Shown one piece after another: positions 1-64,000 of a stretch of 64,000 bases of DNA; within the stretch, counting starts at the first letter, position 1, and every line of letters begins with the position of its first letter. The notes beneath the pieces were generated by a model. That model had not been told where the DNA came from. It worked only from the letters and a program-made list of their open reading frames with translations, and searched no databases. Made by a program: the position numbers and the translations under genes. The DNA comes from Hypanus sabinus (taxonomy: Eukaryota). The stretch is from assembly GCF_030144855.1 (NCBI RefSeq), contig NC_082711.1, positions 29,140,001 through 29,204,000 on the forward strand. The letters run 5' to 3'.

Positions 1-3000
1 CAGCACGATAAGGACCTATGGCACCCGTATGGTGCAGCTACAGTTCGGCTCCAGCCGGTTCACGTGGGACTTCATACTGGCCGCCGTAGCCCAACCGCTT
101 CTGGGTGCGAATTTTTTGCGGGCTCACAGCCTGCTAGTCGACCTGCCGAAGCAGAGACTGGTCCACGCCGAGACCTTTCAGACATTCTCCCTGGGAGAAG
201 CCCAGTTGCCAGCCCCACACCTCGACTCCATCACGCTGTCCGACAACGACTTCACCAGAGTCCTGGCGGATTTCCCATCGGTTCTGGCACTGCAGTTCAT
301 GGCAGCCATGCCCCGACACGGCGTACAGCACCACATCCCGAACCAGGGACCACCCCTCCACGCCCGTGCTCGGCAGCTTCCCCCGGACAAGCTCCGACTG
401 GCAAAGGAGGAATTCAAGAGGATGGAGGAATTGGGGATCATCCGGTGGTCCGAAAGCCCATGGGCCTCCCCCCTGCACATGGTGCCCAAAGCGACAGGGG
501 GCTGGAGATCATGCGCGACTACCGCAGGCTGAATGAGGCTACCACACCGGACCGCTACCCTGTGCCGCACATTCAGAACTTTGCAGCAAACCTGCACGGC
601 GCACGGATCTTCTCCAAGGTAGACCTCGTCCGGGGATACCATCAAATCCCGATGCATCCGGAAGACGTCCCCAAAATGGCTCTCATCACCCCATTTTTCG
701 AGTTCCTCTGCATGCCGTTCGGCCTGAAGAATGCTGCACAGACGTTCCAGCGGTTAATGAACGCGGTAGGACGCGACCTGGACTTCGCATTCATCTATTT
801 GGACGACATCCTCATAGCCAGCAGCAGTTGTCAGGAGCAACTGTCCCACCTCCGTCAATACGCCAGACTGAGCGAATACGGTCTAACAATCAACCCGGCC
901 AAATGCCAGTTCGGGCTCAACACCATCGACTTCCTGGGCCACAGGATTACTAAAGACGGAGCAACCCCTCTGCCCGCTAAGGTAGACGCGGTCCGCCATT
1001 TCCCCCGACCCACCACAATCAAAGGCTTTCAGGAATTCGTAGGTATGGTCAATTTCTACCACCGCTTCCTCCCTTCAGCTGCCCGAATCATGCGCCCCCT
1101 ATTCGCCCTGATGTCGGGTCCGGGCAAGGACATTACCTGGGACGAGGAGTCCACCGCCACTTTCATTAAAACGAAAGAAGCCTTGGCGAACGCCGCGATG
1201 CTAGTGCACCCCAGAATGGACGTCCCTACCGCCCTCACAGTGGATGCATCTAACACGGCAGTCGGTGGGGTACTGGAGAAACTCATCGCGGGTCGCTGGC
1301 AACCCCTGGCGTTTTTCAGCAAACACCTGCAGCCACCCGAGCTCAAATACCGTGCTTTCGACCGGGAACTGTTGGCGCTATACCTGGCAATCCGGCATTT
1401 CAGGTACTTCTTAGAAGGTAGGCCCTTCACCGCGTTCACGGACCACAAACCGCTTACCTTTACGTTCACGAAGGTGTCCGACCCCTGGTCATCCCGCCAG
1501 CAGCGCCATCTGTCCTACATCTCTGAATATACGACGGATGTCCGGCACGTCTCGGGTAAGGACAATGTCGTGGCGGACGCGCTCTCTCGCCCTAACATTC
1601 ATGTCCTTTCCCAAGGGGTAGACTTTGAGGCGCTGGCAGAGGCGCAGCAGGCAGACGAGGAGATCCCGAGTTACAGAACCACAGTCTCCAGTTTGCAGCT
1701 CCAGGACCTCCCCGTAGGCCCAGGTGAGAGGACCCTACTCTGTGACGTCGCCACCGGCCAGCCCCGTCCCATCGTCCGGCACCTTGGCGGCGACACGTTT
1801 TCAACTCCATTCATAACTTAGCGCACCCTTCCATCAGGACAACCGTCTGGAAGGTCTCCAGCAGGTTCATTTGGCACAGACTCCGCAAGCAGGTCAGTGA
1901 ATGGGCCAGAGCGTGCATGCACTGCCAGACAGCCAAGGCGCAGCGGCACACCAAAGCTCTGCCGCAGCAGTTCCACCCCACCCACCGGCGTTTCGACCAC
2001 ATTCATGTGGATATCGTGGACCAGTTCATAAGATGGCCAGAGGCGATCCCGCTCACCGATACCACCTCCAAATCTTGCGCCTGGGCACTGATCGCCACCT
2101 GGGTATCCCACTTCGGTGTACCGGCCCACATTACCTCCGACAGAGGCACTCAGTTCATCTCCAGCCTGTGGTCAGCTATGGCCAGCCTTTTGGGGACACA
2201 GCTGCACCACACCACTGCCTACCACCCACAGTCAAACGGCCTGGTGGAGCGTTTCCACCGTCACCTAAAGTCGTCTCTCATGGCCCGCCTGAGAGGAGCT
2301 AACTGGGTGGACGAGCTTCCCTGAGTCCTAATTGGCATCCGCACGGCGCCCAAAGACGATCTGCATGCCTCGTCGGCCAAGTTGGTGTATGGCGCACCCC
2401 TGGTCGTCCCCGGGGAGTTCATACCAGCCCCAAGGGGGCAAGAGGAAGAACCCGCAGCAGTCCTGGGCAGACTACGCGAGAGGCTCGGTGACCTGGCCCA
2501 CCTTACCCACTTCGCAGCATGGCCAGAACCTGACCTGCATAACTGTAAGTTTGTGTTTGTATGAAGGGGGCGGGCATCGGCCACCGCTGCAACGGCCCTA
2601 CGAGGGGCCGTTATGGTGCTCAGGAACAACGGGTCCACGTTCATGCTGGACGTTGGGGGGAGAGAAGAGGTTTTCACGGTGGACTGACTCAAACCTGCCC
2701 ATGTGGACTGGGCGCAACCAGTCAAGTTTCCAGCACCGCGGCACAGAGGCCGACCTCCCATACAGGGTCCAGCCCAGACTGTGGACATTGGGGGGTGTAT
2801 CGCCAGTTTTGGGGGGGGGGGGTTATGTGGCAACCCACTTCCTAGCGCACTCGAACCGGCTCACCAATAGCCAGCCCACCGGCACAAAGGCCAGTCCCAA
2901 AAGGGCTCCATGTCTGCTTCACCAACAAAGGGAAAAGCCTGTGCAGGATTGTGAGTACGTACCCCCACAGCATCCGCGCCCGGGGAGGGCGGGATTAGGG

Positions 3001-3102
3001 AGGCTTTAAAGCAAGGCTGTGAAGTTCGAATAAAATCTTCTTTAACTGCAGTTTACCAACTCCGTGTCATTATTTTAGCGCTGCATGTAGCACACCGCTA
3101 CA
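1..3102 (+). mobile_element. Gypsy/Ty3 LTR retrotransposon (5' part outside window): pol remnant (protease-RT-RNaseH-integrase), PPT and 3' LTR
   Basis: ORFs 29-532, 64-1821 and 1917-2324 give LLGANFL (protease end), [35 protein letters not shown] (RT), VDAS..DRELLA..TDHKPL (RNase H) and ITSDRGTQF..HPQSNGLVERFHR (integrase). Frameshifts are present. G-run PPT at 2811-2822, then LTR TG..CA at 2826-3102. Confidence 0.95.
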
Positions 3103-3989
3103 ATGCCCTAGTTCATATTTTTACTGTTATGCTGTGTATATTTCATTTGGTGAAATGTGAGAGCTGCTTGTTTTCAGCTTGGTCCATTTTCAGCTTATGT
3201 TTGGGTTATTGCTGAAGGCAAGAGATGAGGAGAAATATGCACCACCAAATAGGATGCTCAAATTTAAGGGGAGATTTCTCTGGTGAGGGACACTAAGTTT
3301 GAGCTTGGGTCTTTTTGCTTGAGAGGAGATGAAGAGGGACAACGCTGGAGAGAAGAGATCGTAAGCGTCGACCTGGAGTGGGACCGTGATTTGACGAAGC
3401 CCGGGGCAAGATTGACTGAGGATCGGTGTCTTGGAGGAACTGTGAGCTCCAACTTGTGCACATTATACTGTTTCGTTAAAATAGGCCCTGTTCTTTTCTT
3501 TACTAATCTTTTAGTCAAATTAAGAATAACAAAGATAAATCTTTTAATCGTATGCAGTGGGTGGTCTGTTATTTCGTGGCACTAACTTGTAACAGGGTAG
3601 CAAATTACACTGCATCCATACAAACAAGGGGTTTGGGGTGGGATCGCACCTCAGTCTCACAAGTTTGTTGGGGCCAGAGGTTGACTTCCCTAAATTTATG
3701 CAGCCAAGGAAACCAGGGTGCTTCATAATAAAAACACTTTCTTTATAATTTTATGCAGTGTGCGATCTGTTATCTCTTGCCGACTGGCAATTGTGTACGG
3801 GCAGTTTTTGCTCAAATCGAGGTTTCTTTAATTGGAACATCACAGTGTTCCTGTTTGGTTGAACCCCAAATCATACCAACCCTCGACTTATGTTGTTATG
3901 AAAGGTGGCCTTCTCTCTGCTGAGTCATGGCTGTTAGCAGAGCCATCTAAGAAGCCAAGTTAGCATACGAGCCTGGTAAGGGGGCTACA
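3103..3989. mobile_element. probable second LTR-type repeat adjoining the Gypsy 3' LTR
   Basis: Non-coding block ending in GGGGGCTACA, an LTR-like terminus. No TSD or partner end visible in the window. Confidence 0.3.
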
Positions 3990-4495
3990 ACAGTTTTCTT
4001 CAATATAATTAAAGTTTAAGTAACAGTTATGAAAAGGTAAATGATAATGGCTGAAGTATCTTTCTACTACATTAGCCAGTTCTTTCCTAAAAAACACAAA
4101 AGATTCTACATATACTAGAAACCTAGAGTAACACACACAGAATGTTGGAGGAACTCAAGTCAGGCAGCACCTATGAAAAGGAAAAAACGGTTGACATTTT
4201 GGATCAAGACCCATCATCAGAATTGGAAAGAAAAGGGGAAGTGCCCCTTCCTGTCCAGTCCTAATGAAGGGCTAAATCTTCAAATGCCTACTTTCTTAAA
4301 ATGCAGATGTGATCACTGTTGCTAAATTTACAAAGGAAAAAAAAGTAGTAATCAGATAACACAAAGAAACTCTGGAATAATTAACATAATGCAAAATTTT
4401 ATGACTTGAATTTCTCAAAGCTCTCTTTTTTTATAAATTACTGAATAAATCAATCAATTCACTACCATCCTATGTCCCGAATATTATGTACATAC

Positions 4496-4590
4496 TTAGG
4501 AAAGAAAGTTAACTGGTTCTTAATGGTCCCGTGGATCATTTTGACGAATTCCACATCCCAGCTGAACAAAAAGCTTAGGAAACGCCTTCC
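4496..4590 (-). CDS. NCAPG2: Condensin-2 complex subunit G2, coding exon 6 (probable exon 7)
   Basis: AG|GRRFLSFLFSWDVEFVKMIHGTIKNQLTFFP(K)|GTATGT. Resembles human GRRFLSCLFNWNINFIKMIHGTIKNQL. 95 nt. Confidence 0.95.
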
Positions 4591-5418
4591 CTAAGAGGAA
4601 AAAAATAATTTAAATGTACAATTAAAGTCTCCATGCTCCATACTGATGTTATATTTGAGTGCAACTTCAAAAGCAAAACATAGAATTATGTATAAAATGA
4701 TACATATTTAAAACTCTGCTCATTTTACTTAAATGTCATTCCCATTCCTTAAATCATAAATATATGGAGGCTCCAATGTGGCAGTATGATTAAGTACCCT
4801 TACCATTGAGAACATGCCCTCCTCTCATTACTAACATCCGGAAGGAGGTACAGGAGCCTGAAGAACTATATTCAATGTTTTAGGAACTGCTTCTTTCTCT
4901 CTGCCATGAGATTTCTGAATGTTCCATGAACCCATGAATACTGCCTTGCTACTCCTCTTTTGCACTATTATTTTTTATTATTGTAACTTAGTGATTACAT
5001 ATTGCACTGCACTGCTGCCACAAAACAATAAATATCAGTGATAATAAATCTAATTCTGATATACTGTGTGAAGAGGATTCTGATTCTGAAATGAGATAAT
5101 CCTTCATATTCCAAGTCTTCATGTCTGAACACATATTGCAGTACATAGTGTTCATGGAACAGTAGTCATGGACAACCTAAAACTGAACAACCATTTTCAA
5201 GAATCTGCTCCAACAATCAGCCATCAGTCAGACAACTACTGATGAATCCTAGTGTGGCACACATTCTACTGTTGTAAAAACAAACAAACGTTTGTAAATC
5301 AAATTTAATAACTTATTGAATAATGAACAGAATGGAATTTCTTAATTGGAAATGCAGCCAGACAGTGCTTCATAGCTCGAAACAGCATGAAATCATGCAA
5401 TATTATTCCTTCACTTAC

Positions 5419-5553
5419 CTCTTCTTTTTTTATGTGGGCAATACTCATGAAGCACTGAAGTAGAGCATCCTTCACTTCATTACTGGCCTCTGAATTAAAC
5501 TCAAAACTTTCCAAAGCTTGATGGAACTGCCAGAGTCGAACTATATCGGCATT
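5419..5553 (-). CDS. NCAPG2: Condensin-2 complex subunit G2, coding exon 5
   Basis: AG|NADIVRLWQFHQALESFEFNSEASNEVKDALLQCFMSIAHIKKEE|GTAAGT. 135 nt, phase 0-0. Resembles human ADVCRLWRIHQAL..IKKEE. Confidence 0.95.
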
Positions 5554-6443
5554 CTGTGCATGATCAAGTGGAAGAGAAAGCAACATTTAATTACTGTACT
5601 GACATCTAAGAACCACAAAAAATAATGAAGAGAAAATTTAAGTAATGTTTTATGTAATGAACAAAGGGAACACACTGAAAATTTTGGCATATCAAAGCAG
5701 AGGCTCACAAACTTTACATTTTATGAGTCACGGCATTTATTCACCTATAAAGACAAATCAAACAAGTAAATAAAGTCATGGTAATATCAGGAATTCCTGC
5801 AGTCGGGAAGTCTAGGATCAGAAAACAAAGCCTCAGAATACAAGGACATCCCTTTAGATGAGGATTTCCTTTAGCAGGAGGGTAGTGAAACTGTGGAAGT
5901 CATTGACACAGACAGTTGTGGAGACCAGTTATTAGTTATTTTTAAAAACAAATGTTGATAAGTTCTTGATTAACAAAAGCATCAAAGGTTCCAGGGAGAA
6001 TGCAAAAGAATGGGGTTGAAAGACATAATAAACCAGCAATGATGGAATAGTGGAACAGACTCGTTGGGCCAAATGGCCTAAATATACTCCTATATCTTAA
6101 GCCCTTACAATCTAAAGATTAAAGACAAAGAGTCCAACACCAAAGAATAGAACAGAAATATGTCAGAAGATAAGCACAGCTCTTGTATGAAAAAAGACAT
6201 TTTGGGGATAATGAAAAGTCAGTTAAGAAAAAGAAATAGCTTGAAAGAATAAGATAAACTTCAAGCACAGAGAACAATCTGTAGGAACCAAGCAGAGAAA
6301 GAAGTAACATAATTACAGCAAGAGAGATAGGGAGCCATGTAATGACTTCTCTTTTCTTTCTCATGAGAACTATCTGATAACAGTGGAAGGAATACATTAA
6401 TATTCAGTAAAATTCATGCTCAGAACAATAAATGTTAACATAC

Positions 6444-6601
6444 CGAGAATTTTGCCATCAAGCTTTTCTCCAACAACATAATGAAGACTGTTTTCCCCAG
6501 TTCGTCTTTCCCTTCCAATCCTTTCTCCCACCAAGCCTCAAACAAATGCTGGATTGTAATTTTCAACACTCCTTGGTGTGTTGGCAATGCTGGCATAATG
6601 C
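6444..6601 (-). CDS. NCAPG2: Condensin-2 complex subunit G2, coding exon 4
   Basis: AG|(G)IMPALPTHQGVLKITIQHLFEAWWEKGLEGKDELGKTVFIMLLEKSLMAKFS|GTATGT. WWEKGL motif as in human. 158 nt, phase 1-0. Confidence 0.95.
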
Positions 6602-7039
6602 CTAAAAAGAATAAAATCAAACTGCTATCAAAAGATTTTATAAATACTGCAGATTTATTGGTTTTTGCCACCCTTTCAAAATTTTGAAAAGATACAAATA
6701 ATAACTTGGAACTATTCTCTCTCATCTTTCCCTCTGCCATCCGATTCCTAAATGGACGTTGAACCCTTAAACACTATCTCACTTTTTAATACATATTATT
6801 TATTTTTTGCACGATTTTAAATCTATTCAATATATGTATACAGTAATTGATTTACTTATTTATTATTATTATTTTTCTCTTATATCTTGCATTGAAATCC
6901 TGCTGCTAAGTTAACAAATGTCATGACAAGCACCGGTGATAATAAACATAATTTTAACTAAAATTTGTATTTATTCACAGGGCTACATTTTCTTAGTCAA
7001 ATCATATAAAGTCCTTATATATCCACAGGCAAGATTATG

Positions 7040-8255
7040 GCTGCACATCTGCTCAGTTAATAGAGCTTCTGCTTCACAGCTCCAACACAACAGGTTCAAT
7101 CCTGACCTTCAATTCTACGTGGAGTTTGTTAGTACAGGTTGACCTTCAATAATCCAACTACCTGTAATCCAGTTCCTTTGAAAATCCGGCACTGATTTCA
7201 AATTTCCCGTGCAACTGTAATTTCAAATTTCCCAGGCCACCATACCAATCTGCTGCGCATTGTTTTAGTTGCGCTAGAACTGTTCACGTGTTGGCACGCT
7301 CTTGAAAGCACAGACAGGTGATTCCAGCTCGTTTTCCTGCATTTATTAATATCATTTGCGTAAGGCGCAGCCACCCGGCACCCACCTGTGGTGGGGGAGC
7401 TAGCGCACGCTGGGTTGGTCTGCCTTCTCGCCCGCCTGCAGGCAGTCGCACACTATCCTCCAGCATCTCCCGGCCGGCGCTCCGTTCTCTTCTGCCTACG
7501 ACCTCAGATCAGATATGGCAACCCACTGAATTTCAGCATATTACTAAGCAGAGGAAAAGAAACTAACGAGGATTCCCTCAGTAACTGAGAGTGAAGAGGG
7601 AAGAGCCCAGCGCCAAATCCCCAGCCGCCTGGCGGTCATGTGAAATGTGGCATATAGAAGACCTCCTTTCTCCAACTTCTGCTTCTGCTCACCCAGATGT
7701 GCTGCCACCAACATCAACAGTTTTTGAAGAAACCGTTGAACCAGTTTCAGCACCAGTTCCCGAGGCTTCACTCATTTTTCAAGATGAAGATGTTGATGAT
7801 CCTGACAACCCCACACTAGCAGACATGTAACTTTGCCTGAAGGTATATTAAATGTCTCACTTTAGAAGCAGAAGTACTCAACTGTTTTGTTTGTTAATTC
7901 CTGTACATTTACCTGTACCTTTTATTTTATCTTGCCTATACAGTATATTATTCTATTAAAATTTCGCTTGCTACTCATGTAATATTTTTGTTTCATTATT
8001 ATCTAACGTACTGATTTACATGATATTTTAAAGGTATGATGAGGCGGTTAGCTATTGCTTAATGTGATCCCTCTGTAATTCGGCATTTTCACTAATCCGG
8101 CACTCCTCAGGTCCCAATCGTGCCGGATTATAGAAGGTTGACCTGTATTCCTTGACTGCATTCTTTGACTACATGGATGCTCTCATTTCCTCCCACATGC
8201 TGAAGATGTACAGGTTAGTCCGTTAACTGCCACTAAATTGCCCAATGCACAGGCA
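7040..8255 (+). mobile_element. degenerate tRNA-derived V-SINE/HE1-like SINE interrupted by a DNA transposon
   Basis: B-box-like GGTTCAATCC, then GTGGAGTTTG. After the insertion it resumes with TTTCCTCCCACA..GTACAGGTTAG..TAAATTGCCC, typical of the V-domain. Confidence 0.6.
7135..8145. mobile_element. non-autonomous Tc1/mariner-superfamily (Tigger/pogo-like) DNA transposon
   Basis: TIRs CAGGTTGACCTTCAATAATCC and (revcomp) CAGGTCAACCTTCTATAATCC. TA at both flanks (7133-34, 8146-47). Subterminal AATCCGGCAC repeats. Confidence 0.85.
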
Positions 8256-9027
8256 AATGGTAGAGCATTGGGGAACTTGAAATGAGAACAACTTAAAAAG
8301 GAAATTAGTGGGGATCTGAAAAGCTCTTCGAGCCACCATGGACTCAACAGACCAAAACAGACTGATAACTCTGATGGAAATACAAAACACCAAAAGTGTT
8401 TAAGGATCAACCAGTCTATGGCCATTAAGGCCACAGGAACAGTAATAACAAAGGACTCAGATTACAATTGAAAATGAACACACTGGAACATGAGATGAGA
8501 ATACACAGAACAAGGTTGTTTTGGGTCTGGTAAATGCAAAAACAGGAGGCATTCTTGTACAATTCAATCAAATATACAGTACATCATCTTAATGATTTAA
8601 CTCCTTTCAACAAGGTTTAATTATCTTCTAAATTAATGGCCCATAACCTCCAATTCATTCCCAAGAAATACTAATGGGAATCATGTTTTATTTTAATCAT
8701 AAATAACCAGTAATATTTAAGGTTTTTGCTGTGTTGTCACCGTCTCCTCATTGATACACTTCAAACATCTCCAGAGCTACTTTCCACCTTGCCAATGACT
8801 TCAACATTTCCCATACAACAGAAAATACGGGGAACACTTAAGACATCCTGCAGCATTTACTGCAAGAAAAAGAGAACATTTTGTCATCAGAGCTGATGAA
8901 AGGACATCAATCTGAAGCATTAACTGTTTTCTCTTGAAAGATGCTTTGAGAACTTTCAACATTGGTTATTTTATTTTTATCTAGCACTCTTAAGTATTTT
9001 TTTAATGTTTGTTCTTTCCTTAAGAAA

Positions 9028-9561
9028 GGGCGTGGTAGTGGGTATAAGCTCTCACTACCTATCACATACCTACCAACAGCATGCACCTCAAATAGCCTCT
9101 GACAACCAAGTCCAGCTCCTGGCCTTCACGTGTTACTTAGCTTCTAAGACCGTAGGAACAGTTTCCACTGACAGGAGAACAGGCAAAGATGGGTTACTGG
9201 AACCTTTAAAACAATCGCTTCAGGCAAATGAGGCTTGTCAGCCTTGGTTCACAGCACATCTGGAAGGAAAGCTCCGATCTCAAACCTCTGCTGCCTTGCA
9301 GCTATAGCTACTCATGGTGAAGGCTTTGGGGGTAAACCTAGATGGAAAATCTGACTGGCAGCTTCTGCGACACGAGTGCCAAACTGCTACTGTCTCTGCC
9401 ATTCCTTCGAGTTCATCTGCTGTGTGGAGAGGGGAAGCCAGTTGCATGGTCAACAGCTTGCTCTCCATATCCTACTGCCCTGGCTTGCATACTGCCTGGC
9501 TTATCATATAGACTGCTAGCACACAACATCCATTGTCAACCTCGACCAAGGTAGGGGCCTC
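9028..9561 (+). mobile_element. short non-autonomous retroelement, probably RTE-derived
   Basis: A second diverged copy lies on the minus strand at 29893-30361, sharing CCTCAAATAGCCTCTGACAAC and GGGTTACTGG blocks. The 3' end is shared with the SINE at 18902-19201. Confidence 0.6.
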
Positions 9562-11044
9562 CGAAAACATTAAATACACAATCAAAAGATATATCTACAA
9601 TTTTTTAAATAAATTGTTCACTCCCAACTTATAGGAAGGCAAACCTTGCTAAGCTTCCCAGGTCAGGAAGCTAGATACATTTCCTCCTTGTTTACAGTCT
9701 GTAATCATCATGCTGCTCTGCATCAGCTTTAAGCGGTAACTTCCCCCAAGTTCAAGTAAACATGCCCATCTCTCACAAGAGAAAAGTCCGTGAGGGAGGC
9801 CACAGGATTTGGGAGATGACTGAAATTCGAAACTTCAAAAATAAAGAAAGGTGATTAATGCAAAATTCGTTTAAATGGACAATTGATGGTCTGCCCAGAC
9901 TCAATGAGTTGAAGGGCTTGTTGTCGGGCTGAGTTCTACTTTTCTATGATTCTGACCCGCTTATTATTTACAGCAAGGGCTGGTTGGGTGGCATATAGCT
10001 TTGGCATCATAGGCTGCCTATCCAGTTTTAAGTGAAGTCTTTTCTATCAGTTGGAAAGTTTGAATAGAACTGTGGGGAAACAAGTCTTGTGGATACAGAT
10101 GGAGGTTAGATCACTACCACAAGCAAAGAAAGAAACTTAAGACTTCAAGTAAACTGACAGCTACTCGAATGTCTACTTGGAATGCAACTTTCCTTTTGAG
10201 AGCGGTGGATGGTAAAGGTTTACTACAGATATTGATGTCAGAGAAGTAGAGAGACATCCAATCATCAAACAACTCCTGCAAGGAGTTCAGGAATCAAAAC
10301 CTGAAAGTGGAGAAATACTGTCCTCACGATCACTGCAATTTGTTATTAGGATTTCATCATCAGACAATGACTGGCTGAGTAAAACTGGCATTTTGTGATA
10401 TGAAGGGATAATAGAGAAGTGGGATGTATCTTGTGGGTGGTGTACAAGTGATCCAATCTCATAGCTCATATTTTTCTGAGCACATTATGTGTATGACTGT
10501 ACCAATAATGAGGCATAAAATGGAAATCACTAAGTTTTTTTATCCCCACATAGGAACTCAAAAATACCAAAGACAACTGGAAATCAAACAGAAATTGTTG
10601 TAAAGGGATAAAATCTTTAACAACTTCTGTATGTGAATTTGCAGCAGGTTGTATATCCAATTTAGTATCAAATGATTACATACTTTAAAATTTACCTCAG
10701 TTAATTCAACACTGGCCTTTCACAAATAGATAATAGGCAGCATTACGTTCAACCCAGCCCATGTTTCCCATAGTTCTCAATAACAGAGGCAATGCTGCTG
10801 CAGCTTATGTGTTCAGTAGGCTTTACCCCACTCGCTGGGAGGTGAACCAATAATTGTTTAGAAACATCTAAGCAAAAATAAGAAAAAATTTGAAAACTTT
10901 TACATCATATTATATCTAATAGTAATAAATGTTGATGTTAATAAATGTCAAATTTTGAGAATTTTCTCAACACAGCTTCACTTATTTTTAAAGAACATTA
11001 ATGCTAAATACGATAGACATGTTTGAGGTAAAGATAAAGCATGA

Positions 11045-12335
11045 GTCATGCACCCATGCTGAACTCATCAATTTTATCAACTTTACCTCTAGTTTCCACC
11101 CTGCTCTGAAATTCACTTGGGCCATTGCTGACACCTATCTCTGCTTTCTCAATCTCTCTGTCTCCATCTCTGGAGACAACTTGTCATTCAACTTCTTTTA
11201 AAAACCTACCAATTCCCACGGTTACCTTGACTATACCGCTTCCCATCCTGTCTCCTGTAAAACTGCTATTCCATTTTCTCATTTCCTTCGCCTCTGCCTC
11301 ATCTGTTCCCAGGATGTAACCTTTCTTTCCAGTATATCAGAGATGCCTTCCTTTTTTGGAGTATAACGGTTTCCTTTCCTCCACCTCTGATGCTGCCCTC
11401 ATCTACATCTCCTCTATTTCCTGAACATCCGTGCTCACCCTATCTTCCTGCCGCATTAACAGTGATAAGAGCTCCTCGACCCATGATTCTCTGCATCCAA
11501 CACACTATCCTCCGCAACTTCTGCCATCTCCAAAGGGATCCTACCACTAAATATCCACTTTCCGGAGGGATCACTTCCTCAGCGATTCCCTTTTCCATAT
11601 GTCCCTCCCCACTAATCTCCACCCTGGCACTTATCCCTTCAAGAGGCCTCAGTGCTATACCTGCCCATTCACTTCTTCCCATTCAGGGTCCCAAACAGTC
11701 TTTCCTGGTGAGGCAACACTTCATCTGCAAATCTGCTGAGATCGTCCATTGTGTCCAGTGCTCCTGATGCGACCTCCTTTACGATGGTGAGACCCTTCAT
11801 CAAGCGCCTCTGCTCCATCCGCCAAAAGCATTGGTGGCCAAACATTTTAATTCCAATTCCCATTCCGAAATGTTGGACCAGGCCTTGCTCTTGTGCCAAA
11901 ATGAGGCCACCCTTAGGGTGGAGCAACAACACCTTATGTTCGTCTGAGTAGCCTCCAACTTGATGGCATGACTATCGATTTCTCCTTATAGTAATTTTTT
12001 CCCCTTCCCCTCTCCTATTTCCCACTCAGGCCTTTTACCTCTTCTCACCTGACTATCACTTCCTTGGCTCTCCCCCTCCTTCCCTTTCTCCTATAGCCCA
12101 CTCTCCTCTCCTATCAAATTCCTTCTTCTCCAGCCCTTTCCCACCACATGGCTTCACCTATCACCTTGTAGCTAGCCTCCTTCCCACTGTTGTCTTCCCA
12201 CTCCAATTCAGTCCTGAAGAAGAGCCTTAGCCCAAAATATCAACTGTTTATTCATTTCTATAAATGACCTGCTAAGTTCCTTGAGCACTGTGTATGTTGC
12301 TTTGGATTTCTAGCATCTGCAGACTTTCTTGTGTT
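11045..12335 (+). mobile_element. Penelope-like element 3' fragment (RT C-terminus, GIY-YIG) with terminal repeat carrying a degenerate hammerhead
   Basis: FHPALKFTW..FL.LSVSI, HGYLDY.ASHP.SCK.AIPFS.FLRL, FICKSAEIVHCVQCS..LY.GET. Pyrimidine-rich tail, then CAGTC-CTGAAGA..AAAAT-ATC-AACTG at ~12209-12247. Confidence 0.85.
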
Positions 12336-14497
12336 TAAGATATAGAGTGTGCCTGTTCCTTCAGGTTGTTTAGTTGCATAACCACTACTAATTAATCAGT
12401 GAAGCTGGAGATCAGATGCATCAACAGCTTACTGAAGATAGCTGGCAGTTATGGAACATTAAACATAGAACAGTACAGAACCATACAAACCCTTCAGCCC
12501 ACAATATTGTGCAACCTTTTAACCTACTCTATGATCAATTTAACCCATCTCTCCCACAGAGCTCTCCATTTTTCTATCATTCATGTGCCTATCTGAGATT
12601 TTCTTAAAAGTTTCTAATCTGCCAACAGTGATCTAAAAATCTATGGGATCCAACCCAGTGTAATATTATCTGAATTGGCATAAACTTCCATGAAAAGCAA
12701 GAAAATAAAACAATGGCACAATGATAAAAAGTTATCACGAAAACCAGCAGTAAGTAAATTCTCTTAAAGATTAACTGAAGGACTAAACTGGTTTCATATA
12801 ATGAGGTGAAACACACACTCAAAATGACATTTTCTCCTACAACTTGTCTACATTTTATTAATGACTCTACATTAAAGAATGTTGCATAATAAATAACATA
12901 CTTAGACTGCAATAATTTTATGTACTCCAATATAATGCATAAATATCTACTTTTTCAAGACAGAGAAACAAGTCCATTCACAAGGGTCAAATATTACTGT
13001 TGCATTCACCTACAGCATCATATCAGAATTTCAGTCAGTTGACATTTACATGCGCAACCTACAGGTTTATTTTAATCCAAAGTTAGGAATTAAGAGAACA
13101 AAATATCGCGCTGAATGCATGGTTTAGGATTGAGCCAAGCTCAGAAATAATTATGGTTATAACATATGAGAAATCAAAATATAGTAAATGACCATTCATA
13201 TTCAAAACCATTCCAGCATTAGCTGTAATAAAAACAATTTTCCCTCAGCATCAGTCATGCAAGCTCTCTTTGAAGCATAAATGAAAAATCCTGACATCCA
13301 AAGGCAAGTACTGCAAGTATTTAAACATTGGAAAGGTTCCTAAAGAGTTAATCAGAGTTGTGCAGCACAGAAAATGACTATTGTTTAGCCACTATACCAT
13401 TTGTGGGCTTGCATGATGAGACTGGTTTTAATAGTCTGTGAAAAAGAATTTCAAACATCTAACGTGTACTAATTGAAAGCAAAATCCTGTAGATATGGGA
13501 AATCCGGAAGAACAGAAAGTGCTGTAAACACTCAGCAGGCCATGCACCATCCATGGATGAAGAACAATTAATCTCCCAGATAAACCAGTTTTTCGTGTAG
13601 TTCCAGTAAAGGGTCACTGACTTCTGATACCAGGTCTATTTCACAGTTGCCTAACCTGCTGATTGGTTGCTACATTTTATACTTTTAACTTATTGTTTTT
13701 TAAACTATACTTTGTTTAATATTCATTATCCTTGGTCTTAGTATCCTATCTAAATAGACTAAATTAAATTATTTAAGGAAGAACAAACATTATTAAATTA
13801 TGAAAGGCAAAGACAGACAGAGGTTCTTTTTTCCATCTCCCATCTTGAATACTAGAGGGTACACAATTAAGGTAGAGAGGGGAAAAGTTCAAAAGAGATG
13901 TGGGTCAAGATTTTTATTTACAGAATTGAGTGCCTAAAATGCACTGCCTGGTATGGTTGTGGGAGGCAAATACAATCGAGGCATTTGAGAGGCTCTTATA
14001 TAGGCACATGAATATGTAGAGAAAGAATATTGATCATGTGTGTCAGCAGCTTAACATCATGGACCAGAAGGCCTGTCATTTACTGTACTATTTTACATTC
14101 TATTCATCTCAAAAAACCTCAAGTTGAGATCACAACCTAAAACAATTCCAAATTTCAAGGGAAATAATTTTTTTTAAATGCAAGAGCTAAAAATCTGAAA
14201 AATAAACAGAAAATATTGAAACATTCAGCAAATAATACAGCACCAGTGGAAAAAATAAATAATTATTATGCAGCTTTCATCAGAATTGGGAATATGCTGG
14301 TAAAATTTGAAGAGAGGATCAGGAAGGCTTGAATGGAACAAAGCAGATATTTCAGAAGGGTGACACCTGACTAGCCATGGCAATATGCTAACAAAACCAG
14401 TTGGTTGATTTCGAGCACCAGTTAGTCAATCTAGAATCCATGTGAATATCTTCTAGGATTACTAGCACTCATCACATGAGCATATTAAATATGGCAT

Positions 14498-14755
14498 TGT
14501 GGCGACCCACTTCCTAGCGCACTCGAACCGGCTCACAAATAGCCAGCGTGCAGGCACAAAGGCCAGGTCCGCAACAAAGGAGAATAAGCCTGCGGGGGTT
14601 TGTGAGTACGTGTCCCTTGGATTATCCGCACCCGGGGAGGGCGGGATGAGGGAAGCTTTAAAAGCAAGGCTGTGAAGTTCGAATAAAATCATCTTTAATT
14701 GCAGTTTACCGACTCAGTGTCGTTATTTTAGCGCTGCGTGTAGCACACCGCTACA
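14498..14755 (+). mobile_element. solo LTR of the same Gypsy family as 2826-3102
   Basis: TGTGGCGACCCACTTCCTAGCGC..CACACCGCTACA, highly similar to the 2826-3102 LTR. 4-bp TSD GCAT on both sides. Confidence 0.95.
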
Positions 14756-14915
14756 GCATCTTAGATAACACTAAAGATAGTTCTTTCAAAGATATCTAAA
14801 TTCTACTTATATCTATAACCATCATTAAATTTTGTACTTAATTGAAGACATGACAGAAATCCTAGCTATTAAAAAATTTGATTTTAAAGCTGAAAGAGTA
14901 CTGAAAAATGCCTAC

Positions 14916-15030
14916 CATTCAGAATAATGGCAATTTCCAGCAGATCACTGTAAACAACATTCTCATCAATTACATTTATGGAGGCAGCAACCACTTCAGT
15001 TATACCACTAATCACAGACAGAGCATCCTT
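14916..15030 (-). CDS. NCAPG2: Condensin-2 complex subunit G2, coding exon 3
   Basis: AG|KDALSVISGITEVVAASINVIDENVVYSDLLEIAIILN(G)|GTAGGC. 115 nt, phase 0-1, compatible with the next exon. Confidence 0.93.
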
Positions 15031-15521
15031 CTGAAGAACAAAAACAAGAGAAGTTTTATTGTAAACTTTTAAAAAACTAAAGTAATTAAATTTCATTAAC
15101 ATTTAAATCTCTTAAAATGTATCAAACTTTTACACTCTTGGAAAAAATTAATGAAAAGAAACACTTTTTTTTATCTCAAGTACAATTAGTCATTGATATC
15201 ACAAAACAGAAGTGCTCCAGTGAAGCAATGAAGTTTAGAAATTTAAATGAAGCAGTACATTAGCATTGCATAATGTCCATCTGCAGTATTCCTTGTGGTG
15301 AATGTAATTTTAGTAATAGGTTGTGAGAAGGTGAGAAAATCTGGGTAGACTCTCTCGGGGAATCATCACCTCCTGTGAAGTCACAGGAACATTTTAAAAT
15401 CAACCAAAAACAATACTTATAATCACTAGAAAAGAATATTTATATTGAGTTAGTGGAGGCCTGAATAATACACAACTAATCTTAGCTAAGATGCAAAATG
15501 TACATTGCCATATCTCCTCAC

Positions 15522-15710
15522 CAAATCTAGGGCACCCTCCACTTCCATTTCATCATCACTGTCTTCATCAAACTTCTGCCAATTCTCCACAGGATTGGCT
15601 ATCAGAACATCAGTCAAGAGAGTCTTCAGCTGCTTCCACAACAGTTCTTTTTGTTTCCGTGGGAATTCCTGCAGCAACTCATTCAGGTCAAAGGGATCTG
15701 AATTATTTTT
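15522..15710 (-). CDS. NCAPG2: Condensin-2 complex subunit G2, coding exon 2
   Basis: AG|KNNSDPFDLNELLQEFPRKQKELLWKQLKTLLTDVL..EGALDL|GTGAGG. 189 nt. Resembles human SDPFSLNELLDELSRKQKEELWQRLKNLLTDVL. Confidence 0.95.
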
Positions 15711-17524
15711 CTAAAGGGAGAAAAAAATTAAATTGAAATCAAATCATGTTTTTGTTTTGAGTTAGTCAATTACCTTAAACTGATGGAAACTTTTCACCAT
15801 GTCCCAGGAAACAAAACATGAGTAAAGTTAGTTTGCCTGAAATTAATTTAATTGATATTTATTGCTTATTTATTTATTATCATAGTTTTGTAACTCCAAA
15901 ACAGTAAATTAATTGAAAGGAAAACAATAGCCCGAAATACGAGCCCAATTTCATCTTTTACTTCAAGTGAGGTGTGTACATACCATGTGGTAGCACATTG
16001 ACTTATGCAATTCCCTTATTTTGACATTTAATCTGTAATGAATTATGTAAATAAATGAGAATGTTTAATCAAACAATATATTTACAATGTTACTTAAATA
16101 ATAAATACACAATTATTTATTTTTTCTTCTTTTTGTAGTTGGTTTGACGTCTTTTCCACATTGATTGTTTAACTGTCCTGTGTTCAGTCTTTCATTGATT
16201 CTATTCTGTTTTTTTGTATTTACTGTGAATACCCACAAGAAAATGAATCTCACGGCTGTATATGGTGACAAATGAGTACTTTGATATAAATTTACTTTGA
16301 ACATTTTCCCAAAAGATTCCCAATTTTCCAAATAAATATAATAAATTAAAATCATTCCCTGTGTTCTATCCATTGTGACCTCTACCTTCTTTGCTACAGT
16401 ATGTTTACAAACTTACTTTCTCCGTTTTGAAGTGTTAAATATTTCTCTTTCCACAAATGTTGCCTGCTGAGTTTTTGCAGCTTTTTCTGTTTCAAAATCA
16501 AAATTCTGAACTTACAACTTCATGTGTTTAACCAGAATTACCTTAATCTCCCTAAAGATACTATAAGTAGGAGCAGACAGCAGAAGGTGTGCATAACAAC
16601 ATTGAGAATACTGTAACACAACTTCCCATACCCAACCAAATCCCAGCCTCTCCAAATAAGAGGGCGAATCATGTGGATATATATAAGAGCTTAATCAATA
16701 TCTGCCAGTCTCTGAATCAAATACAAATAAAATTTTCCATTCCTATTAACTTAATGGCAGTGCAAGAACACACATACAATACTGAGGGATCATAGCAAAC
16801 CAGGCAGCATCTATAGAAGGAAATAAACAGTTGACCATAGATGCTGCCTGACCTACTGAGATCCCTCAGCATTTTGTGTGTATGTTGTTCTGGATTTGCA
16901 GCATTAATGAACCTCTGGTGTTTATAAATGTAAACCCACACATCTTAATTGGCCTTAACATTTAAGATCAATATTATACCTGGGTTTTGCTTCCAATTTT
17001 CTATCCACATGTCCACTCTACATGATTGCCATATCATATGGATTGCAAATTTGCTTTTGAATCTGATATCCTTTGTTCTATTCTCACAGTTTAATTCCAA
17101 TCAATTTTCAAGATTTACTAACCACTACATTCAATAGGTTTCTCTGGTCTTCTGTTACACATTTATATCCAAGATCAATTTCGGAGCTCTGTGAACTGCC
17201 TCCAGCTTGTGAATAGCTGAGGGAACTGAATTCTTAAAACAAAGACGAAGTTATGTCTTACAATAAGACAAAAAAAAAAGAAATATGATGAGTTAAGATG
17301 AAAGTTGGAGTGCATTGTCTGAAGGAGAGACTGATGCAGATGTAGTGATAACTTCCAAAGCAGAATTGCATATTATTAAGCAGGAAAAAGTGTACTGTTA
17401 CAGGTGAGGATTCAGATACGTTTTATTTTTAAGTCATATTGATGCATTGACTTAACTTTAAGTTTATAAGCAAAAATTATTGTACAAGTTTCATAAATTT
17501 CATATTTTCCTACAAAGAACAACC

Positions 17525-18750
17525 CGACATTATGAATGGCAGTGATGCTTCATTATTAAATGAGCTCAACAGCCTTTATGTTCGCTTTGAAAGGGAGAAT
17601 AATACTACAAGGATCCCTACAGCATCCATTGACCCTTTGATCTCTGTTTTGGAGCCCAATGTCAGAATCTCTTTCAGGAGGGTGAACCCTCACAAGGTGG
17701 CAGACACAGAGGAATGTTTGGTAAGACTCTGAAAACTTATGCCAATGAACAGGCACGGGTATTCAAGGACATTTTCAATCTCTTGTAGCTACTGTCAGAA
17801 GATCCCCCTTGCTTCAAAAGGGCAACAATTGTACCAGTGCCCAAGAAGAGCAGTGTGAGCTGATTTAACGACTATTGCCCAGTACGCTCACAGCTATAGT
17901 GATGAATTGCTTTGAGAGGTTGACCATGGCTAGAATCAACTGCTGTTTTAGTAAGAACTTGGAACCACTGCAGATTGCCTATCACCACAATAGCTCTATG
18001 GCAGATGCAATCTCAATGGCTCTCCATGCAGCCTTGGATCACCCGGACAATACAAATACCTGTATCAGGATGTGGTTTATTGACTGTAGCTCAGTGTTTA
18101 ACATCATCATTCCTACAGGTTTGAGCAAAAAGCTACAGAATCTGGACCCCTGTATCTCCCTCTATAACTGGATCCTCGACTTCCTAACACAAAGACCACA
18201 ATCTGTGCAGACTTGAAATAACATTTCCACCTCACTAACAATCAACACTGGCACACCACAGGAATGTATGCTTAGCCCACTGCTCTGCTCTACTCTATAC
18301 CGATGACTGTGTGGCTAGCCATAGCTCAAATGCTATCTATAAGTTTGCTGATGATACAATCATAGTAGACAGAATCTCAGATGCTGATGAAAGGGCATAG
18401 AGGAGCAAGATATACCTGCTAGCTGAGTGGTGTCGTAGCAACAACCTTGCACTCAACATCAGTAAGACCAGAGAGCTGTTTGTGGACTTCAAGAAGGGTA
18501 AGATGAGGGAACACAAACCAATCCTCGTACAGTGATTGGAAGCGTAGAGAATACGCAATTTCAAGATCCTGGCTGTTAATATCTCTGAGGACCTAACCTG
18601 ATCGCTATATACCTATATTGATGCAGCTATAAAGAAGCCAAGACAGTGGTTATATTTCATTAGCCGTTTGAGGAGATTTGGTTTGTCACCTAAAACACTC
18701 AGACTGCTACAGATGTGTCGTGGAGAGCATTCCAACGGGCTGTAGCATCA
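17525..18750 (+). mobile_element. Rex1/Babar-type LINE RT fragment (decayed)
   Basis: LLNELN.LY.RFE, LTAIVMNCFERL, FID.SS.FN.I, NWILDFLT.RPQSV and KFADD motifs, with stops. Confidence 0.85.
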
Positions 18751-20127
18751 TGCGGAATTTGGCTCACTTAAGCAGTTGTTCCAATTAGCTGAAGTTTCAT
18801 GGAAATTATTGAAAAGGTATAAATAAGACAAACTATAATTTAACTGGTAAGAAATTATTGATTTAAATGAGATACAGAACAAATTAGACCACTACCAATA
18901 CTGGAGTTGTAGGCCTCCGTTAGTCTCGATAGACCATGGATTTGCGCCATGGAAATTTTCTAGGGCAAGGTTCTTTTTATGGAAGACCAACAGTTGCCCA
19001 AACTGCAAGTCTCCCCTCTCCACACCACCGATGTTGTCCATGGGTCATTAGGACCCATACAGCTTGGCACCGGTGTCATCGCAGAGCAATGTGTGGTTAA
19101 GTGCCTTGCTCAAGGATACACATGCAGCCTCAGCCAAGGCTTGAACTAGTGACCTTCAGATCACTAGATGAACGCCTTAACCACTTGGCCACGCACCAAC
19201 ACACTACCAATACCACTACGGTACTAAAAAATATTTCCTTTAATTGTTTCCCTCGTCCTTCCCTCCTCTTGAATGCCGTACTCTTGCCTTTTACCTCTTC
19301 ACCTCACGTACTGCTGGTGCCTCTCTTTCTTCCCTTTTTCCCATGATCCATTCTCCTCTCCTTTCAGATTTCTTCTTTTCCAGCCTTTTAGCTTTCCCAC
19401 CCACCTGGCTTCACCTATAACCTTCTAGCTAATCCTCCTTTCCCTCCTCCTACCTTTTTATTCTGGCATCTTTCCCCCTTCCTTCCCTGTCCTGAAGAAG
19501 GACCTCAACCCGAAACATTGACTATATATTCATTTCCATAGATGCTGCCTGACATGCTGAGTTTCTCCAGGACTTTGTGTGTTGCTCTGGATGTTCAGCA
19601 TCAACAGAATCTTTTGTGTTTACTATAAAACTGTGTATTAGTTTCTTATAGTTATCAATGGAGGAATTCATCCAGTGTACACTGCTGTGTCCTTTTGCTT
19701 GACTGTAAATGAACAAAATCAGCACAGACACCTAGTTTAGATAGTGGACTGCCTTCATACAATGCTTTGGATGATTGTATCTTCTGAATTTTCATTGTAA
19801 CATTCAAGATGATTGTCAACACCTTCAAATTCTTTGTAGTTTCTAACTTGCCGAAGTGTTGAAATTGTTTCATTTTCACTCCCAAATGTTTCTGGCATTT
19901 CCAAACCTGAATGCTTGAAACTGCAGTGAACAAAACGGTTCAGAATCGTCTTCCTGCTTATTTCTTGCCAACTATCAGCGACAAAAAGTAACTGCTTTTT
20001 GAACACAAGAACACACAACTAATGCTATTTAAAAACTGTTTGCTCCAAGCACGGTGTTCGGCAACAGCACCCTGCCCCAATTAAACGGCCCTGATTAACC
20101 AATGGCCAAATTAATCAGAATTCACTG
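18750..20127 (-). mobile_element. Tigger/TIGD-like transposon remnant interrupted by a SINE and a Penelope repeat
   Basis: ORF 19755-20018 VADSWQEISRKTILN.F.HC.FK is typical of the TIGD transposase C-terminus. Terminus reads CAGTGAATTCTGATTAATTTGGCC from 20127. Confidence 0.65.
18902..19201 (-). mobile_element. tRNA-derived CORE-like SINE with RTE-type tail
   Basis: A-box TGGCCAAGTGG, B-box GTTCAAGCC, CORE-like CCTTGAGCAAGGCACTTAACC. 12-bp TSD CACTACCAATAC (18890-18901, 19202-19213). Confidence 0.85.
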
Positions 20128-20227
20128 GATTCCTCTCTCAGTCAAACACAGCAGATTTGACTGAAAGGTCTCTCCAGAACCTTTCTCAGTCTTACTAAAT
20201 TTTATTTCTAAATTCCATCAAATTACA

Positions 20228-22183
20228 TTAATGATCTGAATGATGGAATGGCAAATTAGATTAGTAAGTATGCAGATGATACTGAGATAGGTGGCGTAGT
20301 GGATAATGAAGTAGGTTTTCAAAGCTTGCAGAGAGATTTAGGCCAGTTAGAAGAGTGGGCTGAAAGATGGTAGATGGAGTTTAATGCTGATAAGTGTGAG
20401 GTGCTACATATTGGTAGGAATAATCAAAATAGGACATACATGATAAATGGTAGGGCATTGAGGAATGCAGTAGAACAGTGTGATCTAGGAATAATGGTGC
20501 ATAGTTCCCTGAAGGTGGAATCTCATGTGGATAGGGTGGTGAAGAAAGCTTTTGGTATGCTGGCCTTTATAAATCAGAGTATTGAGTGTATAGGAGTTGG
20601 GATGTAATGTTAAAATTGTGCAAGGCATTGGTGAGGCCAAATTTGGAGTATTGTGTACAGTTCTGGTCACCAAATTATAGGAAAGATGTCAACAAATTAG
20701 AGAGTACAGAGGAGATTTACCAGAACGTTAGCTGGGTTTCAGCATCTAAGTTACAGAGAAAGGTTGAACAAGTTAGTTCTTTATTCTTTGGAGCGTAGAA
20801 GGTTGAAGGAGGGCTTTGTAGAGGTATTTAAAATTATGAGGGGGATAGAGAGAGTTGATGTGGATAGGCTTTTTCCATTGAGAGTAGGGGAGATTCAAAC
20901 AAGAGGACTAGCGGTGACTAGCGGGGTGCCTCAGGGATCTGTTTTGGGCCCAATGTTGTTTGTAATATACATAAATGATCTGGATGATGGGGTGGTAAAT
21001 TGGATTAGTAAGTATGCCGAAGATACTAAGGTAGGAGGTGTTGTGGATAATGAGGTGGATTTTCAAAGCTTGCAGGGAGATTTATGCCGGTTAGAAGAAT
21101 GGGCTGAACGTTGGCAGATGGAGTTTAATGCTGAGAAGTGTGAGGTTCTACATTTTGGCAGGAATAATCCAAATAGAACATACAGAGTAAATGGTAGGGC
21201 ATTGAGGAATGCAGAGGAACAGAGAGATCTAGGAATAACTGTGCATAGTTCCCTGAAAGTGGAGTCTCATGTAGATAGGGTGGTGAAGAGGGCTTTTGGA
21301 ACGCTGGCCTTTATAAATCAAAGCATTGAGTACAGAAGTTGGGATGTAATGCTAAAGTTGTACAAGGCAATGGTAAGGCCAAATTTGGAATATTGTGTGC
21401 AGTTCTGGTCACCGAATTATAGGAAAGATATCAATAAATTAGAGAGTGCAGAGACGATTTACTAGGATGTTACCTGGGTTTCAGCAATTAAGTTACAGAG
21501 AAAGGTTGAACAAGTTAGGTCTCTACTCATTGGAGCGTAGAAGGTTGAGGGGGGATTTGATCGAGGTATTTAAAATTTTGAGAGGGATAGATAGAGTTGA
21601 CGTGAACAGGCTGTTTCCATTGAGAGTAGGGGAGATTCAAACTAGAGGACATGATTTGAGAGTTAGGGGGCAGAAGTTTAAGGGAAACACGAGGGGGTAT
21701 TTCTTTACTCAAAGAGTGATAGCTGTGTGGAATGAGCTTCCTGTAGAAGTAGTAGAGGCCAGTTCAGTTGTGTCATTTAAGGTAAAATTGGATAGGTATA
21801 TGGACAGGAAAGGAGTGGAGGGTTATGGGCTGAGTGCGGGTAGGTGGGACTAGGTGAGATTAAGGGTTCGGCACGGACTAGGAGGGCCAAGATGGCCTGT
21901 TTCCGTGCTGTGATTGTTATATGGTTATATAGGACACGAGTTGAGAGTTAAGGGGCAAAAGTTTAGGGGTAACACGAGGGGGAACTTCTTTACTCAGAGA
22001 GTGGTAGCTGTGTGGAACGAGCTTCTAGTAGAAGTGGTAGAGGCAGGTTCGATTTTGTCATTTAAAAAAAATTGGATAGGTATATGGACAGGAAAGGAAT
22101 GGAGGGTTATGGGCTCAGTGCAGGTCAGTGAGATAGAAGGGCCGAGATGGCCTGTTTCTGTGTTGTAATTGTTATATGGTCAT
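20228..22183 (+). mobile_element. CR1 LINE 3' fragments: a younger copy (20909-21930) nested in an older copy of the same family
   Basis: SGVPQGSVLGP, SKYA(D/E)DTK, WQMEFN.KC.V.H.G and RPNLEYCVQFWSP motifs occur twice. AGGAC is duplicated at 20904-08 and 21931-35. Confidence 0.92.
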
Positions 22184-22248
22184 GTAAGTGTGCTAGATAA
22201 TTAAAATGGTAGTCACAAAATCAACAATAATGCAATACGTGGTAAATA

Positions 22249-22385
22249 ATACAATACTCCTGATGAACGGTTTCGGCCCGAAACGTCGTCATTACCTCCT
22301 CCCATAGATGCTGTCTGGCCTGCTGAGTTCTGCCAGCATTTTGTGTTTTTGTTTATTTCCAGCATCTGCAGGTTCACTCGTGTTG
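22249..22385 (+). mobile_element. short Penelope-type terminal repeat with hammerhead core
   Basis: CTGATGA(22260-66)-ACGGTTTCGGCCC-GAAAC-GTC. Flanking near-duplication ACGTGGTAAATA/ACATGGTAAATA. Confidence 0.75.
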
Positions 22386-22779
22386 ACATGGTAAATAGAG
22401 GATGGTTAGAAAAGAGAACTTGGTATAAACTGTATTACTCTGGGTTTTCTTTGGTGATACTTTTAATTTAAAATTTTCAATTAAAAAGCAAACTTTTAAC
22501 TCAAAGCAGAAAGCTGTTGAACTCTGCAACAAGGCAGACATTGTTGTGATAAATCCCTCTAGAAAGTAGCAAAATAGTCATCCTAAAAGCATGCTTAACA
22601 GTTCGTTAAGTTCTAATGCTTTCTGTCATTCACTCTTTGGGATTTTTTTCGTGGATGTTTGCAAAGAATAAGGATTTCAGGTTGTATATTGCATACATTC
22701 TGATATTGAATTGAACCACTGAATGTGCACAAAGAACCCCCATTACAAAGCTAGATAAACTGCACAAGAACATCCTTAC

Positions 22780-22857
22780 GTGGAGCACAATAAAATTCAG
22801 GAATTCCTTCACAGAAGCTGTACATACGGACCGCAAGAAGGATTCACGCTTGGACAT
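22780..22857 (-). CDS. NCAPG2: Condensin-2 complex subunit G2, first coding exon (ATG at 22857)
   Basis: MSKRESFLRSVCTASVKEFLNFIVLH|GTAAGG, 26 codons, vs human MEKRETFVQAVSKELVGEFLQFVQLD. Candidate acceptors put the exon start at 22891 or 22870. Confidence 0.93.
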
Positions 22858-23899
22858 GATGCCCACTTCTCTGCATCAAACAAAACAGATTCTGAAAAAA
22901 AAATATGTGCATTAAGATTGATTAGTCACTAAGGAAAAAATATCAAACTGCAACATGGTCACATCAACAGTTGTAAGACAGGTAGTTTAGTTAAATTTAA
23001 ATGCTGCACTAAGGTTGTGTCCCACTTGATAAAGCAACAGAAAAGCAAGGGGATACAATTACCACAAGTGGTAAACAGAATGACTTTAGCCTTGTCAAGA
23101 CTACACTAAATGTTTCAACATATTCATTTCTTGAATCCAAATTATGACAAGGAAAATTTAGGTGTTACCTCCATACAGGAATGCTAACTCCTTGAAATGG
23201 GCTGATTGTGCAATTATTGATGAGGGTATAATTGAGCAATGATACCTGACTTGGCCTTATGCCATTCTGCATGCACCACTTCACCATTTCAATGGCATTT
23301 GGGTTCCACCGGTCAATTGCTTGTAATGAATCCACGGAGTGTTGGTTATAGCACATGGAATCAAGTTCAAGTTTAATTGTCATTCAACCACACAGTTAAA
23401 GCAGCATTCCTCTGGGGCCACATTGCTAAACACAGAACCAACAGCCACACACAGCACAAGTAGCACATATAATTATGATAGCAGAAAAACAGAATTACAA
23501 ATAAAAGAGATTTTAAAAAATAATAATATAGCACAAGTCTCTGAGGATCATGGCCTGTTGATTGGTGGTGTATGGATGTTGCTTAAGAGCCATGTTTTGC
23601 AGAACAAGCCCAGGGCAGCCGCAGAAGATTGCAATCCAGCTTGTCTCCTAAACAGTGAACACTGGAGGGCAACACCAACCCAGTGCAGAATCCAGCAGCA
23701 CAGTTAGCTTTGGCATCTCCTTCCTCAGCAGCCATAAAAGGTGATCCCGAGGCATGAATGAAGTCCTGGTCTGTGCCATAACTAAGGCCACACAGCTCCC
23801 CCACCACTGGTCTCAACACTGAATCGGTCTCGCAGTATTCTATATTCCCAATGCCCAACAGGGTTTTACAATCACAACAAAAGCGTCCAGGCAGATCTG

Positions 23900-25700
23900 G
23901 CTGACTGGATACACAATTGGTAAAAAGCAAAGAGATGGTGGAAGATTGTTTCTCAGGTGGAAGACCCATGACTAGTGGTGTGTTTCCAGTCTTTGAGTAG
24001 GGCCCATCCTTGTTTGTGATTGATATTAACAGTTAGTAAGTTTGCAGATGACACTAAAACACGTGATATAGTAGACAATTAAGGGGGTTATCAAAAATTA
24101 CAGGCAGATCTTGATCAGCTGAGTAGATAGATAGATAGATACTTTATTCATCCCCAAGGGGAAATTCAACATTTTTCCAGTGTCCCATACACTTATTTGT
24201 AGCAAAACTAATTACATACAGTATTTAACTCAGTATAAATATGATATGCATCTAAAATCACCCTGCCAAAAAGCATTAATAAATAGCTTTTAAAAAGTTC
24301 TTAAATAGTTTACTAAAGTGCATTGAATGGTAACTTAAGCTCAGTCTGGCACTTTAACATGTCTTGCCCCTGGTGGTTGAATTGTAGAACCGAATGGCGT
24401 TGGGGAGTAATGATCTCTTCATCCTGTCTGAGGAGCATTGCATTGACAGCAACCTGCCGCTGAAGCTGCTTCTCCGTCTCTGGATGGTGCTGTGCAGAGG
24501 ATGTTCAGGGTTTTCCATGATTGACCGTAGCCTACTCAGCGCCCTCCGCTCTGCCACCGATGTCATACTCTCCAGTTCTGTGCCCACGACAGAGCCCGCC
24601 TTCCTTACCAGCTTATTAAGACGTGAGGCGTCTCTCTTCTTAGTGCTGCCTCCCCAGCACGCCACCACAAAGAAGAGGGCACTCTCCACAACTGACCGAT
24701 AGAACATCTTCAGCATTTCCTTACAAACATTGAATGACGCCAGCCTTCTGAGGAAGTACAGTCGACTCTGTGCCTTCCTGCACAGGGCATCTGTGTTGGC
24801 AGTCCAGTCTAGCTTCTCATCTAACTGCACTCCCAGATACTTGTAGGTCTTTACCTGCTCCACACATTCTCCATTAATGATCACTGGCTCCATATGAGGC
24901 CGAGGTCTCCTAAAGTCCACCACCATCTCCTTGGTCTTGGTGATATTGAGACGCAGGTAGTTTGAGTTGCACCATATCACAAAGTAAACAGGCAAAGGAA
25001 TAGTAAATGGAGTTTAATTCAAATAAATGGGATGTGTTGCATTTCAGAAAGTCAAATCCAGAAAGGACTTTTACAATGCATGGCAGGGTACTGGGGAGTG
25101 TTGTAGAACAAAGGGATCTTGAAGCACAAGTACATGATTCACTAAAAGTGCACTTACAAGTAGAAGGGGTGGTAAAGAATACTTTTGGCATGCTAGCCTT
25201 CATAGGTCAGGGCATTGATAATAGAAGTTGGGAGGCAATGGTGCCATTGCCCAAGATATTGATGAAGCCACTCTTGGGAGTACTGTGATTTGTTTTGGTC
25301 ACCCTTCCATAGGAGATATGTTATTAAAGTGGAAAGAACACAGAAAAGACTTGCAAAGAATTTGCCAGGACCTGAGGGACTTGGATAGAATCAATATTCA
25401 CAGACATTTCCCCAAGGTCAGAGATTCAAAAATTAAACAGTTTTGGTTTAAGGTAAAAGGGGAAGGATTTGATAGGAATTTGGAGCAACTTTTTTTTTGT
25501 TTACCCAAAAGTGGTATCTATGTGGAACGAGCTGTCAAAGGAAGTGACTAAGGCAGGTACAACTTTTAGAAGACGCTTGGAGAGGTGTATGGACAGGAAA
25601 GGTTTAGAAATTTGTGGGCCAAACACTGGCAGATGGGGTGAGCTTGAAGGGAGGATCTTGGTCAGTACAGACCAGTTCGATTGAAGGCCTTATTTCCATA
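23900..25700 (+). mobile_element. old CR1 fragment interrupted by a Rex-Babar insertion
   Basis: SKFADDTK before 24120 continues as MEFNSNKWDVLHF after 24985. Confidence 0.8.
24125..24982 (-). mobile_element. young 5'-truncated Rex1/Babar LINE with open RT C-terminal ORF and (ATCT)n tail
   Basis: ORF 24354-24995 WC..NYLRLNITKTKEMVVDFRR..YKYLGV.LD..KAQSRLYFLRRL is uninterrupted. (TAGA)n at 24124-24141. Confidence 0.9.
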
Positions 25701-26854
25701 TACTATTCTAAAGCTCTATTCAATAGATCATTGTTGCCGAGAACACAATGCAGACAGTAATCATAACTTTGCTATCCATGACAGCATCACTGGGAAGACA
25801 TGAGAAAACAGCCCATTATTAAGTGTCCTTAAGCAAATGGTAAGCATCTACTGGAAACAAAGCATTTAACTATTTCCCTTTCTAAATATTCCATCTGTCA
25901 AATGCTTACTTTTTTTGTTTACTTTTCAGGTTGATGATTGTGGTGGAAGACAATTCAGCAGCTGCTGATAGCCAATGGTATGTCTCAGATATCTAGTTGA
26001 GTGTTAGATCTGTGATTTGTGGCAGTGTGATGGCAATATCTCACACTTCCTTGAGGGAAGGTTTTGTGTAGTTGTCATTCTTACAGTCGCTGTCACGTGA
26101 CTGTAAGAACGGAATGATACGTGCATTGGTGAGGATGTCATCTACATTTATCACTCCCGTTTGTTCATTCACCTCCTGCTACTCTGGCAGCTGGGATTCC
26201 TTCAGCACAACAAACAGTGGTATTGCTGAAGTATTCTTGAATGTGAACATTTAAATCCTCTGACATCAGAACCAGTTGTGGCATTAAGTGTTACTGTGAC
26301 CATAACTCTTAAACCCTATAAATATAACGGAACTAATTATAGGTCCAGTCACCAGCAAAATATTTCCCAGCTACTGTATGTAACATACAAGCATAAAGCT
26401 CAATCAACAAACGACTTGGGCTCAGAGACTTCCCTTCACTGAAATTCAACAATTTGTAATGTGACTGATGAGGTTACCAAGGGACTCAGAGTTTCAGAGA
26501 ACCTTGATGAGTAGTTTTGGAGATGATACACTCATACAGCTATAATTGATGCACACAAAGCTTTAAGGTGTTCCTGATGAATAAACTTAAGGTTCATACC
26601 ATCCTAAACAATCCTTCACTATTTTGAAGAGACATGGGTCAGGGATTCCATTAATTAGCTGTAATATCTTTTGTAGAAAGCTGTATTTCCTCTGTCCACC
26701 TGGTAACTCGATGGAGCTCAGAATAGTGGGAGTTTGGTGTTGGGCATGTGAATGGTGTAGCCTACACATGATACAGATACACAAATGCTGCTCAGCTTAA
26801 TTCTTCCAATAGTTCTTTGTTGCCCTAGATTCCAGCATCTGCAGTCCCTCAGGT

Positions 26855-28190
26855 CTACAAAGATTGGTGGCATTACAGATTGTGAAGAAGATTGCTGAAG
26901 GATATAGATCATTTACAGATATGGGCAGAGAAATGACAGATGGAGTTTATTCAAAGTGTAATTTGTCCAAATATGAGGTGTTACACTGGAAGATCAAATG
27001 CAAAAGGACAGTACACAGGTAATGGCAGGACCTTTAACAGTGTTGATGGACAAAGGGATTTCAGGGTCCATGCCCTGAAGGTTGCAGTACAAGTTGATAG
27101 GGTGGCAAAGATAGCTTGCCTTTATAGTCAAGGCAATGAGTTGAAGAATCAAGAAATTATGTTGTAACTTTATAAAACTTTGGTTAGGCCTCATGTGAAG
27201 TATTGCATTCAGTTCTGGTCACCTCATTATAAGAACAATGTGGAGCCTATGGAGAGGATGCAGAAGAGGTTTATTAGGATGCTGCCTGGACTAGAGGGCA
27301 TATGCTATAAGGATAGAGTGGACACATGAGTTCTTTTCAATGGCAGAGGCTAAGGAGAGAACAAAGAGAAAATTAGAAGATTATGAGAGAGGCAAGTATG
27401 TAGCTAGTATGTTTATCCCGAGGTTGAAATGTCTATTATTAGAAAGCCTATATTTAAGGTTGGGGGGGTGGGGTAAGTAGATATATGAGGAAACAGTGGT
27501 GGGTGCCTGGAATGCATTGCTGGAGTGGTAAGTGGAGGTAAATATGAAGTAGTATTTAAGAGATTGTTTGATAAATACATGAATATTCAGAGAATGGATG
27601 GGTATGGACGTAGGCAGAAGGGACTAGTTTAGTTAAGCATTTAGTTACTTGTTTAATTAGTTTGTCAAAGGGCCTGTTCCTGTGCTGTATTGTTTCATGC
27701 TCCATTAGAGCCAAATGAATACATTTGGAACCTCAATACTCAGAAACTGAGCTTCCCTAGCCTCCATTGGGCAATGAATTCCAAAACTACACTAAACAGG
27801 GTAAATATTTCTTCAGCAAAGAAAGATATCAGCTAACAGGGAAGTACCAACTAGTTAGCATTGGAAGAACATCTAAATCTTTTTGCAAGAAAGGTTATTG
27901 CAGGACACTTCGAAAAATCCATGGTAAACAGGATTTCATAACTAAGAAATCAAGTTTAACTAGTCTATTGGAGTTCTTTGAAGAAGGAACATATGCTGTG
28001 AATAATGAAGAGTCAGTGGGTGTACCATAACAAGATTTTCCAGAAGGCATTTGATACAGTACTGCACCAAAAATATTGCAGTAAATAAAAAGATGATGTA
28101 GGAAGTAACATTAGAAGATTAAGCTTGCTAACAGAAGGGAGTAGGCACAATGGATATTTTTGTAGTTGACAAGATGTAGCAAGTTGTGCT
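26855..28190 (+). mobile_element. decayed CR1 fragments
   Basis: LYKTLVRPH..YCIQFWSP-like and LTSLLEFFEE motifs, with many stops. Confidence 0.75.
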
Positions 28191-28779
28191 GTATTATTCT
28201 ATGCATCTAAATTATGTATCATAGAGCCAGTCCCCTCCAACATTCCACCATCAAATATACTCACAATACAACAAATGCTACATTACTCTCAATGCTACCC
28301 CTGTTCAAATCAGTTCGTCACATCAAGTATCCGTACAGTTCAACAGTTACCCAAATACACTCAAGGATAAATTTCCAATTCTGTTGTACACTACGTTAGG
28401 AACTAATGAAATGATCAGAGTGACACTCAAAACTTCACTGCGGATAAAATTCTTCATGGCTTTACACTTTGATTTCAGAGTATCCAGACGTAATACCCAG
28501 ACCAATATTTATCTCTCGGTTGGCATCAATGAAACAGCGTTGGTTACCGTCAGGTAACTACTGATGGGCGTTTGCTGAACACAAACTAGCTGGCACTTTT
28601 CTACACATATTCTTTAATATAGATGGCACGAGTATTGACCAGATAGCAAGGAAGCTGCCCACATACACTGACACAGTTCCCGAAATTTAAAACTGAACAG
28701 GTTGCAGATGATGACACATTAGCAGCAGCTGTAGTTGAGCTGCTGGTAGTTTGCAGAGCTCCTCTGCTCTCTGACAGCT

Positions 28780-29070
28780 CGGGAGGCGGTGTAGGGGTAG
28801 AACCGACCTCCAAACTTTTCTTGGCGCAATGCTAGCGAGACAAGCCCGAACCTCTCTCGTTCTCCTACCTGGTGATGAAGACACGGCAAAGCCCAGCCAC
28901 CTTTTGTCGCCGACGATCCCGCGCAGACGCCAGCCAAACCCTAATGCGCGCGCTTTTCCCCACCAGGTCGAGTGCGCAGGCGCGGGTTCAAACCTGGCGC
29001 GTTCCTGACGGCCGGACGGTTCCGCTACCAACGGACGCCTGTTGGCGACTCCGGCAACTACAACTTGTGA
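28780..29070 (-). promoter_or_regulatory. NCAPG2: CpG-rich NCAPG2 promoter and non-coding exon 1 (donor CAG|GTAGGA after 28869)
   Basis: The clearest non-repeat CpG-dense patch in the window. TTTGAA (CHR, minus strand) 28987-28992; CDE-like ACGCGC 4 nt upstream (28997-29002); TGCGCAGGCGCG (NRF1-like) 28973-28984; CAACGG (MYB) 29029-29034; ACTACAACT 29057-29065. Confidence 0.75.
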
Positions 29071-29229
29071 AGAAATCTTCCATTCGTCAGCTGAGACACG
29101 ATCTAATTGTCCCCTGAGAAGATGCTGCTGGGCTTCTGACTTCCTTTCCATTTATGATGAAGGGTCTCGGCTCGTCACGTTTTTTCCCCCTCTCCACTGA
29201 GTTTCTCCATCATTTGTGCGTGTGTCGAG

Positions 29230-29780
29230 TCAAGTTTATTGTCATTGAGTACATACATGTAAATAACGTATATAATACATATGTAGAAACGAGACAACGT
29301 TTCTTCGAACTAGGGTGTAAAGCACATAACAAAAGCTAACTTGTGAAGGTACGGATAAAATCTGCAGATGAATCACACATAAATAACAAACTAGTGTGCA
29401 TTAATGTTAAATATTGTAAGGTACGGAACAGATTGAACAGTTCCATTTCGAAAACGATGCGGCCTAGAGTTCAGAAGCCTAATGAATGGCCTGAGGGAAG
29501 AAGCTGGTTTCTCTTTCTGACCGCTCTTGTTTTTATGCATGGTAGTCTCTTGTATGACGGTAGAAAGTCAAAGAAAAAACTAGATGGATGAGTGGGATCC
29601 TTGATCATACTAAGGACCCTGCGTATGCAGCGCTCCTGATAAATGACCCCGATGGATAGTAGGGAGACTCCTATGATTCTCTCAGTCCTTTGTAGGGACT
29701 TCAGGTCCAATGCCTGACTGCTCCCATACCAGATGGAGATGCAACTTGTCAGGACACTCAAAGTGGTACTCCTGTAAAAC
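29230..29780 (-). mobile_element. Rex-Babar LINE 3' fragment
   Basis: FYRST..SVLTSCISIWYGS..LQR..ERIIG..I.DPTHPS..FF..LPS in ORF 29471-29932. Confidence 0.75.
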
Positions 29781-29892
29781 GAAGATACTGACTGTTTATT
29801 TCTCTCCTTAGATTCTGCCTGACCTGCATAGTTCCACCAGTATTTTATGTGAGGCTGGTAGGCTGCTTTGTTGGTTGCATATCTTCTGAGCG

Positions 29893-30361
29893 TGAGGCCT
29901 CCGTCCATCAGAGTTGACCATGGGTGTTGCATCCTAGCTCTCTAGATACTGAAGCCTGAGCAGTATTATATAGAGAATAAGCTGTTGCCCATATAGCAAG
30001 ATGCCCCCCCCCCAAGCTTCTGATGAATCCAAGGTAATGGCAGAGACCAATGCAGTTTGTGGCATGAGTTGCCAGTCAGCATTGAACTTAATGTTGGGAC
30101 TCTGGCTCCAGATTTGAGATCAGAGTTTTCCTTCTAGATGAACAGCCAACCACAGCTGATTAGCTCCATCTGCCCGAAGCGACTGGTTTTAAGGCACCAG
30201 TAACCCGCCTTTGCCCCTTCTCATGTAATTAGAAACAATTCTGATTGGCTTAATAGCTGTATGAAGGCCAGAAGCTGGACTTCGTTGTCAGAGGCTATTT
30301 GAGGAGCAAGCCATTGGGAGCATGAATAAGTAGTGGGAGCTTGTCCCCATTACCACCTCCA
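29893..30361 (-). mobile_element. second copy of the RTE-like short element (see 9028-9561)
   Basis: Reverse complement shares several blocks with 9028-9561. Confidence 0.6.
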
Positions 30362-32846
30362 GCTTTAAGGAACAACTTTAAGGAACTGGTTGCATACCTT
30401 GAGGTGTGGATATACCCATGAATTCTGCAGGATTTACTTACATGTAGCACCTGCTTGGTAGTCATTATATGTCAAGATGCTCCATCATCACCTACATATG
30501 AGAACAATATAGCAGAGCAAAAACGTATATTTTAAAGAGGACCTGCAGGGGTCTCAGAAAGGAATTACAGAGCCTGGTGCTTTGGTAGTTGCTTGTCACT
30601 CATTGTCAGAATCAGGTTTATTATCATTATCTCAAATGACGTGTAATTTGTTATTTTGAGGCAGCAGTACAGTGCAAAGGCATAAGATTACTATAAGTGA
30701 CAAAATGTAGTGTTCAAGGATTGTTCAGAAATTTGATGGTGAGTGGGAAGAAACTATATCTGAATCATTGAGTCTGGGCCTTGAGTCTCAAGTACCCCCT
30801 TTCCAATGGTGTTAATGAGAAGAGGGCATGGGCCTTTAGTCATGGATGCTGCCTTTTTAAAACACTGCCTCTTGAAGATATCTTCAAAGGTGGGGAGAAT
30901 TGTGCCCATGATTGTCATAACCGCAGATTTGGTAGCGCTTGTGAATTTGCATGTGTCTTTTAATTATTTAATCATGATAGTATTTAACTCCATACTTGTT
31001 GTTGTAATGCTTATTGAGACTTGGACAAAGCACAGCAATGCTTTGCTTTTGTTTTGTATTGGCCACGCCTGAGAAATTGGACAGTGGAGTCAACTGACTC
31101 TGAAGACTTGCGGTATTCATTTAATAATTAGATGTTCTTTTCAGCCGCAGTGTAGGCTTTGCTTTTCGTCTGAGCGTTTTAGTTAATGGCCCTGTTTGGC
31201 CTAGCGTTTATTGTTTTATTTTCCCTTGCCCCCCTCCACCCACCCAAATGCGGAGTGAGTGACACTGAAGCGGGTCAATAGTTCACAAAACTTTAATGCG
31301 AACAGTGATCAAGGGAAAAGAGCAAAGCTATGCTAAGTTGTGAAGAAGAGGAAGGGTTGGAAAGAACCCAGAAAATGACAATAATGGTATATTTCCCTTA
31401 TGCTTTCAATCCCAAAAGAGGCCACCATTCCTTTGCCTCCACTGATGCTGCTTGCTCACTGAGTTCCTCCAGCAGATTGTATTTTGTCCAAATTCCACTA
31501 TTTGCAGTCTCTTTGGTGTCTTTGATGTCCACAATAGGCTGGAGTAATAGAATTAAACAGCTTCGGCCCAACCCTCTGTGCCAAACAATATGTGTATCCA
31601 GCTAGTCGTATTTAACTGAATTTGGCCCATATTCCTCTAAATCATTTCTAAGCAAATGCCAAGATGTTGTTTAAACATTGTAATTATACCCACCTGTATA
31701 ACCTCTTAAGACCATAAAACAGAGGAGCAGCATTAGGCCATTCCATCATGGCTGATTTAATATCACTGTCAACCCCACTCTCCTCCACTTTAAGTATGGC
31801 AGCTTGTCAGTATATCCACCACCCTTTAGGAGTTAAAAGAAGCTTAAATTATGGTAAATATGGAGGATCCTGGTGAGATGAAGGCTTGTCATATTGTAGC
31901 TGTTCAGTCTGGAGGAATTGTAAATGGAAAGAGGTGAATGAGAATGGGAAGTTGCTGTAAATTTGAAATGAAAAAGAATAAGTAGGGCTGTGTCCATGGA
32001 CAGAGAAAAATAGAATTAATGTTAGCTTTCATCAGAATAGTTATGATACAAACCAGATTAGTCAGTTAATTATTGAATTCCATTTTGAGTCCTGAGTAAC
32101 ATCTATAGTCTGAAGATAAGATATTGTTCTTTGTAGTTGTTTTGTGTTTTATTGGAATGGCTTACTGTAAAGATTCGCACTGATTTTTGCTTTTAGTTTC
32201 TTGTGTATATTGTAATCAAAATTTAGTCCATGTACGATTAATTACAGACATGAAGAACTCTTATTTCAGTCAGATAGAAGTAAAACAAAGTCTGAAATTT
32301 ACTCACTAAAGGCAAGTAGTCTGTATGCTCACAGGTGGTTGTTTTATTATCATAATAAGGCCAGTTCCTCATTAATTACCATTTTCAATTAAACTCAGAA
32401 AAAGTGGAGCCCTTTTCTGAATAGCCTGCTAGATCTATTTTACTCCCTGGGACCGGGGAAGTTAAGAGTTATAGAGAACAGATAGGGATGTAGAATTGAA
32501 GTCAAGATGAAATCAACCAATATCCATTTGTATGGTGGAGCACCATAGAGGGGGGAATATGTCCTGCTTCTGGTTCCTCTTATTCTCTTACCAGATACCC
32601 ATCCCTTTACCATTCTTCCATTTGACCTCCTGTATAAACTTTTGCAGTCTCCCTGCAAATACTTCTGATATTCAGCAGGCAGTTGGAAAAGATTTGAAAC
32701 TTTAGGTCAGAGCCATCAGAATCTCCTCCCTTGCCTTCATCACAGCCTGGGATACTTCCATGCTATTAGGTTAGGCAAGGAATAGAATTCTGTAGCATTT
32801 CCCATTGACTTTTGTACTACCTTAAGTGTGCTGAGAAAGTGCAGGG

Positions 32847-32849
<3 letters not shown>

Positions 32850-32877
<28 letters not shown>
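32850..32877. repeat. (CA)14 microsatellite
   Basis: Direct reading. Confidence 0.95.
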
Positions 32878-33939
32878 ATGTGGGATGTGGGAGGACCTCA
32901 GCAGGTCAAGCAGCACCTATGGAAATGAATAAACAGTCGACATTTTGGGTCAAGATCCTTTATCAGAACTGGAAAGGAAGGGAAAAGATGCAAGAATAAG
33001 AAAGTGGGGGAGGGGAAGGAGTACAAGCTGGAAGGTGATAGATGAAACCAGCTTGCTGGTGGAGGGGGATGAAGTAAGAAGCTGGAAAGTGATAGGTGGT
33101 AAAGGTAAAGAGCTGGAGAAAACAGAAACGTTGCTGTAGTAGCTGCAGAGATGATATATGAAGAGAGACACAAGAGAATGTAGGTGCTGGAATCCAGAGC
33201 TACAATCAGTCTGCTGGAGGAGCTTAGCAGATCTATAGGAGTAAAGCAATTGTTGAAGTTCTTCTTCTGTTGTTTTATGGCGGTTGGCAAACCAGCTTTA
33301 AGGTGCATTATCACCACCTACTAGACTAGAGTGTGGATCGTTTGATAAACAGGAGGAATGAAAAGAATTGCATTCCCTAAATTCTATATAATAAACCAGA
33401 GTCTTTCAAATACTTCATGATATAGGTCCATATTTCTCTTGAACTCCCACCTAAAATGTCTTCTATACGGCAGTTTTTTGTTTATCTGAAGCGCTCCTAT
33501 CAATTGTTGAAGTTTCAAGCTTATTATCAGGACAGATTATGTGCTTTCAGTAATGGCAACCTACTCCTAAAATGTCAATATGTCAGTACACCAGCAAGTG
33601 GCAAAATTTTCCATCATTCAGGCTTGAATTTTTAGTTTGATACTTGGTTTTGTTCGGTGATTTTTCTGGCTTTACTGGTGTTTTGCTAAAATCAGATATG
33701 TCCAATTATTTAAATAAAACTGCAGAAGCTGAATCAATTTCCAGCCAACAATTGTAAGCTGATTCAGTCTTATATTTAAGTACTTCTAAACAAGTTATTT
33801 TTTCAGGTAATTTCTAACATCTTTTGGTTCTCTACCTATTTCTTCCCAAGCTTTTGCTCTTATGACCTTTTCTCAACACCTACACACCAGTAACCAATGT
33901 ATCTCAAAAACAAATAGGATTCATCCATCATTATTGTTT

Positions 33940-34520
33940 TGGTTTACTATCATCTTGTACCAAGATACAGGAAAAAGTTTGTCTTGTTCATACAGATCAA
34001 GTCATACACAGTGCATTCAGGTAGAACAGGATAAAACAATAACAGAATGTAAAATAAAGAGTAACAGCTACAGAGAAAATGCAGTGCTGGTAAACAATAC
34101 AGAGCAAGATCATGAGGTAGATTGTGAGCTCAAGAGTCCATCTTATCGTACAAGAAGTCCATTCACGAGTTTGATAACAACAGGATAGAGCCTGGTGTAT
34201 GTGCTTTCTGCCTTTTGTATCTTCTCCCTGATGAGAGAGGGAGAAGAAAGAATGTCTGATGTAGGTGTTCCTTGATTATGCTTACTGCTGCCAGTGAAAA
34301 GTATAGGCAGAGTCCATGGAAAACATGTCCTCAACTCTCTGCATTTCCTTCCAGTCCTGTGCAGAGAAGTTGCCATACCAAGCTGTTGCGCATCCCAACA
34401 GGTTGCATTCTCTGGTGCATTGACAAAAATTTGTAAAGGTTGATGGGATAATGCCAAATTTATTTAGCTCCTGAGGAAGTAGAGGCATCAATGAACTTTT
34501 TTGACGATTACATCAATGTT
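33940..34520 (-). mobile_element. Rex-Babar LINE 3' fragment
   Basis: L.KFG..PST.TNF..CT.E..L.GC.TAWYGN.SAQD.K..QRV in ORF 34282-34491. Confidence 0.7.
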
Positions 34521-34529
34521 GGGTCCATA

Positions 34530-36260
34530 AGACCACAAGACATAGGAGCAGAATTAGGCCATTCAGCCAATTGATTCTGCTCTGCCATTCCATCATGGCT
34601 GGTCCTTGATCCCACCCAACCTCATACACCTGCCTTCTCTTCATATCCTTTGATGCCCTAGCCAATCAGGAAACTTCCAGTCTAAATATACCCATGGACT
34701 TGGCCTTTACCATAATCTGTGGCACAGCATTCCACAGATTAACTACTCTCTGGCTAAAAAAATAATTCCTCCTTACCTCTGTTCTATAAGGTTGTTTCTC
34801 AATTTTAAGGCTGCACCCTCTAGTTCTGGATACTACCACCATAGGAAATATCTTCTCCACATCCACCTTATCTAGTCCTTTCAACATTTGGTAGGATTCA
34901 ATGAGATCCTCCCACCACCACCGCCCGCATTTTTCTAAATTCCAGTGATTACAAGCACAAAGCTGTCAAACACTCCTCATATGTTAATTCCTTCATTCCC
35001 AGAATCATCCTCATGAATCTCCTCTGGGTTCTGTCTAATGACAACACATTCTTTCTGAGATATGGGGCCCAAAACTGTTGACAAGTGCGTTTGCATTTGC
35101 CAGCTTTACCACAGAACAACCAGTTAATTAATCTCTGAGTGTCTTGCATGAATACTCCTAAATCCTCTGCGCCTCTGATGTTTAATCCTTCTCCCCATTT
35201 AGATAATAGTCCACACTCTTGTTCCTTCTACCAAAATGCATTATCATACTGTTACGAATGTGCCACAACTCTGAGGGGCCGAAGGGTACAAAGTCGCCCC
35301 CCTCCTTTTTGAGAATCGCAAGATCGCTATTAATTCGGGTCTGGGACCCAGGAAATGAGAGAGAATCCACAAGGTTTGGAATGTGTCCTGGCCTCAGCGA
35401 AACAAAAACCACTGATAACGGCTATTGTCTCTTGGAGACAGAATTGTGTATTGAGTACTGTACTATTTATTGAAGCCCCTCAGGGGACGACCAGAGTGGG
35501 CTGGTTGAGGGATTGCATCATCCCAACCTGATTGACATCTGAGACCCCTTGAGTAAGGATAAAAGAGGGTCTGGGGAACAACCCCTTTAGCCGCGCCAGG
35601 AGAAACGCTAGAAATCCCGTGACAGCGTTTAATAGCGACAGCTGGTGGGGGGCTCATGTGCATCCTTCCCTTGCCTGGGATTGGCGGGCTAACCACGGAA
35701 GAACGGCTTAGCTAAAGAAGAGGCCACAAGTGAACGGCCACACACCAACGAGACTCCGACGGATCGAAATCATAAAAGGAAAGCCGGCAAGTTTTTCTCC
35801 CAAAAATCTCTCTCTCTCTCCAACCATTGCAAACCCAGCAGTCCCCAAAGGCTGCAGCCTGCATGAACTGAGTGACTTTTATATTTCCATCGGACAATAC
35901 ATTATCCCCTAGACAACAATAGAGCTTATTTCTTATTGATTACTATTATACCCGCACTTTTAGATCTAGTATTGACGACGTACATTATCTGTATGTTTGC
36001 ATTGATATTATTTTTGTGCATTTTTACTAATAAATACTGTTAAAAATAGTATCATCAGACTTCAACGGACCTCTCTATCTTTGCTGGTAAGTGACCCAGT
36101 TACGGGGTTCGTAACAATACATTTCCCAACACTATGCCGCCTGCCTCTTTTTTGCCCATTCTTCCAATTTGTCTAAGTCTTACTGCAATTACATTGCTTC
36201 CTCAACACTACCAGCTCTCCAACTATCTTCATATCATCTATAAACCTTGCCACAAAGCCA
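34530..36260 (-). mobile_element. CR1 fragment interrupted by a solo LTR
   Basis: KGLDKVD.EK.FP..SRTRG and MHFGRRNK motifs on both sides of the LTR. Confidence 0.8.
35250..36116 (+). mobile_element. solo LTR (Gypsy/ERV-type)
   Basis: TGTTACGAA...TTCGTAACA inverted termini, 4-bp TSD ATAC, internal AATAAA. Related copy at 41551-42315. Confidence 0.9.
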
Positions 36261-36399
36261 TCAATTCCAGGTCAGGACAGATGATGTTCATTCTTAGGAA
36301 CTTGAAGCTCTCAATGCTCTCAACCTCAACAGTGCTTATGTCCACTGGAGCATGGGCACTATACCCCTTTCTGACATCAATGACCAACTATTTTTTTTG

Positions 36400-37489
36400 T
36401 TAAGTGACTGAAGTGAACCTGACAGCAGAGCTACATCAGGTTCGGCGTCTGCTGGAAACGAAACAAAAGCAAGGACAGACAGTGAATGACACCGTGGAAT
36501 TTCTAGCTCTATTGAGACCCTATTGTGATGCATTTATAGATTTATACAAACGAATCTGCATATCACTGACTGCCCGTGACAACTGCCTCATGCAAATGGA
36601 GTTTCTCTTGCCTCATACACCTCAAAAACTACCTAAGGAATAGCAGTGGTGATGCTCGGAACAGCAACTTGGCCCTGTTGGTCATAAACAGCCTGAGGAC
36701 CAAGGCACTTGACATCCAGAAAATCATTGATGCTTTTGCCACCAATCACAACAACACGTGGATTGTGCTTCTCTGAGAACGTCAATGGTGAGTGCAGTTG
36801 ACTTTTTAAAAAATTGGGCCTAGACTAATGCTGATATTAATTATTCTTTTGTGGTGGATACCCCATAGTTGTTATGTTTCCTGCAAATCCTAAAAAACAT
36901 TTACTGCTATTAAGCCTATTGGTTTTGCTTAGACTTCCAAGCAGTGATTCTGTTGATTTTTGTTTTAAATTCTGTAGCCAGATTAATTGAGGTATTGCAT
37001 GGTCAGGGTACGATTTGTCCAACTCCTGGTAAAGCCTTGCATCTGCTGTTTGCCTTATTTGACTTTAATAATGGTGTATCTTTTGGCATTGTCTGTCTAT
37101 GTAATGAGAATAGCAGTGGACATTGTGGATTAGTGTTGTGTTTTTCAGTTGAAAAGCATGCATTTGATGCTGATTGCGGGATTGGTGCGTGATTCATGTT
37201 GTGCGCTGTGGATCGGATGCTCTGTCGGTTTGTTTGTTTATGCTCTGTGTAGCCCGGGTTGCCTCCGATGCTGTTGACGCTGTCACAGTTCACTTCTATA
37301 TTAGATCTATCAATTGCCGTTGCTTGTGAATCAACAGAAGCATTTTTAATAGGCACATAATGCTTGAAACTGACTTTTCAACTGGCCTTGCGAATACATA
37401 TTACCATACAGTACATCCCTCAGCACCATCACTGAATAATTCAGCCCCACTGTAGCACCAGCAAGAAAAAATCTCTGACGCCGCCAGTG
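36400..37489 (+). mobile_element. hAT (Tip100/ZMYM-like) transposon 3' half with dimerisation-domain remnant
   Basis: F.DLYK...I.LT.PVTTASC..SFS.L..LKNYLRNS....R.SNLALL.IN matches the hATC dimerisation motif. Terminus ..CTGACGCCGCCAGTG at 37489. Confidence 0.8.
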
Positions 37490-39569
37490 CCTCAGGCTAT
37501 CTGGAGGTAAGACATATAAGAATGAGGTGAAGAAAACCTTTTCACTCAAAATGTGGTGAATCTGTGGAATACACTGCCACAGAAAGCTGTGGAAGTAAAT
37601 TAACTGATTATATTTTAGAAGGAGCCAGATATTAGATATTAAAAGCTATCAAGAGGTATGGCGAGAGATTAGGAATATATTTGTAACCAGATGACCATCG
37701 AATCTTATTCATCTGGGTAATGCTAGAATAGTTGTCTGTGCCTTTTAGTGGAGATGGTGACGTCATTATGCACACGCAGGATAGCGGAGAGACCATTTTG
37801 CTTTCTGTTGTCGAAGCTAGTAGGGCGTTGGAATCAAGTTCCCCCAGAGGTACTGGGCTGGGTGAGGAAAGGTGAGCATTAATTTACAATATCCATGTGA
37901 ATTTGTTTATGCTTGTTGGCAACATGAGAATATCAGTAATTTGACAGGTTTTATATGTGGATGCTTTAGATTTTCACGAGTAAAGAACTCGACGCTGGAT
38001 AGCGTGGCTTGCAAAGTTCCTCACCAGCCAAGTAGGTCAGTCTTTCTGTAATTTAACTACTAGGCAATATCTTGTAAAAGTTGTGCCAAAGTGTCCCTTT
38101 TGTCTAACTTTATTATGTCATGACTGATTGTGCATGTAATTGTGTAACGTGAATGTTCAGTCCCCGTTCGGGGGTTCAGCATGTGTGTATTAAAAAAGTA
38201 GTAGACTTCTTAGATGAGATGTATTTGTTTACATTTTTCACTTCTATGTATAAGACACAGGGTTGAGGGAATTCTAATGTTGTTTGTATTGTGTTTCTTC
38301 AGAATTGCCACTACCGTATTACAAAGTGTAGTACTGTATTAGTTTTGTGCGATTTTCTTTGTATTTTTATACTGCATATGCAATTGGTCGAGACACAAGT
38401 GTGTGGATCAAAGGTTTAAATGGAGATTGTAATGGCAGGACCTGATTGTAAAGTAATTCGTTTTGTTTTAAGACCCTTTTCTGGCATTTAAACATCTAAA
38501 GCTGGGAGCTGAAATACCATTAATGATTTAAAATGAAATAATATTTTTTGTTTGATTTCTATTACGTTTGAAATACTAATCAGAGGAATTTGTGACCCAC
38601 ATAGACTTGAGTCTCTTTAGGACAGGAGAGGTTGCTGAGCAACAGTGTGCTGTAGAGAAGGCAAGAGTTACTAACAAGAGTATGAATGGATTGTTGAGAA
38701 ATTATTGTCAATTTGGAGGAGTCAAATTCTTCTGTATCGGGCAAAAATGTGTGCTGCCTAAAGAAATTTAACAAATACTCAGTTGATACTTTGTATTCCT
38801 TGTGGAACACCAAATTTGTTCCTGGTCTTTTGTATGTAAGACAGCCCATACAAGGTGTAGTGAGGTGATGTGATGTGCACATGATCTGGAAACATTGCAG
38901 CCCATTCATAAAAAAACAATGATCCACATGCAGTGCTAGTTTCTAAGCTTGTATGATTCAGTCACTTCTGTAAAATCTTATTGATTTTCATTTATATCTT
39001 TGCTAGATATTGATTAGTGTTGTATATTATTTTCTTACAGATTTTAGCAAGAAAGTCTCTCCTGCAAAAGCATAGCACTGATGGATAAACTAGTCAATTC
39101 TCAGTGATTGCACAGACAGATTTTCTTCATCAGTAAGTTTCAACTCCATACAGTAATTTTTTTGTCACTTTGACATTTGTGCAATTTCCACTCTACTCTC
39201 TCATTGGCCTCTTATACTTGTAATGAAACCATTTGTAAGCTTGAGGAACATCTTTGTAATAAGCGTATTACATTTCTTAAGAACAATGTTGAATTCAGAA
39301 ATGTGTATCCAAACGAGCTGTTTATGATGGCACTTGTAATATTAACTTAGTACTTTTCTTTCCACAAATGCTGCCTGAACTGCTGGGTTAAGTATTATAT
39401 CTTCTTTCAAATGTCTGGCAACTGCAACATTCAGTATTTCATGGTTTCAGCATTTTCTCTCTCTATTCAACTTCCATTTACATCTCCTCCAGACATCATG
39501 TGTAATTAACAAATTTGTACCACTCAGACAGCAAAACCATAATCTGCATCCAAATATCCCTTACTTTCA

Positions 39570-40240
39570 TAAGAACCATAGACTTATACAGCACAGAAAC
39601 AGGCTCTTCAGCCCAACTGGTCAATCCTGATCAAGATTTCCATCCAAGCTAGTCCCATTTCCCCATGTTTGGTCCTTATCCCTCTAAACCTTTCCTATCC
39701 ATGTATCTATCCAAGTTCATGGTTTAAATGTTGTTAATGTACCTGCCTCAATCATTTCCTCTAGCAGTTTATTACATAAATGAACTGCCCACTGAGTGAA
39801 TAAGTTGCCCCTTAGATTTCCATAGATAAATCTCTTCCATTTCACTCTAAACTTATTTCCTGTAGTTATTGATTTCCCAATTCTGGGAGGGGAAAAATTG
39901 ACAATCATCCTCATAATTTTACACACCTCTGCAATATCATTGGTTGGTTATTCTCCTCCATTCCATTGCATAAGTTCCCACCTTGCTCAGCCTCTCTCCA
40001 TATCTCAGTCCCTTGAGTCATAGCAACAGCCTCGTTAATCTCCTTTGCACTTTTCATGTCAAAAAGTTAAGGATATTTTCTATAGCTATAGCAGGGTGAC
40101 TAAAACTGAACACAGTATTTAAAACTATAGCCTCACTCACATATTGTACAACTGAAACATAACATTGCAGCTTGCATGCTCAATACTCTTAACTGATGAA
40201 GCCCAGAGTGCCAAAAGCCTGTTTCACCACGAGGTCTATA
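39570..40240 (-). mobile_element. decayed CR1 3' fragment
   Basis: RGNLFTQ.AV.L.NKL motif and CR1-type 3'UTR. Confidence 0.7.
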
Positions 40241-41119
40241 CTCTTGCATTTAGAGGTTCTTCTTATTCACAAGTATAAAGTTTTTGAAAATGTCTAGAAT
40301 CAAACTTCCAGTAAAATGGCAATAGTTTAGTTGCTTGAAACTATTGCTCCATTTCATTTCTTATCTCTGCACTCATCTCCTTTTTTTTACTCCAGACTGT
40401 TAAATTTTTTTTCACTCTCCTACCTGCCTGCAAATACACCTGTCCTACAATGGCTTCAAAGCTCCCTAAATCTGGGAAAAAAGAAGTCTCTGCAACTGCG
40501 ACTGTCTCTGGTTCCTCTGCCGAGATTATCTCCATTTTGAAACAGCAATAACAAGAGATTATATCTGAACTTAAATCTGAATATAAGTCTTCTTTCAGTT
40601 TGTTGGAGTCAAAATTGGATCAAAATAATTCCAAAGTGGAGGATCATGCCGAATGTCTCTCTCATCTGGAGTCAGCTACCGAAGATTTAAAATGTCGTGT
40701 TCAGCAGCTGGAAGCCATCTGTTCTGATTTGAGTGAGCATAACACCAAGTTAACATCCAAAATAACTGATCTTGAAGGTTGGAGCAGACATCATAATTTA
40801 CGAATCCTCGGTCTGCCAGAGGCTATCAAAAGTGGATCTCCTGTTGAATTTTTTTTCTTTACTCTGTGAGATTTTTGGGAAGGATATTCTTCCGACCCCA
40901 CCCGAGTTAGACAGAGCTCGCTGTACATTTCTGGCCAAGCCTGAGTTTGGACTCTTGACCACACCCAGATATTCTCTGTTTTCATCGATATCAGGTGAAA
41001 AACCCCTTTGATCATGGAAGCATGTCAGAGAGGAAAATTGGATTACAAGGGTCATTTTATCCATTCTGTTGAGGATTATGCTCCTTAAGTTCTGAGACCG
41101 CACCAAGAATAAAGATATA

Positions 41120-42375
41120 TATTTAGAGAGTACAGAGGAGAGGAGATTTACTAGAATGTTACCTGGGTATCAGCACCTAAGTTACAGAGAAAGGTTGAAC
41201 AAGTTAAGTCTTTATTCTTTGGAGCGTAGAAGGTTGAGGGGGGACTGGATAGAGGTATTTGAAATTATGAGGGGGATGGATAGAGTTGACGTGGATAGGC
41301 TTTTTCCATTGAGAGTAGGGGAGATTCAAACAAGCAGGACATGAGTTGAGAGTTAGGAGGCAAAAGTTTAGGGATAACACGGGGAGAACTTCTTTACTCA
41401 GAGAGTGGTAGCTGTGTGGAACGAGCTTCCAGTAGAAGTGGTAGAGGCAGGTTCGATATTGTTATTTAAAAAAAAAATTGGAGAGGTATATGGACAGGAA
41501 AGGAATGGAGGGTTATGGGCTAAGTGCAGGTCGGTGGGACTAATTGAGAGTGTTATGAACCCCGTAACTGGGTCACTTACCAGCAAAGATCGAGAGGTCC
41601 ATTGAAGTCTGATGGTACTATTTTTTTAAAAGTCTTTATTTATAAAGGGGCACAAAATAAGATTAATACAGACATTCAGATAATATACGTCATCAATACT
41701 CAATCAAAAAATGCGGGTATAATAATAATCATCAATTAAGCAATAGCTCTATCGTTTGTCTAGGGGATATTGTATTGTCCAATGGAAAGATAAAATTCAC
41801 TGTCCTTTTAAGCTGCAGCTCTTTGGGTTGAAGAGAGATGGTTTTAAACTTGCCCTGGTTTTTTATGAGGCCAATCCGTTGAGTCAGGGTAGTTGGTTCC
41901 CCTTTGCAAGTTCCAAGTCGTTTTCCGTGGTACCAGCCACCAGCCCCCAGGCAAGGGAACCGAACGCACGTGGCTTCCTTCAAATGGCTTCCCACTATTA
42001 CGGGATCACTGGCGTTTCTTCTGGTGCATCTGAGGGGCTGTCCCTACAGCCCCTCTTTTATCTTAACTCGCAGGGTAGTAGATGTCAATCAGGTTGGGGT
42101 GATGCAATCTCTCTCTCAACCAGCCCACTTTGCCCGAGGGCTTGCATGTAGCATAGTCCCCAATCCACAAACGTGGTCTCCAGGAGACAATGGCCATGAC
42201 TCTCTCTCATTTCCTGGGTCCTCTGACCCAACCCAATAATGCTCTTGCAATTCTCACAAAGGAGGGGGCTACCCTGCACCCTTTGGCCCCTCAGAGCTGT
42301 GGTACATTCATAACAAGAGTAAGCATTCGGCATGGCCAAGATGCCCTGCTTCCGTGCTGTAATTGTTAGGTGGTT
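41120..42375 (+). mobile_element. CR1 3' fragment inserted in L1 ORF1, itself split by a solo LTR
   Basis: Near-identical to the CR1 at 20.7-22.2 kb (LSYRERLNKL.LYSLERRRLRGD). Resumes at 42320 after the LTR. Confidence 0.85.
41551..42315 (-). mobile_element. solo LTR, inverted relative of 35250-36116
   Basis: TGTTATGAA...TTCATAACA termini, 4-bp TSD AGAG. The reverse complement shares CTTTGCTGGTAAGTGACCCAGTTACGGGGTTC with 36080-36110. Confidence 0.9.
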
Positions 42376-44075
42376 ATAAAGAAGTTATGAAAGAGTTTTA
42401 TAGTCGTGGATTCAGGCCCTCTCTGCGTTATCCAGCCCATCTCCGAATAACTCTTAGTACTGGTCACAAAAAATTGTTTAACTCAGTTACAGAAGCTCAG
42501 AAATTTATTGAAAGTCTTCATGCCATTTTGACTCCTTCAGACTCGGTCTTATTATTTAAAATGGTCGATAAGTACTTAAAAATGTTTTCTCTTTTCTGTT
42601 TTCTTTTAAAATTACTGAATTTTTTCATAGTTTATCACGGGTAGGCTACTCTGGATTATTACTTTGAGTTAAGTTCAATACTTTTTGATGGAACTGTTTC
42701 TCTTTTCTTTATATATAATTTTAATTTGTAGTGCATAATTTCTCTGGGTTCTGAATTGTTAATTAGATGGAGCTTACGAAGATGTTAAGAAACTGGAAGT
42801 TGGTTTTTGGGGTTTTTTCTTCTTTGAAGAGTTTGCTGCTGTTTTGTGGTATCTTTCTTGTTCTGGGATTTGAGGGGGCGAGGGGTCTCTAGTGTCAGCA
42901 CCATATATAGAACCTTTAGTTATTCTTTGTTACTCAGGACATTTTTTGTCCTGATTCTCTTGTCTTATATTTTTGCATCAGAGCTGTTATTTGAATGTTT
43001 AATCTTGTTTATGCCTACTACCCTTCATGGTTTTTTTTTATGACAATGGTGAGCCCATTGAATTTTATAAGCTGGAATGTTAAGGGATTGAACCATTCTG
43101 TTAAAAGAAGGAAGGTGTTTTCACATCTTAAGCAGCTCAAAACTGATGTTGCTTTTTTGCAAGAAACACATATTCGTAGTTTTGATAACTCTTGTCTTAT
43201 ATCAAGGTGGGTAGGACAGCGCTTCCATTCTGCCTTCACAGCTAAAGCCAGTGGGGGTCTCAATCCTTATTAATCAAAATGTTCCCTTTGAGCTTCACAA
43301 CAAAGTATCTGATACAAATGGTCATTTTACTATTGTCTCTGGGAAATTGTATAATACTAGGGTAGTCTTGGCTAACCTGTATGCTCCCAATTCGGATGAT
43401 GTGGAGTTTTTTTGATAATTTTTTTTTCTTTATTGCCTGACTTGAGTTTATATTCTCTTATATTGGGTGGTGATTTTAATTGTTGGTTAGGTCCAGTTTT
43501 GGATGGATCATCCTCTGTTCCTAGACTAAATCTGTTTTATCTATTAACTCTTTTCTTTCTAATTATGGTATCTCTGAAGTGTGGTGCTTTTTCCATCCTA
43601 CTGAGAGAGATTATTCCTTTCTATCATAAGTCCATCATAGTTTTACTAGAATTGATTATCTTTTAATGGAAAACCAGTTGATTCCATCTGTTCGGTCTTG
43701 TGATTATCAGAGTATATTGATTTTGGATCATGTCCCAATTACCCTGTCTATAAATTTTCCTGGTTTCCCTCAAATGAATAAACATTGGCGTTTTAACCCG
43801 ACCTTGTTGTCAAATAATGATTTTGTAAAATTTATGAAGATAACTTTTTTCTTAAACACTAATATGTCATCTGAAATCTCATTCCAGGTTGTCTGGTAAA
43901 GTGATTAGATTTGATCAGTCAGATTAGAGCAGCAGACCAACTATATTCCCAGACCAAAAATCCCAAACGGTACAAGAAGCGAATAGAACTTCAAACTAAA
44001 TTTGACCTTATTTCGACTCAACCAGTTGAACGTCAGCTTCTTGAAAGTAAGAGCCGATTTTATATTCATGGTCAT

Positions 44076-45160
44076 TGTTACGTACCCATGGGTATCTTGT
44101 ACCTGTCACGTGACCATGATGTAATTGAGGCTATGCTGGAGATGAGATAATGGTCTTGTGATGGTGGAGTGACATCATTTTCCCGCCAGTGAGAGGTCAT
44201 GTGATAGTTTTTGTTTACAGGGTATAAAAAGAGAACCCCACCCTGTGACGTGGGCAGTTCGTGGCTGAATTTGCCACTGACTCCATGTTGCTGCATATTC
44301 CGATATTATAACGCAGTTTCGTTTAAAAGTGAAGTTTTATTTTCTGTTTTAAGTCTCAAAGGTTATTGCCGGCAGTTTCACTATAATACTGCCAGTTTGG
44401 TCAGTGGAGAGTGAAGATTTTAAAGGAGTTTGAAAATCCCGAAGGATTGGTAAAGTTAATGTCGATGATTCAACCTTTGCTTAATCTTCGCATGAGGAAT
44501 TAATGATGAGTATCTATGATAACTCCTGTTCTGTCAGAAGACCAGAGGGTTGGATACAAAGTTTCATCAAAGAAAGGTCAGGGCCTTTAAGCCGTTTTAT
44601 TTCCTTCGATTGTAGATCCTCCGGGGAATAATGTGCTTCGGCTGGGATCAGCAGTAACTCCTCGAAAGAGGATTTAAATCATTTCAAGAAGTCTCTCCTT
44701 TAACGGACTGTGTAAGCATTTGGACTTTCGCATTCACAAGGAAATCTGCAGATGCTGGAAATTCAAGCAATACACACAAAATGCTGGTGGAACACAGCAG
44801 GTCAGGCAGCATCTATAGGGAGAAGCGCTGTTGACGTTTCCTGATGAAGGGTCTCGGCCCAAAATGTCAACGGTGCTTCTCCCTATAGATGCTGCCTGGC
44901 CTGCTGTGTTCCACCAGCATTTTGTGTGTATTGCTGGGCTTTCGCATTACTACTTCTAGGAACTGTTTTCGCATTATCACTTTAAGAACCGTTTTTGCAT
45001 TCTCGCTTTAAGAACTGTTGGAGCTGCCGCATCGCAGCTGACTTCCGGTTAAGTTAATCGTTTGTTTACTTTTGGGTTTTTTACAGTGTTTAATAAATGT
45101 TTTATTTGATATCAAAAAACCTGTCTCAAATCATATATTCATTGTTGCTGATTTGTAACA
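44076..45160 (+). mobile_element. solo LTR inserted in L1 ORF2
   Basis: TGTTAC...GTAACA termini, 5-bp TSD GTCAT, TATAAAA at ~44223, AATAAA at ~45092. Confidence 0.9.
44735..44935. repeat. Penelope-type inverted repeat (74-bp arms) with a hammerhead-derived apex
   Basis: 44766-44839 is the near-perfect reverse complement of 44862-44935. Loop CCTGATGAAGGGTCTCGGCCCA. Flanking duplication GG(A/G)CTTTCGCATT. Confidence 0.88.
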
Positions 45161-48100
45161 GTCATAAATCCATCAAGTTTTTACTTAACCAGCTAAGACG
45201 CTCTAAAGCTAAACAACAAACTACAAAAATTTGAATTAGAAATGGGAACATTACTTTGAATCATTCTGAAATGAATGACACATTTAAGAATTATTATTCT
45301 CAACTTTATACTTCTGAATCTTTAAATTATAGTACCTCTGTTGAGCATTTTTAAACTATTTAAATATTCCTTTGCTTTCTTCCGATCTTAAAGCAAAACT
45401 CAATGAGCCATTATCACTAGAGGGAATATCCTCTGCCATTTCTGCATTGCAGTTGGGTAAATCTGGACCAGATGGGTTTTCTGCAGAATTTTATATATAA
45501 TTTTCCTTACTACTTTTGTCTCAGTTATTCTTAGTTCTATCTGATTCGTTTAAACATGGTAAATTGCCAGCATCACTTAACGAAGCAAGTATCATTCTTT
45601 TAGCCAAAAAAGGTAAAGATCCAACAGAGCATTCTTTGTGTAGGCTGATTTATTTGCTAAATGTCGATGTTAAAATTTTGGCTAAAGTTCTGGCTTGTAG
45701 ATTGGATAATTTATACCTTTTATTTCTAAAGATCAAACAAGTTTTTATTAAAAATCGCCTTCTCTTTTTTAATATACAACATTTATTTAGTATCTTATAT
45801 TCACCCTCAATTGGGACTCCTGAATGGGTCATTTCTCTTGATGCGGAGAAAGCGTTCGATCGTGTGGCACTTTTTGCAGTTTTAGAAAAATTTGAGTTTG
45901 GACAAAGTTTCATTACAAGGATTAAATTGTTATATTCATTTCACACCGCCTCTGTTTTGACCAACTCTCATCAATCCCAGTCTTTTAGCCTTAAACGTGG
46001 CACCTGACAGGGATGCCCTTTAAGTCCCTTACTTTTTGATTTGGCCATAGAGCCACTGGCAATTGTGTTTCGTAGCTATGCTGAATTGATGGGGATTTGG
46101 AAGGGAAGTGTTGAGCATAAAGTTTCTCTTTATGCCGATGATCCTTCACTTTTTATATCAAATCTGACTACTTCCTTACCACCAATATTTTTAGTTCTTA
46201 ATCAATTTAGTCAGCTTTCTGGTTACAAACTTAATTTACACAAGAGCGAACTCTTCCTAATCAATAGAGAAGCACAAGCATTAGTATTTCATGACCTCAC
46301 TTTTAAAGTAGTTAGTAATCAGTTCACTTACCTTGATAAAACAGTAACAAGGAACTTCAAGAATCTTTTTTGAGAAAATTTCGCTAATCTTTTAAATTCT
46401 ATAAAATAGAGTTTGACATAGTGGTCACCCTTGTCCATGTCTCTGTAGATGGAATTAATGTTAACAAAATGTATATCCTTCCTAAATTTTTATACTTTAT
46501 TGTCATCAAACAATTGATACTAGAGCGTAAATCATCACAGCGATATTTGACTCTGCGCTTCGCATTTCCTTAAGTACAAATTGAAGTAAATATAATAAAA
46601 ATTTAAATTATATATCATAATTAGAAAATAGAAAAGGGAAAGTAAGGTAGTGCAAGTCAGGTCCGGATATTTGGTAGTTACGGCCCAGATCCGTTCAGCA
46701 GTCTTATCACAGTTGGAAAGAAGCTTATTTATTTCAATCTTTACCAATTTTTATTTCTTAAAGATTTTTTTGATTCATTAGATTCTATTATTTCATCCTA
46801 TCTATGGAAGGGCAAATGTTCCAGACTTAATAAAGCTCACCTTCAAAAATCTAGAAGAGAAGGTGGTATGGCCTTGCCTAATTTTTGTTTATATTATTGG
46901 GCAGCCAATATTCGTTGTCTTACTTTTTGATTCTTCTTTTGTAATCAGTCTGACTGCCTAAAATGGGCGGCAACACAGTTGAACTCTAGTAAGGATCTCT
47001 CCATTTCTGCACCTCTTCGATTCACACTTCCTTGTCACTTGCCTAGACTAATTGTTAATCCTGTTATTAGACACACTCTGAGAATATGGGCTCAGTTCAG
47101 AAAATATAATGGCCTTCATGCTTCTCTTGCTCTAGTCCTATTTTACACAATCATCTTTTCCTACCAGCTATCCAAGACTCAACATTTCATGATTGGTACA
47201 GAAAGAGCATTGGGTGCTTTGAAAATCTTTTCATAGATAATCATTTTGCAACTTTTCAACAACTGTCTGTAAAGTTTAATCCACCTAATACTCATTTCTT
47301 TAGATATCTTCAAATTAGACATTTCATTAACCCTTTAATATCTAACTTTCCTGAGATGCCTGAGAAAAATGTTGTGGACCTGTTTCTTTGTACTAATCCA
47401 TTGGGTATAAATTTAATATCTACTATTCATGGTAAGTTAGTGATCTCAAGGCGTGCCCCCTTCGATAAAATTAGAACAGCCTGGGAGCATGATTTAAATA
47501 TTTCTTTATCTGATGCAGTTTGGAATTCAATTCTTAAGTCAGTTAACTCAACCTGTTTATGTGCTCGTCACTGCCTTTTGCAGTTTAAGGTTGTACATAG
47601 GGCTCATATGTCTAAAACTAAATTATCACGGTTTTATCCTGACATTAATCCTGTTTGTGACAAGTGTAAAGGGGGTGAGGCTTCTCTTATTCATATGTAC
47701 TGGGCTTGTCCTAGTCGAGAGAAATTTTTAAAAAAACTTTATCCCATGTTCTGAATTGCCACTTAGAACCTAACCCTCTGATTGCTCTTTTTGGCACCTT
47801 GGGTGAAGTAGACATGCATTTAAGTCTGACTAAACATCAAACATTGTCTTTTGCCTCTCTTTTGGCTAGATGGTTAGTTCTTACTAGGTGGAGAGATGTT
47901 GCCTCACCTACTCATGCTCAATGGCTTAGTGATATTATGTCCTGTTTAGACCTTGAAAAGATTCATTATTCACTTTTCAATTTGGACATGAAGTTTCATA
48001 ATGTGTGGGGACCTTTTCTTGAATACTTTAATAACTCCTCTTTAGATTAAGTTTATCCTTTCTTTTGTACTATAATCCCTTACTTTCAGCTTTCTTTTTT

Positions 48101-49734
48101 CTGTAAGTTTTACAGTTTTTTTATGTGAATTACATTATAGTTTTGGTAGTAGGCATTATATTTTTAAAAAATATATATTTACAGCTCTATTGGGTCAAAC
48201 GCTCCAATTAATTTTTCTTTTACACATTGAAATGGCCTGGAGTTTTGTAGTGGGAGGGTGGGGAGGACACTAACTTTATATGATTTTGTTTTGGGTGCTT
48301 TTTCCTTATTGTTATGAATTATATATTAGGCATGGCTTTTTTGCACTGTATAAATCTCCATTTTGCTGATGGGTTTTTTTGTAGTTGTGTTGTAGAAACT
48401 CAAAAAAAATTAATAATAAAAAAGAAAATGTCTAGAATCAAGGGCCACAGACTCAGCTTAGAATGAGGAGAAATTTCTTCACCCAAAAGGTGGTGAATCT
48501 TTGGAATTCTCTACTGGGGACATTGGAGATTCATCTGAGTATATTCAGGAAATTGACAGATTTTTAGATGTTATGGGAATTGAGTAATATTGGGTAAGTC
48601 AAATTACTTCTGAAGTAAAAGATAAGTAATAATTTATTGAGTAAAGAACTGAATGACCAACTTCTGCTTCTGTTATACTCTTTGTTATCTCAGCAGTCTG
48701 GTGATGAGGTCTGAGGCCAATCAATCCTGGCGAAACGGGAAGAGGGCATCAATGATCAACAATTAGTGCATTAGTACTATTTGAAAGAACTGTTGAGGAC
48801 ATCACTCTGCTGTCAATTGAGATAGACTTATTGAATGTTAGTTACTCATATCAAATGGTAATGCTTTTTATGAACAGGACCTAAGGCCTTCAGCACAGCT
48901 CCCCTTACTTTTAGTGTATCCATTGTTGTGTCTTGATATAAGAGTGCACCATATTAGCTGAAGACTAGTTTCTACAATGGTGTTTGTCTCAGGAGGAAGA
49001 CACTTTTTGCTGAAATTGGCTGTGAATGCTTTAGCTTCATTTTAGCATTGATGAAACCAGAGGATACAGTACAGTAACAGGTCCTTTCACACAAGTCTAT
49101 ACTGATCATCAACCACTTATGCACTAATCCTACATTAAAATCATTTTTTTCTCCCAACATTCTCAATTCCATCCAATTCACTGACAGATCAAGGGCAGTT
49201 TGTATGGGCAAAAATAAATCTACCATACTTTGTGATGTGGGAGGAAACCAGGTCACCCAGATGGGCACATGGTCACAGCTCACAAAAAGCACTGGAGGTC
49301 AGGATCTCAGGTCACTAGCGTGAGATAGTAGTCTAAAAGTTGCACCACTGTTTCACCCTTGGGGTGGGGTGGGCTATACCATAACTTGAAGCCTCATTTA
49401 TAGATGTCAGATTAAAGTCTAGACATGGTAGGACTGCAGAGCTTTATTTGGTAGTGAGCTTACTTGACTATCTGTTATGTGTTGTTTAGTCTTGTGTTTT
49501 AGTTTCTACATGTTGACACCTCAATTTTAAATGTTTGCTGCAGTTCCATGTGTACTTCTGAACTTATTGAACCAGCACTGATCCCCCGGCTGATACCATT
49601 GGTACAGTGAAGGATATGTGAAGCAATGAACTACAGATTATAATGGTGTACATTTCTTCTGCTGTTGTTAGTCGATGGTGCTTCACAGAAACCTACTTCT
49701 AAGCTACCAGATCTACTCTGAGTTCATTTCATTC

Positions 49735-51530
49735 CATAAGACATAGGAGTAGAATTAGGCCATTTGGCCCATCGAGCCTGCTTACCATTCATGGCTGATC
49801 CTTTTTTTCCCCCCTCCTCAGTCCCACTCCCCAGCCTTCTCCCTGTAACCTCTGATCTCATGCCCAATCAAGAACCTATCAATTTCTGCCTTAAGTACGC
49901 CTAATGACCTGGCTTCCACAACTGCCCGTGGTAACAAATTCCACAAATTCACCATCCTCTGGCTAAACAGATTTCTCCACACTTCTGTTTTAAATGGATA
50001 CCCCTCTGTCCTGAGGCTGTGCCCTTTGGCCTAGACTCTCTCACCATGGAAAACATCCTTTTCACATCTACTCCATCTAGGCCTTTCAACATTCAAAAGG
50101 TTTCAATGAGATCTCTCCCCATCCTAAATTCCAGCGAATACAGACCCGGAGCTACCAGATATTCCTCATATAACCCTTTCATTCCCAGAATCATCCTTGT
50201 AAACCTCCTCTGAACCCTTTCCAATGCCAGCACATCTTAGATGAGGAGCCCAAAACTCTTCACAATACTCAAGGTGAGGTTTCATCAGTGCCTTGTAAAG
50301 CCTCAGCTTCACATCCCTGCTGTTCTATTCTAAACAAAATAAATGCTAACATTGCATTTGCCTTCCTCAGCACCAACTCTACCTGCAAGTTAACCTTTCG
50401 GGTGTTCTGCACAAGGCCTCCTAAGTCCCTTTGCATCTCAGATTTTTCGATTTTCTCCCCGTTTAGAAAATAGTCTGTACATTTATTTCTACTGCCAAAG
50501 TGCATGACCCATGCATTTTCCAACATCGTATTTCATTTGCCACTCTCTTGCTCATTCTCCTAATCTGTCTAAGTCCTGAAGCCTGTTTCCTCAACACCAC
50601 CTGCCCCTCCACCAATCTTCGTATCATCTGCAAATTTGGCAACAAAGCCATCTATTCCATCATCTAAATCATTGATACACAGCATAGTCACTGGTAGCCC
50701 ACCAGTAAAGAATACTTTTATGACAACTCGCCGCATCCTACCAATCAGCCAATACTCTAACCATGCCAGTAACTTTCCTGTAGCAGCACGTGCTCTTAAC
50801 TTGGTAAGCAGCCTCATGTGTGGCACCTTGTCAAAGGCCTTCTGAAACTCCAATTATAGAGGATCCACTGCATCCCCTTTATCGATCCTACTTTTAATCT
50901 CAAAAAATTCCAACAGGTTCGTCAGGCAAGGTTTTCTCTGAAGGAAACTATGCTGACTTTGTCCTATCTTGTCCTGTGTTACCAAGTATTCCATAACCTC
51001 CTGCTTAACAGTTGACTCCAACATCTTCCCAACCACTGAGGTCAAGGTAACTGGTCTATAATTTCCTTTCTCCTGCCTTCCTCCTTTCTTAACGATTTTT
51101 GCAATTTTCCAGGCCCCTGGTTCAATACTCAGTCTAGACTGACATTGCAATTTGTCCCCTACTGTGCCTGTTGTCTTGTTTATTAATTTTCGTACTGCCT
51201 GTGCACTTTATGTAGTCCTGTGCAGGTCTGTAGTCTAGTGCAGTTTTTATGTTTTACGTAGTCTAGTGTAGCCTTGTGCTGTCTCACATAGTCTAGTGTA
51301 GTTTTGTGTTGTTTCATGTAGCACCAGGGTCCTGGAGGAACGTTGTTTCATTTTTACTGTGTACTGTACCAGCAGTTTGTGGTTGAAATGACAATAAAAG
51401 CAACTTGAACTTGAACCACACCAGAGTCCAATGATTTTTTTAAAGATAATCGCTGATGCCTTCACAATCTCTACTGCTACCTCTTTCAGAACCCTAGGGT
51501 ACATTTCATCTGGCCTGGATGACATATGTA
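49735..51530 (-). mobile_element. CR1 RT fragment with a Rex-Babar tail insertion (~51130-51410)
   Basis: NYRPVTLTSVVGKMLES, FQKAFDKVPH, AKFADDTK and PD.MYPRVLKE motifs. Confidence 0.88.
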
Positions 51531-53044
51531 TCCTTCAACTCAATGTTAATGGCACACAAGGATGTTCATATCCTTTGTGTGAACATGGGAACTTATGGCA
51601 GTGCATCAACCAAATCTAGCAAGGATGGTTGTATTGTCATACATAAATTGGTGAGTATGGAATCAGACATGTTTATTGCTTGAGTTAATGAATGACATGA
51701 GTAAAAGAAAAATTTTAGATGCCATCAATATATTTAATAGAGCTAAAAATGCATGTTAATTGTCATAAGGAAAATACTATTATCCATAGTGTTTGTTGAT
51801 TGCTCTCAGGGATATCCAGAATACTTTAACAGGTTTCATGAACAATGAATATATCTTTCACATTGAGCAAATGTCAATTATTTGATAGTCATATAAGTCT
51901 ACTGTTTGTTTTAAGACCCTAAGATACAGAAGCAATATTAGGCCATCAGACCATTGAGTCTGCTTTGTCATTCAATCACAGTTTATCTTTTTTGTTTCAG
52001 CCTTCTCCTAGTAACACTTAACCAGCTTACCAATGACAAACCGATACCTCAAATATACCCAATAACCTGGCTTCCACAGCCTTTTGTGGCAACAAATTCC
52101 AGTTTTATCCGCCCTCGCCCCCCCCCCCCCCATTGACGAAATTCTTCGTTTCAGTTTTAAAGGGAGAACCTTAATTCTTAGGCTATGTCCTTGGATCCTA
52201 TGCTGCCCTATTAATGGAAACATCCTCTTCATGCCCACTTTATCCAAATCTATCTACTGTATCTATCTAGATATGTTAAACTCTCAAATGTCAAGCCTTT
52301 CAATCTTGGGATCATGGTATTGTTATTACATAAGTTTCCCCTTCAAAAACAAAAATCAAATTTCTCCCTTACATTCCCCCCCCCATTTGAATGGCATCCA
52401 GTTCCCCCGTGCTGTCCTCACCTATGAGCACCCACAAGGAGCAAGAACTCCTACCTGTTAGCTGATGGTAAGGTTGAGGTTCAGTTTGGACCCCTCTTCC
52501 CATCTCTTTTGCAGTCATACCATTCTGTCCCTGAACATTCGCCAGTCTAGCAATAGTCATAACATGACATGTCTAGCAATAAACATGACTCCCTCCTGGA
52601 ATGTAGTGTCCAGGCAATCTCAACCCTCCCTGTTGTACACAGAGTTTGGAGCTTCATCTCCAGCTCATCAGATGTTTCTTGAGCAGACAACATTTGCTGT
52701 AGATATGGTCATTGTTTATTACAATGGGATCCACCAAAATACTGATGGACCCCCAGTCTGCCTGGACCTCAGGCCAACAGTTCCATGTAACATTATAGCA
52801 TTCCATTGCCTCAGGATTTCATCTCATCCAGTCTGCCAGTTCCAGAATTTTGGATACACATTAACAAACATGTTTAGTGTATGGAACTCGTGTCTTTTAC
52901 TTCACAATTGTTTGCTAGATTTTGGATACACAAAATAGCTACTGATTGTATTACACTTAAGTGCTAGATTTTAAATAAAGTCACATTATTATTGATAACA
53001 AATGCTCATTCAATAAATATCTCATATGAGGATAAATAAGCAAG

Positions 53045-56000
53045 TTTATCTATCTTCTTAATCTTTTATTGATTGTACATGGCCACCTGTTGATACAATT
53101 GATATAGAAGACATGATATGAAGCACTCCATACTGTAATATGTTGAACAAAGTCCAAAAATATTAGGGCCAAAAACTTAAACATTTCCCAAACAATGATA
53201 TAATGATAGACTTTGGCTTTATTTCTCCCTTAGTGTCAATACCTTTCTGTTGATGCTTCTAATTTTTCCCCCATTAGCAATGCAAAGCATTTTCACAGAA
53301 CAAGACATATTCTCAAGCAAGCCAGTGCACAGATATCACAAATAATTCCAATGCATGCCCCAGGCTAACATTTTTCTATTTTAGATGGAGAAATACTGCA
53401 CTGGTGACAGATCAGAAGTCCTCACAAGGCAAATTAACAGACTTTAATTTGTCATTCCAATAAATAATTGTTGGAAGCTATGCAAATACAGTAGGCAGAG
53501 GAAAAAACTGCATTTGTCATTAGGGAACTGTGTGATGATTCCTCTGAATACATCTTAATTCTTTTAACCAAAAGAGAAGATACTTTATTCTATAACAGTG
53601 ACAGCTCAGCAAAAAAAGTCAAATACAACAGCTTAAAAACAAAAACAATCTATCAAGTACGACCATCCTCAAATACAAATCAGTGTCCATAATATTTTTA
53701 TACATCAATATTTAAGGCACAGTAATACCTGCATGGAGCAGACAATGGTAGCTTGAACAAATAAACGTGGCTAACTCAGCTGCAGTATTCTTTGAACAAT
53801 GTTCGGTACAAAAGTTACAGAGTACACTTCTTGGGGAAATTGCAGGAGATAAATTGCATTGTGCAACATATGGTACACCCATTTAAGTAGGAATAACTGC
53901 AGCTATAGATTCCAATTTTGGAATTTAGTTTGTGGAGTTTATTTCTGAATAGACATTTTGAAAGGAAGAATCAAGGCAAGATGGACATCAAATCAAACCT
54001 TTCAAAACTTCAATTGAAATGCTAATATACCTGAAAAATGACTTCCACTATGAATGTCAGCAAATCAAGCTCTCTTTAGAAATGACAAAATACAACCATT
54101 ATGTTGGCATCACAAACTACTGTACAAATGCAGTCATTCTTTGCAATATTTTAAAAATCAATTAAATAAATTTAAATTAATAAACTGAAGAAGTCAAAAA
54201 GGGAAAAAGCTTTTTATCCAGAAGCTTCAAGCTGCAAAAAAATGAATAACTACATATTTTAAAATGCAAACAATGATTAAGTTTTTATAATTTGCCTACT
54301 GTATATTTTATTGATACAGACTATTTGATTTTAGATTCAAGTTTCATAATTTTCTGCAGGTCCTGTATTACAATTCCTATTGAGTTTTGCTATGTCTGGC
54401 TTGAACAATTTATTTCCAACCAACACAGAATCAAGTGGAGAATATACTCAGCTTTATGATCATCTAAAATAAACAGGACAACAGTAAGTAATATTAATAA
54501 ACATAAGATTACAGTTCTGCTTAAGGAAAACCAAAATTTAGAGTTTTGGGGGCTTTGTATGTGACAATAGTATCTCAATATCTTATTTGTAAAGCTCAAA
54601 CCCATAATACCCTTAAGAACAAAAATTAGACAGGGTTTATTACTGAAAATCAAACCGCAAAAAGCCACTGAATAATGAAGTTATGAACATTAGATCCCAC
54701 CATCTGTATTATTGGAGCTGAATGAAACCTTCATGCACAAGTGCTCTGATGAAGATCATTAACCTGAAACATTAAGTTGGTTTCTCTTTCCAAAGATACT
54801 ACGTGACAGAGTATTTCTAAAAGTTTCCATTCTCCTCTGATAAAACCTGCCTTTCTGCATTTAAAAGAATAGCAACATCTCAAAGACATTTAATATGCAC
54901 ATATGCACCCACGCACAATACCTGTAGTATGGGATTCCAGTGCCATAATGGTACATAAATACTATTCTCTGAACATTTCTTCTGATTTACTATAAAAATG
55001 GATTCTGACCTCATTCATGCCTACAAAGAAAGGAAACTGAGGACACAATCAACACATCCCCAACAAAGAACAATCTGGAAACAGGATCCCATCAGTGCAT
55101 GGTGAAAGTTTATGGGAAGAGCATAATTATAACTGTAGAGGTTGAGGGATAATGTCTGAGTAAAGAACTTCCAGGACATAGGAGATGAAAGGAAAATGTA
55201 TAGGTAAGTGGGCAAATGGAGTATAATGTGAAATTGATAATTTTGGCAGTTAGAATAAAAAATGCATATTACCTAAAAGATGAGAGATTACAGAATTTTG
55301 AGATGCAGAGGGATCTGGGTGTTCTGTGCATGATTTGCAAAAGGTAATGTGAACATCAGGCATGTAATTGAGAAATCTAAAAGAAAGTTAGCATTTCATG
55401 CAAGGATTGAATATCAAAGTGCAATGGTTATCATTCAGTTAAAAAGGGCCACAGCTAGAACACCTTGCACAGCACTAGTCACCATATTTAAAGAGAGATG
55501 TAAATACAACAAAAGCAGTTCATGTTAAGTGTAGTAGAGTAATATCTGGAATGGATGGGTCATCTTGAGTACATACTAGGCTTGTATATAACTGTGTTTA
55601 AGAGCCAGAGGCAATTTAATGAAAGTAGCCCAAAGTATTTTGACAGGGTGGATGTGGGGCGGATACATTATCTTGTGGGAGAATTTAGAATTAGTGGCCC
55701 AGTTTAAGAATAATGGGTCACTCACTTAACTTAGGCAAGGCAAAATGTTTTCTCTGGAGGATTGAGATTCTCCAGAACTCTCTTCCTAAAGGGGCAGTGG
55801 AAAGTGAGACATTAAATAGTTTTAAGGCAGAGGTAGATAGGTTTTTGATAAACAAGAGGGGGTAAAAGGTCTCCAGCATTAGATGGGAGAGCTGAAATAA
55901 TAATTGGATCAACTATCATCATGTAATGAATTATCAGAGAAGGCTTGAGGCTCAAGTCACCTATACCTACCCGTAATTGATGTCTTCATTAAATAGTGCT

Positions 56001-56762
56001 CACAGCTCTACAGTAGAATGTCAAAACTAAAATAAATAATTGGTTTTGAATCCCTGCAGTGATTTCTGAAGAGTGCCAACTGAAAAGTTTCGGTTTCCTG
56101 CTCCATGGCTTGTATTCCTTTCTCACTGCAAAGTGCACTGCGTAACGTGTTAGACCTGACATGTCAATAAGCCCTATATATTTCATTTCACAGAACATAC
56201 TTTAATGTAGAATTATATACTACAGAGCTACCAGAAAGAGCACAAGGCAACTGCTCAGCGAGACATGCCTGCCACTTTAATAAATGCAATATCCTTCTTT
56301 CCATAACCTTCACAAACATCTGACTTTGCATACTCAATACATAAATCATATTTGCTGTATTTACACATTATACATTGCAAACCTACAGGAAATAAGGCTG
56401 ATGTAATTCTGGATCAACATTCTACCTTGCAGTATTTTACAGTCTTATACAGGAAAGATTTTTTTGACCAAGGGGACAGTCAGCATGTACACCACAGGTT
56501 ATTCACTGTACTATCAGTAATCGTTTTAATTTAAAAAAAATTTTAAAAATCTTAACTAATAAAAGGTGTTTTTAAAAAGCAAGAAGCAGTGCAAAACTCA
56601 GTAAATATATGTGGGGAAGATGGCATTTTCTGAAAAATCTGTGGTGCATTCATTGGCACGTGTGCAAAGCTTTAGATGTGATGCTGGTGCTCCCAGAATA
56701 ATTTTCTGAAAAAGCTGAAAGCCTTGGAGACCAATGATATTGATACTGGGTTAGTACTTCCT
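53045..56762 (-). other. ESYT2: probable ESYT2 3'UTR with candidate poly(A) signals
   Basis: AT-rich, largely repeat-poor sequence downstream of the stop. AATAAA on minus at 53065-53070 (TGTA just upstream) and ~54307-54312. Contains an antisense CR1 fragment. Confidence 0.55.
55190..55980 (+). mobile_element. old CR1 3' fragment within the probable ESYT2 3'UTR (antisense)
   Basis: WQMEYN..MQRDLGV and CR1 3'UTR-like sequence, heavily decayed. Confidence 0.7.
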
Positions 56763-56808
56763 CTAGGTCTGGGGCTGGTGCCTTGTCCCATCCTCTGTCA
56801 GGTCATAC
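56763..56808 (-). CDS. ESYT2: Extended synaptotagmin-2, last coding exon
   Basis: CTTCCAG|(W)YDLTEDGTRHQPQT-TAG. Human ESYT2 ends WYDLTEDGTRPQAMT. Syntenic with NCAPG2. Confidence 0.92.
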
Positions 56809-57684
56809 CTGGAAGATAGTTAAAGATTTGATCACTTGCACTATGAAAATCTAAAAAGGAAACTGGTCCAAGATGAACATATATAATCACCTTCTGAACC
56901 AAAAGGGATGCGATATTTTATTCATGTTGCAATGAATATACTTGGACATTTTGAATCTTTGTTTGGTTTGTAAGGTTGTGAACTTGAACTGAACACACTC
57001 AAGCTGATCAGATCAACTTCAGTGGACCTCCATAGTGGTCAAAAGATTATTGCTTTCAAACAAGCCACAAACGAGTTGCAAGGGAACTTTAAACCTACCC
57101 CTCTACTATCAACACAGATATGGTGCAGTAATTAATTGCCTATAGACAGGTCTACCAAATTCTTTTCTTTATCTAAGCTTTATGTTGCTACATTTTATGA
57201 TCACTGTGCAGAATGTAGCAAAAACACTGTTACTGAGTTTTTATACTATTCCACCTCAGGGACCTGGCAGAAAGCTGTATACTGCCCACAGTACTTCCCA
57301 CACCCAAATCTTTGTCATCCCTTCTGAATGTTCCATAAACCTTTTCTTTTGCACTGTTTACTTTGAAATTGATGTCCAAGTATTAAAATCTTTTCACACC
57401 TTTCGTCTTCCCTGCCTTTCCCAAAACCATGTAACAACATGCATTCTCAAATCTTCAGCTCCTTTGTCTCTTCTTTGCAAATCTTTGTGTCCGTGACTAC
57501 AACTCCCTGATACTCAGGGTATGGTATTCCTAATTTGCAGCTTTCATATTTTTCTACAACACTGTGGTATGTCTTGGGTTGAGATATTCAAAACCTGACC
57601 ACATAAGCTGCAGTTATAGTGTTTTCCAATTGAAACAGTGTTAATTTTTCTGGTGACTTCAGGAGCCAAAGATTTTGTACTTAC

Positions 57685-57731
57685 CACTGTGTGGAGCCTT
57701 TAGTCACTTCCTCAGTCATTTCTATTAAGAG
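57685..57731 (-). CDS. ESYT2: Extended synaptotagmin-2, penultimate coding exon (end of C2C domain)
   Basis: CTATAG|LLIEMTEEVTKGSTQ(W)|GTAAGT. 47 nt. The phase-2 end joins the last exon to form TGG. Human equivalent: VLVALASEELAKGWTQW. Confidence 0.88.
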
Positions 57732-60686
57732 CTATAGTGAAAGAATAATAGAGGGTCATAAAGCAGCTTAATACCAGGTATCTAACCTGCTGTATTTTAT
57801 CTGTACAAATGCAGACTGATCTGCTGTAAATTTGTGTATTTTTCTTCTCATTTGGTTAAGACAAACCAAATAAAATGCATTAAAATTAGTAATGTAGCAA
57901 AAGAATAGTCCCTTGGTGATTTGGACAGGTACCTGATTTAGAGTAACAATGAGCCAAATGTGGGAACAGATGAGTTGGGCTGTACAGCTTGCTGTATGAC
58001 TCTATAGTTGATTGTTTGCTTCCCCGATCACCATCTTTAACCCTTTTCTTCATTTGTTCATATTGACAAAGACAATTCTTTTCTCTTTCATGTACTTATC
58101 TTCTGGAAGTGCATCTATGTCATTGATTTAATTACACCTTGTGGCAGTAAGTTTCACACTATACCACCCTCCAGGTCAAAATGTTTTTTTCCCAATTCTC
58201 CTTTAGACTTACTGATGACCATCTTGCCTCAACTCATTTCCTTTCAGAACTTATCTGGTTTGCTTTTTGCAATTAATAAAATTTGCTATTGCGAAACATG
58301 ATCCAGTTTTTTATAAAATTTCTTAGGCAAGGTTCACTGAGATAATTTTTTTAAACTTATTTTCTTTTGCTTGCCTCATTTCTGTCAGGCTGCATCTCCA
58401 ATTCAGGAATTTTACCTTTTAACGCTATTGCTAGTTATGGCATTCTTGCATACACAATCAGCACAATTTGGATACCCCAAAAGGTACAAGTCCAAAGCAA
58501 CAAGAAAATACATCTCATCAGACTGCAATATTGATGGAGTATCCACATCCTGACCCCGGAACCTGACTGCCAATCCTATCATTAAGTATACCCGTTTCAA
58601 CATGCCTGCCAACAGAAAGATTAATAATTGTGGTGAGTAGACACAAGAAGATAACTAAAAGATTAATGCCACATTCCTGAAAACATCAAAAGCCTGTTTG
58701 CATTTGGTAGTCAGGTTCCTTATCTGTTCTCCTCACCACAGGCCTACTCCTTGTTACCAGTCTAAGACTGAACCAGAACACGACAAATTTGATGCCATAT
58801 TTGACATAGATCTACTTACAGTTTTCTACAGTAGAACAATGCAGTACAGAAACAGGCCTGTTGGCATATCGTGATACAGTAAATGCATTCCAAATATCTT
58901 CTAGATTAAATTATTTCTCAGATTTCCTTTTAATTGTTTTAGTTTAATTTTTGCCATCTTTGTTGTGGGGTTAAGTTTATTACTATCTACTCTATCATGA
59001 TTTTGTATACCTCTATCACCACCCACCCACCACTGCACCTCACCCCCACCTCAGTCTTCTTCACTCCAAGGAAAACATCCATTCTCTCATAATAAGTAAA
59101 GCTCTATCCCTGGTGAATTTTCTTTGCATGCCCACCAAATCGTGTCCTACCAATGATACACAGAAGTTCACTAGTTATTAAAACTACAAATTAAAATTCT
59201 CATCCTTGTTCTTAACACCATCCCCACTTCTGCCCCAAGCTCAAGTTCATCATATTCCCATAAAGAATGGATAGGATTGTCAAATCTAAAGCCCCACGGA
59301 TAACACATTCAGAGGGTAAGACAGGACTGAAAAGGGAAGCCTGTGGCAGACATACACAACCAAAAATATGGAAAAGTACTCAAGTAAAATCCAAAAATGT
59401 TTTAAATTAGAAGGATAAATATAGGAGGCAAAAAGATCACTTAGGTGGAGTGAAGTTCCTACTTCACACACCTGGGCACAATACAAACCAGTCAGTCAAA
59501 AGCAGCAAGGGAGAAGATTGCTGTGTAAATGACCATCAGTTTTCAATCCTCCCTAGCTATATGAGTATTAGAGAACTGCAAATGTTGTATTATTATTTAA
59601 GGGTGGGGGGGGAGAAGCTGATTAATTATAGTCTGGTTAGGTTAATATTGGTAATAAGCTTATGGATTCACCTGTCCTTCACTCCACCCACCATCAGGTT
59701 CAAGCCAGAGCAGGCCAGTAGCAAAAGGCAAACCGAAAATGAAATGCAAAACTGCTGATAGGGACATCTGTGCCAAACAACAAAAATGGCATGTAGTACA
59801 CAGAGCTAAATAATCTCACAACTAATGGAAGTGAAAAAAAGTCTGCAATGAAAACAAAATGTGCTGGTGTTTCTTGTGAAGATCATGCAGAAGGTGTGGA
59901 AAGAAAGTTTCAGATCCCTTGCCGAATCTTCGTAAACTTCTCAAAAAACAGAGGCATTGCTGTGCTTTCTTCGTAATTGCACTTACCATGAATCAGAACA
60001 TTTACAAGGACAGTTGTGTAAAATGGGCCTGTAGGATCATTGGGGACCCAAGTCATCCCAACCACAATCTATTCTAGCTGCTACCAACTGGGAAGTGGTA
60101 CCGCAGCATAAAAGCCAGGACCAACAGGCAATCAGACTGATGAACTCACAATGATTTGAGTGTACTCTATGTTACATTGACTGTCCTATTTATTATAAAT
60201 TACTATGATTGCACATGGCTCGTTTAGATGGAGACGTAATAAAGACTTTTACTCCTCATGTATGTGAAGGATGTAAAAAAATAAAGTCAATTTAATACAT
60301 GCTGAGCCTAGGACAGACCCTCTGAAATTCCTCTAGCCGAGGAATTTAAAGCTGCTGACCTTCTCCACCTCTGATCCCTGATGAGGACTGCTCCAGGACC
60401 TCCAGTTCCCTCCCGAAGTCAATTATCAGCTCTTTGGTCTTGCTGACTTTGAGTGAGAGAATGTTGTTTTGGCACCAGCCAGCCAGATTTTCAAACTATA
60501 TGCCAATTCGTTATCACCTTTGATTTGGCCAATGACAATGGTGTCGTCAGCGAACTTAAGTATGGCATTGATGTTCCAGGATTTAGTGAAGTACCAATGA
60601 ATTGACATCTGCTGTGGACTTGTGCTGGTTGGCAAATTGGTGAGAATCTCAGTCATTTCTTTCTTTAGCCGGCCAGAGGTGTACTG

Positions 60687-61589
60687 CAGGTGTCACCAAC
60701 CTTTTTTGCACCACAGACCGGTTTAATATTAACAATATTCTTGCGGACCAGCCGCTGGGGGGGCGGGGGGGGGATGTTAAACACGACCAGAATACAGCGA
60801 TCCTCCAAGGAGGTTCCTTATGTCCAATCTATTCCACAATTTAGTTTATATGGCTCTCAGCACTTGCTTCTGTCCTGCTTGCTCACGTTTTTTCTGCTCA
60901 AAATACTCAACGGGTTTGTCTTTAAGTGCAGGGTGCTTAGACTCAAGGTACTGAAGCAGTTTTGAGGGCTTCATTGCCTCATTAGACAGCCTCCGGGCCT
61001 GAACTCCAGCTTCCCGCCCGCCCATTGCCAGACGCCTTGGCCAGCTGGTCGTGGGCGGGTGAGAGGTCAAAGTAAGGGCCGGAGGTCCTCGTACCAGGGC
61101 TGCGGCAGTTGTAGTCTGGTGGAGAGAGTGACCAACCGAGTGAGGAGTGCGACAGGGCGCACGCCTGCCCCCCTTGAAGGTCAGTAGGATCTATCGACGG
61201 ACAAAAGTTTGGCTCGAGGGATGACTTTCAGTAGATCACAGCGAGGTAGCTGCCTCTGCTACTTACGAAACCCTGAACCTGAATTAGGTCTGAGAATATT
61301 TAGCACCAGGTTCCTCATGAACATTCGTGCGGTAAACAGGTTTAGAGGCATCTGTCCGCGCTCCAGGCAAGTAGCATCGGCACTTCTCGGCGGCTGCATG
61401 AGGCGGCTGGTTACCCAAGGCCAACCAGTGATCCCTGGTGCGAGGGTATCATTGCGTTTAGGCAACTGATGACTTTGCGTGCATTCAGGTTCAACACTGG
61501 GTGTGACGGAATGAGGAAAGGTGCAGCTGACTCATATCGTTTCATATTCCCAAATCGTATCGTTTCCTCGCGGTGATTGGGGACCACTG
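60687..61589 (-). mobile_element. non-autonomous hAT (Charlie/Buster-like) element with transposase BED-finger fragment and captured rDNA
   Basis: TIRs CAGGTGTCACCAACC / CAGTGGTCCCCAATC. Perfect 8-bp TSD GTGTACTG (60679-86, 61590-97). LSNEAMKPSKLLQYLESKHPALKDKPVEYFEQKKRE is the Buster/ZBED5/SCAND3-type motif. Confidence 0.92.
61200..61490 (-). pseudogene. 28S rRNA 3'-terminal fragment (non-functional) inside the hAT element
   Basis: Minus strand reads GGAACCTGGTGCTAAA..CAGGGTTTCGTAAGTAGCAGAGGCAGCTACCTCGCTGTGATCTACTGAAAGTCATCCCTCGAGCCAAACTTTTGTC, the conserved vertebrate 28S 3' end. Weaker similarity upstream (CTGAATGC..AAGTCA..GCCTAAACG.AATGATACC..GGTTGGCCT). Confidence 0.9.
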
Positions 61590-63269
61590 GTGTACTGGCA
61601 TGAGCACCAGACTTCGAAGCCAATGGCCCAGAGTTCAAATCCAGAGCGCCCCTTGCATGCTTTCCATTGGTGTTAGGTTGAGCATGGAGCTAGCAACTTG
61701 GCCTTGTAACAAAGTCAAAGTGCTACAGAAATGGCAAAATTGCCACCTGATGCTCCAAAGGCATGAAAAGGAACACCAAAGTTGCTTCTCAAGCCAGAGT
61801 TGATATGTTTTATCTCTTCAAGTACTTCACCACAGTGGATGTAAGTGCTACTGGATGGTAGTCATTGAGGCAGGTTATCATGTTCTTCTTAGGCACTGGT
61901 ACAATTAAAGCCTGCTTGTAGAAGGTGGGTACCTCAGACTGCCAAAGCAAGAAGTTGAAGATATTGGTGAACACATCAGCACAGGTATTTAGAAACATAG
62001 AAAATAGATGCAGGAGTAGGCCATTTGGCCCTTCGAGCCTGCACCGCCATTCAATATGATCATGGCTGATCATCCAACTCAGAACCCTGTACCTGCTTTC
62101 GCTCCATACCCCCTGATCCCTTTAGCCACAAGGGCCATATCTAATTCCCTCTTAAATATAGCCAATGAACCAGCCTCAACTGTTTCCTGTGGCAGAGAAT
62201 TCCACAGATTCACCACTCTGTGTGAAGAAGTTTTAGTACTCAGTCAGGTATCTTATTTGGGCTAGATGTTTTCCATGGGTTCACCCTCCTTAAGGATGCT
62301 CTCACATCAGCCTCAGAGACTGAAATCAGAGTGTCTTTGAGGGCTGTGGGAGTTTGTGAAGGTTCCTCCACACTTTGAAAGTCAGAGCAAACATAGAAGG
62401 CATTGAGCTTATCTGGGAGCAAATTCTTTTCGTCACATATGTTTCATGGTTTCACTTTGTAAGAAGTAATAGCATTCAAACCCTGCCACAGCTGACAAGC
62501 ATCTTCAGTTATTCAAGTTTGATCCAGAATTGCCACTTCACCTGTGGGATGGCTTTCCAGAGATCATACCTGGACCTCTTGTATCTTACTTGGTCGCCAA
62601 ACCTAAATGCCATTGATCTGGCCATCAGCAAATTGTGGATCACATGGTTGTTGCAAGACTTCTGATTGGAAAGCCTCTAAATGATTTTGTGGGCACACAC
62701 TCTTCTATGACTATACTTACAGAGTCCTGACAACCATGGTGTATTCATTCAGATCCTGTGATGAGTCCTTCAACATAGTCCAGTCCACCAGCTCAAAGCA
62801 ATCCTGCAGCTGCTGCTCTGAATAGCTGAATATTTGCAGCACTTTCTGTTTCTATTTCAAACTTACAGGGATGACTCCAGGATTGGAACATTTTAGTTGT
62901 GAGAATAAGCCTAGTGTTTTTTTTTCCCCCAAAGGCAAGGACCAAGCGGAGAGAAATGGAGTGTAAACAATTATGAGGGTCAAGATTGTACAAATGGGGA
63001 GGAACCTAATTCCTTTAGCAGAGGGATCTAAATGAGGTATAAATTTAATGCAAAGGGTACAGATATTAGAGGGGAGAGGAAGATTTCTTTGCAATCCAGA
63101 GGATGGTAGGTTCTGGCACTCACTGATTTCATTTTCTGAATGGAAATAAGATAGAAAAACCCCACCACCTTTCAAAGTAAATTGTATTTGTACTTGTGCA
63201 TGATCGAATAAATCAATAAGACAGATATATTCCCAATAAGAAGAAATTTTCGAATGGAAAAAGAACACT

Positions 63270-64000
63270 ACCATGGCTGACAAGTCAGAGCCAAAGTAAA
63301 AGCAATAGAGGGTGCATACAAGAAAGCCAAAGCTAGTGGGAAGATAGAGGATTGCGAAGCTTTTAAAAAGTTGCAGAAGGAAACTAAAAAGGTCATTAGG
63401 AAGGAAAAGATTAAAGAAAGCTGGTTACTAATATCAAAGCAGATACTGAAAGTTTTTTTTTAATTATATAAAGGGCACAGTAGACTTGAGGGTAGATATA
63501 GGACCAATATAAAATGACGCTGGTGATGTTGTAATGAGAGATGCAGAGATGGCAGAGGAACTGAATGCATATTTTGCATCAGTCTTCACAGTGGAAGACA
63601 TCTACAGTATGAAGTATGTGCAGTGAAAATTACAACTGAGAAGGTGCTCAGGAAGCTTAATGGTCTGAGGGTGGATAAGTCTCCTGGAGCTGATGGAATG
63701 CACCCTTGGGTTCTGAAGGAAATAGCTGGAGAGATTGTGGAAGCATTAAAAATAATCTTTCAAGAATTGATAGATTCTGGCATTGTACCGGATGACTGGA
63801 AAATTGCAAATTTTACTCTGCTATTTAAGAAGGGTTGGAGGCAGCAGAAAGGAAACTATAGACCTGTTAGCCTGACATCAGTGGTTGGGAAGTTGCTGGA
63901 ATCAATTGTTAGGGATGAGATTATGGAATACCTGAAGGCACAAGACAAGATAGGCCAAAGCCAGCATGGTTTCCAAAAATGAAAATCCTGCCTGACTAAC
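63270..64000 (+). mobile_element. CR1 ORF2 fragment (runs out of window)
   Basis: DKSPGADGMHP.VLKE..VPDDWKIAN..NYRPVSLTSVVGKLLES..SQHGF. Confidence 0.9.

What the first reader, a model, noticed from the sequence alone, without database searches (positions are those of the whole stretch)
60687..61589. hAT DNA transposon carrying the 3' end of 28S rDNA (Pack-hAT/rDNA chimera)
Seen: a 903-bp unit bounded by imperfect Charlie-type TIRs (11/15 match) and a perfect 8-bp TSD GTGTACTG. On the minus strand it reads TIR, ~290 nt of 28S rRNA ending exactly at the mature 3' end (..CTTTTGTC), ~210 nt of GC-rich sequence, a transposase BED-finger fragment, then the other TIR. Known: 8-bp TSDs mark hAT transposition, and 28S-derived repeats are usually retroposed (SINE-like) rather than carried by cut-and-paste elements. 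Inference: no poly(A) tail or internal TSD is evident around the rRNA piece, and it continues into spacer-like DNA. This suggests capture from rDNA or pre-rRNA and later mobilisation as one unit, so it could be a family dispersing rRNA-derived sequence. Here it sits in an ESYT2 intron in sense orientation.
Basis: partly seen in the sequence, partly recalled or inferred. Interest (0 to 1): 0.8.

Follow-up and report, generated by a model that had tools for sequence, protein, structure and literature searches.

The report
hAT transposon family carrying rDNA piece
This is one old copy of a cut-and-paste (hAT) transposon family, present in thousands of copies, whose interior holds about 500 bp copied from the host's own ribosomal DNA (the end of 28S plus the spacer after it); it is a real and tidy case of host-sequence capture, but a curiosity rather than a new mechanism.

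Summary
Window 60687-61589 is a 903-bp non-autonomous hAT element with an 11/15 TIR match and a perfect 8-bp TSD, GTGTACTG.

On the minus strand it reads:
- the 5' hAT end;
- 289 nt of 28S running to the mature 3' end;
- 210 nt that align colinearly to the host's own 3' external transcribed spacer;
- 47 codons from the N-terminus of a hAT transposase (second half of the BED-type finger plus linker);
- the 3' hAT end.

It is not a one-off. The genome gives at least 4,436 first-look candidates. All 40 scored copies include the rDNA part. Thirteen copies have perfect 8-bp TSDs, all different, with the TcBuster-type nnnTAnnn target.

The 22-copy consensus is about 96% identical to today's rDNA at aligned sites in both the 28S and ETS parts. 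The last 230 nt of 28S are about 99% identical. All parts of the element have decayed equally, so the rDNA was present in the founder.

No poly(A) or internal TSD flanks the rDNA piece. Capture from rDNA followed by trans-mobilisation is well supported. The capture mechanism (gap repair with template switching) is inferred.

A 2024 review lists no DNA transposon with 28S-derived cargo. Dfam and Repbase could not be queried. First readers of this scan noted the same family at two other loci of this genome.

The parts
60679..60686 (.). Left target-site duplication GTGTACTG
   Evidence: Read directly; D3. Identical 8-mer at 61590-61597.
60687..60701 (-). 3' terminal inverted repeat in transposase orientation. 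This copy reads CAGGTGTCACCAACC; the family consensus reads CAGGGGTCACCAACC.
   Evidence: Conserved at the ends of more than 25 copies.
60687..60848 (-). 3' hAT subterminal region (consensus 784-943). It includes a C-run (G-run on the + strand, about 60755-60773) and two GCGGACCGG-like motifs that mirror ACCGGGCCGC motifs at the other end. These are probably transposase-binding sites (inferred).
   Evidence: Consensus of 22 copies. A longer subfamily has 230-360 extra bp here.
60849..60989 (-). Transposase-derived fragment of 47 codons (LSNEAMKPSKLL...QKQVLRAI) followed by a stop at 60846-60848. It covers the second half of the BED-type zinc finger plus linker. The CxxC half and the rest of the transposase are missing.
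   Evidence: phmmer gives 158 hits at E<=1e-3. Long hits carry Dimer_Tnp_hAT, and the match overlaps weak zf-BED hits. The native context CxxC...LSNEAMKPSKLLRHLETKH is seen. Related genomic copies have open frames up to 582 aa.
60990..61199 (-). Segment derived from the host 3' external transcribed spacer. About 210 nt here corresponds to about 281 nt of today's ETS.
   Evidence: Colinear alignment to host rDNA L031. Consensus versus rDNA: 95.8% at aligned sites, 13 gap events.
61200..61488 (-). Last 289 nt of 28S rRNA, ending at the mature 3' end (..CTTTTGTC; final C is the complement of 61200). The first ~25 nt (61464-61488) are scrambled relative to the conserved 28S sequence.
   Evidence: Rfam RF02543 positions 3113-3401/3401. 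Host 28S alignment.
61489..61589 (-). 5' hAT subterminal region and TIR (reverse complement of 61575-61589 is CAGTGGTCCCCAATC; consensus CAGTGGTCCCCAACC). This copy lacks about 40 bp present in most copies. It contains the direct motif repeat TCATATCGTTTC / TCGTATCGTTTC.
   Evidence: (D5).
61590..61597 (.). Right target-site duplication GTGTACTG
   Evidence: Read directly.

Best explanation
The element is an old, inactive copy of a high-copy non-autonomous hAT family of the Buster/Charlie type. The consensus is about 943 bp, and a longer subfamily measures 1.14-1.28 kb.

The family founder was an internally deleted hAT element. It kept both termini and 47 codons of the transposase N-terminus. 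Upstream of that remnant it had acquired about 500 bp copied from the host lineage's own rDNA: the last ~290 nt of 28S, continuing without a break into the first ~280 nt of the 3'ETS.

Shown here: the anatomy, the donor locus, the presence of the cargo in every copy examined, and mobilisation as one unit to thousands of sites with 8-bp nnnTAnnn duplications.

Inferred: (a) the rDNA entered as filler during repair of a double-strand break or gap in a hAT element, with template switching to rDNA, as is known for Ac/Ds and P-element deletion derivatives; (b) copies were moved in trans by a related autonomous element; (c) the cargo has no function and decays neutrally.
For: Mobility.
- TIRs and TSD at the stated coordinates.
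- At least 4,436 first-look candidates. All 40 scored copies align to the query from about position 1-130 onward at 80-84% identity, so all include the rDNA part.
- 13 perfect and 18 near-perfect 8-bp TSDs, all different, with T at position 4 in 17/18 and A at position 5 in 15/18. This equals the TcBuster consensus nnnTAnnn (PMC3499496).

Donor.
- Host rDNA was found and validated.
- The family consensus aligns colinearly across the 28S/ETS boundary. The 28S part is 95.9% identical, with the last 230 nt about 99%. The ETS part is 95.8% identical at aligned sites.
- rDNA homology runs right up to the first transposase codon.
- Rfam places the piece at the very end of the LSU model.

Cargo present at the founding.
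- Divergence from consensus is uniform across hAT ends, 28S, ETS and transposase fragment: non-CpG 4.3-6.0%.
- Deletion derivatives L067, L074 and L075 still keep rDNA remnants.
- The long subfamily also carries the cargo.

Transposase origin and candidate partner.
- The fragment's homologues are 594-669-aa proteins with Dimer_Tnp_hAT.
- C26:105327841-105329481 matches 556 residues of such a protein, with a 582-aa open frame and one stop. It contains a stretch 90% identical to the fragment.

Age.
- Words specific to this copy's junctions are held by runs of two other species labels.
Against: - The capture mechanism is not observable. The 5' junction is scrambled over about 25 nt, and no clear microhomology could be defined, because the autonomous element's sequence could not be fetched.
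- Capture from genomic rDNA versus from a pre-rRNA transcript cannot be told apart.
- I could not verify that the long-ORF relatives carry the same TIRs or that they lack the rDNA piece.
- Only about 40 copies out of thousands were read.
- Pfam does not recognise the short fragment on its own.
Confidence: 0.85

Rival explanations
1. A retroposed pre-rRNA fragment, made by LINE-mediated reverse transcription or template switching (SINE28-like or an L1/rRNA chimera), inserted into a pre-existing hAT deletion derivative. That single nested copy then founded the family.
For: 28S-derived repeats known so far are retroposed (SINE28; review PMC10946416). The 3'ETS is part of the Pol I primary transcript, so an RNA source is possible. 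The founder event was single and old, so its signatures could have eroded.
Against: The consensus shows no A-rich tail, no LINE tail and no direct repeats flanking the rDNA piece. The piece ends in GC-rich ETS directly abutting the first transposase codon. It extends about 280 nt past the mature 3' end, so it is not from mature rRNA.
Confidence: 0.06
2. The hAT lineage once resided in rDNA, as Pokey does in Daphnia. Two elements or element fragments flanking the 28S-end/ETS segment transposed together as a composite. Alternatively, an aberrant event used an outside end. The intervening rDNA was thereby trapped.
For: The only described DNA transposon with rDNA-derived internal sequence, Pokey, lives in rDNA (PMC3849761). 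The rDNA piece sits between a complete 5' end and a 5'-truncated transposase, which a two-element composite could produce.
Against: The six rDNA units read (L031-L036) show no hAT termini within 1.5 kb of the 28S end; only consensus positions 155-617 match. No internal TIRs lie at the rDNA borders. The TSDs show ordinary dispersed nnnTAnnn targets, not an rDNA site.
Confidence: 0.07
3. A one-off secondary event or chance similarity: only this copy carries rRNA-like sequence, or the similarity to 28S is spurious.
For: The first Rfam scan of 6 kb around the element found nothing.
Against: Rfam hits the piece when it is given alone. It aligns over about 500 bp to the host rDNA. All 40 scored copies include the segment.
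Confidence: 0.01

Closest known systems
Pack-type or transduplicating DNA transposons: Pack-MULEs in plants, and hAT elements that captured histone H3 in Dothideomycete fungi (PMC6710886)
   Same: A non-autonomous or deleted cut-and-paste element with intact TIRs carries a fragment copied from a host locus. It amplifies that fragment to many copies, each with its own TSD. The donor locus stays in place.
   Different: The cargo here is non-coding rDNA (28S 3' end plus 3'ETS), not a protein-coding gene fragment. The host is an animal with a 4-Gb genome. The copy number is in the thousands rather than tens to hundreds.
Pokey / mPok (piggyBac superfamily, Daphnia): the only DNA transposon listed with rDNA-derived sequence in the 2024 review PMC10946416, Table 2
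   Same: A cut-and-paste transposon, with MITE derivatives, that has rDNA-derived sequence upstream of the transposase region.
   Different: Pokey's cargo is IGS subrepeats, not 28S or ETS. Pokey targets a specific TTAA site in 28S and lives in rDNA. Here the superfamily is hAT, the targets are dispersed nnnTAnnn sites, and no copy was seen in the rDNA units read.
SINE28 (mammals): the only 28S-derived TE in the same review table
   Same: It disperses a 28S-derived sequence through the genome.
   Different: SINE28 is a retroposon moved through RNA. Here the rRNA piece runs on into the spacer, has no tail, lies between hAT TIRs and moved by cut-and-paste with 8-bp TSDs.
Buster/Charlie-type hAT transposons (TcBuster, vertebrate Charlie elements, ZBED5-like genes)
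   Same: 8-bp TSD with central TA (PMC3499496). TIRs begin CAG. The N-terminal CxxC...MKPSKLxRHLExKH finger context is seen in homologues. Homologues carry the hAT dimerisation domain.
   Different: This element is a roughly 0.9-kb deletion derivative with only 47 transposase codons. Its clade assignment rests on target preference and a short motif, not on a transposase phylogeny.

Membership tests
hAT superfamily, non-autonomous element | 8-bp target-site duplication, different at each insertion | tested here: met
   13 perfect 8/8 TSDs and 18 at >=7/8, all different. The window copy has GTGTACTG on both sides.
hAT superfamily, non-autonomous element | Short terminal inverted repeats of the hAT type (begin CAG / YARNG) | tested here: met
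   Consensus CAGGGGTCACCAACC versus CAGTGGTCCCCAACC, 13/15; 11/15 in this copy.
hAT superfamily, non-autonomous element | Internal sequence derived from a hAT transposase gene | tested here: met
   The 47-aa fragment hits proteins of 594-669 aa that carry PF05699 Dimer_Tnp_hAT. A genomic relative covers residues 26-581 of one of them.
hAT superfamily, non-autonomous element | An autonomous partner with the same termini | tested here: inconclusive
   The candidate at C26:105327841-105329481 has a 582-aa open frame with 1 stop and is 90% identical to the fragment.
Buster/Charlie clade of hAT | Target consensus nnnTAnnn | tested here: met
   T4 in 17/18 and A5 in 15/18. TcBuster consensus cited from PMC3499496.
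Buster/Charlie clade of hAT | Transposase groups with Buster in a phylogeny | not tested
   Only a 47-aa remnant is present. There is a weak DUF4371 hit in one homologue. Thirty DUF4371-bearing loci of this genome are unrelated to the fragment.
Pack-type (transduplicating) DNA transposon | Internal fragment copied from an identifiable host locus, lying between the TIRs | tested here: met
   Colinear alignment of about 500 bp to the host rDNA across the 28S/3'ETS boundary.
Pack-type (transduplicating) DNA transposon | The captured fragment is shared by multiple transposed copies | tested here: met
   All 40 scored copies include the rDNA part. Decay is uniform in all parts.
SINE28-like / retroposed rRNA repeat | A-rich 3' tail and flanking direct repeats around the rRNA piece; source is mature rRNA | tested here: not met
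   No tail or internal TSD in the consensus. The piece continues about 280 nt into the 3'ETS.
Pokey-like rDNA-resident DNA transposon | Site-specific insertion in rDNA | tested here: not met
   Diverse genomic targets. No hAT termini in six rDNA units read. Only about 3 kb per unit was examined.

The most novel reading that the evidence does not exclude
The rDNA cargo was not a passive passenger. One version: the parent hAT lineage lived in or targeted rDNA when the capture happened, making it a second, vertebrate 'Pokey-like' case. Another version: the 28S-end/3'ETS module, which holds pre-rRNA 3'-processing and possibly Pol I termination signals, helped this derivative out-amplify its siblings, or now affects the thousands of host transcripts that carry it in introns. 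Nothing here supports this beyond the family's success. Nothing excludes it either.
Probability: 0.06. Interest if true: 0.7.

Novelty: new member of a known kind. Interest (0 to 1): 0.4.

Why it matters
Biological interest.
- It adds a clean animal example of host-sequence capture by a cut-and-paste transposon, with the donor locus identified to the base.
- Judged by a 2024 review (PMC10946416, Table 2), it is the first DNA transposon reported with 28S and ETS cargo. The known cases are Pokey with IGS repeats and the retroposon SINE28.

Practical consequences of several thousand dispersed copies of the 28S 3' end.
- Repeat maskers will label them 'rRNA'.
- They can inflate rDNA copy-number estimates based on read depth at the 28S 3' end.
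- rRNA filters can remove intronic reads.
- They could add background to 28S probes.

Dating.
- The captured ETS is a snapshot of a fast-evolving spacer at the time of capture. It differs from today's ETS by about 4% plus 13 indels, so it could help date the burst.

Tried and rejected
- Genome search with Rfam RF02543 failed twice with machine errors. I replaced it with a pattern search for the sarcin-ricin loop region and validated a hit with Rfam.
- The Rfam 'evalue' scan of 58000-64000 found nothing. The same piece given alone scored 26.6 bits, E 1e-4. An embedded fragment of a long model is evidently missed.
- Pfam on the 50-aa fragment and on its consensus found no family.
- Thirty DUF4371 (Buster-like) loci were fetched as candidate autonomous partners. 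None is related to this family at the DNA or protein level.
I did not try to obtain those letters another way.
I therefore have no read-level check of orthologous presence or of expression.
- ARAGORN found no tRNA-like gene in the flanks.
- Seven literature searches found no description of a hAT with 28S cargo.
- The ESYT2 identity of the host gene and a downstream exon were not established.
- Chance similarity and a one-off secondary insertion were considered and rejected (see rival explanations).

Full report
**1. What is at the coordinates**

Reading 60400-61900 shows the 8-mer GTGTACTG at 60679-60686 and again at 61590-61597. The element between them starts with CAGGTGTCACCAACC. Its far end, read as the reverse complement, is CAGTGGTCCCCAATC, so the TIRs match 11/15. 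The repeat finder reports the same flanking direct repeat (D3).

**2. It is a family that moved by hAT transposition**

A search of the window's own 4.04-Gb assembly with the 903 bp gave 4,436 first-look candidates. The tool calls this a lower bound. All 40 scored copies were 80-84% identical to the query and aligned from about position 1-130 onward, so they include the rDNA part.

After orienting 30 fetched loci, most copies measure 915-960 bp. The window copy lacks about 40 bp near one end. A majority consensus of 22 copies is 943 bp, with TIRs CAGTGGTCCCCAACC and CAGGGGTCACCAACC matching 13/15. Copies are 7-11% from that consensus.

Among 34 delimited copies, 13 have perfect 8-bp TSDs and 18 match at 7/8 or better. 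All are different. Position 4 is T in 17/18 and position 5 is A in 15/18. This nnnTAnnn target is the one reported for TcBuster (PMC3499496). It points to the Buster/Charlie side of the hAT superfamily.

**3. The interior really is host rDNA, and it crosses the 28S/spacer boundary**

I located the host rDNA with a conserved 28S pattern. It gave 136 hits in arrays with 18-25-kb spacing. Rfam confirmed one unit, L031, as LSU rRNA at 1612 bits, ending at model position 3401.

The minus strand of the element aligns colinearly to that unit. The alignment starts about 300 nt before the 28S 3' end and runs on into the spacer. With the family consensus the picture sharpens:
- The 28S part is 95.9% identical overall, and the last 230 nt are about 99% identical.
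- The 3'ETS part is 95.8% identical at aligned sites, with 13 gap events.
- ETS homology continues right up to the first transposase codon, so there is no separate 'filler'.

In window coordinates, 28S is 61200-61488 and the 3'ETS is 60990-61199.

Rfam independently places 61201-61495 (minus strand) at model positions 3113-3401 of 3401, with E 1e-4. It does so only when the piece is given alone. Embedded in 6 kb, the piece is missed.

The spacer evolves fast, so its close match to this genome's own ETS shows that the capture happened in this host lineage. The first ~25 nt of the 28S piece (61464-61488) differ from an otherwise invariant 28S stretch, so the 5' junction was scrambled at or after capture.

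**4. The transposase remnant**

60849-60989 on the minus strand encodes 47 residues (LSNEAMKPSKLL...QKQVLRAI) followed by a stop. Pfam does not see a fragment this short.

A full HMMER search against 1.84 billion proteins found 158 hits at E<=1e-3. The long hits (594-669 aa) carry the hAT C-terminal dimerisation domain. In several of them the matched stretch overlaps the C-terminal half of a weak zf-BED or Spin-doc finger hit. Short hits show the native context: CxxC, a few residues, then LSNEAMKPSKLLRHLETKH.

The element therefore keeps the second half of the finger and about 25 residues of linker, and has lost the CxxC half.

**5. A likely source of transposase**

A genome search with the fragment gave 3,191 candidates. 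One class matches only residues 4-51, which excludes the three residues translated from ETS, and has longer open frames. The best of these, at C26:105329257-105329400, lies inside C26:105327841-105329481. That stretch matches residues 26-581 of a 610-aa hAT transposase at E 1e-120, with a 582-aa open frame and one stop. Copies at C31:56727020 and C33:85320138 behave the same way.

These are plausible decayed autonomous relatives.

**6. The cargo was there from the start and decays neutrally**

Divergence from the consensus is the same in every part: hAT ends, 28S, ETS and transposase remnant. Non-CpG sites show 4.3-6.0% in each.

Internally deleted copies (L067, L074, L075) still keep rDNA remnants. 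A longer subfamily (L017, L027, L029, L030) has 230-360 extra bp of 3' subterminal repeats and also carries the rDNA.

The six rDNA units I read contain no hAT termini. They are the donor, not copies of the element.

**7. Age**

Copies are about 8-9% from the consensus. A 75-nt stretch made only of words specific to this copy covers its private deletion and its insertion junction. Runs of the probable source species hold it, and runs of two other coded species labels hold 4 of its 5 sampled words. This is weak evidence, but it fits an insertion older than those species splits.

**8. How it most likely arose and works**

Shown: a chimeric unit that was mobilised intact to thousands of sites.

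Inferred from established knowledge of Ac/Ds and P-element deletion derivatives: a hAT element suffered an internal deletion during double-strand-break or gap repair. The repair polymerase switched template to rDNA and copied the 28S end and adjacent ETS. The product kept both termini, so a related transposase could move it in trans.

The consensus has no A-rich tail, no LINE tail and no direct repeats around the rDNA piece. The piece also runs about 280 nt beyond the mature 3' end. This argues against retroposition of rRNA, although a pre-rRNA template cannot be strictly excluded. A composite of two hATs resident in rDNA is a second rival. It finds no support in the rDNA units read.

**9. Gene context**

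SMP-domain exons (C24:29251218-29303396) and C2 exons (29245473-29245652 and 29207637-29207753) of an E-Syt-family gene lie on the minus strand just beyond the window's high end. The window probably holds the 3' part of that gene, and the element's rRNA-sense strand matches the gene strand. I did not establish which paralogue it is, and I did not find an exon downstream of the element.

**10. Comparison with what is known**

Capture of host sequence by DNA transposons is well known. Examples are Pack-MULEs and the hAT capture of histone H3 in fungi (PMC6710886).

A 2024 review of rDNA-TE relations lists only Pokey/mPok (piggyBac, IGS repeats) as a DNA transposon with rDNA-derived sequence. It lists only the retroposon SINE28 as 28S-derived (PMC10946416). 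Seven full-text searches found no hAT with 28S cargo. Dfam and Repbase could not be consulted.

First readers of this scan flagged the same kind of element at two other loci of this genome. That fits the copy number and is not independent evidence.

**11. Verdict**

It is a new family of a known kind (a transduplicating non-autonomous hAT) with an unusual cargo. Interest is moderate. It is a neat, fully traceable capture with practical consequences for rRNA annotation and filtering, but there is no sign of a new mechanism or function.

Noticed in passing
G000 rDNA: C17:346185-421389, C283, C285, C388, C488 and many small contigs; single hits at C28:167633220, C37:83600691, C38:80683873, C42:65548332, C80:4854930: The 28S pattern gives 136 hits. 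Array units vary in spacing from about 17.6 to 25.7 kb. Several hits stand alone inside large chromosomes, possibly as orphan rDNA units or fragments.
   Followed up: no
L009 (C87:13179965), L011 (C16:83128221), L024 (C17:150978880): Three copies on different contigs share both flanks (..ataatgtat.. on one side, aagtacac.gtgtagtgcgtggtggggg on the other). One copy apparently sits inside another repeat or duplicated segment that was itself multiplied.
   Followed up: no
G000:C38:62909433-62911193, C37:63440691-63442451, C24:138785587-138787350, C24:17851927-17853696: Other Buster-like hAT transposase genes have uninterrupted open frames of 600-658 aa. They could be recently active elements or domesticated genes. 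They are only 38-45% identical to the query protein.
   Followed up: no
L027, L029, L030, L017 (consensus position about 813-835): The long subfamily (1.14-1.28 kb) has 230-360 extra bp that include an internal duplication of about 100 bp rich in ACTTATAAGTGACTTATA motifs. These are probably more of the parent element's 3' subterminal repeats.
   Followed up: partly
window 58000-64000 versus 61195-61495: Method note. cmscan with permissive filters missed the 290-nt 28S fragment when it was embedded in 6 kb and found it when the stretch was given alone. Embedded rRNA fragments elsewhere may be missed in the same way.
   Followed up: yes
window 61545-61619: Words specific to this insertion are held by runs of coded organisms C and D as well as A. 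The flank 61590-63400 is held at 0.2-0.5 share by eight organism labels. This suggests a slowly evolving or species-rich clade with many sequenced relatives.
   Followed up: partly
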